Shown: positions 1-64,000 of the stretch, in pieces
Layout of the letters: every line of letters starts with the position of its first letter
Position numbering within the stretch: the stretch's first letter is position 1
DNA from: Hamiltosporidium tvaerminnensis FI-OER-3-3
Lineage: Eukaryota > Fungi > Microsporidia
Assembly (NCBI GenBank): GCA_022605425.2
Contig: CM061255.1
Coordinates: 434,001-498,000, forward strand
DNA length: 64,000 nucleotides
Direction: 5' to 3'
The notes under the pieces: model-generated
The model's input: only the letters and a program-made list of their open reading frames with translations
The model's database searches: none
What the model was told of the DNA's origin: nothing
Made by a program: the position numbers and the translations under genes

Positions 1-1
1 T

Positions 2-388
2 ATGCCACCAGGATGCCCGCCTCCTCCACAATATATGATTACACCATCAAATATGAGTTTGTTTTCTTCTATGCCACCAGGATGCCCGCCTCCTCCACAA
101 TATATGATTACACCATCAAATATGAGTTTGTTTTCTTCTATGCCACCAGAATGCCAGCTTACTCAACAAAATATGATTCCATCCTTAGCTGTTAGTTCAA
201 ATCCTTCTATACCTCTAAGATATCCTAATTATTATTAAAGTCAAAACCTTCAATTTATTTTAAACCCACCGTTGTCTCAACTGCCACCTATCTATTCTGA
301 TCCTCAACAAAATATTATTCCACCATTATATATTAATGAATTTAATCCTATGCCACCGAAATATCATAATCCCCAAGTAAACAGGTGA
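2..388 (+). pseudogene. Proline-rich tandem-repeat coding sequence (69-bp / 23-aa unit), probably cut by the window edge, with an in-frame TAA at 236-238
   Basis: Unit MPPGCPPPPQYMITPSNMSLFSS at 2 and 71, diverging at 140 and 209. Related units continue in the same frame past the TAA (LPPIYSDPQQNII at 281, MPPKYHNPQ at 350) to TGA at 386-388. Confidence 0.5.
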
Positions 389-2362
389 TTTATCAAATAT
401 TCTCACCGATGGTAGTAACATAGCTCCAATCTATTCAAACCCCTGAAAAAATGATTTTTAATGTGTGATGAATCCCTATGTTCCGTGTACCATCCATTAT
501 TGTCATAAAGATCTCCTTAACTTATTTTATCTTCTTTCATACTCAAAATCTCTTTTAACCCTAAAAGTTTTGAAAAATAGAGAGATATTTGTTCCACTTT
601 AATAAAATCCAAAGTATAATATTTTATTTTTTTTTCTTATATTTTTAGAGTTTAATGTCTTTTAATCTTAAGAATATTAAAAATCTAGATAATCTAATGA
701 ACTATCGAGGAATGGCACAAAAAAAATACTTTGTTTATAAATGTTCGGAAAATAGTCATTATTAGTTTTTACTTAAAACAAAATTCCTTAAAATTTGTAT
801 TGATGAATGCAAAACTAAATCTATGTTGATGTCTCAATTCAACGGTTAACCAACGTGTTATAAATCGAAATAAATAACTTTGAAAAAGTATCAAGGTTTA
901 AATACCAGAGATCCCTCTTTAATTGGAATATAAAAATGTTTTCGATATCAATCGTAGAATAAAGACAGCCAACCTGACCTACTTGGCTTTACAATGCTTA
1001 CTGAAATCAAATAAGATAAAGTAAATAAGAAATAGCAAATATATTGAAAGATTATTAGACTATAACATTTTATGCTTCTGAACATCGGTAAAGATCAAAG
1101 AGATTAAAACCCGTGTGACATATTCGGAAGAAAGATAATTAAAACAAATATAGCTTAATATTTCAAAATAAAGAGTGAGGAATCGGTCAAATAAAAAAAT
1201 ATATGAGTCTTATTTAAAAGCCAATTTAGTCCCTATAATCGAACAAAGAAGACACTGATGACTCGAAAATACACAAATAATGTATTCAGAAATAGTTTTC
1301 AGTATAAATTTTATATTTGCACTTGAAGAAAAGAGAAATACAAATAGATCTGGAAAAAACTGCCTGATGATGTGGATAAAAATCTAGGAAATGCAGTATA
1401 ATGCAATAGGTAACTTTAGTGAATATGAGATATGAATTGAGACATTTTGTTAAATAAGCTAGAGTTCTTTAAAAAACAGTGGCGACAGGAATTAACTAGT
1501 ATATTTATGGATAAAAGAACGCGTTTCAAATGCTGTAATAATATCTAAACAGTTATATAAAAAATTTTAAGAAATATATCTAAAAAGTCGATCATATTTA
1601 GCTGAGTACACAAAAAGTCGAAAATTTTGCTTTACTTAGTTACAATATCTATTTCGAAGGCGTAAATCTTTCTAAGATTTTTCTAGATATTAAGCTGCTT
1701 GTTGGCCCACATTTTTTCATACTGCAACTTAACAAAAAATTGCTTATATTGAACAGAACTACTACGAGTTTCCAAAGAGAAAATAGAGTAGAAATTCAGA
1801 ATATATAAATTCCCTTTACGTCATATTCTTTAGGAACAATTTAGCGATTTTATCAAGCATTTCAGACAGGCAATATGATTCTCTGATGTTAAAGCTGCAT
1901 ATATAGAGGTACGAATATAAATGCGCAAAATGACACAATTCTAAAGGTAATGGAAGCAAATGAAATGTTCATCACCAGATAATCTTGGCCAAAACTATTT
2001 CAAATCGAGAAGTGAATTATACATGTTTCAATTCGTATTGTTTGATATACCAGAAGCAATGCAATTCGATACTGTTGGGAATTAAAAAATTCATTTGTTT
2101 TATTGGCGCAAATATTATGATCATAGACAAAGAATCTCGTAATATCAGACCAAAAGTACCAGAATAGAAAATAGACTATTTTATAAAAGATTACTCGAAA
2201 TAAGTCCCGGATTTTATAATATTTTATGAATTTTTTATCACATCCATGTTTTATTTGCTCAAAGAATCATTCATTTTTAAATAAATAAAATTTTCTAGGT
2301 TCTGTTAATCAACAAATAAAAATATAATTTCGGGTTACAATAAGAGTAATATGAAAATAAAT

Positions 2363-3090
2363 TACTTTATTTAAAAGTATCACATCGTTTTAGAATAGTG
2401 GCAAGTGTTATATTTGTTTTCATGACACTAACGCGGTTCTAGGTATAAAAAAATAACTGCTACCCAACACTCCATCCGTACCTCCTGTTATAACAACGTC
2501 TCAAAGCCTTTCATCTACCAGGTGTGTAAAACCTAATTACTAGGCGAGGGTTGCCCTATTTTCTTTAATGTCCGTTGCATGGAATGTGATCGAAGGCCGA
2601 AGCCCCCTCCTGGGCTCCCCCAAGAATATGCAGCATTCCCACTTACTCTACACTTTCCGAACCCAATAAACTTCTAGCTAAGATATATTTCAGAGATTTA
2701 CATGAGGTCCACCTAGACAGTGCAATGTCATACCAACAGATATAACCTGCTACTTAGCTTTCCTGGCTTTAAATGGTTTTTTGTTTTATATCTCCCAGGC
2801 GCTATGTCTTCTAACCCGAGTGAGCAAGGCTAGGTTTCCATGCTTTTACATGGCAATTACCTACATGTTCAGCTGCGATCTGCAATTTGGTTACATAAAA
2901 AACTACAAATAAATTTGTAGAAAAAGTTTCTCCATTTCTTAGACCTCTCCTCTTCATAACAACTCATATGGAACAACTGAAGATGTAGTGTGGTTGTATT
3001 CCCACCAAAAATCCAAAAAATGATATTCACACCAGTTTCACACACTCATTGCCAAGCAGAAAGTTTTTTATGTGGTTATCCTCCCTCCAC
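2363..3090 (-). mobile_element. ~730-bp non-coding dispersed repeat (SINE-like), copy A, with target-site duplication
   Basis: Closely similar along its whole length to the copies at 24101, 48107 and 56111. Flanked by the direct repeat ATAAGAGTAATATGAA(A/T)ATAAAT at 2340-2362 and 3091-3113. Confidence 0.9.
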
Positions 3091-4494
3091 ATAAGAGTAA
3101 TATGAATATAAATAATTTTTTAATTGATTTTTAATATTTATCGGTGATGTCTGATCAAAATGAAGATAAAGGAACAATATATCTGGTAAACTCTAAATAA
3201 AAATGTCAAAAGAAAAAGAAATAGATTAACTGCAGTACTCACGTAGTAATAACAGATGCATTGAAAACAAAAGAATTTTTTTAGCAGAATAAAGAAAATA
3301 TTTTCGAAGTTTTAGAAAAAAATGTACGGTGAAGCTAAATGATACAAATATTCAAAATTTTTCTGTTAAAAAAATGATATTAAATGAAACGAAAAAAAAA
3401 TTGTTGTGTTGTGTTATAATGATTTAGTTGTTACTAAATCAGTAATTTCGAAAGGTAAAAATGCAAGTAGAAAAATCTATAATGGGAGATAGTTGCTATT
3501 TACAAAAGTTTATATAGCGTTATTCGAATATAATGAGCTTTTATTAAATTATAAAATTTGACTTTATTTGTTCTAAAAATTTTTACGATAAATTTTATTG
3601 TATCCCTACTAAGCTTTAAGTAAAGGGTTTTCAACGCATAAGTGAGATTCTATGAGATATTAGGGTGGCTTCATAAAAGATGAATTTGAGAGCTACTTCT
3701 AAAAAGGCATCAAATTTTTAAAAAGAGATTTTTAGAAAATGAATATGTTGAGTTTAGGGGAAATAAGATGAAAAAGGTGTAAATTATTAGATTTAGGCTA
3801 TATTTATCATGGTTTATTGATTCAATCTATATTTTTACAATTAGTCTGAGCTTTTTATAAATCATAATCTCAATAAACATTAATAAATAAATTACATTAT
3901 ACAGATCATTTATCAAACCTTACCTTATTTGCTGAAAAAATATCTGCATTTAACTGATATAATATTTACTATATGGGTTGAATTGGTTTATAGGAGTATG
4001 TTTAGTCATGGTTTTTACAGAAAAATAGGCTAGTTATAAGACATTATAATTTTGATCTTGAAACAAAAGTAGAAATTATTTCAGTTTTATATAAAAAATT
4101 TGCAAAATCTACTGTCGATATGTGTTATAATAACTCCTCTCTCCAAAAAAAACAAACCAATGCAGAAAAATGCATCAAATGTAAATAATAAAAAACCCAT
4201 AGATCCTTAAATTAGCTGGCAAAATTCTACTTGTTAATTTACGCCTTAAAAAATTATAGTTTTTATCTTTACAGCTAAAAAAGTTCTTTCCATGGTCAAC
4301 ATATTTTTTTTAGAATTGATGGTTTCCTCGATTAAATCGTAAACATCTGCTTTAAACCAAAGCTAAATCGATCCTGTAACTTATCATCGAAAAAACAAAA
4401 AACGTTTAATAATATTATAGTCTGAAGATCTGTAATAAATTTTTACATTGGGCAGTATTAATAGAATGGTTTTATTTTTAGAATATTTTACTGT

Positions 4495-5206
4495 TGCTAA
4501 ATATCACATTTTTTTTTGAAAATAATGGTAATTTTTATTTGTTCTCATATTACAAATACCGTTCTGAGTTTCCAATGGATAAACTGCTTCAAAACAAGCT
4601 CATCTGCATCCCGTATAAGGCCTAGATCCGAAATATTTCTATCTAAAGGTGATCAAGAGAGACATTTAATGAGCAATGTAGTTGCCTGTAAGACGATAAT
4701 TTTCGTTGCCTGGAGTGTGGTCCGGACCGAAACCCACATTTTCAATACCTCAGACTATTAGATCTACACTTACTCTATACTTTCCAAACTAATTAGACTT
4801 CTGGCCAAGATATATATGGGCGACTTACATGGTGTCTGATTAGACGTTGCAATGTAAAACTACCAGATACAACATTCGACTTAACCCTCTTGGGTTTTAG
4901 GGATATGCTTTTTTCATATCTACTAAGCGCCAAGTTTTTAACTCGGGTGAGCAAGGCTAGTTTTCTATGCTTTTATATAAAATTACCTACAAAATAGTCT
5001 TAGGTTTTAATCAATCTACATAAAAAACTATAAAATATCCTTGTAAAAAAATTTTAGTTTTTATACCCCCTTTTCCGTTAAAATTTCGAATGACCAAAAG
5101 AATATGTAGTGTAAGTTTCATCTCACTAAAATCCAAACAAAGATTTTGAGTCAGATTTCACATAATCATTACTAAGCAGATAGTTTTTAATGATTATCCT
5201 ACTTCA
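4495..5206 (-). mobile_element. ~730-bp repeat, degenerate copy B
   Basis: Colinear blocks CACTTACTCTATACTTTCC, CAAGATATAT, GTGAGCAAGGCTAG and AAGCAGATAGTTTTT are shared with copy A. Ends are approximate. Confidence 0.8.
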
Positions 5207-5295
5207 AAATTTTGAATATAATAACTTCATATATTTTTAAAATATTATTTAAGACTTGTTAATATAATGATAGTAGATTTTAAAGCCCTAAAAAA

Positions 5296-6339
5296 ATGTC
5301 AAAAAGAATAAAAGCTATAGAAAATTCTTTAACCGATTCAGAAAATACGAAAAATATTATAAAAAAACAAGAAAATGCGGAAATTGAAATTGAATATTTA
5401 AAGAAAGAAAATATAAAATTACGTGGAGAAATATCAATTGTTAGACAGAATATGGTATATATAGAAAGAGAAAATTATTCTATGAAAGAACAGCAACGGC
5501 AGAAATTGAAGGAAAACTTAGACAAAGCTGATGTTTTAAAGAAAGAAGTAAAAATGTTACAAATGGCAAACAAAATAAAAGAAAATCAGCTCAGGGCATT
5601 CAAAGTACCTTCTGCTGGTATTCAAGAATTACCGACCGAAATAGATAATAAATGGATCTTAGAACAGTTGTATCCAAAAATTTTTAATTCTGAACCTAAA
5701 GAATTTTGTGAGAAATATTCAGAAATAAATTTTAGTAGTATTTCTGGAGATTTTGCTGATTGTGATTACAATCATTTAAAATTTCTTCAGGATTTTCTTC
5801 CTAAGGAATTAAATAACATAATTTCACATCCAAATTTGTTTGTATTTTTAGAAAACATGAAAGATGATTTTGAAAAATTTTTATCACATTTTTTGATTTT
5901 TTCAATTAAAAAAGATGTATTCGACAAATATTTTCCGTTTATTTTAGAAAAAAAGATTTACAATAATTCAGATCATACAGATAAAATTTTTAAAATAGTT
6001 AATTATTCTCCTTTTGAGTGGATAATGGAATTACTTAATACGGATAATTTTATTGGTCTACTATCACATTTTTTAAAAATAAACATATCAAACGATTATA
6101 CCTTGTTGTTTTATATAAAAATTGCAACAGAAAGATCATTCATATTGAATTTATTCTTGACAAAAGATATGTTTGATATTTTAGTCAAAAACACAAATAA
6201 TTATTATATCAAAAAATTGATTCAAATAATTTGTACAAATAAACTTATTTCATATGTTGATAGCAATAATATAAATTATATTGGAATAGAAAACCTTAAA
6301 AATATGTTTGGTGATGAATTTTTTGAATTTGAATTCTAA
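5296..6339 (+). CDS. Hypothetical protein, N-terminal coiled coil (347 aa)
   Basis: Long ORF in AT-rich DNA with GCCCTAAAAAAAATG start context. The first ~100 aa are E/K/Q-rich and heptad-like. No family recognised. Confidence 0.8.
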   Translation: MSKRIKAIENSLTDSENTKNIIKKQENAEIEIEYLKKENIKLRGEISIVRQNMVYIERENYSMKEQQRQKLKENLDKADVLKKEVKMLQMANKIKENQLRAFKVPSAGIQELPTEIDNKWILEQLYPKIFNSEPKEFCEKYSEINFSSISGDFADCDYNHLKFLQDFLPKELNNIISHPNLFVFLENMKDDFEKFLSHFLIFSIKKDVFDKYFPFILEKKIYNNSDHTDKIFKIVNYSPFEWIMELLNTDNFIGLLSHFLKINISNDYTLLFYIKIATERSFILNLFLTKDMFDILVKNTNNYYIKKLIQIICTNKLISYVDSNNINYIGIENLKNMFGDEFFEFEF

Positions 6340-6671
6340 TTTTCTTTGTTTCGTCTTTAATTCATAAGTAAGCCTAATTGTTAAATAAAATCACATTTAA
6401 TATTTTATTATATAATAAAACATCATTCAAGTTTGTGTTTAAAATTTTGACTTTCTCATAATTATTACCTGATAGCTTTAATACAATAGATTCATATTTA
6501 AATTAAAAATATAAATATATAGTGACACAAAAAAAATCTGCAAATCTCTAGAATCAGACAGGAAATTTTTTAGTGTATTTACTCAATAAATAGAATACTT
6601 TCTATTTAGATATATGATTTCAAATCAACTAAAGGGATAAGATAACGAGATTTGACCTATATTCATTATAC

Positions 6672-7390
6672 TTTTCTAAAAAAATCACATCTTATTAAAA
6701 CAATAACAAGTATTATATTGTTTTCATGACATTAACGCAGTCCAAGGTTTAACATAAATAATTTCACCCCCAAATACTAGATGGTATCTCATATGATATC
6801 CACATTCTATGGTCTTTCATATAAAAGATTAGACTCCAATTGATATACAAGCCAGTTGCCCTGTTTTCGTTGATGTCTGTTATATAGTGTGTGATCGTAG
6901 ATCGAAATCCACCCTGGGGTCCCCAAGACTATTCAGATTCCCACTTACTCTACACTTTCTGAATATAATAAACTTCTAGCTAAGATATATTTCAGCGACT
7001 TACATGGGATCCATCTAGACTGTGAAATGTCATACAAACGTATATAGGCCGCTACTTAAGTTTCCCAGCTCTAAAGGGGTTTATTTTTATATCTCCCAGG
7101 CGCTAAGTCTTATACAGCGAGTGAGCAAGGCTAGTTTTTCGTGCTTGTACATGGCTATTACCTTCATGTTCAGCCGCGGTCTACAATCTGGTTACATAGA
7201 AACCAAAAAATATATTTGGGAAAAACGCTTCGTTATTTCATTGACTTTCTCTTTCTCATACAATGTGATAGAACAACTCACAGATGCAGTGTGGTTCTAT
7301 CCCCACGCAAAACCTCAAAAATGATCTTCATATCAATTATACACGCTCATTGTCAAGCAGAAAGTTTTTATTGTGTTTATTCTCCCCCAC
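6672..7390 (-). mobile_element. ~730-bp repeat, copy C (moderately diverged)
   Basis: Colinear with copy A (TTTTCATGACATTAACGC, CCCACTTACTCTACACTTTC, GTGAGCAAGGCTAG), ending in CTCCCCCAC. Confidence 0.88.
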
Positions 7391-9526
7391 TATATAAATA
7401 TATGAAAAATTTATAATGCATGAAAATTTTATTAAATTAAAACTCTTAAATAGCTTCTCCTATCACAGATTTCAGATTGGAAAGCCAGTAAATAATTTTC
7501 ATAGATTCATAAATTAAGAAATATTGCTCGGATATCATATTTGAAATGCAATCTATATTTTTAAACACAACTATTCTTTATATATTTTTATCATATTGTA
7601 GATCAATATTCAAACTTTATCATAGGCGACTATGATTGCGTATGAATTTCAGATAGTTTAAAAACATTCGAAAGCAGAGCAATTCAGGAATATTATTATC
7701 TTTAAGTAGTTGCCTCCAAAATTATTATGTAAAATTTTTCTTCGGTAGCTGAATGGTTATATTTCTTAAGAATACCTTTTAATAACACTTTTTGTTTGTA
7801 AATTTCGAATTAATCTGATAAATAATCTAATTTGAAGGTTTTGTACAAACAAAAGTTTCCTTTCTGATAATCTACTCTAAGAAATATTAGAAATACTAGA
7901 ACGTAACTTTTTTATATCAATAATTTTTTTCCGTTTGTATATGTTTTTCTTTTGTTTGCTCAGTCAAAACACATAATTATAGCTTGAGTATCACGCGAAA
8001 CGTTTATAGTAGTCCTGAATTGCGTCATAAGCCTATGAGTAGATAGTATCAATTCAACCTGATTACTAATTTTTATATTTTTGATTCATTCTGAGACTTT
8101 CTAGCCTAGATAATCATTTCTACTATTTTCCTCTATGAAGTTTCTTTATTTATATAGAAACAGGCATGCATCTTTTGGATTCATGTCATATTTTGTTCCT
8201 TGAAGGGTATGTTCAGTGAGAAAAGTGATATTTACTTTGTTTTCGACCTTCATCTCGCCTTATTACATTTTACAATTCTATTACATGTATTGCAAATGAA
8301 TTTAAAGCATCCGTACGTGCAAACTTCTCTTTATAGTAATTACATACCCCAGTAGTCTTTTTGAAGCATTTCCTCAAATCTTATCCCTATATAAAAAATA
8401 TATAGTAAAATTATTTTCTATTAGCTTAATATGTGCGAAATAAATTTTGGTATGACGCTTCTTACAACTAGTCATTTTTGTAATTGGAATAATTTGCATT
8501 TTTTTTATTACTTCGAAGAATCCATTCAAATATTAAGATAGTCTATGATTTAAAATAGTCTTACACAACCAAGTCTTATATTTTTTCATAGCAATGAATT
8601 GATGTCTGTAAAACGAAAAATAATTGTTCATTAACAATTATAAACATATTTTTATTAAACCAACGCCGATTTAGATTATTATAGTTTTTCTCGTATTTTG
8701 GGTTAAATCCATCTTTCTTTCTTATAACTATATATCTAACATAAAGAACTAGTTTAAATTCAACTATATAGGTTTTATATTTGGTCCGATAATTTAATTC
8801 TTTTAAATATGTATCATTTTTTTATGATGATTTCAATACCAATCTATGTAACAAAATTTACTTTATAAATTACTGAAAACTACCTGGAAATAAATATTAT
8901 ATACTCTTTTTTTAATGCCTTTATACTATTAGAGCCAAAAAAATCATTAATATTTTATTGCTTCGTTTTTTGAAACTATTTGCGCATTATTTAGATCTTA
9001 ATCTTTATTTATTAAAGAGTTATCAGAGTACAAAAGCCTCAGTGTTTACACAGTTAAAAACTGCACAAAGCAAAAAACTAATTTGGAACTTTGCTTTTAA
9101 GGTCTGTAATTTCGAAAACTTATCTATTATCGTTTTTTATAAATAAAGAAAAAACATTCCTAACCAAAATCATTGTTTTAAAGAAATAAAACCATAAATT
9201 ATAAGCTTAAAGACATCATGATCGGACACAATGAAAATCACAAGCATGATATAACTCTTATTTGCGCTTTATAGGGCAAACTAAAATTTTTCTTAATAAT
9301 TCGTTTTCGAGAGAAAAATTAAGACGGTTTTGTCAGTTAAATTTCAAAATGAAAAAAAAATTTAAATATTTCTTAACTATTGAATTCCGAGTAGTTTTCT
9401 TCTGACCTTTATTCGAACTAATAAAATATATCTGCAGTGTAATAATTTCTGATAATAATTTTAAAGTTGTAATAGGCTAAATATTCAAAAAAAATAAAAG
9501 AAATAAAAAATGCAACTTGTCTTTAT

Positions 9527-11821
9527 TCAATCATAATATAATTCTATTCTTCTATGAATATTGCTTACCATCATACAAAAATTATCATGGTTTGCATAAA
9601 ATGCCAAACATTTATATTGAAAGGTAGAAATCCAATACAACTGTAAAATATATAGCCTTTTTAACTGAATATTTTTGTTTAATTGTTTCTCACATTCTAC
9701 TGATAGATTTTTTAATATATTTTGGAAGGCCCAGCTCATTTTAATAATTTTGGAATTTCTTCTAGCTACTCCTTTGTAGTCTTTTACGAAAGATTTAACA
9801 TGTTTGTATATAGAACCAAAGGAAGAAAGATTTTTTTCCAAAAAGTATTCAAATTTGTCATTATAGAATTCAGAGCAGCCGCAATCCTTATTTTTAATGC
9901 TATATAAAATAAACGAAGCCAACTCTTTAAAGTGCTTTTCTGTAAAGCAAAAAGATTTATCCACTACCATTGCTATTAAAGTAGGTATTTGTACTAGCAA
10001 GAGAGTATTTCTATTTCCTTGACGAGTATTAGCTTTAAAATGATACCGAAAACAGTTTAAAACTCCATAAAAATCCGCTTTTAAATCGTTACCTTCGATA
10101 TTCCTTTGTAATCTTTCAAACAGCTGCCCGATATAGAAAGCCTTTTTACTCATCTCAGATCTTTTGTGCATATAGTTTTTTTTATCAGAATGAACATACA
10201 ATTCTCTATAATCAATTTCATTTAAATAAATTAATAGCGCATTTAAAAGAAAAACTGTTGAAACCAGATAATGTTGTTTTAAAAACCGTATTGGATCCTT
10301 TGTGTGCAGCTCTATGAAAACTGATATTTCATAAACTTTATTTAATTCCATACATCTTTTTAATTTAGAAAATGTTTCTGCTATTGTAGGTATTTTCAGC
10401 GATGCAACTATTTCATGTTTACTCATATCCCCGAATAGTTTTTTTTCATAATCCACAAATGCACAACATATTTTATATACTTCTGTGATTTCTGTATCGC
10501 ATTTTTCAATCAATTTTATTGCATCTGCGAACATATGCTCTAACTCATGTGCAGAATAGGTCAAATTAAGAAAACTTGATTCGGTTTGTGAAATGGGTGT
10601 TTTTTCTTTGTTAAAAAAATTCTGCAAGATAATATTCATATTCCAAATAATTAAATCTAATGGAATTTGTGTTTCTTTGGTATCTATCAAGCTTTCACAG
10701 TTTAGAAGATTAGTTTTGTTATCCGATAATATATTGGCGAGCATTCCGTTCCGTTGAGGCAGATTCCATGTTTCACTTCCTATCAATAATTTCAAGATAT
10801 TTTCGTATTCGCATTGCATAAGTTTTAACTTATCTAATGTTTTCATGCTTGTTTTCTTAAACAGCGTCATTGAAAATTCACGAATATACGTTTTATAATT
10901 TTCAACGATCATTTTATTTCTATCTTCGAGTTTGACTCTCCATAATAATTCTGAATGATCTGCTGATGCTACATATTTGACGGTTTTTGCAATCATATTA
11001 TTCCATTCTTTTTCTGATGGTTTAGCAGACGGATTCGCTTCCGAAATATTTTGGGTTGCATTAGTATTTACGCATGTGGCAGTAGTTTCTGCATTAGAAA
11101 TTATGGCTTGGCCTTCGCTACTATTTTGTAGGAGTGGATCCGAATCGGAACCTTGGAAATTATCTGAATACCTCGTATTAGTCATATATCCTCTTAAATC
11201 TAAATTTCTTTCTTCGATTATTGAATTCTCCGCATTATTAGACACGATATCTTCCCGTGAAGTTTTTAATTCAGTGTTTTTATCAGCGATAGACCCCACT
11301 ACATCATTTATATTAGCTATATCAGTGTTATCTATATGTAAATCTTGATTTGTGGAATTCTCATTACCTTTAATTTCTGAATTGCTGGTTTGAAATGTTG
11401 AATACGGAACTGAATTGAAATCTCGTCGCAATGTATCTGACTGATATTTTGGGCTTACAAAACCATGACTCGAATTTATAGTATATGAGTGGCTTGGAAA
11501 ATTAAATGGGGAAAATGTACCGCATGGGTAATGGTAGTTCCTATACCGAGACAGTGTATGTAAGCTCGGTAGTATATTATACGGACTAAAGCGGTTTGAA
11601 GGTTTATATTGATTTGTAAATGAATGAAGATCTCGCGGTCTTGTTGTATAAGTGCTTGAATCTGGAATTCTAGCAGAACAGCTTTCATCAGAGTTTCCAG
11701 TCAAATTTAAACCGTTTATTTGGTGTTGATATAAATGAGACCAAATGTCAGATGACATTGCTACCTTAATAAACATGTATATATAGAACCGAAAGAAACT
11801 TTTTCTGCAAATTGGTATCAT
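9527..11821 (-). CDS. Unknown multigene-family protein, paralogue 1 (764 aa); possibly secreted
   Basis: Long ORF sharing VDYEKKLFGDM, GQLFERL, LLVQIPTLIAM-DKSF and RLYILQLYW with the ORFs at 17616 and 25523. Weakly hydrophobic N-terminus followed by an S/N-rich region. Confidence 0.88.
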   Translation of the reverse strand: MIPICRKSFFRFYIYMFIKVAMSSDIWSHLYQHQINGLNLTGNSDESCSARIPDSSTYTTRPRDLHSFTNQYKPSNRFSPYNILPSLHTLSRYRNYHYPCGTFSPFNFPSHSYTINSSHGFVSPKYQSDTLRRDFNSVPYSTFQTSNSEIKGNENSTNQDLHIDNTDIANINDVVGSIADKNTELKTSREDIVSNNAENSIIEERNLDLRGYMTNTRYSDNFQGSDSDPLLQNSSEGQAIISNAETTATCVNTNATQNISEANPSAKPSEKEWNNMIAKTVKYVASADHSELLWRVKLEDRNKMIVENYKTYIREFSMTLFKKTSMKTLDKLKLMQCEYENILKLLIGSETWNLPQRNGMLANILSDNKTNLLNCESLIDTKETQIPLDLIIWNMNIILQNFFNKEKTPISQTESSFLNLTYSAHELEHMFADAIKLIEKCDTEITEVYKICCAFVDYEKKLFGDMSKHEIVASLKIPTIAETFSKLKRCMELNKVYEISVFIELHTKDPIRFLKQHYLVSTVFLLNALLIYLNEIDYRELYVHSDKKNYMHKRSEMSKKAFYIGQLFERLQRNIEGNDLKADFYGVLNCFRYHFKANTRQGNRNTLLLVQIPTLIAMVVDKSFCFTEKHFKELASFILYSIKNKDCGCSEFYNDKFEYFLEKNLSSFGSIYKHVKSFVKDYKGVARRNSKIIKMSWAFQNILKNLSVECEKQLNKNIQLKRLYILQLYWISTFQYKCLAFYANHDNFCMMVSNIHRRIELYYD

Positions 11822-12499
11822 ACTAATTTTTTTTTGGAGCTTTATATAAAGTGTATAAAAAAATTTTAATTATCGATAAAAATATAAAAAGATCAAAATG
11901 AATGTTCTCTGTTATTATAAAATATATTTTTAGATTAATTATTATGATTAAAAACCGGGAAAATATAAGGCCAGTTATTTCAGGAAAGTATTTTAGAATT
12001 TCATAATCAGAAAAACAGAAATATCTATAAAACATTTATATAAAATTTATTGGTCTTTGAGGTTTTTCTTCTACTTTTAACGCGCTAATTTCGCTTTTTT
12101 TCACAGCTATAATTCTTAAATTTATCAATTTGTAGTTTATTAGTTTGTTTTGATAAAATGCTTGATATGTTAAAAAAACTCCCGCCAAAGTAGCAGTATT
12201 GTATTTGATTATTAAACAGCCTATTTTTTGTATATTATTTAATATAATTTCTCACACCAAGAGTATATTTTTAACAATAATAGTTGTCTTTAAAGAAAAT
12301 ATATTATTAGCATTTTTTGTGCATATAAAAAGCAGCCAGTAGAATTAGTCTAAAACACGGTTTCTTCAATCGAATTTAGTTATTTCAGAAAAGATACAAT
12401 AAAAGGTTCTAATAGCTCTATTTACTATTGCATTTGAAGTTAAAATAGATTTGATATAAAAATTTGTAGAAAATTTTGATATTATTTTATCATGTTTTA

Positions 12500-13600
12500 T
12501 AAGTCGTGAATACATTGTTGGTTTGATAGCATAGGTATTGAATGAATAATCATATTAATTTAGAGTTTTCAGTAAAGGTATATTCGTAGTTAATTTAAAA
12601 ATTTATTTAAAATCATTAACATCTTTATAGAAAAATGTTTTTGAGTTTTTATTTGGATTATAGAATACAATAAAACCTATCTGATACCTTTCGATAAATA
12701 GTATATTCAAAGACCTTCTGATAATTTGATTATTGTGTCAAATTAACAAAAATATTTAGAAATTTTTGTATATTTTTATGATTAAATTATTTGTCAATAT
12801 ATAAAACAAAAATCGAAATATATACTTGTTATAATTCATTTACCTTGTGAAAAGTATTTAACTTGGGATAAAAATTAATTATTAGAAACAAGATTCGACC
12901 AAGATCTTCATATATGTGTCTGTGGTGCTCTATTTATCTTAGTAGGTTAATTTAGCTGGGAAACTGCGCTTTCAGATTCAAATTTACAACCAAATTTTCA
13001 GACTAAGGCTTCATAGATCATTTCTCTTATGAACCTAGAATAATATATAAAGTGAAGACGAAAAGGCAAAAATTTGCTATCAGAAATTGAAATCAACCGG
13101 CGAAATAAAAAATAATAACCTTGAAAGTTTATTCTAGAATATGAATGTAAGTAAAAATTATCTATACGAAGAATTCAAAAATAAAAGAAGCTCCTTCTAC
13201 AATATCGAAATAAAAATTTAAGGAGCAGGAGCAGTTGAAACAACAATACTGTCACATTATTTTACTCAGAGTAAAAATACTTTAGAGTAACATTGTCAAA
13301 GATAAAAAAAGACACTATAAAGAAAAAACCTCTGAATTATCTGAACCGTGTGTCATTTAATGGTTGTATAGCATGATCCCCAAGGAGAGGAGTTGGTAAT
13401 CTTAAAGATTTCGAGCTTAGAGATATATGAATAACACAGGAAGCTAAAATAAAAAAGTAGGATTAGAATTATATACAAAGTAAAACATGGCCTAAAAATA
13501 GCGTATAGTCCCAAATAGAATATTAATTTATCTAAGAACGAACGCACATTCGGTTTTTAACTGACATAGTTGCAAATCACTTCGCCAAGAATCGAAAAAC
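12500..13600 (+). mobile_element. Possible very old relic of the RLE-LINE (RT to zinc-knuckle region)
   Basis: Scattered short colinear resemblances to 51085-52040 (e.g. near 12640, 12880, 13160, 13570). No ORF; judged by eye only. Confidence 0.35.
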
Positions 13601-13950
13601 GTAACGACTAATTTTTTGTATAATAAAATATTCTTCTTCAAAAGCTTTTTTACCTCAAAAAAAATCAAGAGAATCATGTATTCCACAATATTTTATTGAT
13701 TTTTCTAGCAATTTTATTGCAATTTTTATAAATTTATCTTTCCTCTAAATCGTATCTCAAATTAAAAAAAATGAAATTCAAAATAGCAAAAAATATAAAC
13801 TTTAAAATCCACAAAAATTTGAAGGAAATCATAGAAAAGAATCAAAGAAACAAAAATCATTAAATTTTAATTAAAATTTTCATTTCCTCTGCATTTTTAT
13901 AAAATTTTGGAATAAAAGAGAATTAAATCTATAAAAATATTGAATTTTAA

Positions 13951-14610
13951 TTAAATAATTATCATTTCATCTTTATTGTCAAAAACTCTTATTTTATCCA
14001 CCATCTCCTTATTAGGACCGTTAATATTGTCTTTATCATAAGGCAACATAATATATACTTTAATACCAATAACACCTGTCTTAAGAAGTATTGAGGTAAA
14101 TCCTTTTCTAACGTAATCCTCACAAGGCTGACCAGAGTGAAGAAGAACACCATCAGAAAATTTTACGCTTTTTGCTCTTTGTCCCTTTAATTTACCACTT
14201 ACTACCACCATTACACCTTGTGCTCCTGCCTCTTTTATGGTTCGTATGGCTCCATTTACAGCTCTTTTAAATGGAATATTGGCCTGTATTTTCTGTCTAA
14301 TCGAATCAGCTTGAATGAAAGGACATAAACCTTTATTTTGCACAGATTCTAATGCAATCACTACATCAGTCTCTTGAACATTTAAACGCTGTGCAATAAC
14401 AGATTGTAAAGCTTTTATACGTGTTTTTTTATCGCCTGCTATTTCGTGTGTCTTTAATGCTCTTATAGTGATTTGAATAGGAAGATTATATGAATTCATT
14501 GACATACTTGAGAATCCTTCTTCTCTTAATTCTTTGGATAGAAATTCATTTATTTCTGCGTATTTAATACCAGACTGGATGAAACGTGCAATGGTGGATT
14601 GATTTTCCAT
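13951..14610 (-). CDS. RPS3: 40S ribosomal protein S3 (uS3)
   Basis: AEINEFLSKELREEGFS, GLCPFIQADSIR, GAQGVMVVVSGKLKGQRAKSVKFSDG and LLKTGVIGIKVYIMLP match eukaryotic uS3. Start context AACCCATAAAATG. Confidence 0.97.
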   Translation of the reverse strand: MENQSTIARFIQSGIKYAEINEFLSKELREEGFSSMSMNSYNLPIQITIRALKTHEIAGDKKTRIKALQSVIAQRLNVQETDVVIALESVQNKGLCPFIQADSIRQKIQANIPFKRAVNGAIRTIKEAGAQGVMVVVSGKLKGQRAKSVKFSDGVLLHSGQPCEDYVRKGFTSILLKTGVIGIKVYIMLPYDKDNINGPNKEMVDKIRVFDNKDEMIII

Positions 14611-15299
14611 TTTATGGGTTCAACTAAAAAATATAAAAAAAATTTAAAAATTTAAAAATACAAAAAAAATTTAAAAATACAAATTTATTTTTCTAAAAAA
14701 CTGAAATGAAATTTTTTGTATTAAAAAAAACTATGAAAAGCAATAATTTAAAACTAAAAAAAAAAATTATTGTTTATTTCCAACCACTTTGTTTTTAAAG
14801 GTTTCAAGTAAATTTATGGATTCTTTTATAGTGTTTTTAAAATCTATTAAAATTTCATTGTAATTGTCTAAACAGTTTTTTAAATTTGTTCCTGAATCCA
14901 TAATAAGGGAAAGGGGGTAAAAAGAAATAAAATTTTAGATTGATTATTTTATACGGCTACTTTTTTTGCAGGTTTAAGTTTATTTATTCTCCATTCTTTA
15001 GAAATGACTTATTTCTATATTTTAAGTCTTTGTTTTGATTTTGGAGATTATATCCCCACAATTGCGTTTAGTTAACTGTATTTACACACCAAGCATTTTA
15101 ATCTTTATACACAAGTATATGCAATCTATATTTTCTTCTTGTTCTTAACTCTATGTACTTCAATTAAGCTTTAATCACTTATATCCCGAGTCCAAACATA
15201 TTTTTAACCAAAGAAAACTTTTAATCATTTTTTTGATTAATATCGAACGAAGATGTTTCTAAATTCATGTGTACTCGAATTCTTTTAAATACATCGTAA

Positions 15300-16010
15300 A
15301 AACATTATTTAGAACTTAAGTTTTATTTTTGAAAGTGGCATCTATTATGTTTTTTTGGCAATAGCTCGGTTCTGGCTTTAATTGGAAAATTGTTTCCTTG
15401 GTACTTTATCATATCTTTTAATATACCAGAATCTTGCAAATTTTCATATAATAGGCGCCTAAAACCAACTTAATCAGAGGAAAATTCTCATAAGTTCGTT
15501 ACTATAAATTTTAAACTATGATATAAAGTTAAATCTTGGTTTTCTTTTGCCTTTCGAAACCAGCAGCTTTACTACTTGTTCTAACTTTTCTAGGCTAATC
15601 GACTTACAGCAAAGATATACCAGCGATCTATATGTAGTCATAAGACTTGCAACGACATATAAATATGTATAAATTGATACCTAGCTTTCTGGTTTTTTGA
15701 ACTTTTATGTTTTTCTGTATCTTTAGGTGCTTAGTCGTTTATCCGATGTGACCAGGCTAGGTTCATAATTTTTCTTATTTCAATCACCAAAAATTCAACC
15801 GTTTTTTCAAAAATATATGTATAAAAGTTAAAATATCACCGTGGAAAAGGTGTATGTGCATACAATTTTTACTAAAAATAGTATTTTCGCGAGATACAGG
15901 CAAAATGAATTTTATCATTATACATCAAAAATCCGAACAAGTATTTTATCCTTAATTTAGAAACTTATTTCATGCAGAAGGTTTTTAATTAGCTTATCTT
16001 CTCTTCATCA
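15300..16010 (-). mobile_element. ~730-bp repeat, heavily degenerate copy D
   Basis: Residual colinear blocks AAAGTGGCA, CGGTTCTGG, AAAGATATA, GTGACCAGGCTAGG and GCAGAAGGTTTTT...CTTATCTTCTCTTC. Ends are approximate. Confidence 0.6.
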
Positions 16011-16674
16011 TTAAAATTTAAAGAATAAATTGGGTAAGAAGCTAAGCAATCATTATATTTGCAGATATTTTATTGTGAGTATAAACAATAATTCCATGAT
16101 AGAATGATAAACTTGAAATCAAATGATGAATCATATTAAACTCTTTTACTTTATTATTTTTAGTAAACATACTAAATAAAAAATTTTGCGCAGTTTATTA
16201 GGCCAAATCTTTATAGAGTTTACTTATTTTAAAATTCAGTAAATATGTTCATGAAAAATTTTCTGTTTTAGTTCAATTTATTATATCAAAAGCAAAAAAA
16301 TTATCTTGCATTTATAAAGGTAATTACATTTATAATACAAGAAAATGAACGATAGATATATCTAAATGCTACTAACAGTCAAAAGATTCAGCTTTAATTG
16401 TTTTTAATACCTTAGAGTAGATTAAAAGAAGACCACTAGTAATTTCAGATTGTCGCATGGTATTTTACATTTTTATACTATTAAAAAGATGTAAATTGAA
16501 AACTTTAATTCTAAATATATAAAGCAATTATTGCGTACTATTTTTTATGTTCCAATGCAATTTATTATATTAATATATTTTGGTAACCTAGACCAGATTA
16601 GAGGAAACGACAATAAACATAAATGAAGATTTGGATATAAAAAAAGTAAAGATAGAGTTTAAAATAAAAGAAGA

Positions 16675-16890
16675 AAAGGTATGGCATCATCTGAATTACA
16701 TCCCTGTACGAGCCTTGGCCAACCTCAGTAATACTGCCGCCGATCTTTTTCGGGTTTCGTAACAAGATAGTTTTAAAGTGTAAGTTCTTAGCTTTACGCC
16801 CAACCGCAAACATGAGGACCAGTCCCTTTGATAGCCTCTTACTACAAGCAAAGAATATTCCAAGCCAATTTTGCTCCCGACATAGTGGGG
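16675..16890 (-). mobile_element. Short RTE-derived non-autonomous element (5'-UTR-like segment fused to 3'-end-like segment)
   Basis: GC-richer island. The minus strand has CTGGTCCTCATGTTTGCGGTTGGGCGTAAAGCTAAGAAC (resembling RTE 5' UTRs, from memory) and ends GGCCAAGGCTCGTACAGGGATGTAA..GATGATG, similar to the RTE 3' end at 21001-21030. Confidence 0.5.
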
Positions 16891-16929
16891 AAAGCTTAAT
16901 TAGAAAATGTATATTAATATAATAAATTA

Positions 16930-17580
16930 CTTTACCATCAGAATTTATTAACTAAAGTGGTAAACTAGAATTTTCGTTTTCCGAATTATTATCATAGCTG
17001 ATAATATATCTTAAAGATAAGGGCAAAAATAAGACAAAACTCAATGAATTAGGATCGCTTCCCAAGACTCACTAAATAGTTGAAACAGAGAATCTTACGA
17101 TTTATAGTCTATTAGCAAATAGAACAGGTTATATTTTTTCATGCAATATGGAGATAATTCTTTATGTGGCAGTCCAGATAAACTTGATGCGAAATCCCGA
17201 AGTTGGTTTCAAATGGCTTCAAATACTCATAAATTTCTAGATATGGAGTCCGTCTATAGTACTAAGAAGTATATTTCAAAAAAGTTTTTTGATCGACGGA
17301 TAATGCTTGAGTCAAGACTAAATCCCGAAGGGAGTGAAAAATGGCCTTAAAGAGTGTTATTGAATACCGTGATGCATGAGTGGCATAGACACCCTTTAAA
17401 CAAGCAATGCATATAGAAGAAGATTTTAAACATTTTAAAGAAATAACATTCTATATTTTAGAAATAGAAATCATATTTGAGGAACCGACTATAAATATAA
17501 AAGATGAGTAAAATTTATTTGAGAAAAGGTTATTAGTTAAAGAAATAGAAGAAAATACATGTAAGTGAAAAAATTTTAAT
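16930..17580 (+). mobile_element. Degenerate 3' fragment of the RLE-LINE
   Basis: Colinear with 52190-52810: CTTCCCAAGACTCAC, ATAGTTGAAAC, TTTGATCGACG...CTTGAGTCAAGACTAAAT, GATGCATGAG, GAGGAACCGAC. Confidence 0.8.
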
Positions 17581-17615
17581 CCTAATTTTATTATTTCAGA
17601 AAAAAATTTTTTGGA

Positions 17616-19844
17616 CTAAATAAGTTCGTTGATTTTTCTTTCAAGATTTGTAGCCAAATTTGTTATATTACGAAAATTATTCGAATATATTGAACTTCTA
17701 TTTCCAAATATCATTATCCAATATAGCTGCGACGCATATAATTGTTTCAATTTCAAATCTTTTTGTGGTATATTTTGGCTCAAAGCCCCTAAAGATTCAA
17801 ACACATTCTTACACTTCGAGATAAATATACATCCCAGGTGTTTTTTTCGCCCCGCATTAGTGTATTTTTCTATTAGAAATATGTTAAACCTCACCAAATG
17901 ATCAATTATTGAAGAATTTGTCTCAAAAAAATACTGTATCATATCATTATAAAATTTTTCCTGACTATTAATTGTTTTTTTCTTTTTAATAAGCAATAAA
18001 ATAAAAGCGAAAAATTCCTTGATTTGTCTGTTATCAAGCTTAAAAGATTTATTTAGGATCATTGCTATTAGACATGGAATTTGCAAAAAAAGTAAAGTTT
18101 TTCGACATTTTCCAAAGGTAACCACATTTAAAAGAAATCTACATGTGTTAAGCATTCCATAGCAATTTGCTTTTGTTTCGTACTCTTCTAAATTTCTTAA
18201 GAGAGATTCAAAAAGTTGCCCCCTGTAGAAAGTATCTGCATAAATTCTTACTCTTGACGTAAGATGTAAATTCTCCCATATTTTACCTTGTGAACTGATG
18301 GATTTTTTTTTATCAAGATCTATTGCCAATGCATTTAAGAGAAAAATTGTTGAAACCACATGATTTTTTTTTATAATTTGTTCAACATTTTTTTCATGTC
18401 GTTCGATAAACACCAATATTTCATAAAATACATCAATTTTCAAACATTCATAAAATTTAATAAAAATTCCTGATATTTTCGGTAGCTTCAAGGCTTCTAA
18501 TATCATACTTATACTCATATCTCTTAAAAGTTTCTTCTCATAATCTACAAAAAACGAACATATCTTTAATACATTAGAAGCATCATTATCCTGTGATTTT
18601 AAGTTTGCAATTTCGGATGAAAATATTTGTTCTAGCTCTTGAACAGTGTATGTTAAGTGTTGTGGATGCGACTTTGTTTCCCGAATGAACGTTTTGTTTT
18701 TCAGGAATATGCAATAAAAAATATGTTTTATATTCGAAGAAATCAAATCTTTATATGATTGAGCGTGTAAATTATCTAAAAAAACTTTATCTAAATTAAG
18801 TTCATGAATATTTTTCAATATAATTTCATTGATATCATTTTTTTTATCATCTCTTTCAAATTTCTTCAATTTAATAAAAGATTTGAGAATAGAATTGTAT
18901 CCCTCTTGTATACTTTTCAATTGGCGTGATAGAATAATATCTAGAAGTTTACATCGGGTCATTGAAAGTTTTCTAGTATTATCATGATGTACTTCGCAAG
19001 TCATTTTTATTTTGTATCCTTCTTCTCTTGATGATAGCAAAACTGTATTTTCGGCAGTCGCGACAAATTTTTTCCGCTTTAAAAGCCTTATATTCAATCC
19101 CTCTTTGTGTGATTGTGAATTATATGTAGCTTCTAAGGATTCACATGCATCAATGTTGTTTGTTATTCGATTAAAAAATTCTGTATTAGATATTGTGCTT
19201 TTATAGTCAAAAGTTTCATGAAAATTAATCAATGAACTTAATGCGTTTGTGATTTCCGAATCGTATACATTGTTTTCTGAATCTAAATTATTGCTATTTT
19301 CGTGCGGTATTTGATATTGTTCCGTAGGTAAGAAATATTCTTCTTGATGTGATAAAACATTGTTTTGTAAAATTGGCGCAAAGTTCGGTACATCTCTATT
19401 GTACAATGCCTTCTGATTTGACTCTTTTGAATGACAGAATGCCAAATCAAATCGAGGTAACTTTTCAACTGGCAATATATTCTGCGAGGATATATCACTC
19501 GAATATAAATGACTGGATACTGTTTGAGGATTAGGTTGGTCATTGAATGCCGTATATGCGACCGTATTTGTAGGATTTTCTTGGGTATATGGAGATAAAT
19601 AATTTGTTTGAACTCGATTTGATAAAGAACTAGATGGAGAACATAAAGAAGGATTTATTTCGGAATAAGCTTGATTAAGGTAATTCGAGGCCTGATAATA
19701 ATAGTTCTCGATGCCATCATTACCTGTAAAGGCGCTATTATTCGGTTCTAAATAGAAACTGGTATCGAGCTCTGATTGCCACACAACATTTAAATAACCA
19801 AATAAATGATTAAACAAAATGTTATTAAATGTTATAACTACCAT
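17616..19844 (-). CDS. Unknown multigene-family protein, paralogue 2 (742 aa)
   Basis: Long ORF with TACCCCTATAAAATG start context. Motifs CSFFVDYEKKLLRDM, GQLFESLLRN, LFLQIPCLIAM and QLYASQLYW are shared with the other paralogues. Confidence 0.9.
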   Translation of the reverse strand: MVVITFNNILFNHLFGYLNVVWQSELDTSFYLEPNNSAFTGNDGIENYYYQASNYLNQAYSEINPSLCSPSSSLSNRVQTNYLSPYTQENPTNTVAYTAFNDQPNPQTVSSHLYSSDISSQNILPVEKLPRFDLAFCHSKESNQKALYNRDVPNFAPILQNNVLSHQEEYFLPTEQYQIPHENSNNLDSENNVYDSEITNALSSLINFHETFDYKSTISNTEFFNRITNNIDACESLEATYNSQSHKEGLNIRLLKRKKFVATAENTVLLSSREEGYKIKMTCEVHHDNTRKLSMTRCKLLDIILSRQLKSIQEGYNSILKSFIKLKKFERDDKKNDINEIILKNIHELNLDKVFLDNLHAQSYKDLISSNIKHIFYCIFLKNKTFIRETKSHPQHLTYTVQELEQIFSSEIANLKSQDNDASNVLKICSFFVDYEKKLLRDMSISMILEALKLPKISGIFIKFYECLKIDVFYEILVFIERHEKNVEQIIKKNHVVSTIFLLNALAIDLDKKKSISSQGKIWENLHLTSRVRIYADTFYRGQLFESLLRNLEEYETKANCYGMLNTCRFLLNVVTFGKCRKTLLFLQIPCLIAMILNKSFKLDNRQIKEFFAFILLLIKKKKTINSQEKFYNDMIQYFFETNSSIIDHLVRFNIFLIEKYTNAGRKKHLGCIFISKCKNVFESLGALSQNIPQKDLKLKQLYASQLYWIMIFGNRSSIYSNNFRNITNLATNLERKINELI

Positions 19845-20559
19845 TTTATAGGGGTAAACTAGACAAATTATATGTACTAACTTGATTAATTAAGTAAAAA
19901 CGGAATATAAACTTTTACTGATATTTTGAAATTATAAAAAGAAATTGGTTTTTCTGGGAGCTATAAAAAGGTTAAAACCTAAAATTTACTAGCAAAATCA
20001 ATAAAAAAAGTATATAATTTATAATTAATTAAAATATTATGTACAAATTGTCGAATTTAATGTTGACTCCCCCCCCCATTCTGTCCACATGCAAAAGTTT
20101 ACCTTGGCCAAAAGTAAAATCCAGCAGATCATCATATCTACTAAATCAAATGGGTTTCAAAAAATATTCGTCATTATGCTTTCTTTGACGGGAAACGACT
20201 TTTTTGGTAGGAAAATAATTATTTTCTGATAATGTAAAGAATTTTAATAAAATTAGCCTTTTATAAACCGAAAAAAAATAAAAAAATATGTTGAAACTAA
20301 TTTAAGAAAAGTAAAAAAAGGAAATAATGAATATTAAAAATAAATTATAAAAATATATGAAAAAAAATCATTGAAAAAAACCAGAAAAACTATCATCAAA
20401 TAAAAAAAATGAATTTTACTGTATTTCTCTTTTATTCCGTTTTTCTATGTGCTTGTCTTACTGGTTTTTTTTATTTTTCTTTTATTTGTGACACACTTTT
20501 GTATTTTAATCTAAAATTTAAAAATATATGAATTTTAAAAAATAAAGAAAATAAGACTT

Positions 20560-21050
20560 AAATAACGGAAGAGAAAAAAACAAAAATTTAGCACTGTTAT
20601 TAGACCAATAGTAATGTATGCTTCCAAAACATTGGCGATGTCCAAAAAAAATGAAACAAGCTAGATATATGGGAGAGAAATATACTAACAAGAATATATG
20701 GACCAATTTTCTAAAATAACGAATGGAGAATTAGAACGAATCAAGAGGTTTATGATCATATCAAGAATCCAATATTGTCACTGTAAAAAAAGAAGACTTG
20801 GATGGCTCGGGCACGTAGAAAGAATGTTTACAGAGAGAGCTGCTGGTAAAATATTCAAAGCCATACCTGAAGGTAAGAGAACAAGAGGCGGACCAAGGAA
20901 AAGATGGCTGGATAATGTCGAGGAAGATTTAATGAAACTTGATGTGATACAAAAAGAAGTTAGGTCCAAAATAGAGAACAATGGAGAAGTATCGTTTAAA
21001 AGGCTCGGGCTCTTCTAGGGCTGTAGCGCCGCGGAGTAAGTAAGCAAGTA
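20560..21050 (+). mobile_element. 5'-truncated RTE-clade non-LTR retrotransposon remnant (RT C-terminus and 3' tail)
   Basis: Fragments read TVIRPIVMYASKT and RRLGWLGHVERM...PEGKRTRGGPRKRWLDNVEEDL. The 3' end GGGCTGTAGCGCC is followed by an (AGTA)n-like tail. Confidence 0.88.
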
Positions 21051-21123
21051 TAGAACAAAGCATTGATAAGCGAATAGCTACTGCTTGTATATTAATCATT
21101 AAAATCAAAAAATTACAAATATT

Positions 21124-21705
21124 TTATTTATTTAAGACTGTATATAGCAGAGTGCATTTTTTTATTTCACAAAATTTTTCTATCGCTGTATCAATATCAA
21201 GATTACAATCTTCAATAATTTTAACAAATTGTAAGATTTCATTTGCACCTAATATAGCATCACTCGGCGTATCTTTAATATCAAAATTTACCAAATAGAA
21301 AACACCATCAGAATAATCGTTTAAATACTCTTTCCTCCCATAATATTCAAATATAGAAACAAAACATCTTTCTTCACATGTTATAACCAAATCAAAAGCT
21401 CTTTCCACTTCAAAAAACGATTCCGGTTTTTCTTTTAAAGATATATTTCGTTGAAGTAAATGTAAAAGCCCGGTATTTCGATAAAAATTTTCATTTTTTT
21501 CTCTCAAATCGTTATATATCTCTCGATATGTCGTATTAAAACTATATATATTTGGTTGAGTAATAGACATACCGGGTAATTTTATATTATTAGATGTACC
21601 ATATGAAGATACTTTAAACCCTTTCTTCTGTAATAAACCATGTGCTTCCATACTTCTATTTTGATTCATTGCGCAACAAACAGCCATATTTAGAAAGGTT
21701 GGCAT
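21124..21705 (-). CDS. SSU72: RNA polymerase II CTD phosphatase Ssu72
   Basis: CX5R loop CAMNQNRSMEAH, plus VSSYGT..IKLPG, PNIYSF.TTY, FDLVITCEERCF and VNFDIKDT..DA..GA. Start context GCCCTAAATG. Confidence 0.96.
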   Translation of the reverse strand: MPTFLNMAVCCAMNQNRSMEAHGLLQKKGFKVSSYGTSNNIKLPGMSITQPNIYSFNTTYREIYNDLREKNENFYRNTGLLHLLQRNISLKEKPESFFEVERAFDLVITCEERCFVSIFEYYGRKEYLNDYSDGVFYLVNFDIKDTPSDAILGANEILQFVKIIEDCNLDIDTAIEKFCEIKKCTLLYTVLNK

Positions 21706-22069
21706 TTAGGGCAATAAAATAGTAAAAATAAAAATTTAAAACCAATGAAATTTCCTTTTACAAAAATATTTTATAAATCATGATAATTGTACAATCTCTG
21801 TTTCTTTTTTTTAAAAAAATTATCCCAATATTTGGAAATGTATAAGACTGTTATTCTTCAAAATAAATGTAATTTTTATTCCAAATAATTTTATTTTAAA
21901 ATTTATATTTGTTAAACACAACTCTCCAGAGTATCAAATTATAATTTTCAATTTCAATTTAGTTAAACATAAAATGATAATTTTTTTTATCTCGTAAACA
22001 TCTCAGTTTACGAAATAATTTATAATTTATTTGCTTAAAGAAACAGTTACTTAAATCACATTTTAATTA

Positions 22070-22666
22070 TTAACAACACCCTCTTTTTCTATATTCATTC
22101 TTTACAAACGTAACTCTTTCATTTATACACTTCGATCTTTTATTCATTAAACATTTAGCCATTTCATAAAATACCTCATCAATATTATCCCCACTCTTAG
22201 CACTCGTAATAAAAAATTTGATTTTTTTTATTTCCGCCTTTTCGCTATAAGCAGTAAATACGTCCTCAAAATCAACACCATCCAACATATCTCGTTTATT
22301 GCCCACAAGAAAAATAGGAATACCATTTCCTACCTCTTCTACAATTTCTTCGTACCACTTGTCCACACAATCAAAAGAACGCGGATCTGTTAAATCAAAT
22401 ACCAGTAATATGCCATTTGCATTTCTATAATAACTTCTAGTTATTGAATGAAATCTCTCTTGTCCAGCTGTGTCCCATATCTGTAACCTTACATCTTTAT
22501 CTTCTACTTTAATATCTTTAGAAACAAAATCTATTCCTATTGTATTCATAAGTGTATATTTGAATATTCCTTCTGTAAATCTATATAAAATACTTGTTTT
22601 ACCGACATTACTTTCTCCTAATATTAATATTTTATATCTATAAAAAGGATCTTTACTATGTGACAT
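22070..22666 (-). CDS. Rab-family small GTPase (Rab8/Rab10/Sec4-like)
   Basis: GESNVGKT, TIGIDF, LQIWDTAGQERFHSITRSYYR, NKRD, SAK and a C-terminal CC prenylation motif. Start context ATCCCTGTAATG. Confidence 0.95.
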   Translation of the reverse strand: MSHSKDPFYRYKILILGESNVGKTSILYRFTEGIFKYTLMNTIGIDFVSKDIKVEDKDVRLQIWDTAGQERFHSITRSYYRNANGILLVFDLTDPRSFDCVDKWYEEIVEEVGNGIPIFLVGNKRDMLDGVDFEDVFTAYSEKAEIKKIKFFITSAKSGDNIDEVFYEMAKCLMNKRSKCINERVTFVKNEYRKRGCC

Positions 22667-23354
22667 TACAGGGATATAAAAAGATCTACAAATATTTTTT
22701 TATTTTCTTATAATATAACAGACTTGTAACATATGTTGTTGAGCAAGAAATAAATTTAGTTAAAGTTTAATATAAAAAGAATAGAAGAATTTTTAAGGGA
22801 GGGATTGATGTAATAAGATTATATCAAATATAGGAGAGAAAATTAATATAAATTCGATTGTATGAATTATAAGATTAAGAATCTATATATTGAATTGAAT
22901 GACTTATAAGAGGAAGATATCGATGTAGAAAGCACGAGCAAAAAGTGTGAATTATATAAATGTAGGAATATAATTTATTTACAAATATTGAAAAAAATTT
23001 ATATTTTGGCAGAAAAAATACCTCTATCAGTGAAAAATTACATGTTTTATTTTATTATTTCTTATTTTAGTCCTATTTTACTTTTCCGGTTCGAGAATCA
23101 ACAAACAGACCCCAACCTTTTCCCTCGCTATCCAATTACACACACTAATAGGTCTTTTCATTTTACACGCAAAGTGGGTTACTGGATCAAAGTATTTCAA
23201 CTGTAATATGGTCTACATTTTAACGACCAAACTTCTAAATTTTATGTTCCACAAATCAATGACCGGTTTTTACACCAGGTTGTTGGTTTTAATACCGTTT
23301 TTTGCCTTTCATTTTTGTTATTTCAATCAAGTAACTTGGTATAATAAGGGATAG

Positions 23355-23470
23355 GCCCATATATCTGGTGTGGTTTACATCCCACCAAAATTCTAGCAAT
23401 GATTTTCACATACATTTTACACAAAAATTGCCAAATAAATAGTTTAAATGTGTTATTTTCTTTCTGCTAT
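23355..23470 (-). mobile_element. Fragment of the ~730-bp repeat (its 5' end)
   Basis: GTGTGGTTTACATCCCACCAAAATTC...ATGATTTTCACA...TTGCCAA matches 2988-3060. Confidence 0.6.
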
Positions 23471-24100
23471 TTTTTTCTGCCACCTAATTGAAATATTATA
23501 TATGATCTCTAGTGTGTACAAACCAAAATATAATTTATTTAAATTAAAGACAAGAGCATACAAATTTAATTTAATTCAGGATCCTTTTATTTTTTTTTTA
23601 GAATATAGATTTAAACGCGATTACTTTCAATTAATTCTTGCCGTATTGTATTTATGTTAAAGATTTTCATTTTGGAAAGTTAGGTCATGAGTCCGTGAAA
23701 ATCTTTTTTTGCAGAAGAATCAAAATTATTTCAGCGTAAGCTAAATGATTTTTATGAAATGACATTATTTAGCATGGTTGCTGGATATCGACAGTATTTT
23801 GATAGAATATAAAATTTTATGAATTTTGATTAATCAAAGATATAGGTAACTATACCCACAAAAGAGTAAAGCGATTGATGAATTTAAAAATCCCAAATAA
23901 ACTTTCTGTAGTATTGAATCTTCAGTTTATATTTAAAACAAAGTAGGACCATAAAATATATTATATATAAGATATAAGATTAAAGACCTAAAAAAATAAT
24001 AATTAAACCAGAAGCAATAAAACCACGTAAAAAATTTAATGGAAATTATTCTGTTAAAGTAAGAATTATAGGTGCATTATATATTGTAGACAAATCATGT

Positions 24101-24826
24101 TTATTTTAAAGTATCACATCTTTTTTAAAACAGTGGCAAGTGTTATATTTGTTTTCATGACATTAACGCGGTTCTAGGTATAAAATAAATAACTCCTACC
24201 CAACACTCCATCCGTACCTCCTGTTATAACAACGTCTCAAAGTCTTTCATCTACCAGGTGTGTAGAACCTAATTACTAGGCGAGGCAGTTGCCCGGAGTT
24301 CGTTAATGTCCGTTGCCTATGAGTGTGATCGAAGGCCGAAGCCCCCCCCCTGGGCTCCCCCATGACTATGCAGCATATCCACTTACTCTACACTTTCTGA
24401 ACCCAATAAACTTCTAGCTAAGATATATTTCAGAGACTTACATGGGGTCCACCTAGACAGTGCAATGTCATACCAACAGGCATAACCTGATACTTAGCTT
24501 TCTTGGCTTTAAATGGTTTTTTGTTTTATATCTCCCAGGCGCTAAGTCTTCTAACTCGAGTGAGCAAGGCTGGGTTTCCATGCTTTTACATGACAATTAC
24601 CTACATGTTTAGCTGCAGTCGGCAATCTGGTTACGTCAAAAACTAAAAATAAATCGTGGAAAAAGTTTCTCAATTTCTTAGAACTCTCCTCCTCATAACA
24701 ACGCCCATGAAACAACCGAAGATGATGTGTGGTTGTATTCCCACAACAACTCAAACAATGATCTTCACACCTATTTCAATACCCATTGCTAAGCAGATAG
24801 TTTTTATGTGGTTATCTTCCCTCTAC
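24101..24826 (-). mobile_element. ~730-bp repeat, copy F
   Basis: Very similar to copy A over its whole length. Confidence 0.92.
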
Positions 24827-25522
24827 CAACTCAGTTCGGAATAGTGTCATTTTTTTGATTTTTTTTGTGATACAGCTCGAAAAATAATTTACTTGATATC
24901 TGTTTATCGAACATTTCGTACAAAGATCTTAACGCCTTAAGTCTAGAACCATTCAAAATATTTAGTCTAAAACCTATAGAAAAGAAGTTTAGAGTTTAAT
25001 ATATGAGTAAAATCTCAGTAAAATGAATTGGTAAAATTCTATTGAATGTGCAAAAAAATTATAAGAACAATCTACTATTTCCTTTTGTACATAGAAGACT
25101 GTATGAATTATAATATTGGAAAATATACAAATACCTAGAATACAATATTTAGACTTTTTTTATTTCGTAGTTTATTTTCTCGGAAAAGTAGTTCTTGGTG
25201 CGATACATTTTTGCAATATAAATGTATATTAACGTGTAATTTTGAATCCACATTAATCAGCCATACAGATAAAAAAAAAATTAAAGAGAAGTTTTAAAAG
25301 GCAACAGTTATAACCATAAATAAATTTTAAGAGTTATTATAATGTTCGACAATTTTTTTTAAATTTTAAAAAAAGGCAGTAACAAACGATTCAAAAGGTT
25401 TTACTCGATATTATTCGAAATACTAAAAGGATTGTTATTTTGATGATTTATCATTGATAAAAATATTATTTCATTGAATTCGATACTAATAAAAATTTGA
25501 CAATTAAATAATATCCTTTAAT

Positions 25523-27868
25523 ATGAATAACAGAATGTTAAGACAGAAAATTTGGCAACATTTGGTTTTTATCAATAGTTGGATTTTTTCAGCAAACTTT
25601 GATTATGTTACTGATGAGAAAACAGGTAATTCTTCCTCTATAGCAGAAAATCATGTGGCGAATAATACAAAAATAGATATATATACAAATCATTCTATAG
25701 ACAATATTTTAAGTACGCATATAAATGTGCATCTGACTGATAATAATTATCATGATTCTGGTTGCCCTCGATATACTATATCCAATCGATTTCATCCTTA
25801 TTTTTTACCCCAAAGTATATCCGAGACACCCATAAGTAGTCATGGTTACCAAAGAAACGTTAAAACACATTTTATTTCGCCAAACACACTTGCATGTTCT
25901 AGCACAGATGAAAGAGATCCTAATAGAATGTATTCGACTTATTACAACAAAAACTTTAATTGCCAGAAACAGAATTTCAAAGTCCCAAATAAACATCCAC
26001 AGCCTATTGAAGATATTTCATTTGTTCACAGCATATCTAAAAATATTACTGGGAATATGCTATATGATATACCTTCAATCCAAAATGAATCTAGCATGAT
26101 ATCAAGTACAGCTACCAAAGATGAATGTTTTCACTCAATGCCCATTCCTCCGCTTCAAGATAATATGGATTCTAGAAAAAAAATGTTGGATGTTAATGTC
26201 TGTGAAGGAAAAATATCTTTAGTCGAACCCGGGAAAAATATTAGCATTACTTCAGATTTCGGCTGCTATAAAGAACAAAATAACCAAGGCATAATTTTGA
26301 AGGGGAGAACTCCTGATATAATAGATGATACAAATATAAATCAAAATATATCTGTTATGTTACGGAATGGAAAAACAATTGAAGAGATATGGAGCGATTT
26401 AGCCACCAAACCTCGAGAATACATTGCCACATCGGACAATTCAAAAATGTCTAGAACAAAAGTAGACTTTGATAAGAAAAAAAATATCGTTAACTACTTT
26501 AGCAACTATTTTATCGAATTTTCAATGACACAATTTCAAAAAATATCGAAATATTTGTTCATAAAATTGAGAGCAATGCAAAGAGACTATGAAAATGTTT
26601 TTAAATTCTTAGTAGATGCCGAGAGATTTAATTCAACAGAAAAAGAAAAATATGTTAGAGACAATATATTCAGCAGTATTATTGAATATACAAGCCAAAA
26701 AAAAATTTTACCGAAGGAAAAAATTCCGGAATTTGTTGAGTTAATATTTTCCGGCATAAATCCAATCATTCAAAATAAACTTTTGGATAAAGATGCATCT
26801 ATTCCACAGATTAAATTACATTCCAAGCATTTAAAATATTCTATATATGAATTGGAAAATATGTTTTCAGCAGAAATAAGAAATTTAGAAACACAGGACA
26901 TTGATATTTCAAATATAATAAATTTATGTTCTTTTTTTGTCAAGTATGAAAAGACTTTGTTCGGTGATATGAATATCAGTACAATAATAGAAGTATTGAG
27001 AATTCCTAGATTAAACGAAACGTTATCTAAACTTAAAGAATGTCTGAATAAAAATATGATTTATGAAATATATATGTTTCTAGAGTTGTATGAACAAAAT
27101 CTTGTGTGCTATATAAGAAAACATCATGTGATTTCAACCATTTTTATTATAAAAACACTGTATATTCATATAAATAGAATAAATTACACAGACTTCTTTA
27201 GAGATTTGTATAAAGATGTATATTCTAAGCAAAGATTTACATTAGCTACTCAAATTTTTGGTGCTGGAAGGCTTTTCGAAAGACTATGGAGAAATTAAGT
27301 AAATCAAAAAATCAAAGCAGATTGTTATGGAATGTTGAATACTTGTCGTTTGTTTTTTCAAGTTATAAATTTTTGCGATATAAGTCATTGTCTTCTCAAA
27401 TTACAAATACCTTGTTTGATAGCCATGATATTTGACAAGTCATTTCTATTTAACGAAAACCAAGTCAACGAATTTATTGCTTTTCTTTTATACCTTATGA
27501 AAATTACGGATGATCATAACGAAGACTTCTATAGCGATAAAACAAAATATTTTTTAGAAATAAATAACTTATTGATTGATAACATCACCGAATCAATCAT
27601 ATTATTCATTAATAAAAATAGAAAAATCCGAAGTTCAAAATATGAAATTGAAATAATAGGAGAAAAATGCATTCAATTTTTAAATAATTCATCAAAAACC
27701 CCCGAGGAAGAAATAAATCAAAAGGATAGACTACAGCGATTATACATTTCGCAGCTTTACTGGGTTATTGCTTTCAGAAGCAGGGCTACCTGTTTTTTAT
27801 TACCGCATAACAATATTTCACGCTTCTTTAATACTTATTATAGAAAAATAGTTTCGGAATCTGATTAA
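25523..27868 (+). pseudogene. Unknown multigene-family protein, paralogue 3, split by one in-frame TAA at 27296-27298 (781 codons if read through)
   Basis: ORFs 25523-27298 and 27332-27868 are in the same frame. RN*VNQKIKADCYGMLN aligns without gaps to RNIEGNDLKADFYGVLN and RNLEEYETKANCYGMLN in the paralogues. Confidence 0.85.
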
Positions 27869-30800
27869 GATTTAAATTTTATGATTATTAAGTCTTCTCA
27901 TATTATTATAAATATGAGTTTCGATTCGAAGTATCTTTAAAATAAATAGCTTGTTATTTTATATTTATACTTAATTTCTGTTACTTATTTAACCTTTGGT
28001 TATTTTCATAGCCAGTTATTTAAATCAAAAATTTCTTATAGCAATTTGATTTAATTTAAAGTTTTTGGATTATTTATTACTTTATATTTTGAGACTAGTT
28101 TCTATTTTCGTCGCTAATTTTTATAATTCATATTACCTTAATTTAAATCTCAATAAATCTTAGGGATTTGAACTGTGTATTTTTAATCGACAACTAATAT
28201 GCAAAACGTAAATTAAGTATAAAATATGTGTGAGTTTTTTAGAAATTTTGAAATTTTATTTATGTAACCTTCATATACCTATTTTTTCTTAATTCGATGG
28301 ATTTGAATGAAAAAAAATGTCGTGTCTGGCCATTATAAAATTTACTTTGGGGAGAACAGTCAAAACAACATAGTTTATTTATTCGATTAAGTTCTGATCC
28401 GAGTTTTAATTTTTTATGTTTTAATAATGCATCTTCATGTCACAAGTAAATTCCTTTTAATCAAAAAGTATGATAGAAGATATTAAATCTCAAACAAAAC
28501 TTCATATATAATCGGTCATAGTTTTAAAATCAAAATAAACTTTTATAAATTTTTATTCTACTTCATATTTATTATATGTTTGTAATTATAGTTTTAATTA
28601 TTTGATATATATGATAAATTTGACAAATATCGAATTTCTTTAAATTATTGCTCATTCACAACAAAATTAACTGAGCAATAATTTTAAAAAAATAATTAAT
28701 TTTTTCTGATAAATTTTATTACAATACAAGTTTGTTTGATATTTATGTTTTGGATAGAAAAAATTGTATTTTTTCGAAATTAAATTTTTCATCAAAATGA
28801 AATTACTTGTGACAAATATGGAAATTATAGAGATAAAGAATATAAAAGTTGGAAAAATTATCTTCTAATATGAATCACAATGAAGAAAATATGGGTTTTA
28901 AAACAAGACGGCAATATATACATCAAAAATGGGTAGTTATATGCGAAAACCAGTGAAAACATCATTAAAGAAATTTGGCAGGATATAATAAGATAATGCA
29001 GGTCAATATAATCGCCTCTGTGTATTTTGATGGTCTTATTTACAGAATATCAGTAGAATAGTGAATAATAGGAATAGAGCGCGAGTTTAGACAAGAAAGA
29101 AAATCCAAAGTATCGGTTAAAACTCGCTTTTATAGCCAATAATATAAGCTTCAGTGGAATAACAATTCAAATCTGATTTTATTTGCAATTTTTTTTGGAA
29201 AATTCTGATATTTTCTATTAATTTACGAAATTACTGACGTGTATTGAGGCTTATGTAGTATCAGGCACATTTTGATTGCAGAACTAGTTTTTATCGAAGA
29301 AACTTTTATAAAGTGCAAAGTCTGGTTTGAGAACGCATTTGAAAATCATATTTTTCTCGAAGTCCGCTTATGAATTTAAAAATAGACAATGAGTATTCAG
29401 TTGTTACGATAAAATAAGCAAATACGTGGTTAATGCAAATTTTAATTTTTATCTATAAGAAGAAAGCATTCATTTAATTAGATCTGGTTTACATATAAAA
29501 TAGACAAATTATACGCAAGCTTCCATAAATTCTAAAAATCTCAGCGAAAAAGAGTGATCGATTTATAAAAAACCAGGCTTGGTATAAGCAAACATAAATA
29601 AAAGCAATTTACAAAACGCTGATAGAGACTTGTCAAGGTTTTATAATAAAAATGGTTCTAAATACCAAGAAGATACAATTTATGGTAAATTATTTTCGAT
29701 TTTAGATTAAAAAATGTTCAAAGGTAGAAATAGAAACATCTAAGTGCCATTCGATGAAGATTTATTAAATATTGAGCGTGATAATGTAATAAAATCAATA
29801 TTTTTCACACCTTCTAATTTAAAATTTAGATGAATTTGCGTTTCATAAAAGACAGATGCTCATATACACTTTTTTACCTAAAATTCAATCCTGATGATGG
29901 TTCTCTTGAGAAAGAGTGATTTTGATGGAAATTAAAGTACAAAAAAAAGTTAGAATTAGTGGCTGTTACAAAGAATGCCGTTATATAGAAATTGTCAGAA
30001 GTTTATGTGAATTCCTGTGTAGAATACAAGGAATATTAAAACCTCTTTGAAAAAATCCCATATAGAATATCATGTGATGAATTGGTTAATTTGACAAAAA
30101 AATACATCATTAAAACCTCATTTATCATAAGAAACAGTTTATACATTAAAAACCAGTAGTTTCCAATTTACTTTTAATTTCTTAATTCTTGTGTAGAGTT
30201 TCTCTCATATTCTACGCTATGAAAATAAAAATATTAGAAAAAAAAAGAATAAGAAACGAATGTAAATACCGCAAGAAAAGCTTTGTGAATAAATGAATTA
30301 AGATGTACAAAAAAAATCTTATATATTAACTTTAGACTTTAGATTCGAACAATTTTTTGTGATTCTATAATAGGTTCAAATACTATATAAAGTCAGATAA
30401 TGTATTAATGATACGTTTATAAAGAGACTTTTACATCTTAAAAGTTTAAATGTTTATTGATATCTGTGAATAATAGTATATAGCAAATTAAAAGCCAAGA
30501 AGTATATATTTTGCGAAAACAACAACTTTTTGCATCGAAAAGAAGCTTTTTATTTCAAATTGATTTCAAGAAAACATAGTGCACAATTCTAGATTTTTTG
30601 ATATCATTAATCATTCATCAACATATACTTCAACTTAAACTGCAAAGTTTTTAATTTTAATAAAATCAACAAGTATAATATTGCAAATGAAGCATAAAAA
30701 ACAGATGAAATGTGAGTTTGCTTACCTATATCAGTTTAAAAGATGCCTGGAATGTTAGAATTAAAGTGAACTGATGGTTTTTAAATAATATGAAAGAAAA

Positions 30801-32736
30801 TATAAACAATTAAAGAAGAGTAAGCATTATAAAGACAAACGATAGTAACCAAGCCATCTTGTAATGTAAAAGATTTTTCTCGCTAGAAATATGAAAAAAA
30901 AATAAATTCTAAGAACGAAATTTTATAAAACGAAATAGAAAAGTGAAAACTAGTGTCAAAGATATTTGAGATACAAATAATTAAAGGAGCGTAAACGAGA
31001 TTCTTAAATTTTTTTTATTTAAGAAAATGGCGATACAATAAGCAGTATTACACCGTTTTTAACAGAAAAAATATTATAATTATTGAGGATTATGTGCGCT
31101 GATGGTAATCTTTCAATATTAATAGCTTTTGTAGAGTTGTGATCAAAAAGAGATATCCGACTGCATAATTTGGCAAATTAAGCTATTCGGATTAAAAAAA
31201 TACTGATCTGAAACGCAAATAAATTTATACTTACAAAACTAAAAAAAGCCGTGTTGCTCGAAAGATTATTAAAGAATAATATTTGGAAATAAGAATGAAC
31301 ACTAGTTTAATAACCACCATCAAAATATAAAACTATAGAACAGGTTTATCTTTAGATGATAAATTAACGAAGATTGCGCTTTAAAATTAGAATCAATTTA
31401 AAAAAACAGCTTCAGATTATTAAAAACCCAAAAGCACAAAATATGTTTGTTTACTCGCCAATGAGTTCGAAAATAATTTTAAGTTTGCAATTATAAATTT
31501 TAAATACACAACCCGAGATAACATTGCTTAAAAACTCATAAAATATATTTAAAAAAATTTCGAATAACAGACAGAATAGAAACACAACGCCAATCAATAT
31601 TCCTAAAAAAACGACCAAAACCATGTATTTTTAATGAAGAAGAGATTTGATGTAAGAATTAATTTTTAAGGGATCCAAAAAAAATAAGACTACAAGACCC
31701 ACAAAAGAAACCGAGCGAAATAAACAACGAATGTAACTACTACACATTTAAACCAATTAATAAGCTTCAAGTAAGAAAAATTACACAAAATTTATATAAT
31801 TCATTGTGTAGATGAAATATCCGAAAACCAACCTTCAACTAAAAGCAAGGTACAAAAATAGAATATTTGTACTGGCTAAATAAAACAGAAAAAAAGCTAT
31901 AAAATAGCAACTAAAACCAAAAAGAAGTCACTAGTATTAAATAAATATAAACAAATGCAAAATATATGAAATTCAAATTTATTATTATTCCTTTTAAAAG
32001 TATATTATCACAAATGACTTCACAAAAAAAATTTTCATTCTATTTCGTATCACATACGAGCTTGACTTTGAAAATACAAATAATATTTTCCATTTGCGAT
32101 ATTATTACCATAAAAATAGATTTATTTATTTCCAACAAAATTCAAGAATATTTACCTTTATAAACGAAAACAGAAATATCCCAACATATAAGATAAACAC
32201 AAAAATGTGTAAAAACTCGATTCTACTCCAGTTTAAGATGTAAGTAACAAATGTATTATACTTTCCACATTCATTTATTTTTTTAATATTCTAGATTCTA
32301 ATATCAAACCATTGAAATTTGTAAACCAAATGCCATAATAAAAATCAGAGATTTTTAAATACATTTCTTTAGAACCAAATAATCCCCAAACATTTTATTA
32401 AATCAAAACCTTATACTTGCAAAGACAAATTTTAGCGAGTTTATAAACAATTATCTCATATTATACAATCAATAAATTTCATAACTAAAATCTTAAAACT
32501 TATAAAAATATACTTTATAATGTTTAATTAGTTAAAAAAAATGTAAAACTCTAATACCAATGTTCTCATTAAAAATATAAATTTACAATTTATTTATAAA
32601 TATACTTGTAAGTAATAGCTTATACATGTATAAATTCACACATCTTCGATACATTAAATTATCTCCAAAAAAAACTTATCTATCCAACTATTTTTACTAT
32701 AATCTTATTTTAGATTATAATCAATTTCCAAATGCC

Positions 32737-32940
32737 AATAAATTTACAAATATATAGTCATTTACCTTCCCATTTGCTAAAATTGACTCCTTTACATGTA
32801 CACAATATATTTACAAATATATAGTCATTTACCTTCCCATTTGCTAAAATTTTCTCCTTTACATGTACACAATAAATTTACAAATATATAGTCATTTACC
32901 TTCCCATTTGCTAATATTTTCTCCTTTACATGTACACAAT
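32737..32940. repeat. Tandem repeat, 67 bp x3
   Basis: TTTACCTTCCCATTTGCTAA recurs at 32761, 32828 and 32895. Confidence 0.92.
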
Positions 32941-33479
32941 TTATACTTAAAACAGAAAAGATCAGCTTTGATCAAAAAACCTAATCCAATATAAAGAATT
33001 ATATTTTAAACACCTATACATGGTAAAGCAATAATTCACCTGTAAATTGTATTACATCCATAAAGAAAAAACAAGCTAAACATACAAATAAAGATTAAGA
33101 ATATAATTAAAAAAGAATGTTTCTAAACTTTCAAAACACCAAATACTTCAAATATATTTTTTTCAAATTTCTTTTCTAATTATTATATAAATACTTAATA
33201 AAAATATCAGATAAGAATGTAGTATACAAATATTTATATTTTTCTAATTATTTGTTCATTTGTCTATAGAATAATTTCATTTAAGAACCAATCTCCCAAT
33301 AATATAATATATTCACTTAATTATAACAAAGTAAAATTTAAAAATTTAAAAAAAAATCTCCTCAAATTTAATTAAGAAAACCTCTTTATAAAGAATATAC
33401 AAATATTAAAGTCATAAAATAAAAACAATAAAAAGATTTAAAAAACAGATATAAAAAAATATATTTAATATAATCTATA

Positions 33480-33975
33480 CTTTTAATAAAATCTCTAATA
33501 TTTAATAAAATCTCTAATATTTAATAAAATTCTTATTTTTAATAAAATCTCTAATATTTAATATAACCAATAAAATACTCTTTATCTACAACCAATAGTA
33601 CTATCATATCATATATTATCATATGTGATAGTATTAACCAATAAAATACTCCTTATCTACAACCAATAGTACTATCATATCATATATTATCATATGTGAT
33701 AGTATTAACCAATAAAATACTCCTTATCTACAACCAATAAAATACTCCTTATCTACAACCAATATTCTACTAACAAATACCATACTATCACACTACTAAC
33801 CAATCACTATACCAACTAACCAATCACTATACTAACCTATACCAATACCACGTAACAAATACCACCATACCACCATATAACCAATACCACCATATCACCA
33901 CATAACCAATCACTAACCAATGATACTCTTTACGTAACAAATATAAAAAAAACAACCCCCCTAAACCAAAAAAAA
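33480..33975. repeat. Compound minisatellite upstream of the P4-ATPase (19-bp units, a ~71-bp duplication, then AC-rich ACCAATCACT-type units)
   Basis: TTTAATAAAATCTCTAATA x3-4 and AACCAATAAAATACTCCTTATCTAC x3-4, followed by a C/A-rich run up to the ATG. Confidence 0.85.
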
Positions 33976-33977
33976 AA

Positions 33978-36900
33978 ATGCCATCAACCCAAAACAATAA
34001 ACAACAACCGCTAGGTATACGTGAAATACAAATACCAAACACTACAAACACATACCCAAAGAACATAATAAGAAATCAAAAATACTCTGCTATAACATTT
34101 CCATTCGTAGTATTTATAAACCAATTCAGATATTTTTTTAATATTTATTTTTTTTTAATTTGTATATCACAATGTTTCCCTGTTTATAGTGTTAGTCCAC
34201 TTATATCTAATATTGGTCCATGGGCTCTTGTATTATTACTTACTCTTCTTAAAGAAGGTATGGATGATTATAAAAGATATAAACGAGACAAAGAAGCAAA
34301 CTCAGAGATATACAGCACAGTAGTAATGGGTGTGGGGAGTGTAGGTGTGGGGAGTGTGGGTGGTAGTGTGGGGAGTGTAGTAGGTAGTAGTATAGGAGAT
34401 ACTAGTATAAGAGATACAAGAGATACAAGAGATACAAGAGATACAAGAGATACAAGAGATACAAGAGATAACACTAGTATATCTAACATAAGAGATAACA
34501 CTAGTATAAGAGATATATCTAACACTAATACTAGTATATCTAACATAAGAGATATATCTAACACTAGTATATCAAATAACATAAGAGATGTATCTAACAC
34601 TAATACTAACATATCTAATACTAGTATATCTAATGTTATTGACATACCCCTTACTAATACACCCTCTTCTTCTTTAAAAGTAGGTGACATTATATTTTTA
34701 AAAAAGAACCAACGTATACCAGCAGATTGTTTATTAATTAAAACATCAGATCCTTCAGGTTCATGTTTTATACGTACAGATCAATTAGATGGAGAAACTG
34801 ATTGGAAATTACGTACTTCTCCACATATTACACAGTCACTTACATATAAAGAGATATTGATAACTAATCTTAAGATATTTGCTGATAAACCACATAAAGA
34901 TATATATTCATTTATCGGTAAGTTATCAGTAGGGTATAGTGTAGGGGGTGTGGGTGTAGGGGGTGGGAGTAGTGGTGAGGGTGGTAGTGAAGGGGGTAGT
35001 GGTGATAGTAATAGTGATAGTAATAGTGATAAGGACAATAACAAGTATAACACCTATACTACTAACACCACCCCTTATACTAACACCCCTTATACTAACA
35101 CCCCTTATACTAACACCCCACACACTAACACCACCCCACACACACACACCACACACACCCTTTATACTACTACCACACCACTTAATCTTGAGAATATGCT
35201 TTGGATGAATACTGTACTTGCTACTGGTTATGCTTTATGTGTTGTTATATACACAGGTAAAGAAACAAGAGCACAATTAAATACTTCAAAACCTAAAAAC
35301 AAATATGGTTTAATAGAAAGTGAATTAAACACATATTCTATATTTCTATGTAGTGTATCAATAAGTATAGCATGTATATTTACATTTTTAAGAGGTGTTA
35401 CTACTAGATCAGATGCTACATTAATAAGATTTATAGTAATTTTAAGTAATGTAATACCTATAAGTCTTAAAGTAAGTATAGATTGGGCTAGATATGTATA
35501 TAGTAGAGTTATAATGACAGATAAAAGTATAGAAGGATGTATTGTTAGAACTAGTAATTTACCTGAAGAATTAGGTAGAATAGGATATTTACTTAGTGAT
35601 AAGACAGGTACTTTAACTAAAAATGAAATGGAAATGAAAAAAGTACATTTGGGTACTGTGTGTTATACAGAGGAAGATGAAGAGGATATAAGAAGTATTA
35701 TAAGCAAGGTGATAGAGGGGGGTAGTAGTAGGGGGGGTGTGGGGGAGGGTGGTGTTGGTATTAGGGATAGGTGTGAGGGTGGTAGTAAGGATAGTAATAA
35801 GGTATTAGATAGTAAGGATAGTAAGGATAGTATTAAGGTATTAGATAGTAGGGATGGTAAAATAAATACTAATACTAACACCCACACACCTATCCCTAAT
35901 ACCAATATCCCTAATACTAACACCCCCACCCCCACCCCCACCCCTACCACTAATATAAGTAGTAATATTGGTAAGAAGAAAGACCTTTATACTCGTGTAT
36001 TTGAATTATTAAGAGCACTTTCTATATGTCATAATGTTACACCTTCAGAAGGTGGATATCAAGCTAGTTCACCTGATGAAATAGCTATTGTTAAATGGAC
36101 AGAAAAAACAGGTATTAAATTAATAAATAGAACACGTAATAGTATGGAGTTATTAGATGTTAATGGATGTATACATAGAGTTAAGATATTACATATATTT
36201 CCTTTTACATCAGAGACCAAGCGAATGGGTATTATAGTAGAGTATAGTGGTGTAGGGGGTAGTGGTAGTGGTGTAGGGGGTAGTGGTAGTGGTGTAGGGG
36301 GTAGTGGTAGTGGTGTAGGGGGTAGTGGTAGTGGTAAGGGATATAGTAGTAAGGATAGTAATAAGGATAGTTATAAGGATAGTAATAACATCCCTTCTAA
36401 TAATATAAGTACTAACCCTTCTACTAACCCTTCTACTAACAACCACCCTACTAACCACACTAACAACAACAACCCTTCTACTAACAACCACCCTACTAAC
36501 CACACTAACAACCACACTACTAACCACCCTAACAACCACCACACCAATAACAACCCTACTATTGTTATGTATCTAAAGGGTGCTGATACTGTTATGCGTA
36601 CAAGAGTAAAATATAATGATTGGTTAGATGAAGAAGTAGATAATATGGCTAGAGAAGGTTTAAGAACATTAGTAATAGCAATGAAATATTTAACAGTAGA
36701 AGAATATAAAGAATTTAATTCTTTATATGAATTAGCAAGTTTAAGTGTTAATGATAGAAATAAAGAAATGAATTCAGTTTTAGATTCTTTTCAAAATAAT
36801 ATGACATTATTAGGATTAACAGGAGTAGAAGATAAATTACAAGATAATGTTAGAGTATCTATTGAGAGTCTTAGAAATGCAGGTATTAAAGTATGGATGT

Positions 36901-38309
36901 TAACTGGTGATAAGATAGAGACTGCTTGTTCTATTGCTGTTAGTTCTAAGTTGTTTAGAAGAAGTGATGTTTATTGTGTTGTAGAGGGTCTTAAGACAAG
37001 AGAAGAGGGGTATGAGACAATGTGTATGTTAACAGGGAGTGTAGGTATAATGGGTGGTGATGTGGGGGGTGTGGGTATGGGTGGGGGTGGTATGGGTGGT
37101 ATGGGTGGTGGTAGTATGGATGGGGGTGTTAGTAGTATGGATAGTAATTATAGGGGTGTTAGTAACAAGGATAGTAATTATAGGGGTGTTAGTAACAGTA
37201 GTAATAAACAACACACTTTTAGTAACAAGGATAGTAAACAACACCCTTTTAGTAACACTACTAATAAACAACACCCTTTTAACACCAACAACCCCCACAA
37301 CAACCCCCACAACAACCCCCACAATAATATTACACCCTATGATGCTATTGTTATTGATGGTACTAGTTTACAGGTTATGCTTGATAATTTTGCTACTGAA
37401 TTTATAAGAATTTCTTGTAATTTAAGTGCTGTAGTATGTTGTAGGGTTAGTCCTACACAAAAAGGTGTTATAGCTAAAGTATTACGTAGTATGAATAAAG
37501 GTAGAGTATGTTGTATTGGAGATGGAGGTAATGATGTATCTATGATTACAGAGAGTGATGTAGGAGTAGGTATAGTAGGTAAAGAAGGTAATCAAGCAAG
37601 TTTAGCAGCAGATTTTTCAATATTACGTTTTTGTGATATTTTACCTTTAATACTATGGCATGGTAGAAACTGTTTATTAGGAACAGGAAGACTTAGTCAC
37701 TTTATAATACATAGAGGTACTATAATATCAGTAATGCAAGCAATATTTTGTTCTTTATTTTTATTTAGTCCTATAAATTTATATCAAGGTAAAATATTAG
37801 TAGGATATGTTACTTTATACACATTTTTTCCTGTTTTTTGTATAATAGTAAGTTATGATGTTAAAAGAAGAACAGTAATGGAATATCCAGAATTATATTA
37901 TGAATTAAATAGAAGAAAGGTGTTAAGTATTAAGAGTTTTGCTATTTGGAATGTAATTAGTTTTTATCAAGGAAGTATTATAATGTTATTAAGTTTTTAT
38001 TTCTTTGAACATGAGTTGTTTAGTATTGTTACTATTACTTTTAGTTGTTTGATTGTTAATGAAATATTGATGGTTGGGTTGAGTGTTAGGATGAGTAGGT
38101 TAATGGTTTATGCTATGGGGTTAAGTGTTTTTTTTTATTTTTTAAGTTTTTTTATTTTAAAAGATGAGTTGAGAATGCCGGTTGGTGTTTTTAAGTTTTT
38201 AGGGAGTGTGTTGGTTATTAGTATGTGTGCTATTGTTTTTTCTTTGGTACAGAAGGCATGGAGTAGGTATTTTGCACCACCAATGCATACAAAGTTAGAG
38301 GTGTATTAG
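33978..38309 (+). CDS. NEO1: P4-type ATPase phospholipid flippase, NEO1/ATP9 subfamily, with five low-complexity inserts (1443 aa)
   Basis: TDQLDGETDWKLR, IPISLKV, LSDKTGTLTKNEM, YQASSPDE, FPFTSETKRMGI, KGAD, MAREGLRTL, WMLTGDKIETA, IGDGGNDVSMI and GKEGNQASLAADFSI, followed by C-terminal TM helices. Confidence 0.95.
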   Translation: MPSTQNNKQQPLGIREIQIPNTTNTYPKNIIRNQKYSAITFPFVVFINQFRYFFNIYFFLICISQCFPVYSVSPLISNIGPWALVLLLTLLKEGMDDYKRYKRDKEANSEIYSTVVMGVGSVGVGSVGGSVGSVVGSSIGDTSIRDTRDTRDTRDTRDTRDTRDNTSISNIRDNTSIRDISNTNTSISNIRDISNTSISNNIRDVSNTNTNISNTSISNVIDIPLTNTPSSSLKVGDIIFLKKNQRIPADCLLIKTSDPSGSCFIRTDQLDGETDWKLRTSPHITQSLTYKEILITNLKIFADKPHKDIYSFIGKLSVGYSVGGVGVGGGSSGEGGSEGGSGDSNSDSNSDKDNNKYNTYTTNTTPYTNTPYTNTPYTNTPHTNTTPHTHTTHTLYTTTTPLNLENMLWMNTVLATGYALCVVIYTGKETRAQLNTSKPKNKYGLIESELNTYSIFLCSVSISIACIFTFLRGVTTRSDATLIRFIVILSNVIPISLKVSIDWARYVYSRVIMTDKSIEGCIVRTSNLPEELGRIGYLLSDKTGTLTKNEMEMKKVHLGTVCYTEEDEEDIRSIISKVIEGGSSRGGVGEGGVGIRDRCEGGSKDSNKVLDSKDSKDSIKVLDSRDGKINTNTNTHTPIPNTNIPNTNTPTPTPTPTTNISSNIGKKKDLYTRVFELLRALSICHNVTPSEGGYQASSPDEIAIVKWTEKTGIKLINRTRNSMELLDVNGCIHRVKILHIFPFTSETKRMGIIVEYSGVGGSGSGVGGSGSGVGGSGSGVGGSGSGKGYSSKDSNKDSYKDSNNIPSNNISTNPSTNPSTNNHPTNHTNNNNPSTNNHPTNHTNNHTTNHPNNHHTNNNPTIVMYLKGADTVMRTRVKYNDWLDEEVDNMAREGLRTLVIAMKYLTVEEYKEFNSLYELASLSVNDRNKEMNSVLDSFQNNMTLLGLTGVEDKLQDNVRVSIESLRNAGIKVWMLTGDKIETACSIAVSSKLFRRSDVYCVVEGLKTREEGYETMCMLTGSVGIMGGDVGGVGMGGGGMGGMGGGSMDGGVSSMDSNYRGVSNKDSNYRGVSNSSNKQHTFSNKDSKQHPFSNTTNKQHPFNTNNPHNNPHNNPHNNITPYDAIVIDGTSLQVMLDNFATEFIRISCNLSAVVCCRVSPTQKGVIAKVLRSMNKGRVCCIGDGGNDVSMITESDVGVGIVGKEGNQASLAADFSILRFCDILPLILWHGRNCLLGTGRLSHFIIHRGTIISVMQAIFCSLFLFSPINLYQGKILVGYVTLYTFFPVFCIIVSYDVKRRTVMEYPELYYELNRRKVLSIKSFAIWNVISFYQGSIIMLLSFYFFEHELFSIVTITFSCLIVNEILMVGLSVRMSRLMVYAMGLSVFFYFLSFFILKDELRMPVGVFKFLGSVLVISMCAIVFSLVQKAWSRYFAPPMHTKLEVY

Positions 38310-38430
38310 GGTAGTGGAGTATTATAGAGTATTAGAGTATAAAGAGTATATGGAGTATATAGAGTATATAGAGTATTATAGAGTATTATAGAGTATAAAG
38401 AGTAGAGTATATAGAGTATAAAGAGTAAAA
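38310..38430. repeat. AGAGTAT-type microsatellite immediately after the stop codon
   Basis: About 12 variants of AGAGTAT(A/T). Confidence 0.85.
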
Positions 38431-38834
38431 TTACTTTTATGCAGTTATTATATTTTATTTATTTATTTTTGTATTTTTATTTTCCATTTATTTATTAAAT
38501 AATACTTTTCATTTTATTTATTTATTTTTATTTCTATTTATCTATTTATTTTTATTTCTTCTATTTATTTATTTATTTTTTATTTTCAAATTATTAAATA
38601 ATACTTTTCATTTTATTTCTATTTTCTATTTTTTAAAAGAAATTACCTGTTGTAGGTAAATAATGTAATAGGTAGTATTATAAAGGTTATTTAGAGTGTT
38701 AGATATATGGGGGTTTTTAAAAAAAATATTGGGGTGGAGAAATATATAAAATAAAAGGGAATTGAGATGTTTAGGTTTATAAAAGTAAAAAAGGGGTATA
38801 AAGAATATCTTACTTTCTAAATATATAATTTAAG

Positions 38835-39120
38835 AAAGTATATTATAGTTATTTAGATGTAAAAGTATATTATAGTTATTTAGATGTAAAAGTATATTAT
38901 AGTTATTTATAGTTATTTGGATGTAAAAGTATATTAAAGTATATTATACTCATTTGGATGTGAAAGTATATTATAGTTATTTATAGTTATTTAGATGTAA
39001 AAGTATATTATAGTTATTTAGATAGTAAATGAGTATTATAGTTATTTATAGTTATTTGGATGTAAAAGTATATTATAGTTATTTAGATGTAAAAGTATAT
39101 TATAGTTATTTGGATGTGAG
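38835..39120. repeat. ~27-bp minisatellite (AAAGTATATTATAGTTATTTAGATGTA) x~9
   Basis: Repeated unit directly visible, with internal TATAGTTATT duplications. Confidence 0.88.
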
Positions 39121-39499
39121 GTTTATATACAATTAATCAGTACTTTTTTTTTAGTTTGTGGTCTTTTGTGGGTGTGTTAAATATGTCATGGTAAATGTAT
39201 TATGTGGGTTATTTTTGTGAGAAAGGGGTTTGATGGTATAGGAGGTAATACACAATTCTATGAGAGTTGAATAGTGGGAATGGTGTCGAATTGCTTTTTT
39301 TGGGGTATAGAGAAGATTAAAAGAATATCTCGACAAAGGTTGAAAGAGATATAGATTTATTATAAAAAATTTGGATGTGTTTAAAATTTTGATGAATTAA
39401 AATATTTGTCACATAATGATGTGTGTGGTGAAATACATTAAGAAGAGAATGAAGTTAGATGTATAAGTCTCTTTTTTAATTACTAGACAATAGTATGTG

Positions 39500-42400
39500 T
39501 CTGAAACACGCAGTACATATTACGAGAGATATGTATTTGGAGAAAAAAAATTTAAAGTAATATTCTGGATTAGAGAATCCAAACGGAGTGGGTGATACGA
39601 AATTCCTTGGTTTATATATCGAATAACATGTAAATATGCAGAGATGCTTGTATCTAGATTTTTGACCGACGCTAAACATATCATTCAAGTTGCGCAGATA
39701 TGCTATAACAAGTTGACATACAATGTGAAGCTAGGATTTGCTTAGAAGTCAATCATTAAATGTAGAGTTTACACTTAAATACTCTAAAATATCTATTTGA
39801 GGTAAGTACCTAGTCAGATATAACTTAACGTTTCAGAGATAAAAAGCTTTAAGAAAATTATTTGAGAGTTTAATTTAAACGTTTAGAGTATAAATTATTC
39901 ATATAGAGCCTTGGTTAATAAAAAGATGACTTTAAATTTTTATTTAAAAAACTTACGATGTATCAAAATAAAATGCAATTCGGAAAGAATCGTATGTTTG
40001 AGCTGTTTAGAAGTCTAGTTTACGGTAGATAAACTGAATTTTTCAAATATTAGCATATGATTAGTCGTGTTTAAAATGTAGATTATAGGAATACTATCAA
40101 GAAAAGATACAGTTTATTCTGCGGATTATCTGATTTTTTTTTGTACTTCATATTTCTTAAACCCGGAACTTTACATTTATGAGTTTAAAAATGCTTTTAA
40201 TTGGCTTCCTTGTCGAAAAACTGCTTGGTATTAATATTTTTTTAATTTGCTTATCAAAAAACTTATAAATCGTTATAAATATCTGTATGATATTGAGAAA
40301 GTCATTTGATAAGAAGTACACCTCTAGCTTAATGGTGTTTTTTGAGCTTTTATATCAGTCACCGAGAAGTATCATAGAGTGGTTCTGAATACAAGTAAAT
40401 TACTCGTTTTAAAATTTTTATATACTAACCACGAAAACGGATCAAAAGACCACCAGCTAGTGGTAAAAGAATGAAGTGATTCGTCCAATATTCAGTTAGG
40501 ATCACTTAGAGAGAGCACAAAGAGCTAAAAAACAAGTTTTCTGGTGTTTATTATAATAAAGCAAATATAAAACTTACAGGGCAAAGTTTTTGATGTCTAA
40601 AAAACACGATTTAGAATATCAGTCTTATTTAACTAAATAGATTATAATCATTGGTCAAACTGATAAGTTTCTGAATATTATTGTGGTATTTTAAACAAAT
40701 TTAAAACGATATATCACTAGAGCTTAAAATCCCTTCACAAAAGTAATGAAAGAAGACCATTTGAAGAAATAACCTCTTATCTTTGTTTTTAGCGTTGTGA
40801 GTAGATCCGCTGACAAAAAACCGCAAGAAAAATGCAGATTTAGTTTATGAGCTACATATAACTCCTTGCTTATGAATTATTATAAGCTCGTCGTATTCTA
40901 TGGGTTTCTGTATATCTTATCACACATCAAATACAATGTTTTTTTGGATAAAATAGGCGAGAAATCAATAAAATTATTTCGTCTATAGATAATATTTGTT
41001 GTAAAAGATCTTATGATTTTTTAATAAGTGTCTGTATTTACAAAAATTTAGAAAGAAATGATATTGTAACAGAAATGCAAACACAAGATGCATTTGTGAA
41101 CGAAAAGAGAACTAATAGTTAGAGTTATAAAAATTATGTCGTGCTCAATTTAATCTATGAATGTATTTTATTCAATTAATGAAGTTTCGATTTGCTAGTT
41201 AATTATCTTAAAGTTGTAGTGAACTTCATCAAGTTGATTTCTTCGGGTTATATGATGAATGTGTGCTTTTTCCAGGAAAGAATAATGTACATCTCTTGTG
41301 TTTAAAGAATGTATTTGTCTATTTAGTCCGGATCTGGCTACTTAATATTTTAGAGTTTAAGCAAAAATATGCTTTTGGCATTTTTAAATTTTCTGAAAAA
41401 AATATAACTAACTACCAGCTGTGTAACAATCTTTTAGGTAAAAAAGAATAATATATCACATTTTGCACTAATAAAAAGCATTACACAAACAAAATATATA
41501 TTATAAAGAGAAAGCTTGAAAAAAACGTGCAAAAATTTGCAACAAAATACTTACTTACTGATTCTATTCCTTTTTTCATTCTCAGTGTCGTGGATGAAAA
41601 AATGGAAATTTATCATTTGTTTCTTTTAATATGTTTTACCTCGGACTTATAGAGGATCGGCTTATAGATCTAGTGTGATTTATATCTCACAAAAATGGAA
41701 CAATGAATTCCACACTAATTCTTCGCACTAATTTCTCACCAGATAGTTTTTAATCTGGTTATCTTCTCACCATCCTGCAACAAAATAGAAATATAATTAT
41801 AGCATTGAAAGTGCATGATTCTATCTACGATCATTTTGCAGATTTTTGTTATTTCTCAAAATTGCCTAAGAAGGAGAGACCGATAGCCAAGTGAAAGGAG
41901 TTTTAGGATAATTTATGAAAGAAATGTATTATAATGTATGGAAAAAATGAAAACTTTCTCAGAACTCTAGAAATTAGTAAAGTATTTATCAAACTATTTT
42001 GAAAAGTACTTAGTGTGACTATAATAGACTCCGAAATGAGATAAGGCAAAGCTAATATCTTTTTAAGCTCAATTAATAGAATGTAAAGTAAAAAACGCTT
42101 TAGGAATCACATATATCAAGAAATTCTTGTAAAAAGACCATCTTCTAATAAGAATAGAATCCAAGATGAAAATTGTGAAGCATTTTGCATAATAATCTGA
42201 ATATATATTTTTTTTAGACAAGAATCTAAACATTATTGAATAGATTAAAGTCGAAATCACTTTATGATAGCTCTTTAAAATGGTTTATAGAAGGTTATAC
42301 ATCAAACGGCATATTGATCAATATTTTTTCTCTAATAAATAAGTGTAGCGTAAACATAATCCTATATGAAATAACTTAGAATAGTATTGAGACCACCTAC

Positions 42401-42620
42401 TATAATATTTACATTAAGAAGTTCCGAATATTAGTTAAAATATCAGTTTACATTAGGTCGATAATACGTAAAAAACCATCAAAACCATTTACTTTGATCG
42501 ATATAGAGGTTTTTGAGAAGAATCTTTAATGAAAGCAAGGAAGAGGCACTACTTGATGCTATAAAGAACCAATCAGATATAAACAACCCAAATATCAGAC
42601 TACACATAGACACAAATAAA
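39500..42620 (+). mobile_element. Degenerate near-full-length copy of the RLE-LINE
   Basis: Colinear matches to 49860-52750: CAAGTTGCGCAGATATGCTAT (39686), GAGAGTTTAATTTAAAC, AAGAATCGTATGTTTGAGCT, TTAATTGGCTT and CTTTGATCGA (42492). No intact ORF; ends are approximate. Confidence 0.8.
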
Positions 42621-43067
42621 GAAGAAATGATATTAAACAAATGAATCCAATAATCTATGAAGCTTATAGTGTGAATAAAATTATCAATTAAAACTGTAAC
42701 TCAACAGATCGAAAAGGATTCCATATAAGAGTAAAATGGAATAAAACAAGTAAAAACCAGAAAAATAAATCAGTAAAATTAATTTTATATATCTTTAAGG
42801 TAAGTCATAAGAAAATATCAAAACGCTAAAATAAAACACTATTTATAACAATCAGTACAGAACAAAGATAAAAAAAATTATTCAAATTTTATGATAATAC
42901 ACTTTTAATAACAATCTGTTACTTTTTATAGAAATTAACTAAGATAAAATTTTTTATAATAATCCAAGCTTAATTTACTATTTTTAGAAATATTTATTGA
43001 TAAATATGTTTAGTGATTGTTAAAAAAAATATAAATTTAGAAAAAAGTGAATTAAATTAAATAATTG

Positions 43068-45935
43068 ATGGGTGAAGAAGATACTTATAGATATATGAAA
43101 AGCAGTAAATGTATGAAGAGTAATAAATATGAGAGGATTGGGGGTTCAAATTGTAGGAGTGTGGGTAATATATATATAATGGTAATTCTTTTTACTATTT
43201 GTGGTGTTTTTAGTGTGAATGTAGATTTTATTATATCAAAGAATGTGGCATATAATAAATATGATTTAGATTGTATTTTGTGTGATTATATGGAGTATTT
43301 AGATGATGAGGGTCAGTATAAGTTATGTAGTGGGTATCATATAGGTAATAAAGAGTGTAAAAATGAAGATAATGAAGAATATAAAGAGGATGGTGAGAAA
43401 AATAATAGTAAGGATATATGTAGTACTATGAATGAAACTAAAGATATTATATACAATACACCTATTCTAGGTAATGATACTATCCCTCCAGTTATTAATC
43501 CAAATATTAATACTAATAATATTAAAACAGCGGATTTTTGTTCTGCTGGAAATGATATGAAAAAACATAGGAGTACAGTGACTGTACGTATAGATTATGA
43601 TGATATAAAATATATAAAACTATTATACGTTGAGAGAATTAAAGATATGAGTGGTTCAAATACTATTCCGGTGTATCTCGGAGATAATATATCATATTTG
43701 AATTTAATAAAATTCATAGAAATGATTAAATATAATTGGCTTGGAATAAAAGAAGGAATTGATTATTTATCTTTTTATGAGATACTTAAGACTATAAAGT
43801 ATTTGAAAGTAGAAGAGGGTAGAGGATTGATGGCGTTGGTGGGTGGTTTGATAAGAAATATATTGGGTAGATGTGTGTGCGAAGAGATTATAGCAGATGA
43901 ATATCGGTTGGAAAAATTTGTGTGGGAGAACGATTTTTGTTATTATTTGTGCCTTTTAAAAGGATATTTGTATTTGAATGAATGCAATTTGGAGGTAGGG
44001 AATGGTGTGGTTAGAGTTTTTGGGGATTTGTGCGATGAGAGACTGTTTTTTAATGATGAACAAATAGGTTACTGCAATGAAATGTGTTTAGAATTATATT
44101 TCGAAGATTTTTTTTATTTTTTAAGATATAAATCTGAAGATGAGATTGGCTTCTTTTTATGGCTATTTGGAAAAATAGGGTTTAAAAAAGTGTTTTTTAA
44201 TATGGGTTCTGTTGGCTATACAGGAAAGACCTGGAGCAAGAAAAAAAACGAGACCATTCATTTTAAGTTTGAATCTGTCTTTAACGAAGAGTTTTTATTT
44301 AAAAAATGCTCTTTACCTTTATCAAGCAATATACTAGGTAGCAATAATAATTATTTGAGTCAGACTTTTGATAGAAGATCAGGTGTTACAGAGCCTTTAC
44401 ATGTAATAATACCTGATAATGAAATTTATTTTGATGATAATTCTCCTAATAAAAGACCAGGTGTTACAGAGCCTTTACATATAATAATTCCTGATAATGA
44501 AATTTATTTTGATGATAATTCTCTCAATAAAAGACCGGGTATTACAGAGCCTTTACATGTAATAATTCCTGATAATGAAATTTACTTTAATAATGATTTT
44601 TCACAAGAATCGGATTTTATAGATAGAGAAATCCGCTACGATAACTTTATACGAATTTGGAAACAAAACGATATAAAACTAGAAACAATAGAAAATATCT
44701 ACTTATTCAACAACTTCAATTCAGAAGATGTACCACTTTTCCTAGAAAATTTGCAGATTTTTTTTCCAAATTTTAATAAATTAAAAATAACTGATTTTGA
44801 TTTCGACGAAGAAATAATAAATATAATTTTCAGATTTAAAATAGAACACCTCAGTTTATTAAGAGTTTCTTTAGAAAATTTAAAAAGAAAATATGATTTT
44901 GATACAAATATTTCTAAAACAATAAAAAAATTTACTTTTAAAAATAGTTACGAATTGCCAAAAAATATTCTAGAATACTTTTTATCATCCGAAACTCTAC
45001 AACAAATAAAAATTTGTCAGATAGAAATGATGGTAGAGATTCCATTAAGAAATATTATTTTTAAAGAATTTGATACCTTAGAAAAAATAATAATAACAGA
45101 TACATCTATTGATGAATCTTTATTTACACTTCTTTTAAAAACCAAATCTTTAAAACACTTGAATATTTCTACATCCAAATTACAAATAGAGATTGCAAAT
45201 ATTTTAAGTTTAGAATCGATTCAAAAAAATCTAAAAGTATTAAATTTAAACAACATTAAGCTTTCACAAAAATCCCTTAAAACAATACAGTTATTTGAAA
45301 AATTAGAAAGTCTACATCTATCGAATTCACTAACTTGTGAAAAACCAATATTTATTAATTTTAAATCTTTTCAAAATATTTTACATTTAGATTTATCTTC
45401 AAATAGAAATATTTCCTTATCTTTATCACAACTAAAAACATTTAAAAACCTAACTTCTTTAAATCTATCATATTGTGATTTACCAGTTGGATTTATGTCA
45501 TTTACAAAAGATATAAGTTTTACTAAAACGTTAAAAGAATTATATATCTTAGGAAATAAAATAGACTTTACCGATTTATTAATTATAAATACTTTCGAAG
45601 TATTACAAAATTTAAGTATTTCATTTATCAAAGAATCAAATATTTATTTTAAAGATATTTTTAAAATAAAATCCAATTTTACTTTAAAAAGATTAGCCAT
45701 CGAAACAGAAAATATTTCACTCCAAGATATTTTAAGTTTTGAAGTATTTAAATCATTAGAACATTTAAAATTCTTTAATTCCAATTTCCTTTCAGATTCA
45801 TTTCAATACGAAAACAAAAATCTCAAATATTTAAAAGTACTCCATTTCGAATCAGTAACAGCTAGTAAAAAAGATATTGAAATTCTTAAAAATATATTTG
45901 GAAATATATTTATAATAACAACAGGTACCTTCTAA
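43068..45935 (+). CDS. Leucine-rich-repeat protein (~950 aa), possibly secreted
   Basis: C-terminal LxxLxLxxN/C repeats (LKVLNLNNI, LESLHLSNS, ILHLDLSSN, LTSLNLSYC, LKELYILGN). Hydrophobic MVILFTICGVFS begins at an internal ATG (43179) that may be the true start. Confidence 0.88.
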   Translation: MGEEDTYRYMKSSKCMKSNKYERIGGSNCRSVGNIYIMVILFTICGVFSVNVDFIISKNVAYNKYDLDCILCDYMEYLDDEGQYKLCSGYHIGNKECKNEDNEEYKEDGEKNNSKDICSTMNETKDIIYNTPILGNDTIPPVINPNINTNNIKTADFCSAGNDMKKHRSTVTVRIDYDDIKYIKLLYVERIKDMSGSNTIPVYLGDNISYLNLIKFIEMIKYNWLGIKEGIDYLSFYEILKTIKYLKVEEGRGLMALVGGLIRNILGRCVCEEIIADEYRLEKFVWENDFCYYLCLLKGYLYLNECNLEVGNGVVRVFGDLCDERLFFNDEQIGYCNEMCLELYFEDFFYFLRYKSEDEIGFFLWLFGKIGFKKVFFNMGSVGYTGKTWSKKKNETIHFKFESVFNEEFLFKKCSLPLSSNILGSNNNYLSQTFDRRSGVTEPLHVIIPDNEIYFDDNSPNKRPGVTEPLHIIIPDNEIYFDDNSLNKRPGITEPLHVIIPDNEIYFNNDFSQESDFIDREIRYDNFIRIWKQNDIKLETIENIYLFNNFNSEDVPLFLENLQIFFPNFNKLKITDFDFDEEIINIIFRFKIEHLSLLRVSLENLKRKYDFDTNISKTIKKFTFKNSYELPKNILEYFLSSETLQQIKICQIEMMVEIPLRNIIFKEFDTLEKIIITDTSIDESLFTLLLKTKSLKHLNISTSKLQIEIANILSLESIQKNLKVLNLNNIKLSQKSLKTIQLFEKLESLHLSNSLTCEKPIFINFKSFQNILHLDLSSNRNISLSLSQLKTFKNLTSLNLSYCDLPVGFMSFTKDISFTKTLKELYILGNKIDFTDLLIINTFEVLQNLSISFIKESNIYFKDIFKIKSNFTLKRLAIETENISLQDILSFEVFKSLEHLKFFNSNFLSDSFQYENKNLKYLKVLHFESVTASKKDIEILKNIFGNIFIITTGTF
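44375..44600 (+). repeat. In-frame 78-bp (26-aa) tandem repeat x3 inside the LRR gene
   Basis: RPGVTEPLHVIIPDNEIYFDDNSPNK units; AGGTGTTACAGAGCC at 44381 and 44459. Confidence 0.92.
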
Positions 45936-46429
45936 TTTTAAGATTTTTAAAACAATCTATTTCTTTTAAGTGTTTAAATAGGTATTTTAAAAGAAAGTTT
46001 GAAAGATATTTTAAAAGGTTATTTAAACAAGATATTTAAAAAGATATATTTTAAAAGATACATTCAAAAAATATAAATTTTAAAAAGATATTAAACAAGA
46101 TATATTCAAAAAATGTTATTTTAAAAGATATATTCTAAAAAATATATTCAAAAAAAGATATTTTATCATGAAATAGAAATAAATTAATTTTAATTATTAA
46201 AGTTTTAATTATTTTAATATCATCTCTTAAAAAATTACCATTTATATTTATATTCTTTCACTTTTCTTAAATATAATCTTCAAACGTATTTTTTTTTATC
46301 TAAAAATATTTAAAGTAAATTAAATGAGTAATAAATCTCTTTAAAAAAATCTAAAATTTTTATTTTAAAATACAAATTTTAGTTACAAATAAATGACTTT
46401 AACTGTACAAATAAAAGAACGCGGAGGGA

Positions 46430-47150
46430 GAAAATAAAGAAATAGAAGTCTAAGAAATAAATAGAAAGAACTAATTGAAAGAAATAAAAGTTTAAGAAAT
46501 AAAGAAAAACTAATAGAAATAAATGTAAGAACTAATAAAAAAGAATATAAATGTAATAACTAATAAAGAAAAACTAATAGAAGAATATAAAAAGAAATAA
46601 GAAAAGAATAAAAATAAAGAGAAAAGAATAAAAGAAGAGAAATAAAAAAATAAGAATATAAAAAATAAGAAAAGAATAAAAGAAGAGAAATAAAAAAATA
46701 AGAAAAGAATAAAAGAAAAGAATAAAAGAAGAGAAATAAAAAAATAAGAAAAGAATAAAAAAAAAGAAAAACTAATAGAAGAATATAAAAGAAAAGAAGA
46801 GAAATAAAAAAATAAAAAAGAAATAAAAAATAAGAAAAGAATAAAAGAAGAGAAATAAAAAAATAAGAAAAGAATAAAAGAAAAGAATAAAAGAAGAGAA
46901 ATAAAAAAATAAGAAAAGAATAAAAAAAAAGAAAAACTAATAGAAGAATATAAAAGAAAAGAAGAGAAATAAAAAAATAAAAAAGAAATAAAAACTAATA
47001 GAAGAATATAAAAGAAAAGAAATAAAAAAATAAGAAAAGAATAAAAGATAAAAGAAGAGAAATAAATAAAAAAGAAAAGAAATAAGAAAAGAAATAAGAA
47101 AAGAAATAAATAGAAGAACAAAGAAGAAATAAAAAATAAAATATAAGAAA
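46430..47150. repeat. A/G-rich low-complexity tract with an internal 165-bp duplication
   Basis: Built from AAGAAAAGAATAAA-type units; ACTAATAGAAGAATAT at 46771 and 46936. Confidence 0.9.
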
Positions 47151-47177
47151 TATACCAATTAATAACCATTAAACCAT

Positions 47178-47824
47178 TTATTCTTCCCTTCTTTCACTAC
47201 TTCTCTTTCCATATTTTCTTTTATGAAACGGTCTTTTAGCATAAGCAGGTGAAACAGATAACTTATGTTCAGTTCCAATTTCTTTTCCGTTAAATTCTTT
47301 AAAAAAATTATCTTTGGTTTCTTCATCAGTGAACTCAGCAAAAACATACCCGGCTTTTGTACCTGAGGGTGCGATAATAGAACAAGATTTACCAAAAAGA
47401 TTAGAAAGACTTTCTTCTGACATGTCAGAAGGAAACCCAGCAACATATAACTTATTCTGAACAATTCTAGAAGGATCTTCTTTAGGTTTAGAGGGTAAAG
47501 AAGACTTCTTGGCATAAGAAAGTACAACTTTCTTACCATTCAACTCTACTTCTCCACTTTCTACTGCTTTTATAGCAGCATTGTTGTCAGAATATTCGAT
47601 AAATCCTAATTTCATTTTTCTGTCGTCTCGAATACGAGTACTTATTGATAATCCACGTCTAAAGTTAGTATCAGACTAAAAGTCATCATTCTCAGTCACA
47701 CGGACCAAGATTTTATCATCACTTACAGTTCACCATATTTTGAAAAAGTGTCCAATAAAAGCTGGAGTGTCACTTTATCTTCGATATCTTTCAAAACAAC
47801 TATTCTGCTTTTTCTTAAAGTCAT
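47178..47824 (-). CDS. Two-RRM RNA-binding protein, 192 aa, two exons (47824-47727 and 47658-47178)
   Basis: Exon 1 (MTLRKSRIVVLKDIEDKVTLQLLLDTFSKYGEL) joins in frame to RGLSISTRIRDDRKMKLGFIEY..., completing RRM1. RRM2 has KLYVAGFP and GYVFAEF. Start context TACCCCATCAAATG. Confidence 0.9.
47659..47726 (-). other. Spliceosomal intron, 68 nt, phase 2
   Basis: 5' GTAAGT, branch point TACTAAC (47670-47664), 3' TTTAG. Removing it restores the reading frame. Confidence 0.93.
47671..47722 (-). ncRNA. Intronic box C/D snoRNA, U18/snR18-like guide for LSU rRNA 2'-O-methylation
   Basis: Box C GTGATGA (47722-47716), guide TCTTGGTCCGTGT (47710-47698), D' CTGA (47695-47692), C' ATGATGA (47689-47683), D CTGA (47674-47671). 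The guide is antisense to the conserved LSU sequence ACACGGACCAAG. Confidence 0.85.
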
Positions 47825-48106
47825 TTGATGGGGTAATTTTATAAAAAATTAAAAAAGGAAAGAAAAATTAAAAAATGGGGGGGAGGTATAAGGGGGTAAT
47901 ATAAGGGATTATATATGTAGCTTAATATAAGAGGATAATTGGAATAATATAAATGGGTAATAAGGGATATTATAAGAGAGGGTAATAAGAGGATAATAAG
48001 GGATATTATAAGAGGGTAATATAAGAGAGGGTAATATAGAATAAGATATAGAGTGTTTTAAGTAAGAGACATATATGGGGTATAAAGATAGTCTTGTTAA
48101 CTAATA

Positions 48107-48830
48107 TTTTATTTAAAAATATCAAATCTTTTTTAAAACAGTAGCAAGTGTTATATTTGTTTTCATGACATTAACGCAGTTCTAGGTTTAACATAAGTAA
48201 GTGTTACCTCAGGAATCCATCAGTGTCACTTGAAATACTTATATTCCAAAGCCTTTCATCTACCAGGTGTGTAGAACCTAATTACTAGGCGATTCAGTTG
48301 CCCGGAGTTCGTTTATGCCCGTTGTATAGAGTGTGATCGAAGGCAGAATCCCCCCGGGCACCCCCAAGACTATGCAGCATTCCCACTTACTCTACACTTT
48401 CGAACCCAATAAACTTCTAACTATGATATATTTCAGAGATTTACATGGGGTCCACCTAGACAGTGCAATGTCATACCAACAGGTATAACCTGCTACTTAG
48501 CTCTCCCGGCTTTAAATGATTTTTATTTTTATATCTCCCAGGCGCTAAGTCTTCTAACCGAGTGAGCAAGGCTAGATTTCCATGCTTTTACATGGCAATT
48601 ACCTACAAGTTCAGCTGCGGTCTGCAATCTGGTTACATAAAAAACTACAAATAAATTTGTAGAAAAAGTTTCTTCATTTCGAGACCTCTCCTCCTCATAA
48701 CAATTCCGATTGAACAACCAAAGATGTAGTGTGGTTTTATTCCCACCAAAAATCCAAACAATGACCTCACACCAGTTTGACACACTCATTGCCAAGCAGA
48801 AAGTTTTTTATGTGGTTATCTTCCCTCCAC
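48107..48830 (-). mobile_element. ~730-bp repeat, copy G
   Basis: Full length and colinear with copies A and F. Possible imperfect TSD TTAA(C/T)TAATATT on both sides. Confidence 0.92.
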
Positions 48831-48911
48831 CATTAATTAATATTAAAAATATGTTATTATAAGTACTTTATAGGTGTTAAAACATAAAAAATAAATTTCA
48901 AAACATATTTT

Positions 48912-49051
48912 TAAAATTAAGGGTAAAAAAATAAGATTGGAGAGAAGGGAAGAATGTAAATGAATATTTAATAAAACATTTAAAAAATTAAGGGTAAAAA
49001 AATAAGAGTGGAGAGAAGGGAAGAATGTAAATGAATATTTAATAAAATATT
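48912..49051 (+). repeat. 71-bp tandem duplication directly upstream of the LINE ATG
   Basis: AAAATTAAGGGTAAAAAAATAAGA(T/G)TGGAGAGAAGGGAAGAATGTAAATGAATATTTAATAAAA occurs twice (GGGT at 48921 and 48992). Confidence 0.9.
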
Positions 49052-52000
49052 ATGGGTAGAAAGAAAAATATTAGCAGCGAAATATCGAATAATACCAAAA
49101 TAAAGGCTGCAAACGACGCTGATGAGGTGAAGAAGAGTGATAGTGAGGTACAAAAATGTAAGCTACACCCACCGGCGATTTCCCTACCTTCCTCCTCCTA
49201 CACAACAATAACACCTCTACCACCAAGCCAAACATGCAGTAAAATGCAAAATAGTGGGCTTAACACCTTACCTTCGCCTAATGCACCAGTTCCCTCTTCG
49301 GTTGAAGTCTCTGCGTGCGAGCCATCGTACGACATGACAAGCCGCTGTACTCTAGCTATTCCGGAAGGTAACAGGCTAATGGCATTGTGGACGATATTCG
49401 ATTCCGTAACAGCCGACTCGAAGGAATGGCCTCGAATTGTTTTTTTTGCAGTACAGACAAGGTTTGAAAGAATGCCAAGAAATGGCTGGACAGAGCTTCA
49501 CAGGTACCATAATGAGAAATTCGGCTGCACTGAAACTCTCGAAGTGTTAAAAAAATTGGCACAAAGTGAGATGGGAAAGGAAGTAAAATCAGAAGAGAAT
49601 GGAGAGCGACGTAGAATCGCCACTTGTCTCTCTGATACATGCACCTTGACCGATACCACGGAGTACATAAACCTGAGAGATAAATTCTTGAATAAAGTCA
49701 AAGAAATCTCGGAGAACGAAATTGGAAAAGTGGTGGTCCGAACTAGAAAACATCCAAATGAATTGGTGATAGTAAAGTTCTGGATCTCATTAATCGAGTA
49801 GTCGGTGAATATGCGAGAGCTCATGTACCTGAGTCAATTACGGAAGCCGCGTATATCATGCAAGCTGCGCAGATATGCTATGATGAGGCAACACGTAAAG
49901 AAAAGCCTAGATCCGCTTGGAAGGAAAACATAGAAAGTAAAATTTCTAAGCTAGTACTTTCCAAAGATCTTCTCGAGAAGGCTCGTAAGCAGGAAAAGCT
50001 CTCCACTTCGGAAACGAAGAGCCTTAAGAAAATCATGCGAGAGTTTAATTTAAACTTGAGCAGTGTAACTGATCTTTCTGAGGCTTTAGTTAAGAAGAAT
50101 GAGTCTTTGAATGTTTATGAGAAAAAAATTGCGATGCATGAAAGTAGGAAGCAATTCCGAAAGAAGAATCGTATGTTTGAGCTTTTCAGAGGTCGATGTT
50201 ATCGTGGGTTATCTGAGCGTGTAGAATCCGAGCATGTGGTTAGTCGTGATGAAATTTTGAGTTTTTGGTCTACAATGTGGAACAAAAATGATGACACAGT
50301 CACGTATGATGATTATTTGATTCCATTTGTACCAGATAATCATCCAACCACGTTTCCTTTACTTGATGAATTTGTAAGTATCATTAATTGGCTTTCCAAT
50401 TGGAAAGCTGCTGGAATTGATGGTATTTAGAATTTTTTCATTGAGAAACTTACAACTCTACACAAATATCTTTATGATATTGTGAAAGTTATATGTTTAG
50501 AAGGAAAATCTCAAGCTGATTGGTTTTACTGCGGGCTTACCTATTTGATACCCAAAGGAATTCCACGAAGAGGCTCTGACTACAGGCCAATCACTTGTAT
50601 GTCCAACCTCTATAAGTTAACGACTAAGTGTGTAACGAAAGTTGTTTCAACTTGAAGTGGAAAGGCGAGGGTTGCTTGCAGAGAACCAATTAGGGGCGGT
50701 AAGAGGTGTGCAGGGAGCGAAAGAGCAGGCTCTACTGAATATTGCCTTAAATAAAGAGTATGGAAATAATCTTAAGGCAACATGGATTGATGTTAAAAAA
50801 GCTTATGATTCAATTGACTATGCTTATTTAACTCAATACATTAAAAACCTTAATTTACCTGATTGGATCCTGAAATTTATTGAGGTAATTATATCAAAAT
50901 GGAAAATTGATATATCAGTAGGGCCTGAAAAAATCATGAGCAAGAAGATTGATAGAGGGATTCTACAAGGAGATAGTTTGTCACCTTTGTTATTCGTGTT
51001 GTGTATGGATCCATTAAGCCGAAAGCTTAATGAAAAATACACAAAAGTGACAGTACAAACAGATGCAGAATCCCATTCTACTAATCATCTCTTGTTTATT
51101 GATGATCTTAAGCTCCTTGCAAAAGACAGCTCCACATTGAGTGCTATGACAGGCGAGGAAAAGGAATTTTTAGAGGTGATTGGCTTAGAGATTAACAAAG
51201 AGAAGTCAGCCACAAATGATAAGTGTTGTGAAGATACTGCTACTCTTCTAGAAGGTGTTAGTGTTTACAAATATTTAGGAATAATAGAAGATAGCAGAAG
51301 AATTCCAACACGTAGCTCATTTTAAGAAGTACAGAGCAAACTTATATCAAGAGTTGAAAGACTTTGTCACACTAGATTAAATGCAAAAAATTTATTTTCT
51401 GCAATCAATCAACATGCGATATCGTTAATCAACTACCACATAGGAGTACTTCGACTTGAACCGGCTGACTTCTCTAAGTTAGATGATGCAGTGCGTGCGG
51501 TGTTGGTGAAGAATAAGATACATCTCCGCCCAGGATGTAAAGAGCGTTTATACCTTCCTAGAACAGAACTTGGAAGAGGCCTACATAGTGTTGAGTTGCG
51601 AAGCGAACATATGCTTCTGCAACTCTTGGATTGTCTCGAAAAAAGTAAAGAAATATCAACTAGACGAGCAGCAATCCTCAAGGTGGAAAATAATAATAAA
51701 ACCCATCTTGCACTAATAAAAGGCTTCTTAAAAGTAAAGTAAAGGTTGGTAGAAGAAGTCACTAAGAAAAGTTTAGAAGAAGCCCAACTTGCAAAACTAT
51801 ATAACGAAATAGAAAAACGAAAACTCCATTCAAAGTTATATAATGCAAGAAAAAATGAGCTTGTGAGTGTTAGTGACTCTTCAAGGTGGTTAAAGAGAGG
51901 AAATATTAGGCCACGAAATGAAGCTGTGTTCTGCTATATCCAGGATAGAAATGTATTCTGGGGAGCAGATGGTATGTGTCAACATTGCGGGAAGTCTGGT

Positions 52001-52857
52001 AAGACTGTAGATCATCTAGCAACTCGATGTGAAAAAATGCTAGGTCATAATTACACTAGACGGCATAATGAAGTGGTTAGATGCCTACACTTACTTCTCT
52101 TGAATAGATATAAGTTTAAGTCTTCAAAACGAATTAGGAGTCACTCAGTTCAAGAAATTCTTGATAATGAGTATGCAGAGATAAGAGTGGACACCAGAAT
52201 TAAAACTGATGTTAAAATTCGGAATAACAGACCGGACATATTTATTTTAGATAAGAAGAAGAATAAGATAACACTCATTGAAGTAGGAATCACTTCCCAA
52301 GATTCACTTCAAATAGTTGAAACTGAAAAACTTAGGAAGTATGACCTGCTAGCCAATGAGTTGGGCCTTATTTATAAGTGTAGTGTTGAGATAATCCCTT
52401 ATATGATGACCTGGGACGGTATTGTGACAAAATACCATAAATCTCATATTAAAAGACTAGAAATACCCATGAATGTAGAGGCATACATTCAGTCTATAGT
52501 ACTTAAGAAAACAGTCGAAACAATTTCCTTTGATCGACGAAGAGGACTTGAGTAAGGACTAAATGCCGAAGAGAGCTGGGAGAGAGCGTCAATGGGTGTT
52601 ATTATGAGATCAGAGATGCATGAGGAACCAATACCCCCTTTAAAAGAATCGAAAACAGAGGAAGATGGTGAAAAAAAATTTAAACCAAAAAATAAAGCAC
52701 CCCTCATTTCACAAGGAGGAACCACTTTAGAGGAACCGACCAATAACATAAATGAAGAGTCTGATTTGGAAGAATAGACAGCAGTGGTTAAAGAGGCAGA
52801 AGAAAACATAAAAAAAATTGTAAAAATATTTTAACGCAGAATTTTATTAAATAAAAT
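49007..52857 (+). mobile_element. Non-LTR retrotransposon with RT and restriction-like endonuclease (R4/R2-like RLE group), inactivated
   Basis: WKAAGIDG, DYRPITC, WIDVKKAYDS, GILQGDSLSPLLF and HLLFIDDLKL; CCHC knuckle CQHC..TVDHLATRC; RHNEV, RPDI, LIEVGI, KLRKYDLLA. Stops at 50428, 51323, 51740 and 52553 plus frameshifts. Termini are approximate. Confidence 0.93.
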
Positions 52858-53870
52858 CTTTTCTTAACTATAATATTGCATCTCTGTACGAAAAATGCTT
52901 ATATCAGGCTTATATTATCGATTTCGGCTAGTTTTATATCTATTTAGTTAATCCTAATCCATCCTTAGTTCAAAGGTTTCTATTCTTACGTAATGTTCCA
53001 GCCTCGTTCAAATTAATATTTTACTCAGGCGGAAATCTTTTAACTAGATACCAAAGTATATTGCAAGAATTCAAATGACGCATAGAGGTCTTAATTTATT
53101 CTTATTCTAATGTGATGATAAAATTAAACGAATACTTTGTGAATGCGGTTTAAATCTTTAAAACTCGAAATTACATTATTTTGATTTTAAACCTTACAAT
53201 TAGAAAAAATCCTTTTCTAGATTTTTTACTTTTAAATTTTAAACAGTTAAAATAGTTTCTATTAAAAAAATACGATTTTACTCTTCAAATATGTTTTCGA
53301 AAAATAAATTTTATCAAATTTATTTCAAAGGAAAACTTTTAAATCTGCCTGTTTGATACTTTAATAAAATTTAAACGTAAATTAAATTAAAAATTTAAAT
53401 TAATAACAATTAAATAGGTTAGTCAAAAAAAGATTCTAACAGTAAATTTTCAATAAAAAAAACATTAATATTTTTTTTTGTATAATTCAAATATTTATCC
53501 TCCATCTAAAATTCCTTTGAACAGAAAATTGGACAAATATATTTTCTGGGTCGTATTGTACTTTTAAAAAATATATTTTTATAACAGAATCTATACTAGT
53601 TAACTATATTTTATATTGAAATCATGTTTTCGTTTATTTTTAAAGCTTTTAATTTAATTTGTTCGGTCATATTTCTCTCTTTGTTTAGTCTCTTTATGGA
53701 ATATTGGGATATAAAAAGATTTCTTACGAGAAAATCCCATGAAATAAATAAATTTTACTTTTTAATGATTATATTAAATAATTTTATTAATTTCTTATTT
53801 GAAAATAAATAATGATATTGTTACTCTTACTAAATCAAAATTTAAAAAAATAGTTATTTTAAATTATATA

Positions 53871-55620
53871 CACCCTCTGTCCGGAAATATGGTATATATT
53901 TTAGCGATTTTTTTGTCCTGAAATATGGTATACATTTGCGAAACAATAAAATATTCAAAAAATGTAGATGACAAGTTTATTATATTACCTTTTTCGAACG
54001 TTTTAATAAATATTAATGTAAATATTAAATAAAATTTAAAAAAAATATATATTAAAATTAATAATTCATTCAAAATTTGATTTGCTTTAACGTATTCTTC
54101 TTTGGAACATACATATTTTTCTAGCAGTCGACCTTTGCGACGAAGTTTTCCTTTACATAAATGCAGTATTTTATACCCATTTCCGCCATCTGCTAACATA
54201 ATTGACTCCATACATGCTTGCAATGTTGTAAAAACGTTATCAAGAGTATTCGCTTCTAATTGAGGAAATGCATCTTAAACACAATTTATTAATTCGTCAA
54301 TTGTGTGTGGCGAAGCTTCATATTGCAGCGATTGTATGGAGTTGAAAAAACCTAAATCAAGAACATTTAAATAGAAGCTATTTGCCGGTTGCGCCTTAAA
54401 TTTAATATTCCAGTCATCAGCAGAAGCAAGAGCGACAATATCTGCATCATTATCAGAAAAATGGGGTTTTGCATTGTCTTGTTGTACGTAAATTGTTTTC
54501 TTTTTGTATGCTGGCGGAAATTTAGATTTAATTGCGAGAATTACATTATCAATGATCATGTTTTTGCAATGTACTGCTCTAACAGATATACGATTTTTTG
54601 TTATCTTTCTCTTTAGCCCTATTCTTAGAATTTACTTGAGTTGGTTCTTAATAAACAAATGGCCATATTCCAATTTTCCCATCAAAATGAAGCCTTAGAT
54701 GTGCATCATAGCGTGCCCGAGCTACTGCAGCCATGAACATTATTTTCGTAAAAAATTACATACTTTTGCAGTTTCTCTCCGGTTTTTCTTCGTTTAACAT
54801 TAATTTATAAGAGCGCTTAACTTTAGTTAGATAAAACCACTTTTTATTAACGTGAACGTAGTCGTACAAATCATCAAAAAGCAAATCTCCATTATTAGCA
54901 AGATTTTCTTTAGACAAGCAAAATTTCAATCTGTCCATTTTATTTTTATCTGTTAAAGTTGGTTTAACTGTAGAAGATATTCTCTTGATATACTTTCCCG
55001 ACTTGAATATATCAAACAAAGTCTATTTGGAATATCAATTACAAAGTAAAGACTGCGGGGCGTTCCTCGACGATTTAATGGTGTATTCTTTATTTGCGCT
55101 AAATTGTTCAAATATTCTTTAGGTTTTCTTCGTCATCTTTTTTTCTTTTTTGAAGAAACATCGGCATATATCTTGCCCTTTCTGTATTAAGTTTGGGCTG
55201 CATGCCAAATTCTGCTAAATTTTAGCCGGGAAACTTGAAAGGCAGAAAAAACTTCGTTTGGGGCACCGTGATTTAACTTATTCTCCTTAATCTGCTGTAA
55301 TAATTTTTCTAGAATACCTTGACGTTGTTCTTTGGGTAACTCTTTATATTTTGAATCTCTTTTTTCTAAATTCAACAAATTTCCTTCCACATTTTCCATA
55401 TTCGTCTTGTAGCGGTACTAATTTTTTTTACCTTAAGAAACACTGATTTTTGAGCGGTAACTTTTTAACTAAGAATGATATTACTAAAGTCAAATATTTT
55501 AGGTTATATTGTCATGAATATTTACTATGACAATATCATGACGGTTGCCTATTTATTTTTTATATTCACGATAATCTACGGTTTTTTTGAAATGTATACC
55601 ATATTTCCGGACAGAGGGAG
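53871..55620 (-). mobile_element. Tc1/mariner DNA transposon, DD39D family, full length with decayed transposase
   Basis: 31-bp TIRs (53871-53901 and 55590-55620, 2 mismatches; right TIR reads CTCCCTCTGTCCGG), flanked by TA on both sides. Transposase pieces HVNKKWFY and QQDNAKPH...QPANSFYLNVLDLGFFNSIQSLQ have 39 residues between D2 and D3. Confidence 0.95.
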
Positions 55621-56110
55621 TATAATTTATTTTTAGATTCTTAATTTTATAATGTAAATTAGAAAATCGATTTAATAATATCAAATCACAGATCAATAGA
55701 TGTTCAACTTATTGATTCTCAGATCAGTGAAAGTAAATTTGTAATTTCATGCTTCTTATAATTTGTTCTTTATTATTTAAACTTCTGGCGTTTGACAGAA
55801 ATTTTTTAAAGAAATATTTAAATTTTTATTTTATTTGTATTTTTCATTTCGCACAAAAATATTTTTGATTTCCAGAGACATTATATTTGTTTATACTTTC
55901 ATGAAATACGATGTTGAATTTGATATTTGCTAAAATATTATTTTGGATTTTAAATGACTGTTTTCAATAATTCAATATCGAATTTGAAATGCTCTTGTAT
56001 TAAAGCACCCTAATTTTACACTCATATACTCTATCGGTTAAGGTTAAGTATATGCATTAAATATTGAGCAATAAAATTTTGTTAAAATATTTCTATAAAA
56101 ACATTGTTAT

Positions 56111-56840
56111 GTGGAGGGAGGATAACCACATAAAAAACTTTGTGCTTGGCAATGAGTGTGTGAAACTGGTGTGAGGATCATTGTTTGGATTTTTGGTGGG
56201 AATAAAACCCCACCTCATCTTCGGTTGTTCTTTGTGAGTTTGTATAAGGAAGAGAAGGTCTACGAAATGACGAAATTTTTCTACAAATTTATTTGTAGTT
56301 TTTTATATAACTAGATTGCAGGCCGCAGCAGAAAATGTAGGCAATTGACATGTAAAAGCGTGGAAACCTAGCATTGCTCACTCGGGTTAGAAGACTTATC
56401 GCCTGTGATATATAAAAATCAAAACCATTAAAAGCCGGGAGAGCTAAAAGGCAGGTTATAGCTGTTGGTATGACATTGCACTGTCTAGGTGGACCCCATG
56501 TAAGTCTATGAAATATATCTTAGCTAGAATTTTATCGGGTTCGGAAAGTGTAGAGTAAGTAGGAATGCTGCATAGTCTTGGGGGAGCCCAGGGGGGCTTC
56601 GGCCTTCGATCACACTCCATGCAACGGACAGTAACGAACTCCGGGCAACTGCCTCGCCTATTAATTAGGTTCTATACACCTGATAGATGAAAGGCTTTGG
56701 AACCTAGGTATCGCAGGGGTTACCGATGGAGTGTTGGGGTAGCAGTTATTTATGTTAAACCTAGAACTGCATTAATGTCATGAAAACAAATATAAACTTG
56801 CCACTATTTTAAAAAGATGTGATACTTTTAAATAAAAAAA
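56111..56840 (+). mobile_element. ~730-bp repeat, copy H (defines the putative sense strand)
   Basis: Reverse complement of copies A, F and G. Begins GTGGAGGGAGGATAACCAC and ends TTTTAAATAAAAAAA. Possible 14-bp TSD ATAAAAA(C/A)ATTGTT. Confidence 0.92.
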
Positions 56841-59252
56841 TTGTTTGATATTTTACAAACTTAGAAACAAATTTCTTATGCATTTATTATTTTTTAAAAA
56901 ACTTTGAGAAAGTTCAATAAAAAATTTATAAATAGAAACAAACGTTAAGAAAAGGAGTCATTAGAAAATTTTTATTGAAATTATTATGTATCTAGATTAA
57001 CGGTTCATTGATAAATCTGAAATAAATTTTTGTTGCATTGCGAATATCAATGGAAATTCAGAACATCGCTCTACTTTCCAGGAAATACAACTTATCAGAA
57101 CATTGTTTAAATACGGTTTAATATCAATGGATCTTAAAGTCAGCTTGATAATTCAATATATCATTATGAGTCATACTGTGTTTCACTTTCCTTTAGATAC
57201 ATACTCTGTATTTAAAATAATGCTATTTGAATCCTTTTTGTTTCTCATTCATGTGATATTGATTAGTATATTTCCCAAAGATTTGTTTGTTTATGAATTT
57301 ATCTTTCAGATTTAACAGGTTTTTATTATAACAATTCGAATATTTGAAAGGTAGTTTTGAACATTGGTAGTTATAAATTTAGCTTAAATTAGAATATAAT
57401 CATTTTTTTAGTTTAGTTCTTTACCTATCTAGTTAGTGATTTCTTATAATTCTATATGATTATAATTATGTCCTGTTCACTGATTTATTGCTGCATATAT
57501 TTTAGTTTATAAAGAGGCTTTTACATTTTTCTTTAATTTCGGAATAATTTAAGTTTTAAATCAAACATTATTTATCTATCAAAGTCTTCACAAATTTTCA
57601 TTTTCATTTGTTTCTTTAGTTAATATTTTCAGCTTCATTGTTATCAATATTATTCTTTCATTTTAAGTTTTATTCTTTTTTATGTTTATAATCTAATTCT
57701 TTTTTTTAGTTTGAATTAAAAATTTGTTATATGACCAAGAAATTTCATTTTTCTTTGTCATTTCTGATATAAATTTCTTTGACGGGGAGGGGGCTATTTA
57801 TATTTCAAAATTTCAACTTTAATTTCTTTTTTTTAAGATTTTTGGGCAATCATTAGTTCTTTAAACTAAAAACCATAGTATATCGACTTTCTATAAGTTT
57901 CAAATATCATTTACTATTTCTAAAAGTTCATAATAAACACTTATTTGAGCACAATGTCTATTCGGTTCGTAAGATAAATTCTATCTTAACCATACGACTG
58001 AATCTTTCGATTTCACACCATCACTCGATTTTTATTTCTACTTCGAATAGAAAACATAATTTCTGTTGTTCTGCACAAATATCCTACTTTCATTTTCTTC
58101 TCATACTTCGGTTCCAATGAGTTTTCATTAAAAATAAACCCCCCTCCCCACATTTATCTTTTATTTCTCTATAAAATTTTTTATACCGATGCACAGATCT
58201 ATCTAATAAGCATCAGTTCCATTTTTCTATTCTGCTATTTCAGAAGAAAATATTGCTTCTGAATTTTTCATAATTTCTGGGTTTTTTCGCTCTATAAATA
58301 CTTTTTTTTTGAACAAATTTGTTTCCGGATTAGGAAAATTTGTTTATTCAGACTATTCTATGATATTCTTAGATCTATTTATGGAAGGTGATATCAATTA
58401 AAACAATTTCTTCAATGAAATTGGTTGTGAATTGTATTGTTCTAGATTCAAATTACTTATTCTCTTAATAAATTGGTACAAAATTTGGAAATAGAACTGA
58501 TTCTACACAAAGTTAATTTTTAGTTTATAAATGTTTAAAATGTAGAAACCACATTTTATAGAAATAAATTTCATACTTTATTTTAAATTTGATTAATTAA
58601 AAATTTTTACCTGCTATAAGGTTAATTATATTTTTTTGATTTAATTTCCATTGTGGAATAGTAAATGTATAAACAATAAAAAAATATTTAGAATGCTTCA
58701 TTTCTTCTAATTAAAATTTTATACATAGATTTGTTTTAACTAAAGATGTATGAATATAAGTAAGTCATTTTAGATATGTGCTTTTTTTTTAAAAAAAAAT
58801 TGCAAGATCTTAATATTTGTCTAAGAGATATTCAAACTTCATGTTTTAAACACTATTTTATCGAGTTATCACTTTATTATTTATCTTGGTTCTAAGTAAT
58901 ATCATGAAAGAGATTATTATTCATATTTAAACAAAAGAATGATATTTTTTTAGTAATTATACCATTCATTCGCAATTTATGCAGTGTATGTTTTAATATC
59001 AAGAAAATTTCATGGCAAATAGCAAATGTGAATAATTTCGCAATCATGATATAATATCTACTTTTGAAAGATACATTTTTATCTTTTGTTATTCCATTCG
59101 GAATAACTTGTTGTGTAAAAGAAAATAGAAGTTCCCTTAAGGAAGTATTTCACTACATCATGAATTTGGAATAATGTTGAGTAAGATGGATCTAAACTGC
59201 ATGTAAATAATTGTTCAAGTAAATAAGTGTAGAGATTTTCAGGCAAAACTAT

Positions 59253-59475
59253 TATTATTTAATAGCTCGCCTTTTCTCTACGAATGGAACACAATCCAAC
59301 GATGAATTACAGCTTGGCAAAGTTATAGCCGGTCAAAGACATTTTTATTCTGATAGGTTAGGTTATCGGCCACACGCAAACATTTCTGAACGAAAGATAA
59401 AGAGTGCACCAACCGGAGATCAAACCGGCCTTTGGAAGCAAATTCCGATATCCTAACCACTTGACCATTGGCGCG
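59253..59475 (-). mobile_element. tRNA-derived SINE (~223 bp) with a 12-bp target-site duplication
   Basis: tRNA-like head at 59474-59405 (acceptor GCGCCAA/TTGGTGC, A box TGGTCAAGTGG, decayed B box GGTTTGATCTCC), a unique body and a TAAATAATAA tail. AGGCAAAACTAT flanks it at 59241-59252 and 59476-59487. Confidence 0.85.
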
Positions 59476-62400
59476 AGGCAAAACTATATTTGACCTAATT
59501 TTTTTTTATCTAATTAATAATTGTACTTTGGTATAAGTTAAATCAAAACATTGATTAAGAATTTAAATTAGTAACATATTTTTAATTATTGCTTCGTGTT
59601 TTATCAAGAAAAATTAAAAAATATATACCTATCCTTTGAAAAATATTTTAAAAATTAGATTTCACAGTTCTCGAAAAAAAATAGAATCTGTAAGGCTCTT
59701 CTGAAAGAAACACGCAAAATCGATTTACCTATGTAACCCTATATTCGATATCTGCAAGTAATCTAAGAATAAATAGTTTTAAATTCTTTGCATTTCAATA
59801 ATTTAACTTAAACTAAAGTGGTATACTTATATATAATAATAGCCAAGGCAAAAAATAATAACGATACAAAAAACTCAGTTATGAATATAATATAAAATGA
59901 CAATATCAATGAAATATGATTCCAATATTATTTAAAAAAAAAAATATATCTCTATAAGATCTCTATGCAGTTGTAGATGTAAACCATTTTTTCGATAAAG
60001 ATCTGCCATGAAGTGTGAGATTTAAGTGAATATTGGCCCTTGAAAGATTTCTACTTTTTAAAACTTAATATCGAAATTAGCATGTATTTTTATAAATTTC
60101 TAATCTTTTTGTTTTTATGTTTTAATGTATAGACATAAGTCGGCATTTAATAGTGTTAAGTATTCAAAAAAAATGCGAATTCAGCGGAATTACTTTATTT
60201 GTTAGTTCGCGAATATCAAACCAGCAAATCTCAAAATGAGCAATACAAAAGAATTAATGTATTTAAACATCATTGAATTCATATTAAAAATCTGAGCAGT
60301 TTTGGTTTCAATGCATTTAAAAATTTGAAAAATATGAGTAGGAATATAAATTAAGTTTTATTGCGATATTTTTGCACATAAAGACTTCGATTATATAATG
60401 AAGGCTGGGTGCCATTGTCGAGGAAAAATTTATTAATTTTAACATATATGAATTAAGTTGCACAATCTTAGAACAAAAATTCAAGATATTTAAATAAAGC
60501 GAGACTTCTCTTGTATCTTTCTCGACGCTTCGAAAAATTAAACGACATACACAAAGAAAAAGTGTTTTAAAATTTTGTAAAAGAAAAAAATGAACATATT
60601 TTTGTATTTATATATACAAAGACCTAAGAAATTCAAGAATTTATCTCGTTCAGTTATCAATGGTTTATTAAAAAATGATAAGAAGTAATTTAAAATGTTT
60701 TTACTAGATTTGTTGGGAAAAAAGCTCAAAACATTAATGTTATCATAATCAGATTTTAAGCTCTAAATTATGAATTATTTTGATCATGATATTCCTTATT
60801 TTTTGCCGTATTCATCATCACTGTTTATTTTACACTCAAAATAAAATACACAGATTCGTTAAGATCACTACAAAATATCAGAGTAACTTTATAATTCTGT
60901 CATATCGGTATTTTAATTTTCAGGAAATATTAAACACACTTTAAAATGTTTACCATAAAACCCAATTTATTTATGATGAACATCTATATATTTCCCATGA
61001 TGTTTATACATTAATTAATTGCGTCTATTGCCATTAAAAGAAATCCTGTCTATTCAATCCGGTTATTATAACATTAAAAATACATAAGCTGTAATTAACC
61101 TTAATTAAGAAGCACTACCTTTTTAACCCATTCCGAGAAAAAGCATACACTCTTGTAGCTTTTACTTACATTAATTTTTCAAAAAATATCCATAGATTAA
61201 AAATTCTTTAATTTCAATTATTCGTGATTTTTGTATTTTTGAAGCATAAATTTATTTTATAATCTACCATTTGAAATATTTTATGATTGTTTTATTATGT
61301 CGCATAATATTTTATTAATAAATTTCGATGATAAAGATAAGATATAATTAAATACATGGCGGTTTTAATGGCGAAAAATGATTTTTTGAATTTAAATTGC
61401 GTTTTTTTCTTGCTTTTGAATGAGAATTCAAAAGTATACTCTAAATTGAACCATAAGTGCCAAAAATTACAAAAGAGTCAAATTCGATATGAAAGCTGAT
61501 CAGTTTTAATAGAATGCAGTATTTGCGCTAAAAATATTCATATAAAAGCTTAATATGAAATTCATCATTGAGAAGTTAAATTTGAACTTTGCAACGAAAT
61601 TTAAGGTAATAACTTATACCATTAACGAAACATAATATATATCTTAATCAATTTCTTCCGTATCTTCAAGTGAATTCGTTTTGTTACAAAAATAATTTTT
61701 TTCTAATAGGAAACTCTTATAATGTTATATGAAGCGAAACTTTAGCAGATTATAACAATACCAGAGATTTATATCACGTACTAACAATATATCACATTTT
61801 AAAAAACCAATGCCTTACTTTCGTGTCAAAGTGATTTTAAGCAATATGTTATTGGCGTAATTTGAATTGGATCGTGGTATGCCCCAAAAACGGCTGGATC
61901 GATATAGTCTCATGCAAATCGAAAAATCTTTTACCCTGTAAAAATATATGGGCTTTTTTATTAAAAATCTATATTAATTTTGAAAAATCAGGATAAGCTA
62001 AAAATTATCTAAATAACTTTAAATACATGTTATATAGTTGTTTTACGTATTTATTTCTGTTTTTTCACTTTCTTTTGCAATTGAAAGTTTTTTTCGGATT
62101 TTTTTTGCTCTTTGTACGTTTTTCTAACAAACACGCACTTTAAATTTTTATTCTGCGAGACATGGTTTAATCTGCTTTATGTTAAGTAATTTAATTCGTT
62201 CAATATAAAAGCTTATAAAGATTACAATGAAATAAAGATGATTTTATATATATTTCTGCGAAGTGTCTTTTTCGTAAGGTTTCATGTATTGTTTAAATAT
62301 ATAATTGGTTTTACTCCAAAATATTTAAAAAATAAAAATAAGTACATTTTATTTCCTAAGAATAATCTATTGGTTAATTTCATACTCGATTTATAGTTGA

Positions 62401-64000
62401 TTGAAAATAAAGATTTTGAATTTCAAATAGATATACATTATGTTTTTAAAGTATATATGCCTGCAATACACGTTTGATAGATGGGTTAGAAAATATTTTA
62501 TCATAATTATGGATTTGTCAAAAGTATTTTAGGCCGCAACTAATTAACTAACACAAATTTGATATAGAGACCTTTCGGAAAATATTTCACATATGTTTCG
62601 AAAAAAATTCAATTAATTTTTATGATTTACTATAAATTTATTTACTCTATAAAACTAACGTTTGGAAAATTACAATGATATGTAATTAATATACAATATT
62701 TTAATACTTAAAAAAATTTATACATAATTTCTTTTAATGTATTGTTCCTGTGAATAAAACATGTTTATTTTATAATAAATTTCAATCTAATATATTTTTA
62801 CAACTTTGCGACAATATTTTAATCTTAAAAAGGTTAATAAAAAATTATGTTAACCTATTAATATCAATCACATAAATAAATATGCCTTTTTAATAAATTT
62901 TTCTGTTATATGTCATATTTTAAAAAGGCATAGTGCTTTATAAACACATTTTTGAAATAAAAATTGTTTAAACCGATTAAAATATAAAAATATAAACAAA
63001 CATAGCTCCGCTTGTTTCAATAAATAAAAATGTGTAAAAATTCTTATGTTTTTTCACAGGACAAAAAATATAATTCGCAAATCTTATATAGTTTATAAAG
63101 ATGTAAATCCTACAAATTTCTAAAAATCAGAGTTGACTGGTGAGTAATCTCAAGTTATATCAGGAGCGAAACTATAAATCCAATTAAATTATATTTTTGT
63201 GGATTATTGCAATCTAAACTCTGTTAAAATAAATATTTACGATTTATACCCTCAAGAAAAAAAAATTCATTAATTATTTCCATTCTCGTAGCAGATCCAA
63301 AATGTATTTAAAATGCTAAATAGTAAGTTTATTTTATATTTTAATTTATTACGTTTTAAATTTTTCACATCGGTTTCAATACCGTGATATATTTATACGC
63401 TAGTATTTAAATATAAACTGTAATTTTGGTATAGTAAGCTTTTATTTATTTTTTTGATTTATATGTATTAAATCTCTAATTATACTTCTTTGCCTACCTG
63501 TATTAAGATTAAATCATAGATTATAATTAAAGTATATAATTTAATATTATGGAAAAAAAACTTTAAACCCACAAACCAGCCTTCTTCTTAATCCTTTCGT
63601 GCTTTCAAGTCAAACTTAACTCCAATCTATCTGAATTTGGTTTAAACTTCCTGTCTTAATTTTTTTGTACTTGAAAAAAAGACTCAAGATTTTACAATGA
63701 ACATGAAAAAAAATTTCTCTTTGAAATATCAATTTTTTTAACTTTGTCTTATATAATTTTTTCATAGATGCATAAGTTCTAAAGCAATTATACATCAACA
63801 TTTTAACCCTTTATTAATATTTGAACATATTACAACTCAATATAATTTGTAAAACTACTGATTAAAATCTATATTTCTATGATTCCTATATAAACTTTTA
63901 CAAAAACCAAGCTTTAGTTATTTTGCTATGAAATATATAAATCGAAGATTTTTTGCATCAGATTAGATTCTTTATTATAAGTTTAAGAATCTTAAACATA

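What the first reader, a model, noticed from the sequence alone, without database searches (positions are those of the whole stretch)
47659..47726. A 68-nt intron that is essentially all snoRNA: a minimal U18-like box C/D RNA with boxes fused to the splice signals
Seen: the minus-strand intron reads GTAA[GTGATGA]TAAAA-TCTTGGTCCGTGT-GA[CTGA]GA[ATGATGA]CTTTTAGT[CTGA]TACTAAC-TTTAG. All four boxes (C, D', C', D) are perfect consensus within 52 nt. Box C shares the GT of the 5' splice site GTAAGT, box D touches the branch sequence with no spacer, and there is no terminal stem. Established: the guide is antisense to the conserved LSU motif GAAACACGGACCAAGGAG, and the D'+5 rule selects the A in AC[A]CGG, the site methylated by U18/snR18 (yeast Am649). 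U18 is intron-hosted in yeast EFB1 and vertebrate RPL4. Intronic C/D snoRNAs normally sit tens of nt upstream of the branch point, and microsporidian introns are typically ~25-30 nt. Inference: the excised lariat itself could be the snoRNP, with the 2'-5' branch replacing the terminal stem, or k-turn binding by Snu13 could compete with U1/U2 and couple splicing of the RRM gene to snoRNP supply. It could also explain why a reduced parasite keeps a long intron. I recall unusually long, motif-bearing introns being reported in a PABP-like gene of other microsporidia, so prior description must be checked.
Basis: partly seen in the sequence, partly recalled or inferred. Interest (0 to 1): 0.9.

Follow-up and report, generated by a model that had tools for sequence, protein, structure and literature searches.

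The report
Whole intron doubles as U18 snoRNA
In this microsporidian parasite a 68-letter intron is almost entirely a guide RNA for modifying ribosomal RNA, and its own splice signals appear to close the guide's fold, which would explain why these stripped-down parasites keep this intron and a sister intron.

Summary
Observation confirmed, with one correction. Genome: Hamiltosporidium tvaerminnensis. The intron is the published microsporidian 'Poly-A long intron' (PMC6349667), where C/D-like motifs were noted without target or family. Here: best Rfam hit SNORD18 (30.4 bits, below cut-off 41); a 13-bp guide to the genome's own LSU rRNA at the U18 site; guide and boxes conserved across seven lineages (0.95-1.0) while spacers drift (about 0.5). 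The sister RPS23 intron, also flagged by this scan on other DNA, is a different guide (SNORD74/snR64 type) with a compensatory guide/rRNA change, so the two 'similar' introns are two snoRNAs. Correction: a terminal stem can form. Splice-site GUA pairs with branch-sequence UAC in k-turn register (3 invariant bp, so inferred). Box C position 5 and box D position 2 change together (U/U or A/A). The published 'hyperextended branchpoint' includes box D. U6/U2 pairing excludes the k-turn, so the snoRNP should assemble after splicing. All four core proteins are encoded; no Dbr1 was found (inconclusive), keeping the lariat-as-guide idea alive (about 0.3). No RNA test was possible. One 2023 paper was unavailable, so prior naming is not excluded.

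The parts
47830..47833 (-). CCC-type motif 6-9 nt upstream of the start codon (microsporidian transcription-start signal)
   Evidence: sequence; motif described in PMC5499648
47727..47824 (-). Exon 1 of the two-RRM host gene (32 codons + 2 nt)
47659..47726 (-). 68-nt phase-2 spliceosomal intron = U18-type box C/D guide RNA
47721..47726 (-). 5' splice site GTAAGT; nt 1-3 are the 5' strand of the inferred terminal stem, nt 4-7 pair with U6
47716..47722 (-). Box C (GUGAUGA), starting at intron nt 5 in all 8 orthologous introns
47698..47710 (-). Antisense guide, 12 WC + 1 GU pairs with LSU rRNA; D'+5 selects LSU A380 (G000:C1:584010)
47692..47695 (-). Box D' (CUGA), invariant in all 8 orthologues
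47683..47689 (-). Box C' (AUGAUGA), 2 nt after D': tight K-loop-type internal motif
47675..47682 (-). 8-nt C'-D spacer; unconserved, no rRNA match beyond 6 nt, so no second guide
47671..47674 (-). Box D (CUGA); its GA extends the U2 branch helix
47664..47670 (-). Branch sequence TACTAAC (predicted branch A at 47665); its first three nt are the 3' strand of the inferred terminal stem
47178..47658 (-). Exon 2 of the host gene (rest of RRM1, RRM2, basic tail)

Best explanation
The intron is the parasite's U18/snR18-type box C/D snoRNA, compressed until guide RNA and intron are the same molecule. Shown by sequence: four boxes, a D' guide against the genome's own LSU rRNA at the U18 site, conservation of boxes and guide across distant microsporidia, and genes for Snu13, two Nop56/58-family proteins and fibrillarin. 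Inferred step 1: during splicing U6 holds intron nt 4-7 and U2 holds box D's GA plus the branch sequence, so the C/D k-turn cannot form. Inferred step 2: after release, the 5' splice site pairs with the branch sequence (GUA/UAC) as the terminal stem, boxes C and D form the k-turn and the snoRNP assembles. Inferred step 3: it 2'-O-methylates LSU A380 (yeast Am649 by my own knowledge). The intron's first base lies 4 nt before box C, where mature C/D snoRNAs begin, so no 5' trimming is needed. I take a linear mature RNA as slightly more likely (about 0.5) than a closed lariat ring (about 0.3). The RPS23 intron does the same job for a SNORD74/snR64-type guide.
For: Rfam best hit SNORD18, E 0.0011, same guide register. 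Own-genome target and D'+5. Eight orthologous introns at the same phase-2 position: guide column conservation 0.95, D' 1.0, C' 0.96, spacers 0.52-0.57. Box C position 5 and box D position 2 are U/U in 4 introns, A/A in 5 and A/C in 1, across two different genes, and never a standard pair. Of box C offsets 4-12, only 5 and 9 give 3 or more splice-site/branch pairs; this intron uses 5 and the own RPS23 intron uses 9. RPS23 intron: SNORD74 E 2.4e-5, 12-bp duplex, guide A>C matched by rRNA U>G relative to the Rfam consensuses. Only these two introns have the box-plus-branch pattern in the genome. Core proteins. Mature-end rule: PMC4053766. Orthologues are efficiently spliced.
Against: Score below the Rfam cut-off (30.4 vs 41). 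No RNA, RNP or methylation data. The stem is 3 bp of invariant splice-signal bases, unstable alone (+1.1 kcal/mol) and without covariation. A second RPS23 intron has box C at nt 10, one base off register. S. lophii has a degenerate box D. The C5/D2 pattern rests on few independent events. No Dbr1 was found to linearise the lariat. In vertebrates about 50 nt between snoRNA and branch point is optimal (PMC8162545).
Confidence: 0.8

Rival explanations
1. Same guide, but the active form is the undebranched lariat: a 62-nt ring in which the 2'-5' bond closes the terminal stem with a 3-nt loop and the 6-nt tail is trimmed or left.
For: No Dbr1-like gene by Pfam DBR1, two metallophosphoesterase profiles or a genome-wide census of GNHE/GNHD codons that recovered all eight known family members and nothing Dbr1-like. 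No separate Rnt1-like gene, only a 1245-aa protein with two RNase III domains. The geometry is compatible in both introns. Circular archaeal C/D RNAs exist (own knowledge).
Against: Lariat-held snoRNAs bound core proteins but did not guide modification in yeast and frog (PMC8609340). The Dbr1 search had no true Dbr1 control and used short motifs from memory; 15 GGNH sites could not be cut out; micro-introns or divergence could hide the gene. The intron's ends also fit a canonical linear product.
Confidence: 0.3
2. The snoRNP assembles on unspliced pre-mRNA and is trimmed out by exonucleases, in competition with splicing, so free Snu13 switches the transcript between mRNA and snoRNA (feedback regulation).
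For: The k-turn and the U2/U6 pairings use the same bases. One Xrn-family exonuclease is encoded. Yeast has a splicing-independent route for intronic snoRNAs. Splicing of the E. cuniculi orthologue changes between time points.
Against: Orthologues are the best-spliced introns in several species. In most lineages box D has shifted to CAGA, which strengthens U2 pairing (-16.5 vs -8.0 kcal/mol against this genome's U2) and favours splicing first. Exact coincidence of snoRNA ends with intron ends is not needed for this route.
Confidence: 0.12
3. The motifs are splicing enhancers (extended U2 pairing and a protein-binding stem-loop) or a relic, and the RNA no longer guides methylation.
For: Published reading stresses the hyperextended branchpoint and a stem-loop. 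Terminal boxes are non-canonical in most orthologues.
Against: It does not explain a conserved rRNA-antisense element at fixed distance from D' in 8 of 8 orthologues, a different rRNA-antisense element in the RPS23 intron, or the compensatory guide/rRNA change.
Confidence: 0.06

Closest known systems
Microsporidian 'Poly-A' and S23 long introns (Whelan et al., PMC6349667)
   Same: This is that intron: orthologous gene (SLOPH_1788, Eint_091220 among the hits), same position and size, species listed in their figure. They noted CUGA/UGAUGA motifs and suggested divergent snoRNAs.
   Different: They named no family or target, placed the motifs in the internal conserved region, read the 3' conservation as a hyperextended branchpoint, and left open whether the two introns are homologous. 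Here they resolve into two different guides whose terminal boxes overlap or abut the splice signals.
U18 / SNORD18 / snR18 (Rfam RF00093)
   Same: Same D' guide sequence and register, same LSU site; intron-hosted.
   Different: Shorter (52 vs median 68 nt C-to-D), no flanking intron sequence, different host gene, score under the family cut-off. Among 93 non-microsporidian U18-like loci none has a branch sequence directly after box D and one has GTRAG within 14 nt upstream of box C.
Canonical intron-encoded C/D snoRNAs (lariat, Dbr1, Xrn and exosome trimming)
   Same: Release by splicing of a highly expressed host; same core proteins.
   Different: Zero distance to the branch sequence rather than about 50 nt; no 5' leader to trim; terminal stem made of splice signals; Dbr1 not found.
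[quoted passage not shown]
   Same: snoRNA held in a lariat and able to bind core proteins.
   Different: Those are larger, often C-branched, species-specific and inactive as guides; this one is A-branched, conserved, and the ring is the snoRNA itself.
Archaeal pre-tRNA-Trp intron C/D RNA and circular archaeal sRNAs (own knowledge)
   Same: An excised intron that is essentially all C/D guide; 50-60 nt with near-perfect C'/D' boxes.
   Different: Excised by tRNA endonuclease and ligase with a 3'-5' join, not by the spliceosome; double guide; tRNA target.

Membership tests
Box C/D guide snoRNA | Box C (RUGAUGA) near the 5' end and box D (CUGA) near the 3' end | tested here: met
Box C/D guide snoRNA | Internal C'/D' boxes | tested here: met
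   perfect consensus; D' invariant in 8 orthologues
Box C/D guide snoRNA | 10-21-nt antisense element to rRNA just upstream of D or D' | tested here: met
   12 WC + 1 GU with own LSU; 35 of 50,000 shuffles
Box C/D guide snoRNA | Terminal stem bringing C and D together as a k-turn | tested here: inconclusive
   3 bp in register but invariant; C5/D2 co-change supports C-D contact; usual screens ask for 4 bp
Box C/D guide snoRNA | Core proteins available (Snu13, Nop56, Nop58, fibrillarin) | tested here: met
   (the two Nop-domain genes were not assigned individually)
Box C/D guide snoRNA | Stable small RNA, bound to core proteins, target methylated | not testable with these tools
   no RNA run of the organism
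U18/SNORD18 (RF00093) | D'+5 target is the A of AC[A]CGG in LSU rRNA | tested here: met
   yeast numbering Am649 is own knowledge
U18/SNORD18 (RF00093) | Reaches the Rfam gathering score | tested here: not met
   30.4 bits vs 41, though best of 4227 families. Filed as U18-type by target, not as an Rfam member by score
U18/SNORD18 (RF00093) | Descent from U18 rather than convergence on the same site | tested here: inconclusive
   only boxes and guide are alignable; host gene differs
Spliceosomal intron (U2 type) | GT-AG ends, branch sequence, interrupts a reading frame at a conserved position | tested here: met
   U2 and U6 present and complementary
Spliceosomal intron (U2 type) | Spliced reads at these junctions | not testable with these tools
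   orthologues shown spliced in PMC6349667 and PMC3629993
Microsporidian Poly-A long intron family | Long conserved intron in the orthologous two-RRM gene | tested here: met
slb-snoRNA | Accumulates as a stable lariat and lacks guide activity | not testable with these tools
   needs RNA; Dbr1 not found

The most novel reading that the evidence does not exclude
Microsporidia have lost the debranching enzyme and use the spliced lariats of two introns directly as closed-ring methylation guides, with the 5' splice site and branch sequence re-pairing as the k-turn stem and the 2'-5' bond capping it; in species such as Pseudoloma neurophilia, whose only two introns are these, the whole spliceosome would be kept to make two snoRNAs.
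Probability: 0.3. Interest if true: 0.9.

Novelty: new variant of a known kind. Interest (0 to 1): 0.7.

Why it matters
It gives a concrete, testable answer to a stated open question: why reduced microsporidia keep two long, conserved, efficiently spliced introns. They would supply two rRNA methylation guides with named target nucleotides. P. neurophilia is reported to have only two introns and has both of these, so snoRNA production may be what holds its spliceosome in place. The architecture also breaks the usual spacing rule for intronic C/D snoRNAs: the same bases serve first as splice signals and then as the k-turn. It adds two guides to a microsporidian ncRNA set in which intronic ncRNAs were judged highly unlikely (PMC5499648). 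If the lariat is the working form, it would contradict the finding that lariat-held snoRNAs are inactive.

Tried and rejected
Rfam at gathering thresholds: nothing in the window; orthologous loci gave only one weak SNORD18 hit. Reads: four runs laid; one DNA-like contig held the unspliced stretch and three RNA runs held none of the organism, so no test. A second guide upstream of box D: rejected, 8 nt and unconserved. An extended internal stem II: only the first two pairs recur. Homology of the two introns: rejected as the simplest reading, since they match different Rfam families and different rRNA sites. Loss of 5' exonuclease as the reason for fusion: rejected, an Xrn gene exists. MFE folding: uninformative for k-turns. 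Other intron-like patterns in the window: 34243 (-) was read and lies in no evident gene; 17561 (+) and 48197 (+) were not followed up. A pattern census of short introns did not exceed its control, so typical intron length here was not established. Whelan and Fast 2023 (PMID 38113835) is not held. rRNA sequences of the other species were not available, so the C-to-U change in their guides (wobble or compensation) is untested.

Full report
Observation. The minus strand at 47726-47659 is a 68-nt GT..AG stretch with box C at intron nt 5-11, D' at 32-35, C' at 38-44, D at 53-56 and TACTAAC at 57-63. It interrupts a two-RRM gene in phase 2; unspliced, the frame stops at codon 34. The public 192-aa protein of Hamiltosporidium tvaerminnensis begins with the exon-1 translation and ends with the exon-2 translation, one residue apart. 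The genome is therefore H. tvaerminnensis or a very close relative. The four-box arrangement arose in 0 of 500 resamples of the window. No RNA run contained the organism, so splicing and expression were not tested here.

Identity. Rfam finds nothing at its cut-offs, but the best of 4227 families is SNORD18 at 30.4 bits, E 0.0011, with the guide in the same register. The 12-nt target occurs at ten places in the genome besides the intron; the one examined is in the LSU gene. The duplex has 12 Watson-Crick pairs and one G-U, and the D'+5 rule selects LSU A380, the A of AC[A]CGG; 35 of 50,000 spacer shuffles reach 12 pairs. That this is yeast Am649 is my own knowledge. The genome encodes fibrillarin, two Nop-domain proteins and Snu13.

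Conservation. Searching with exon 2 gave orthologues, and their loci gave seven more introns at the same phase-2 position: H. magnivora, Spraguea lophii, Encephalitozoon intestinalis, Vairimorpha ceranae, Tubulinosema ratisbonensis and two unnamed assemblies. Column conservation, leaving out the near-identical H. magnivora, is 0.95 in the guide, 1.0 in D', 0.96 in C' and 0.52-0.57 in the spacers; the C-to-D' spacer varies from 20 to 28 nt while box C stays at nt 5 and box D stays against the branch sequence. All select the same A when tested against this genome's LSU. Six carry U for C at one guide position; whether that is a wobble or matched in their rRNA was not testable.

The sister intron. 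The RPS23 gene has a 71-nt intron of the same plan at G000:C12:2127549-2127479, and a genome-wide pattern finds only these two. Its best family is SNORD74 (31.2 bits, E 2.4e-5, also under cut-off), and its guide forms 12 pairs with a different LSU site, selecting C1703. Where the SNORD74 consensus guide has A and the LSU consensus has U, this genome has C and G: one compensatory change. An RPS23 intron from a contig whose protein clusters with Paranosema locustae uS12 keeps the consensus A. The two introns are thus two different guides that look alike because of shared boxes and splice signals.

Correction on the stem. In k-turn register, intron nt 1-3 (GUA) pair with the UAC that follows box D. 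Among box C offsets 4-12, only 5 and 9 let the 5' splice site pair with the branch sequence by three or more bases; this intron uses 5 and the genome's RPS23 intron uses 9, with four pairs. This is an inference: the bases are fixed by splicing, never vary, are unstable alone, and the second RPS23 intron sits at 10, needing a one-base larger bulge. Independent support for C-D contact comes from box C position 5 and box D position 2: U/U in four introns, A/A in five, A/C in one, in two different genes and never a standard pair. The nominal Fisher P is 0.005 (0.048 for seven lineages of one gene), but few events are independent. CAGA at box D is the perfect complement of U2, so the published hyperextended branchpoint is box D plus the branch sequence. 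This genome's U6 reads ACUGAGA and can pair with intron nt 4-7, which are the k-turn loop and the first G of the sheared pairs. Among 93 U18-like loci from other eukaryotes none has a branch sequence after box D.

Mechanism. The same bases cannot pair with U2/U6 and form the k-turn, so the likeliest order is splicing first, then refolding and snoRNP assembly. Orthologues are the most efficiently spliced introns in their genomes, which argues against strong competition by Snu13. Mature C/D snoRNAs start 4-5 nt before box C and end 2-5 nt after box D (PMC4053766); intron nt 1 is 4 nt before box C, so a debranched intron needs only 3' trimming. The branch A lies 6 nt after box D, so an undebranched lariat would close the stem with a 3-nt loop, which is also feasible. 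Lariat-held snoRNAs were inactive in PMC8609340. Against that, I found no Dbr1: nothing with the Pfam domain, eight metallophosphoesterase genes of which six are PPP-type phosphatases by motif, one is Mre11 and one is unassigned with no Dbr1 match among solved structures, and a census of GNHE/GNHD codons that recovered all eight and nothing new of that kind. The motifs came from memory, there was no true Dbr1 control, and 15 GGNH sites stayed unread. I put linear at about 0.5 and ring at about 0.3.

What was known. PMC6349667 describes these introns in 15 microsporidia including this species, notes CUGA and UGAUGA motifs in the internal region, and raises the possibility of divergent snoRNAs without family or target. 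PMC5499648 lists microsporidian snoRNAs, never mentions U18, and calls intronic ncRNAs highly unlikely. A full-text search for microsporidia and intronic snoRNA returns only the first paper. Whelan and Fast 2023 could not be read, so earlier naming is not excluded. The intron and the snoRNA suspicion are known; the family and target assignment, the split into two guides and the splice-signal k-turn appear new. I class it as a new variant of a known kind, interest 0.7.

Handling notes. One slip: one search searched solved structures with the stored public protein P0297, which is the spliced product, so it amounts to the joined step. I did not use that result and repeated the search with exon 2 alone, which shows only generic RRM relatives (ELAV, PABP, hnRNP), so the 'poly(A)-binding' label is not established.

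Noticed in passing
G000:C12:2127549-2127479 (-), L017: 71-nt RPS23 intron is a SNORD74/snR64-type whole-intron guide with a compensatory guide/rRNA change; predicted target LSU C1703.
   Followed up: yes
G000:C12:1091599-1091718 (-), L197: U6 snRNA has ACUGAGA in place of ACAGAGA, giving Watson-Crick pairing with AGU of the GUAAGU splice site.
   Followed up: partly
G000 whole genome: No Dbr1-like gene found by profiles or motif census; no separate Rnt1-like gene, one 1245-aa protein with two RNase III domains, one Xrn gene.
   Followed up: partly
G000:C10:549589-549790 and 630175-630376: Two near-identical U2 snRNA copies in opposite orientation on the window's contig.
   Followed up: no
L026:1001-1552; L027:585-1178; L028:586-1179: Orthologous coding sequences without the intron and without a nearby U18-like guide: spliced RNA contigs or intron loss, not distinguishable here.
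   Followed up: partly
L158, L159, L162: RPS23 of Gurleya vavrai and Cucumispora dikerogammari has no intron; whether the U74-type guide survives elsewhere in those genomes is unknown.
   Followed up: partly
L161 (GCA_040285465.1): A bird-louse assembly holds a microsporidian contig whose RPS23 clusters with Paranosema locustae and has the snoRNA intron with box C UGAAGA, box D CAGA and D' CUGC.
   Followed up: partly
window 49052-52555 (+): Broken non-LTR-retrotransposon-like element in several frames; reverse transcriptase domain at 50642-51325.
   Followed up: partly
window 46430-47150 and 47887-48027: Long low-complexity repeat tract just downstream of the host gene and a short degenerate repeat upstream.
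   Followed up: no
window 48180-48600: Stretch richer in G+C upstream of the host gene with no Rfam match; possibly a mobile-element end.
   Followed up: partly
G000:C13:392249-392821 (+), L155: 564-aa metallophosphoesterase with no clear relative among solved structures.
   Followed up: partly
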